Below, piece after piece: positions 1 to 64,000 of a stretch of DNA of 64,000 nt. Position 1 is the first letter of the stretch, and every line of letters starts with the position of its first letter. The notes beneath the pieces were generated by a model, which was not told where the DNA came from, did not search any database, and saw only the letters and a program-made list of their open reading frames with translations. The position numbers were made by a program, and so were the translations under genes. Location of the stretch: positions 51,584,001-51,648,000 of the forward strand of contig NC_043010.1 of assembly GCF_006345805.1 (NCBI RefSeq), read 5' to 3'. Origin of the DNA: Octopus sinensis (Eukaryota).

Positions 1-27743: not shown

Positions 27744-30083
27744 ATATCCATATACATAATTGATTTAAAAAGATCAAAGCATAGATCTTGTGTAATTATG
27801 AGGTCAACAGATAATAGGTCATTGACTTCAACATATTATTACAGATTTTTGATTAAGGTAACTGATAATACTCCTGACAATTTGGGTGAACAGGGATTTT
27901 TAATTAATCTAACTTAAATTAATTATTCATTGCAAAATTCAATTTTTGTATCTATCTAACCTTTGGTCATGAATGCTGGATAGGTAATGACCAAAAGAAT
28001 ATGATTGCAAAAATACCAGTGGCCAAACTGGAGTTCCTTGAAGGATCTCTGGAGTTTATCCTACTTGGTAGGATGTGCAACATGGAGATCAGGGTGTCCC
28101 TCTAGGTCAAACCATTGCTTCTCTGCAGGTCATGGCTCTGGTATTGCAGACTTGTGGTTAAGATGCTACAGGAAATGATCACATGGCAGGTTCTTGGAGC
28201 CCAGGCAACCAAGATGAGATCTTGGGATAGGTCAAAAGTAAGACGTTTAGATAATATCCATAGTCCTAGATGGTCATGGTTGGGAATCTAACAGGAAAAT
28301 GTAATGATGGTTACTTCTGATAGGATCCTATGGAAGGGGTGCCTGAGGACTCTATCTTCATGGCTTTGCTAGGAACAATGGGTGGTGAGTGAAGATGAAC
28401 GGATAAATGTATTGCAGTTTATAATCATGAAATTAATAACGTTCATCTTAATGGAAAAGCTGTTGAACACAAATAATAAAAGTATCTACTATATGTGAAA
28501 TTTATGCTTTTCTACTTTATTCTCTCTCTCTCTATATATATATATATAGTTAATCCAAACAAGAAAGCACAAAAAAACACAACGTGAGGACGTGGAACAA
28601 ATATAGTATTATTGGACGCTCAGGAAAGAAGGAAAGAAGGAGGGTTTAACGTTTCGAGCGGAGCTCTTCGTCAGAAACATAGGAGAAGGAAAGATCCAGA
28701 GAAGGGAAGACAGAGGAAAAAAAATCGCCAACGGTACACACGTGGTCATGGAGAATTCTATCGCCATGATAGATCAGTAGCCACTACACACATTTTTTTT
28801 CTTTCCTTGTTTCTCCCCTTGTTTTTTTTCTGTGTCTCTTTCTGTAGAAGAGCGTAGGCTCGAAACGTAAAAGACTTTTTCAATTCCTGAGCGTTATACT
28901 AACACATCTGTTTATTTTCTACACCACCTGTCTTCATCTTTTGTTTTTTGCGTGAATTCTCCCCATATATCACATGCTCACATGGTCGCACCAGTTGATC
29001 CTGTCTTCTCTCATCACCCACGAACTTCTCCACTGGACTTTCTACCTTTCTACCCTTTACTGATTCTCTTACCCAATCAGAGGGAGGATGAGAGAGAGAG
29101 AGAGAGAGAAAGAGAGCGTGAGCAAGAATTAACCAGAAGGAGAGAAGAAACAGGTGTGCTGCTGAAGAGGTGGGACATGGTCACCAAAGGAAGAGAGGGT
29201 GAGTTAAGAAGAAAGAGTAGTGCCGTCATAAAGGAGATACATGGTTACCTAGCCAGAGGTAAACGGAAAAAATGAGATGGCCATAGCTGGCATGTCTTTC
29301 ATCCTAGGTTTATTAATGCCTATTTCTTTATTACCCACAAGGGGCTAAACACAGAGGGGACAAACAAGGACAGACATAGGTATTAAGTCGATTACATCGA
29401 CCCCAGTGCGTAACTGGTACTTAATTTATCGACCCCGAAAGGATGAAAGGCAAAGTTGACCTCGGCGAAATTTGAACTCACAACGTAATGGCAGACGAAA
29501 TACCGCTAAGCATTTCGCTCGGTGTGCTAACGTTTCTGCCAGCTCGCTGCCTTTGCGGTTTATTAATGCCATTACAGCAAACCTGGGGCTTAGGACCAGT
29601 ACCAATGCATCCCATAATGCCACACGTTATAATACATGCCATCTCTTTCTTTCTTTCTTTCTTTCTTTCTCTACCCTTATCTGTCTCTCCTATTCACTGA
29701 TTTCTCCAACTTATTCTCCTTCTCTAATTCTTTCTTTCTTTCTTTCTTCCTCTGTTTCCTCCTATGTCTCTATCTCCTCTCACCTCTCTTCTTCCTCTCC
29801 CTCCCTCTCTTCTTCCCTACACTCTCACCAGGTGGCCATGTAAGCTGGTGACCTTTGAAACTGTAAAAAATCTAGGTTTGTGACAGAGCTAAAGAAAGAG
29901 CAGAGAGAGAGAGAGAGAGAGAGAGAAGAGAAGGATAAGCTGAGAAAGTGAGGGAGAGAGATGGAGAGTGAGAGGTAGAGAGAGAGAGAGGATATGAGTA
30001 GAATGGGGAAGAGGATTAGGTTGAAAAGTTCTCACACACACATACACACACATACACATACACATATTCATATACATATTTAT

Positions 30084-30138
<55 letters not shown>

Positions 30139-30220
30139 TATATATATTTATATGCATACACATGTGTGTGTATGTTTGTGTATCCATGTGTGTGTATGTT
30201 TGTGTATCCATGTGTGTGTT

Positions 30221-30252
<32 letters not shown>

Positions 30253-30458
30253 CACATACATACATAATACATATATATATATATATTTATGAATATACAG
30301 AGAGAGAGAGAGAAAGAGAGAATGAGAGAAATGATATGCAGGATATGCAGGAGAGAAGAGAAGTGTAAGGGAGAGGCAATTAATTGAAGTGAGATAGGCC
30401 TTCTGTTGCAGTGTTTTGGGCTCGCCACAGAGAAAGAGCTGATATTTTCAGCATCAGA

Positions 30459-30531
30459 ATGGCCAAATTGTTTGGATTGGTTGTCACAGGATTCATATTT
30501 GTTTTACTGCTGAATGGATCCATGGCAAGTG
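30459..30531 (+). CDS. Gene B (secreted ferritin-like) coding exon 1: signal peptide [24 protein letters not shown] + G (phase 1)
   Basis: ATG at 30459; 73 nt = 24 codons + 1; hydrophobic core; donor AGTG|gtaaga. Confidence 0.85.
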
Positions 30532-30607
30532 GTAAGAATAAAATATCTACCTGTCAGTCTGTCTGTCTATCTATCTATCTGTCTGTCTATCTATCTATCT
30601 ATCTATA

Positions 30608-30649
<42 letters not shown>

Positions 30650-30724
30650 ATCCACTATCCATCTCCTTATCCTATCATCTATCTCTCTATCTATCTATCT
30701 ATCAATCTATCTATCAATCTATCA

Positions 30725-30764
<40 letters not shown>

Positions 30765-30804
30765 CTCTATCTATCTACCTATCTATCTATCTACTTCTCT
30801 GTCT

Positions 30805-30883
<79 letters not shown>

Positions 30884-31179
30884 AAAACAGAGAGTTACTT
30901 ATTTGTAAATAAAAATGTTAATATGTGACATTCATTGCCCGAGGTTACTGTGGTCTTTTCATAGGTTTTTCTTTCTACAGATAAACCTCCCCATTTCTTG
31001 GGAACTTTTTGTACCATTTTGACTTTTTTTTGCATATATACCCAACGATTTTGATACAGTTTGATTGTTGCCCCCACTTTTTTGCCCCCCCCCCACTCGA
31101 AAAGAAAAACTCTACATTGTAATTGTCCCCTCTGTGTCTAGCCCTGTGTGGCCAATAAAGAAAGTTATCTGTCTATCTT

Positions 31180-31224
<45 letters not shown>

Positions 31225-31281
31225 GTATCTATGTATGTATGTATCTATCTATCTATCTATCTATCTATGTATCTATGTATG

Positions 31282-31340
<59 letters not shown>

Positions 31341-31610
31341 ACCAGTGTTTCTCAACCTTTTTTACCTATAGACTCCTTTCATTCTTATTCTGCTTGTGTG
31401 GACTCTCCTAGACATTTTAGCCATTTGTTGTTTAAAATACCTGATCGCATTAAATATTCTTAGATATTGTATAAAATCGTTAAAATACTTTGTGTATTGT
31501 ACAAGCATAACCAATTTATTGCAGATAAATTTTAACAACAAAATCTTATATGAATCCCCAAGGGCCAGATCCCTGGTTAAGAAACCCTGATCTATATGTA
31601 CAGAGATATG

Positions 31611-31656
<46 letters not shown>

Positions 31657-31779
31657 TATATATATATATACATATATATATTTCAAAGTACCTGGATTTC
31701 AGAACAACCCGCTGTGCTTGAGGAGACCTATTGAGTCAAGTACATGAACATCAAAATAAATATCAATGGAAATAGTAGT

Positions 31780-32105
31780 TGTGATACGTGTGCTGGTGGC
31801 ACGTAAAAAGCACCATCCGAACGTGGCCGATGCCAGCGCCGCCTTGACTGGCTTCTGTGCCGGTGGCACGTAAAAAGCACCAATAAATCGTGGCTGCTGC
31901 CAGACTCCCCTGGCACGTAAAAAGCACCCACTACACTCACGGAGTGGTTGGCGTTAGGAAGGGCATCCAGCTGTAGAAACACTGCCAGATCAGACTGGAG
32001 CCTGGTGCAGCTTCCTGGCTTCCCAGACCCCGGTCGAACTGTCCAACCCGTGCTAGCACGGAAAACGGACGTTAAATGATGATGATGATGATGATGATGA
32101 TGATA
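31780..32105 (+). mobile_element. RTE 3'-end-derived repeat with (GAT)n tail, representative copy
   Basis: ggtggcacgtaaaaagcacc...ggcgttaggaagggcatccagctgtagaaac...ggacgttaaatgatgat. Also ~8480-8760, 10330-10855, 34450-35420(-), 44200-44390, 56700-56910, 57770-57920, 61730-61890. Confidence 0.75.
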
Positions 32106-33059
32106 TGAGTCGCCATGATAGATCGTTAGCCACTACACACATTTTTTTTCTCTCCTTGTTTTTTTCTGTGTTCCTTTCTGTAGAAGAGCGTAGGCTCGAA
32201 ACGTAAAAGACTTTATCTATTCCTGAGCATTATACTAATACATCTGTTTGTTTTCTACACCACCTGTCTTCGTCTTTTGTTTTTTTTATGAATTCTCCCC
32301 ATATATCACACATTCACATGGTCACACCAGTTGATCTTGTCTCCTCTCATCACCCACGAACTTCTCCACTGGACTTTCTACCTTTCTACCCTTTGCGGAT
32401 TCTCTTATGGGCTTTTTACACTTGTCTTTTGTTTTTTCGTAAACTCTTCCTATATATATATGTATATACTCTTTTACTCTTTTACTTGTTCCAGTCATTT
32501 GACTGCGGCCATGCTGGAGCACTGCCTTTAGTCGAGCAAATCGACCCCAGGACTTATTCTTTGGAAGTCTAGTACTTATTCTATCAGTCTCTTTTGCCGA
32601 ACCGCTAAGTTACGGCGACGTAAACACACCAGCATCAGTTGCCAAGTGATGTTGGGGGATACAAACACAGACACACAAACACAGACACACACACACACAC
32701 ACACGCACACACACACACACATATATATATATACATATACATATATACGACGGGCTTCTTTCAGTTTCTGTCTACCAAATTCACTCACAAGGCTTTGGTC
32801 GGCCCAAGGCTATAGTAGAAGACACTTGCCTAAGGTGGCACGCAGTGGAACTGAACCCGGAACCATGTGGTTGGTAAGCAAGCTACTTTATTTCATAAAT
32901 ATTTGCCATGAAGGCATTACAAAGATGGGACGAACAAGAACAGACAACAGGGTGAAGTAGCTGTAGTGATTAAATATTTACAATTTAAAAATATAATAAT
33001 TTAATAAATATGTTTATAACTTCTCTTAAGCGTTGCTCATTACAAATGAAATTTGTAAT

Positions 33060-34270
33060 GGCTTCTCTGAAGTATAGGCATCCGACCACCAGGGTAGACC
33101 CCTTGCTTTTTCTTTCCTGTTTTTGGCTTCCACTTACCTGGTGCTAAACACTCCCAGCTTCCTTGCCACAGGCTTCCATCTTCTCATGAATCTGTCTCAT
33201 GACAGGTACCTTTTCTTCAGCCTGATCTTATTACTAAGGTGGTAACTAAAAAAGTTAACCAACCCCTGGTCGGATACAAAGGTACCCAACACTATGCCTC
33301 TCACACGCGTCTTCCATACTGTTTTTTCAGGATGGCTACTATGCAGAAAAAGCAAGCCTTCCTTTTCCTGTTAAGGGCAGGAGGTGGTACAATCTCAGCT
33401 GATAGCTGTACTCTTCCCATCAATGACAACAGTTGCTCTGCAAAAACTATCAGTCTTGTTAATTCCGGACACTCCAGAAATGCGTGCAAGACGGTTTCCC
33501 TGGCCCGGTCTCACCTCGGACATCTCAGCGAGACGGCACTTCCGTGCCTTGACAGTTTATCACAAACAGGTAACGCCGCATGGAAGCACTGCCAACCCAA
33601 TGATTTCTGGTAATTGTTCAGATACCCCGGCCCGAAAGTTCTCCGGAACAGGTTGATTAACTGATTTTCAATGTAGCCCAGGGTCTCCCCCAAGGCGTCT
33701 TCGGACTTAACCTCCACTAACCCACTATAGAAAACCGTGGTGGAACTCTTGTTGCCGGCATTGCCCACCCGAGAGAGTAGCTAAAGTGCCTGGTGGCCTC
33801 TTCCACCACTGGAAGCTGGTCCCCTTCCGCCATGATGATGGAGATGCCATCCGCATACGCCATAGCTCCTCTTCCACACCATAGATCATGCGGTGTGCCC
33901 CTAGTGCCTCCAACTTCTGCAATAATGGCTCAAGAACCAATACATACAAAAGTGGGGACAGAGGACATCCCTGATGCACTGAGCGCTCGATCCTGATGGA
34001 CTCAATGTTGCTGTACAATGCAGCAATCCAACCACGGAAGGTTGGGCCAGCCTTCTTGAGGACCACTGCCAAGTACCGATGGTCGACCCTATTGAATGCC
34101 TTAGACTGGTCTTAATGTACCAGTGCCCCCCCCTGCACCAGAAAGCTTCCCCAGCCTCTTTAAGGAGTAGCGTATAAGGTGGAGATTGTCATGGATCGTC
34201 CTGCCCTGAATAGTACACGTTTACGCTTCCCCGACAAGTTTGTCCATGACTAGCGCCAACATTTTTGCTA
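33060..34270 (-). mobile_element. L1/Tx1-clade LINE ORF2 fragment, degraded
   Basis: HQGCPLSPLLYVLVLEPL (RT) and CPRCDRARETVLHAFLECP (C-terminal zinc finger). Confidence 0.8.
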
Positions 34271-34334
34271 CACTTGTTGCTTATTTTGATTATATATATA
34301 TATAGATATATACACATGTGTTGTGTGTGTATGT

Positions 34335-34378
<44 letters not shown>

Positions 34379-35850
34379 TGTGTGTGTGTGATATCTATCT
34401 ATCTATCTATATAGATATATTCATTATCATCATGATCATCATTTAATGTTCATTGTCTATGCTGGCATGAGTTGGATGGTTTGACCAGGGCTGTTAAGCT
34501 GAGGGGCTGCACCAGACTCCAGGCTGAGATGGCATGGTTTCTATGGCGATATGCCCTTCCTAATGCCAATCACTCTGAGAGTGTAATGGGTGCTTTTACA
34601 TTCCACTGGCACAGGTGCCAGTTGTGTGACATCAGTATCTGCTATGACTATGATTTTACTTGGCTTGATGGGTCTTCTATTCAAGCACAGCATATTGTCA
34701 AAGATCTTGGTCATTTGTCATAGCTTCTGTGGGACCCAACACTCAAAAGACACTTTTCACGTGCCACTGGCATGGATGCTAGTTATGTGACACCAGCATT
34801 GGCCTTATATATATATATCATCTTCATTTAATGTCCGCTTCCCATGCTAGCATGGGTTGGACGATTTGACTGAGGATTGGTGAGCCAGATGGTTGCACCA
34901 GGCTCCAATCTGATCTGGCAGTTTCTACAGCTGGATGCCCTTCCTAACGCCAACCACTCTGAGAGTGTAGTGGGTGCTTTTATGTGCCACCAGCACGAGG
35001 GCCAGTCAGGTGGTACTGGCAACGGTCACACTCAAATGGTGTTTTTTATGCGCCACCTGCACAGGAGCCAGTCCAGCGGCACTGGCAACGGCCTTGCTTG
35101 AATGTTTTTTTCATATGCCAACGGCACAAGTGCCAGTAAGGTGACGCTGGTAACAATCACACTTGAATGGTGCTTTTTACGTGCCACCAGCATGGAAGCC
35201 AGTTTAGCTGCTCTGGCAACGATCACGCTCGGATGGTGCTCTTAGCGCTCCACTAGCACAGATGCCAGTCATCGAATTTGATGTCAATTTCAATGTCACT
35301 TGCCTCAACAGGTCTTCGCAAGCAGAGTTTGGTGTCCAAAGGTACGCATAAGTGGGCTGGTTACACCCCTGGCATAGGCCATGAGGTTATGGTCTCACTT
35401 GGCTTGCCGGGTCTTCTCAAGCACAGCATATTTCCAAAGGTCTTGGAAGTTAATAACAACTTGCATACAGATATGTCTATGTTTTGTCAGGTTATGAAAT
35501 GTTTATTTCTTTATCATTTGCAGTAATATGCAGGATGTTTCATATATATATGTTTTATATATATATAAATGTATGTATGAATATATATATGTATATATAT
35601 TGTTGAAGTTTTAGGTTCAGTTTTATGGAGAGCCTTTGACTTTTCTATTGGAAAAGGTTTTCTTAATCTAATCCTTACATGCTTTTGTTTATAGCTTTAT
35701 AAGTACTTCATGAACCAATTTCAAAAGAGAACCATAAGTGTTTATATATATATATATATATATATAATAATATATATAGATATATAACTATATAATATAT
35801 ATATATATATTATATTATTTTATTAATCATATGTTATTCTTTTTATTTAG

Positions 35851-35924
35851 ATGGCAAAGTGGCCAACAAGTTGAAGCTCCTCTTCCAGGCATATTACCAA
35901 AAATTTTGAACTCCTGCGGCTGCT
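35851..35924 (+). CDS. Gene B exon 2: (D)GKVANKLKLLFQAYYQKF*TPAAA, with in-frame TGA at 35907-35909
   Basis: Acceptor ttctttttatttag, donor TGCT|gtgagt; 74 nt; phase 1 to 0 is required by both flanking exons and mirrors gene A exon 2. Confidence 0.75.
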
Positions 35925-36023
35925 GTGAGTATATATGTATATACAGTAATATATATATATACAGTATATATATATATATATATATATATATCTAATATGT
36001 ATATATATGTATATATGTATGTG

Positions 36024-36075
<52 letters not shown>

Positions 36076-36278
36076 TATATAATAAATATATAATATATAT
36101 CCTTTTATTTGTTTCAGTCATTTGACAGATATATACAGTAATATATATATATATATATCAAAAAGCAATAAAGATTCAAGTTAATTTAAATGAATTTACT
36201 TGAATATGGTACCTAACTTAGATGCACCAAAAAAAACTATACTGTTTTAACAATACAGTAATGTGGGGTGATTATAAG

Positions 36279-36907
36279 CGAGAAAGAAGCAACAAGAATG
36301 GATAGGTTTTTAGTACAATCGTTTCATACAAGGACAGGCTTTATTAAAAGTTGCAAAAATTACAGCATATAAACGTGTCCCGTACTCATCAGCTAAAATA
36401 CATGTGAGTTCTCTAGACATCCTAGTGGTTGAGGCTATACTCATGAAGTAATGTAGATAATTAAGTAACATAAACAGATTTCCAAAGTTCATTAAAGTTC
36501 TTTAAAGATGATGTACAGTCTTATCACAGAATTTTAAAAAAGTTTCAATAGCATCACAGAGAAGGTATGTAATCCCTCATCATATCTCTGGAAATTCATA
36601 TGTGCAATATGGATTAGGTCACCTTCTCTGTGATGCTATTGAAACTTTTTTAAATTCTGTGATAAGACTGTACATCATCTTTAAGAAACTTTAATGAACT
36701 TTGGAAATCTGTTTATGTTACTTAATTATCTACATTACTTCATGAGTATAGCCTCAACCACTAGGATGTCTAGAGAACTCACATGTATTTTAGCTGATGA
36801 GTACGGGACACGTTTATATGCTGTAATTTTTGCAACTTTTAATAAAGCCTGTCCTTGTATGAAACGATTGTACTAAAAACCTATCCATTCTTGTTGCTTC
36901 TTTCTCG
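36279..36907. repeat. Near-perfect inverted repeat (arms ~288 bp, loop ~54 bp)
   Basis: ORF track shows identical peptides at 36310-36492(-) and 36694-36876(+); arms end at 36566 and start at 36621. Confidence 0.95.
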
Positions 36908-36919
36908 TATATATATAAT

Positions 36920-36980
<61 letters not shown>

Positions 36981-36992
36981 TATATATATGTA

Positions 36993-37079
<87 letters not shown>

Positions 37080-37102
37080 GTATATATATGTATATACACA
37101 TA

Positions 37103-37630
37103 TATTAGGTTGTCCATGAAGTTCTGAGTGTTTTTTTCATATGCAAAAAGGGATATAAATAATTGACCTTTCAATAAATTTTATTTAATGAAGTAATTTC
37201 CATTGTTATTAATGACCTTTGCCCATCTATCAAGCAATTTACGTATTCTATCAGCATAAAATTTAACTGGTTTTTGGATAAAAAAAAGTTATGGAAATTT
37301 CGACTTCATCTAAATCATTAAATGTTTTGCATTGCAATGAATTCTGTAGGGGCAAAAACAAGTGGCAGTCGGATGGCACAATATCAAGAGAATATGATGG
37401 ATGGGTAAGAGAGCCAAGCCTAGTTCATGTAACTTTAGTCGGGTGGCCAAAGATACATGTGGTTGGACATTGTCTTCTTGGAACATTACCCTTTTCCTGT
37501 TGGCAATCTCCACCACCAGTTCTGATTTTTTGGGTTCAAATTAACCAGCTGACAGCAGTACACGTCAGAATTAATGGTCTGGTCTTGTGGGAGAAGCTCA
37601 TAATAAACAATGCCTTTATGATCCCACCAA
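37103..37630 (-). mobile_element. Mariner transposase C-terminal half with one TIR
   Basis: VWWDHKGIVYYELL, MFQEDNVQPH, YSxD..PSD..LF motifs; TIR-like tattaggttgtcc at 37103. Confidence 0.85.
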
Positions 37631-37639
37631 ACATGGATA

Positions 37640-38135
37640 TTTGTCTTTGATTGCATTATTATTATTTTGTTTGACTTTTGCTTTATCTTTGTACATGTTG
37701 GCTCCAAGTCTCACCCAGAGACCTCAAGAGACAACAAGTTGGAAGTTCATTTTGGTGTTATGCCTAGGGTGCCATATATTTGGTTTTGTATATAGTGTTG
37801 TTCTAGAGAATGTTTAAGAAACCGTAAGAAAATTACGTTTGTTTTAAAACTTGAGAGTATATAGAAAGTATTTTGCGTAGGATATGAGCAGTTCCCATGA
37901 GCACTATCTTTTGAATTTCTACCATTTTTGGGTTTCCTGATATCTGGGTTAGGAAGCAATCAGCCCCTTTTGCTATCATTCCCAGGGCACCTATGACAAC
38001 AGGTATTGTTTTAGTCTTCAGGTTCCACATTTTGCTAATTTCTATTTCAAGAGCTTTATATTTGCTCAGTTTTTGTCTGAAGTCTTTCAATATGATATCT
38101 GGCCTATTCACATCTATCTTTCTGTCAGTTTGAAC
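37640..38135 (-). mobile_element. R4/Dong-like (restriction-like endonuclease) LINE 3' end
   Basis: ORF 37833-38111 NRPDIILKDF...KYKALEIEISKMW...IPVVIGALG, AAT-type tail. Second copy 13020-13380(+) inside (TAA)n; possible RT-region remnants ~24620-25510. Confidence 0.75.
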
Positions 38136-38245
38136 GGTGAAGTTTCAGAGGAGTGAGATGTGATCATTTTCAAGCACTGGAGGTGGTTTGTGTTCCCACC
38201 AGTTTATCATCATCATCATCATCATTATCATCATCATCATCATCA

Positions 38246-38307
<62 letters not shown>

Positions 38308-38367
38308 GTTATTATTATTAAGAAAAATAAATAGAAGAGTGCCATAGTTATCATGTGAAATTGGTTG

Positions 38368-38426
<59 letters not shown>

Positions 38427-38468
38427 GTTGTAGTAGTAGTAGTAGCAGTAGTAGTAGTAGTAGTAGTT

Positions 38469-38503
<35 letters not shown>

Positions 38504-38571
38504 TGTATAATTTTTTATTTTGATTTTGCTTCTTTTAATGATATTTTGTATTATTTTATTTCTATTTCCAG

Positions 38572-38712
38572 GGAAATAGTTTCAATCAGCATTCATGGAA
38601 AGGATTCAGTGCAAAATTCCATGAGTATTCCAGTCAGAGTTATGACTTAGGTTTATATACCTTGGACCTTTCGAATAAACATGGGTTTGTGTTCGATTTC
38701 CAAGAAGTGGCG
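38572..38712 (+). CDS. Gene B exon 3: GNSFNQHSWKGFSAKFHEYSSQSYDLGLYTLDLSNKHGFVFDFQEVA
   Basis: Acceptor tttctatttccag, donor GGCG|gtaagt; 141 nt, phase 0-0, open. HSWKGFS resembles gene A YAWPGLS; LSNKHGFVFDFQEV resembles ferritin LQNQRGGRIFLQDI. Confidence 0.85.
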
Positions 38713-39899
38713 GTAAGTTTGCATTTTACCATTTGTCACGACAGAGTTCTTCTATATTATATTTGACACAAAGCCTAGATGTTTTGGGTCGCTGTCATAG
38801 ATTTGGAAATTTTGAAATTTAGTAAATATAGGTATAGGTGTGGCTGTGTGGTAAGTAGCTTGCTTACCAACCACATAGGTCCGGGTTCAGTCCCACTGCA
38901 TGGCACCTTGGACAGGTGTCTTCTACTACAGCCTCAGACCGACCAAAGCCTTGTGAGCGGATTTGGTTGACGGAAACTGAAAGAAGCCCATCGTATATAT
39001 GTATATATATATGTGTATGTATGTGTGTATATATGTTTGTGTCTGTGTTTGTCCTCCCAACATTGCTTAATAACCGATGCTGGTGTGTTTACGTCCCCAT
39101 AACTTAGCGGTTCGGCAAAAGAAATCTATAGACTAAAGGCGGTGCTCCAGCATGACCACAGTCACATGACTGAAACAAGTAAAAGAGTAAAGAGTAAGAG
39201 TATTTTCAAATTTGGTATATGGATGTTTCCAAGTTGAACATGAATTTGGGATTTATTTATTATCAGGAGAATTTTGAACAATGTTACAGAGATTCAAAGT
39301 TTGATAACTTTTTTGTCCAATTAGGAGACAGGAATTGAAAGTGGGTATCTCCTGCATGATAGCTGTCTGTTCACAAAATATTAAACAAGAAATAAGAAAC
39401 TCGTATTCCATCAGTTATGACGACGAGGGGTCCAAACAACAAAACAGCCAGCTTGCAAAATTCGTCTTGGCACTCCATCGGTTACGACGATGAGGGTTCC
39501 AGTTGATCCAATCAATGGAACAGCCTGCTTGTGAAATTAACATGCAAGTGACTATGGCTGAGTACTCCACAGACACGTGTACCCTTAAAGGCGGAGAGCT
39601 GGCAGAAACGTTAGCACGCCGTGTGAAATGCTTAGCGGTATTTCGTCTGTGTTACGCTGTGAGTTCAAATTCTGCCGAGGTCGACTTTGCCTTTCATCCT
39701 TTCGGGGTCGATAAATTAAGTACCAGTTACGCACTGGGGTCGATGTAATCGACTTAATACCTATGTCTGTCCTTGTTTGTCCCCTCTGTGTTTAGCCCCT
39801 TGTGGGTAGTAAAGAAATAGGTATTTCGCCTGTCGCTATGTTCTATTAATATTAATATATTTTAATGTTTTGATTTGGCATAGCGCTACTTATAATCTG

Positions 39900-64000: not shown

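What the first reader, a model, noticed from the sequence alone, without database searches (positions are those of the whole stretch)
35907..35909. Obligatory in-frame TGA at codon 44 of gene B
Seen: exon 1 ends in phase 1 and exon 3 starts in phase 0, forcing exon 2 into the frame ...YYQKF-TGA-TPAAA. The other open frame is incompatible with both neighbours, and skipping the exon frameshifts. Counting back from the conserved intron, the TGA sits at an aromatic position (F in gene A ASFCYLQM, Y in ferritin ASYVYLSM), so Trp (TGG) is the likely intended residue. All other exons are intact. Options: base-call error, a recent nonsense allele (simplest), A-to-I recoding UGA to UGG (coleoids recode extensively, but a 5' G neighbour is disfavoured by ADAR), or selenocysteine (one-residue shift aligns it to the Cys of gene A; no SECIS can be assessed because the 3' UTR is outside the window).
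Basis: partly seen in the sequence, partly recalled or inferred. Interest (0 to 1): 0.7.

Follow-up and report, generated by a model that had tools for sequence, protein, structure and literature searches.

The report
Frameshift pair, not a recoded stop
The in-frame TGA is real in this octopus genome assembly, but it comes from one extra base and one missing base 20 nt apart in a small exon, most likely assembly errors, and is not a recoded or edited stop codon.

Summary
The window is Octopus sinensis assembly GCA_006345805.1, chromosome CM016872.1. Gene B is LOC115219182, an uncharacterised secreted protein with weak ferritin-like similarity.

TGA at 35907-35909 is codon 44 of the only frame that joins exon 1 to exon 3.

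The sister species O. vulgaris has the same 74-nt exon intact: ...YYQNF-ELLRLL|GNSF. Against it, the window has one extra A in an A-run (A5 vs A4, 35899-35903) and lacks one T at the last exon base (CT|GTGAGT vs CTT|GTGAGT).

The 18 nt between the two changes are identical in both species and read ELLRLL in the +1 frame. Argonauta hians has EFLRLV there. So TGA is only the first out-of-frame codon. The homologous residue is Glu, not Trp, Tyr or Cys.

Selenocysteine is excluded: there is no SECIS match in the 3' flank. UGA-to-UGG editing is excluded: the orthologue has the same A, and there is no dsRNA. Programmed +1 frameshifting is excluded: exon 3 is in frame 0.

The other six main exons (568 nt) are 100% identical to O. 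vulgaris. I favour a consensus error (about 0.58) over a real, recent disabling allele (about 0.35). Reads would decide. Interest is low.

The parts
30459..30531 (+). Gene B (LOC115219182) exon 1: ATG, 24-codon signal peptide, plus 1 nt (phase 1), donor GTAAGA.
   Evidence: Identical (73/73 nt) in O. vulgaris. Matches residues 1-24 of CAI9733176.1.
30514..30531 (+). Out-of-frame ATG (MDPWQV) inside exon 1, used as the start codon by RefSeq model XP_036364934.1. That model skips exon 2 and so lacks the signal peptide.
   Evidence: tblastn of P0001 against the window. Gene range in L001 starts at 2001, which is window 30514.
35851..35924 (+). Exon 2, 74 nt, the exon that carries the lesion.
   Evidence: Homologous 74-nt exons: O. 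vulgaris L003 7575-7648 and Argonauta hians L002 4274-4347.
35899..35903 (+). A5 run. O. vulgaris has A4 here, so this is a +1 insertion that shifts the frame and turns CAA AAT TTT GAA into CAA AAA TTT TGA A.
   Evidence: Pairwise alignment of the window with L003.
35907..35909 (+). The TGA of the finding: the first codon of the out-of-frame stretch. Its G and A are the first two bases of the ancestral GAA (Glu).
35908..35925 (+). 18 nt that read ELLRLL in the +1 frame. 17 of them are identical to O. vulgaris, and the 18th base is the donor G. In frame 0 (35907-35924) they read *TPAAA.
   Evidence: tblastn of the O. vulgaris protein hits 35899-35925 as KNFELLRLL. Argonauta has EFLRLV.
35924..35925 (+). 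Site of the missing T: the window has GCT|GTGAGT, O. vulgaris has CTT|GTGAGT. This -1 deletion restores the downstream frame and keeps the exon at 74 nt.
35925..35930 (+). Donor GTGAGT of exon 2.
   Evidence: The same hexamer is present in O. vulgaris.
38572..38712 (+). Exon 3: GNSFNQHSWKGFSAKF...FDFQEVA, phase 0 to 0. This is the best-conserved part of the family and the ferritin helix-B-like region.
   Evidence: 141/141 nt identical to O. vulgaris. 60% identical to the Argonauta protein.
42625..42660 (+). Exon LSNYIQQVLKTD.
44065..62617 (+). Seven annotated cassette micro-exons: six of 21 nt and one of 15 nt. Coordinates: 44065-85, 45665-85, 48532-52, 50123-43, 55826-46, 58694-714, 62603-17. 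They share conserved splice-site flanks. They are present in XP_036364934.1 and CAI9733177.1 and absent from isoform CAI9733176.1.
63676..63720 (+). Exon IKAIKTAMLKFYKCK, the last gene B exon inside the window. Two more exons and the stop codon lie 1.8-4.6 kb beyond the window end.
5850..18217 (-). Gene A, a divergently oriented distant paralogue with an intact ORF of 203 aa. Exons: 18217-18139, 14870-14785, 11874-11725, 7061-6972, 6056-5850. The model was built by hand.
   Evidence: Ferritins are the top PDB matches. Aligns with the gene B family along its whole length.

Best explanation
Shown: the TGA is not a mutated or recoded sense codon. It is the first codon of an 18-nt stretch of exon 2 that is read out of frame. 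Compared with the intact orthologue, this assembly has one extra A in an A-run (35899-35903) and lacks one T at the last base of the exon (35924/35925). The two 1-nt changes cancel, so the exon is still 74 nt and the downstream frame is kept. ELLRLL becomes stop-TPAAA.

Inferred: the two indels are most likely consensus errors of the long-read O. sinensis assembly. They sit in a ~110-nt unique island between long TA microsatellites, where short-read polishing is weak. On this reading the living animal has an intact gene for a signal-peptide-bearing, ferritin-like secreted protein. The RefSeq model (start at an out-of-frame ATG, exon 2 skipped, no signal peptide) is then a workaround for the error.
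For: The window is identical to GCA_006345805.1 CM016872.1 (0 mismatches over 35,487 nt).

O. vulgaris proteins CAI9733176.1 and CAI9733177.1 read [55 protein letters not shown]....

O. vulgaris exon 2 DNA is 74 nt and ends CTT|GTGAGT with an A4 run. The window has A5 and CT|GTGAGT.

tblastn of the O. vulgaris protein finds KNFELLRLL in the +1 frame at 35899-35925.

Argonauta hians exon 2 is also 74 nt, enters in phase 1, ends ...GAA TTC CTT CGA TTA GTG|GTAAGT (EFLRLV) and exits in phase 0. The intact frame is therefore ancestral.

For error rather than a real lesion:
- Both changes are length changes of a base run (A4 to A5, TT to T).
- The six other main exons (568 nt) are 100% identical to O. 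vulgaris, while the locus differs by 1.53%. P(0 substitutions) is 1.7e-4 for both lineages and 0.013 for the sinensis lineage alone if it were neutral. This argues for continuing constraint.
- Two disabling changes lie 20 nt apart and there are none elsewhere.
- The exon is flanked by TA microsatellites at 35742-35815 and 35930-36110.
- The assembly was made from PacBio long reads. This comes from the title of Li et al. 2020 as cited in PMC10700109, plus my own knowledge.
Against: No reads could be examined, so error versus real lesion is not settled.

Exon 2 also differs from O. vulgaris by two base substitutions (N/H and A/T). These are not typical long-read consensus errors. With them, the exon has 4 differences in 74 nt, at or above the intronic background: only 4% of 74-nt windows in the locus have at least 4 differences including at least 2 indels.

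The RefSeq model skips exon 2. This could reflect RNA-seq evidence of real skipping.

One-nucleotide indels between the two assemblies are fairly common in this locus (1.7 per kb).

The O. vulgaris assembly also comes from noisy (ONT) reads (PMC10700109). However, an error is very unlikely to create an ORF that matches Argonauta.
Confidence: 0.58

Rival explanations
1. The two indels are real in O. sinensis, fixed or segregating. LOC115219182 then carries a recent disabling lesion. Transcripts that include exon 2 end at codon 44 and would be targets of nonsense-mediated decay. Transcripts that skip exon 2 lose the signal-peptide frame. This is a young unitary pseudogene or a null allele.
For: Exon 2 carries 2 substitutions and 2 indels against O. 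vulgaris while the other exons carry none, as if this exon alone were unconstrained. The RefSeq Gnomon model skips the exon. Opposite-sign 1-nt indel pairs about 20 nt apart also occur in non-coding sequence of the locus, for example 60453/60473, so such pairs exist between the two genomes.
Against: Two independent neutral indels within 20 nt in at most 2.5 My are improbable: about 0.06-0.13 one-nt indels are expected per 74 nt for both lineages together. The second indel gives no selective benefit, because the shifted stretch begins with a stop. There are 568 nt of other exons without a single change.
Confidence: 0.35
2. A point nonsense mutation or a base-call substitution error of a sense codon (TGG Trp, or TGC/TGT Cys) at 35907-35909.
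Against: The close orthologue has T-GAA at these bases, with the same G and A. The five following codons also match the orthologue only in the +1 frame (6/6 residues ELLRLL against 0/6 for XTPAAA).
Confidence: 0.01
3. A-to-I editing recodes UGA to UGG (Trp) in the mRNA.
For: Coleoids edit extensively, and stop-loss editing is known there. In the paper I read, only UAG to UGG is named (PMC8382921). The harm-permitting model allows G-to-A mutations at edited sites (PMC6881472).
Against: The intact orthologue has the same genomic A, so there is no ancestral G to restore. Editing would still leave TPAAA in place of LLRLL. The 5' neighbour is G. The exon with its flanks folds no better than shuffled sequence (z = 0.46) and the site is unpaired in the predicted structure.
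Confidence: 0.005
4. UGA encodes selenocysteine.
For: None beyond the presence of an in-frame UGA.
Against: Orthologues have no Cys or Sec there, and the frame differs. No SECIS match at E <= 10 in the 2 kb downstream of the true stop codon (L001 39900-42123). None among the 150 best matches shown for window 30000-64000.
Confidence: 0.003
5. Programmed +1 ribosomal frameshifting at UUU-UGA, of the RF2 or antizyme type, restores ELLRLL.
For: UUU UGA is a slippery codon followed by a stop. tRNA-Phe can re-pair in the +1 frame, and the +1 frame encodes the conserved peptide.
Against: Because the T at the exon end is missing, a ribosome in the +1 frame enters exon 3 out of frame and stops after about 25 codons (read directly from the sequence). 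The orthologues need no frameshift.
Confidence: 0.002

Closest known systems
Homopolymer or short-run indel errors in long-read genome assemblies that break ORFs and mislead gene annotation
   Same: Both changes alter a run length by 1 nt (A4 to A5, TT to T). They lie in a short unique island between microsatellites. The orthologous ORF is intact. The annotation pipeline produced a workaround model with an alternative ATG and a skipped exon.
   Different: Two errors 20 nt apart that cancel exactly is unusual. Two base substitutions lie in the same exon. No read evidence was available here.
Young unitary pseudogene or segregating null allele caused by a frameshift
   Same: A premature stop follows a 1-nt insertion in an otherwise conserved, lineage-restricted gene, and the sister species has the gene intact.
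   Different: A second, compensating indel has no selective explanation. All the other exons show no change at all.
Stop-loss A-to-I recoding in coleoid cephalopods (UAG to UGG; PMC8382921)
   Same: An in-frame stop inside a conserved cephalopod ORF.
   Different: The codon is UGA with a 5' G. There is no dsRNA. The orthologue has the same A, and the flanking codons are out of frame as well.
Ferritin family (PF00210), including secreted insect and mollusc ferritins
   Same: Signal peptide followed by a helical protein. A family profile matches ferritins in two collinear stretches (helices A-B and C-D), best E = 4.8e-4 against PDB sequences. There is a phase-0 intron near the end of helix A, as in ferritin genes.
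   Different: No Pfam match. The ferroxidase residues (E-E-x-x-H of helix B) are not conserved. The gene B family has about 70-100 extra residues in the middle. Structure models were uninformative (pLDDT 35-36).

Membership tests
Selenoprotein gene | The in-frame UGA aligns with Sec or Cys in orthologues. | tested here: not met
   O. vulgaris and Argonauta orthologues read F-E-(L/F)-L-R-L there, in a frame shifted by one base. There is no Cys or Sec.
Selenoprotein gene | A SECIS element in the 3' UTR. | tested here: not met
   Rfam scan of the 2 kb after the true stop codon (L001 39900-42123) found no SECIS match at E <= 10. The window scans also showed none. The mapped extent of the 3' UTR is unknown.
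ADAR stop-loss recoding site | Genomic A where relatives have G (restorative), or a conserved edited A inside a dsRNA structure. | tested here: not met
   The orthologue has the same A. The 141-nt fold gives z = 0.46 and the site is unpaired. The 5' neighbour is G.
ADAR stop-loss recoding site | A/G mismatch between DNA and RNA reads. | not testable with these tools
   No read data are accessible.
Programmed +1 frameshift site (RF2 or antizyme type) | A slippery codon followed by an in-frame stop. | tested here: met
   UUU UGA at 35904-35909.
Programmed +1 frameshift site (RF2 or antizyme type) | The rest of the protein is encoded in the +1 frame. | tested here: not met
   Only 18 nt are in +1. 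Exon 3 and all later exons are in frame 0, and a +1 reading of exon 3 ends at a TAG.
Long-dead pseudogene | Several independent disablements and a neutral substitution rate across the exons. | tested here: not met
   Lesions are confined to exon 2. There are 0 differences in 568 nt of the other exons against 1.53% in the locus.
Ferritin-like superfamily | Significant sequence match to ferritin profiles. | tested here: inconclusive
   Pfam gave no hit. PDB phmmer gave ferritins on top at E = 0.0085 for gene A and 0.083 for gene B. A three-sequence family profile gave E = 4.8e-4 with two collinear stretches, but PI3K p85 coiled-coil chains score similarly.
Ferritin-like superfamily | Ferroxidase-centre residues (Glu, Glu-x-x-His). 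| tested here: not met
   The aligned positions are Q/S/L in gene B and K/A in gene A (alignments, read by eye).
Ferritin-like superfamily | Four-helix-bundle fold. | tested here: inconclusive
   AlphaFold2 models were all-helical, but with mean pLDDT of 34.9 and 36.3. No fold search was justified.

The most novel reading that the evidence does not exclude
The double indel is real in O. sinensis. A secreted ferritin-like gene, conserved since the Octopus-Argonauta split and intact in O. vulgaris, was then disabled within the last ~2.5 My. Alternatively, it was converted, by exon-2 skipping and a downstream out-of-frame ATG, into a form without a signal peptide, as the RefSeq model predicts.
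Probability: 0.35. Interest if true: 0.2.

Novelty: not a real feature. Interest (0 to 1): 0.12.

Why it matters
For recoding biology it does not matter: there is no selenocysteine, editing or readthrough case here.

It has practical value in three ways:
1. The RefSeq protein XP_036364934.1 of LOC115219182 is probably a mis-model: wrong start codon, no signal peptide, exon 2 missing.
2. A lone in-frame stop in a long-read assembly can hide a compensated frameshift. That only shows up against a close orthologue, not against distant relatives.
3. It defines a small octopod-restricted family of secreted, weakly ferritin-like proteins: LOC115219182 and a head-to-head paralogue 12 kb away.

Tried and rejected
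- tblastn of human and mollusc ferritins against the window found no canonical ferritin. A five-sequence ferritin HMM was too weak.
- The fragment ELHASYHYLSF at 9340-9308 (-) lies in a pyrimidine-rich tract preceded by a stop codon. I judged it chance.
- I proposed an 'exon 4' at 61122-61234 with good splice sites and a weak match to ferritin helix C. Neither species' annotated models use it, so I withdrew it.
- The similarity of 61251-61364 (ISDLCRIIQSH) to LCDFIETH was judged chance.
- The word-index protein searches returned nothing for either gene, although XP_036364934.1 contains exon 3 exactly and was in the collection. Those negatives were therefore not evidence of absence.
- MAFFT could not align genes A and B on their own.
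Exon 3 alone then gave the decisive hits.
CAI9733176.1 had no gene on record, but CAI9733177.1 did.
- AlphaFold2 on gene A and on the O. vulgaris protein gave pLDDT of about 35.
- A literature search for LOC115219182 found nothing.

Full report
**1. What is in the sequence.**
The window is AT-rich eukaryotic DNA full of TA and CA microsatellites and transposon copies. TGA is at 35907-35909.

- Exon 1 is 30459-30531. It has an ATG, 24 codons of a typical signal peptide ([24 protein letters not shown]) and one extra base, followed by donor GTAAGA.
- Exon 2 is 35851-35924. It is 74 nt, with acceptor ...ttctttttatttag and donor GTGAGT.
- Exon 3 is 38572-38712. It has 47 codons, phase 0 to 0, and donor GTAAGT.

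In the only frame that joins these exons, exon 2 reads D-GKVANKLKLLFQAYYQKF-TGA-TPAAA, and TGA is codon 44. The second open frame of exon 2 cannot be joined to either neighbour. Skipping the exon shifts the frame. No other plausible exon 2 exists in the 8 kb between exons 1 and 3.

**2. Gene A and the ferritin link.**
Gene A lies head-to-head with gene B, 12 kb away on the minus strand. Its exons are 18217-18139, 14870-14785, 11874-11725, 7061-6972 and 6056-5850. It has the same architecture, a signal-peptide exon ending in phase 1, and an intact 203-aa ORF.

- Pfam finds nothing in either protein.
- phmmer against PDB sequences puts ferritins on top for both: gene A at E = 0.0085, with 59 of the 60 best hits being ferritins, and gene B exon 3 at E = 0.083.
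- A profile of three family members reaches E = 4.8e-4 against ferritins, with two collinear stretches covering helices A-B and C-D.

The ferroxidase residues are absent, and the AlphaFold2 models were uninformative (pLDDT 35-36).

**3. Identification of the locus.**
The word-index searches found nothing. A full HMMER search with exon 3 alone then found four proteins. Two are relatives:
- P0001, with 100% identity.
- P0004, with 60% identity.

The other two matches are large repetitive proteins unrelated to this family.

A follow-up profile search and a cluster look-up named them:
- P0001 is XP_036364934.1, 'uncharacterized protein LOC115219182 [Octopus sinensis]'.
- P0005 and P0006 are CAI9733176.1 and CAI9733177.1, hypothetical proteins of Octopus vulgaris.
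- P0004 is GAB1604366.1 of Argonauta hians.
- P0007 is a C-terminal fragment from O. bimaculoides.

The O. sinensis locus (L001, GCA_006345805.1, CM016872.1) is identical to the window over all 35,487 shared bases. The window is therefore CM016872.1 51,584,001-51,648,000.

**4. The decisive comparison.**
Both O. vulgaris isoforms begin [61 protein letters not shown].... Exon 2 is therefore used and intact in the sister species, which diverged about 2.5 Mya (PMC10700109).

The exon 2 DNA compares as follows:
- O. vulgaris (L003 7575-7648) is 74 nt: ...TAT TAC CAA AAT TTT GAA CTC CTG CGG CTG CTT|GTGAGT.
- The window reads ...TAT TAC CAA AAA TTT TGA ACT CCT GCG GCT GCT|GTGAGT.

The differences are:
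- two substitutions (AAC/CAC and GCA/ACA);
- one extra A in the A-run (A5 against A4, 35899-35903);
- one missing T at the last exon position (CT| against CTT|).

The 17 bases between the two indels are identical in the two species. Read in the +1 frame, the window gives KNFELLRLL at 35899-35925. tblastn finds this directly with the O. vulgaris protein.

Argonauta hians has a 74-nt exon 2 that enters in phase 1 and ends ...TTT GAA TTC CTT CGA TTA GTG|GTAAGT, which reads F-EFLRLV. The intact reading is therefore ancestral, and the state in the O. sinensis assembly is derived.

The TGA is simply T+GA(A): the last T of the run plus the first two bases of the Glu codon.

**5.
- *Point nonsense or base-call substitution of TGG.* Refuted. 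The orthologue has the same G and A, and the next five codons are also out of frame.
- *A-to-I editing.* There is nothing to restore, because the orthologue also has A. The 5' neighbour is G. The exon with its flanks folds no better than shuffled sequence (z = 0.46) and the site is unpaired. In the coleoid paper I read, the only stop-loss editing named is UAG to UGG (PMC8382921). The harm-permitting model (PMC6881472) requires an ancestral G.
- *Selenocysteine.* There is no Cys or Sec in orthologues. No SECIS match was found in the 2 kb after the true stop codon, which lies outside the window but is available in L001, nor in the window.
- *Programmed +1 frameshifting.* I also considered this, because UUU-UGA is a classical slippery-stop motif and the +1 frame encodes the conserved peptide. 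It fails because the missing T puts exon 3 back into frame 0. A ribosome that shifted would stop about 25 codons into exon 3.

**6. Error or real lesion?**
This cannot be settled without reads.

For a consensus error:
- Both indels are run-length changes.
- The exon sits in a ~110-nt unique island between TA microsatellites at 35742-35815 and 35930-36110.
- The assembly comes from PacBio long reads (Li et al. 2020, as cited in PMC10700109, plus my own knowledge).
- The six other main exons of the gene (73, 141, 36, 45, 105 and 168 nt, 568 nt in total) are 100% identical to O. vulgaris, although the locus differs by 1.53%. P(0) is 1.7e-4 overall, and 0.013 for a neutrally evolving sinensis lineage alone.
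- Two independent, exactly cancelling indels 20 nt apart in a gene with no other damage are hard to explain by real neutral decay. About 0.06-0.13 one-nt indels are expected per 74 nt.

For a real lesion:
- Exon 2 also has two substitutions. Its total of 4 differences in 74 nt resembles unconstrained sequence: 4% of background windows are as different.
- RefSeq's Gnomon model skips the exon.
- Similar opposite-sign indel pairs occur in non-coding DNA of the locus (60453/60473).

I put the assembly artefact at about 0.58 and a real fixed or segregating null allele at about 0.35.

**7. Annotation consequence.**
XP_036364934.1 starts at ATG 30514, which is out of frame inside exon 1 (MDPWQV). It uses the exon 1 donor and jumps straight to exon 3. 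It therefore lacks the signal peptide and exon 2. This looks like a pipeline workaround for the broken exon.

The O. vulgaris models were built from Iso-Seq and RNA-seq, protein alignments and ab initio evidence (PMC10700109). They are the better description of the gene.

**8. Verdict.**
The mechanistic interpretations that made it interesting (Trp codon, editing, selenocysteine) are not supported. The feature is a compensated frameshift, most probably an artefact. Interest is low.

Noticed in passing
window 44047-62630, + strand (micro-exon cores at 44065-85, 45665-85, 48532-52, 50123-43, 51950-70, 55826-46, 58694-714, 62603-17): There is a dispersed array of repeat units found only inside gene B's long intron, all in the gene's orientation. 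Each unit has near-identical flanks, TTCAAATTGTCTTTGCAG | core | GTRAGTATAAA, around a variable core of 21 nt (15 nt in one unit). Seven cores are annotated as in-frame micro-exons, six of 7 residues and one of 5 (NNKRPKN, ICKNSIP, KPDPTAD, KCMKPPI, ICTKTMD, LRGAEKH, MCHTY). They appear in both the O. sinensis RefSeq model and one O. vulgaris isoform, and are skipped in the other isoform. Conserved splice flanks around hypervariable cores are unusual. The pattern has no match elsewhere in the window.
   Followed up: partly
window 30514-30531 and 35851-35924: RefSeq protein XP_036364934.1 (LOC115219182) uses an out-of-frame ATG inside exon 1 and skips exon 2, so it has no signal peptide. This is probably a mis-model caused by the exon 2 lesion.
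   Followed up: yes
window 5850-18217, minus strand: Gene A is an intact five-exon gene for a 203-aa secreted protein. It is a distant paralogue of gene B (about 24% identity to the Argonauta member in the MAFFT alignment) and lies head-to-head with it. Ferritins are its best PDB matches. My hand-built model could not be checked against public annotation.
   Followed up: partly
window 3786-3898, minus strand: There is a full-length match to the 5S rRNA model (50.8 bits, E = 1.2e-7, above the gathering score). It lies next to SINE-like repeats and may be a 5S gene, a pseudogene or a 5S-derived SINE head.
   Followed up: no
window 36273-36540 and 36646-36913: Intron 2 of gene B holds a large foldback: 268-nt inverted arms, 98% complementary, 105 nt apart. 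This is a strong potential dsRNA or a MITE-like element about 350 nt downstream of exon 2.
   Followed up: no
window 48.9-49.6 kb and 50.8-51.4 kb; also 50099-50314 and 51926-52141: There is a recent local duplication of about 1.8 kb within gene B's intron. It includes one micro-exon unit: KCMKPPI at 50123-43 is used, while its copy KCMNPPI at 51950-70 is not annotated.
   Followed up: no
window 53167-54850, + strand: This stretch holds a retrotransposon pol fragment, with a protease-like region and a reverse transcriptase carrying the YIDDLLI motif. A LINE-type reverse-transcriptase fragment lies at 59157-60189. Both are inside gene B's intron.
   Followed up: no
tool behaviour: The word-index protein search reported no candidate for a query that contained 47 residues identical to a protein in the collection. 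Negative results from that tool should not be read as absence.
   Followed up: yes
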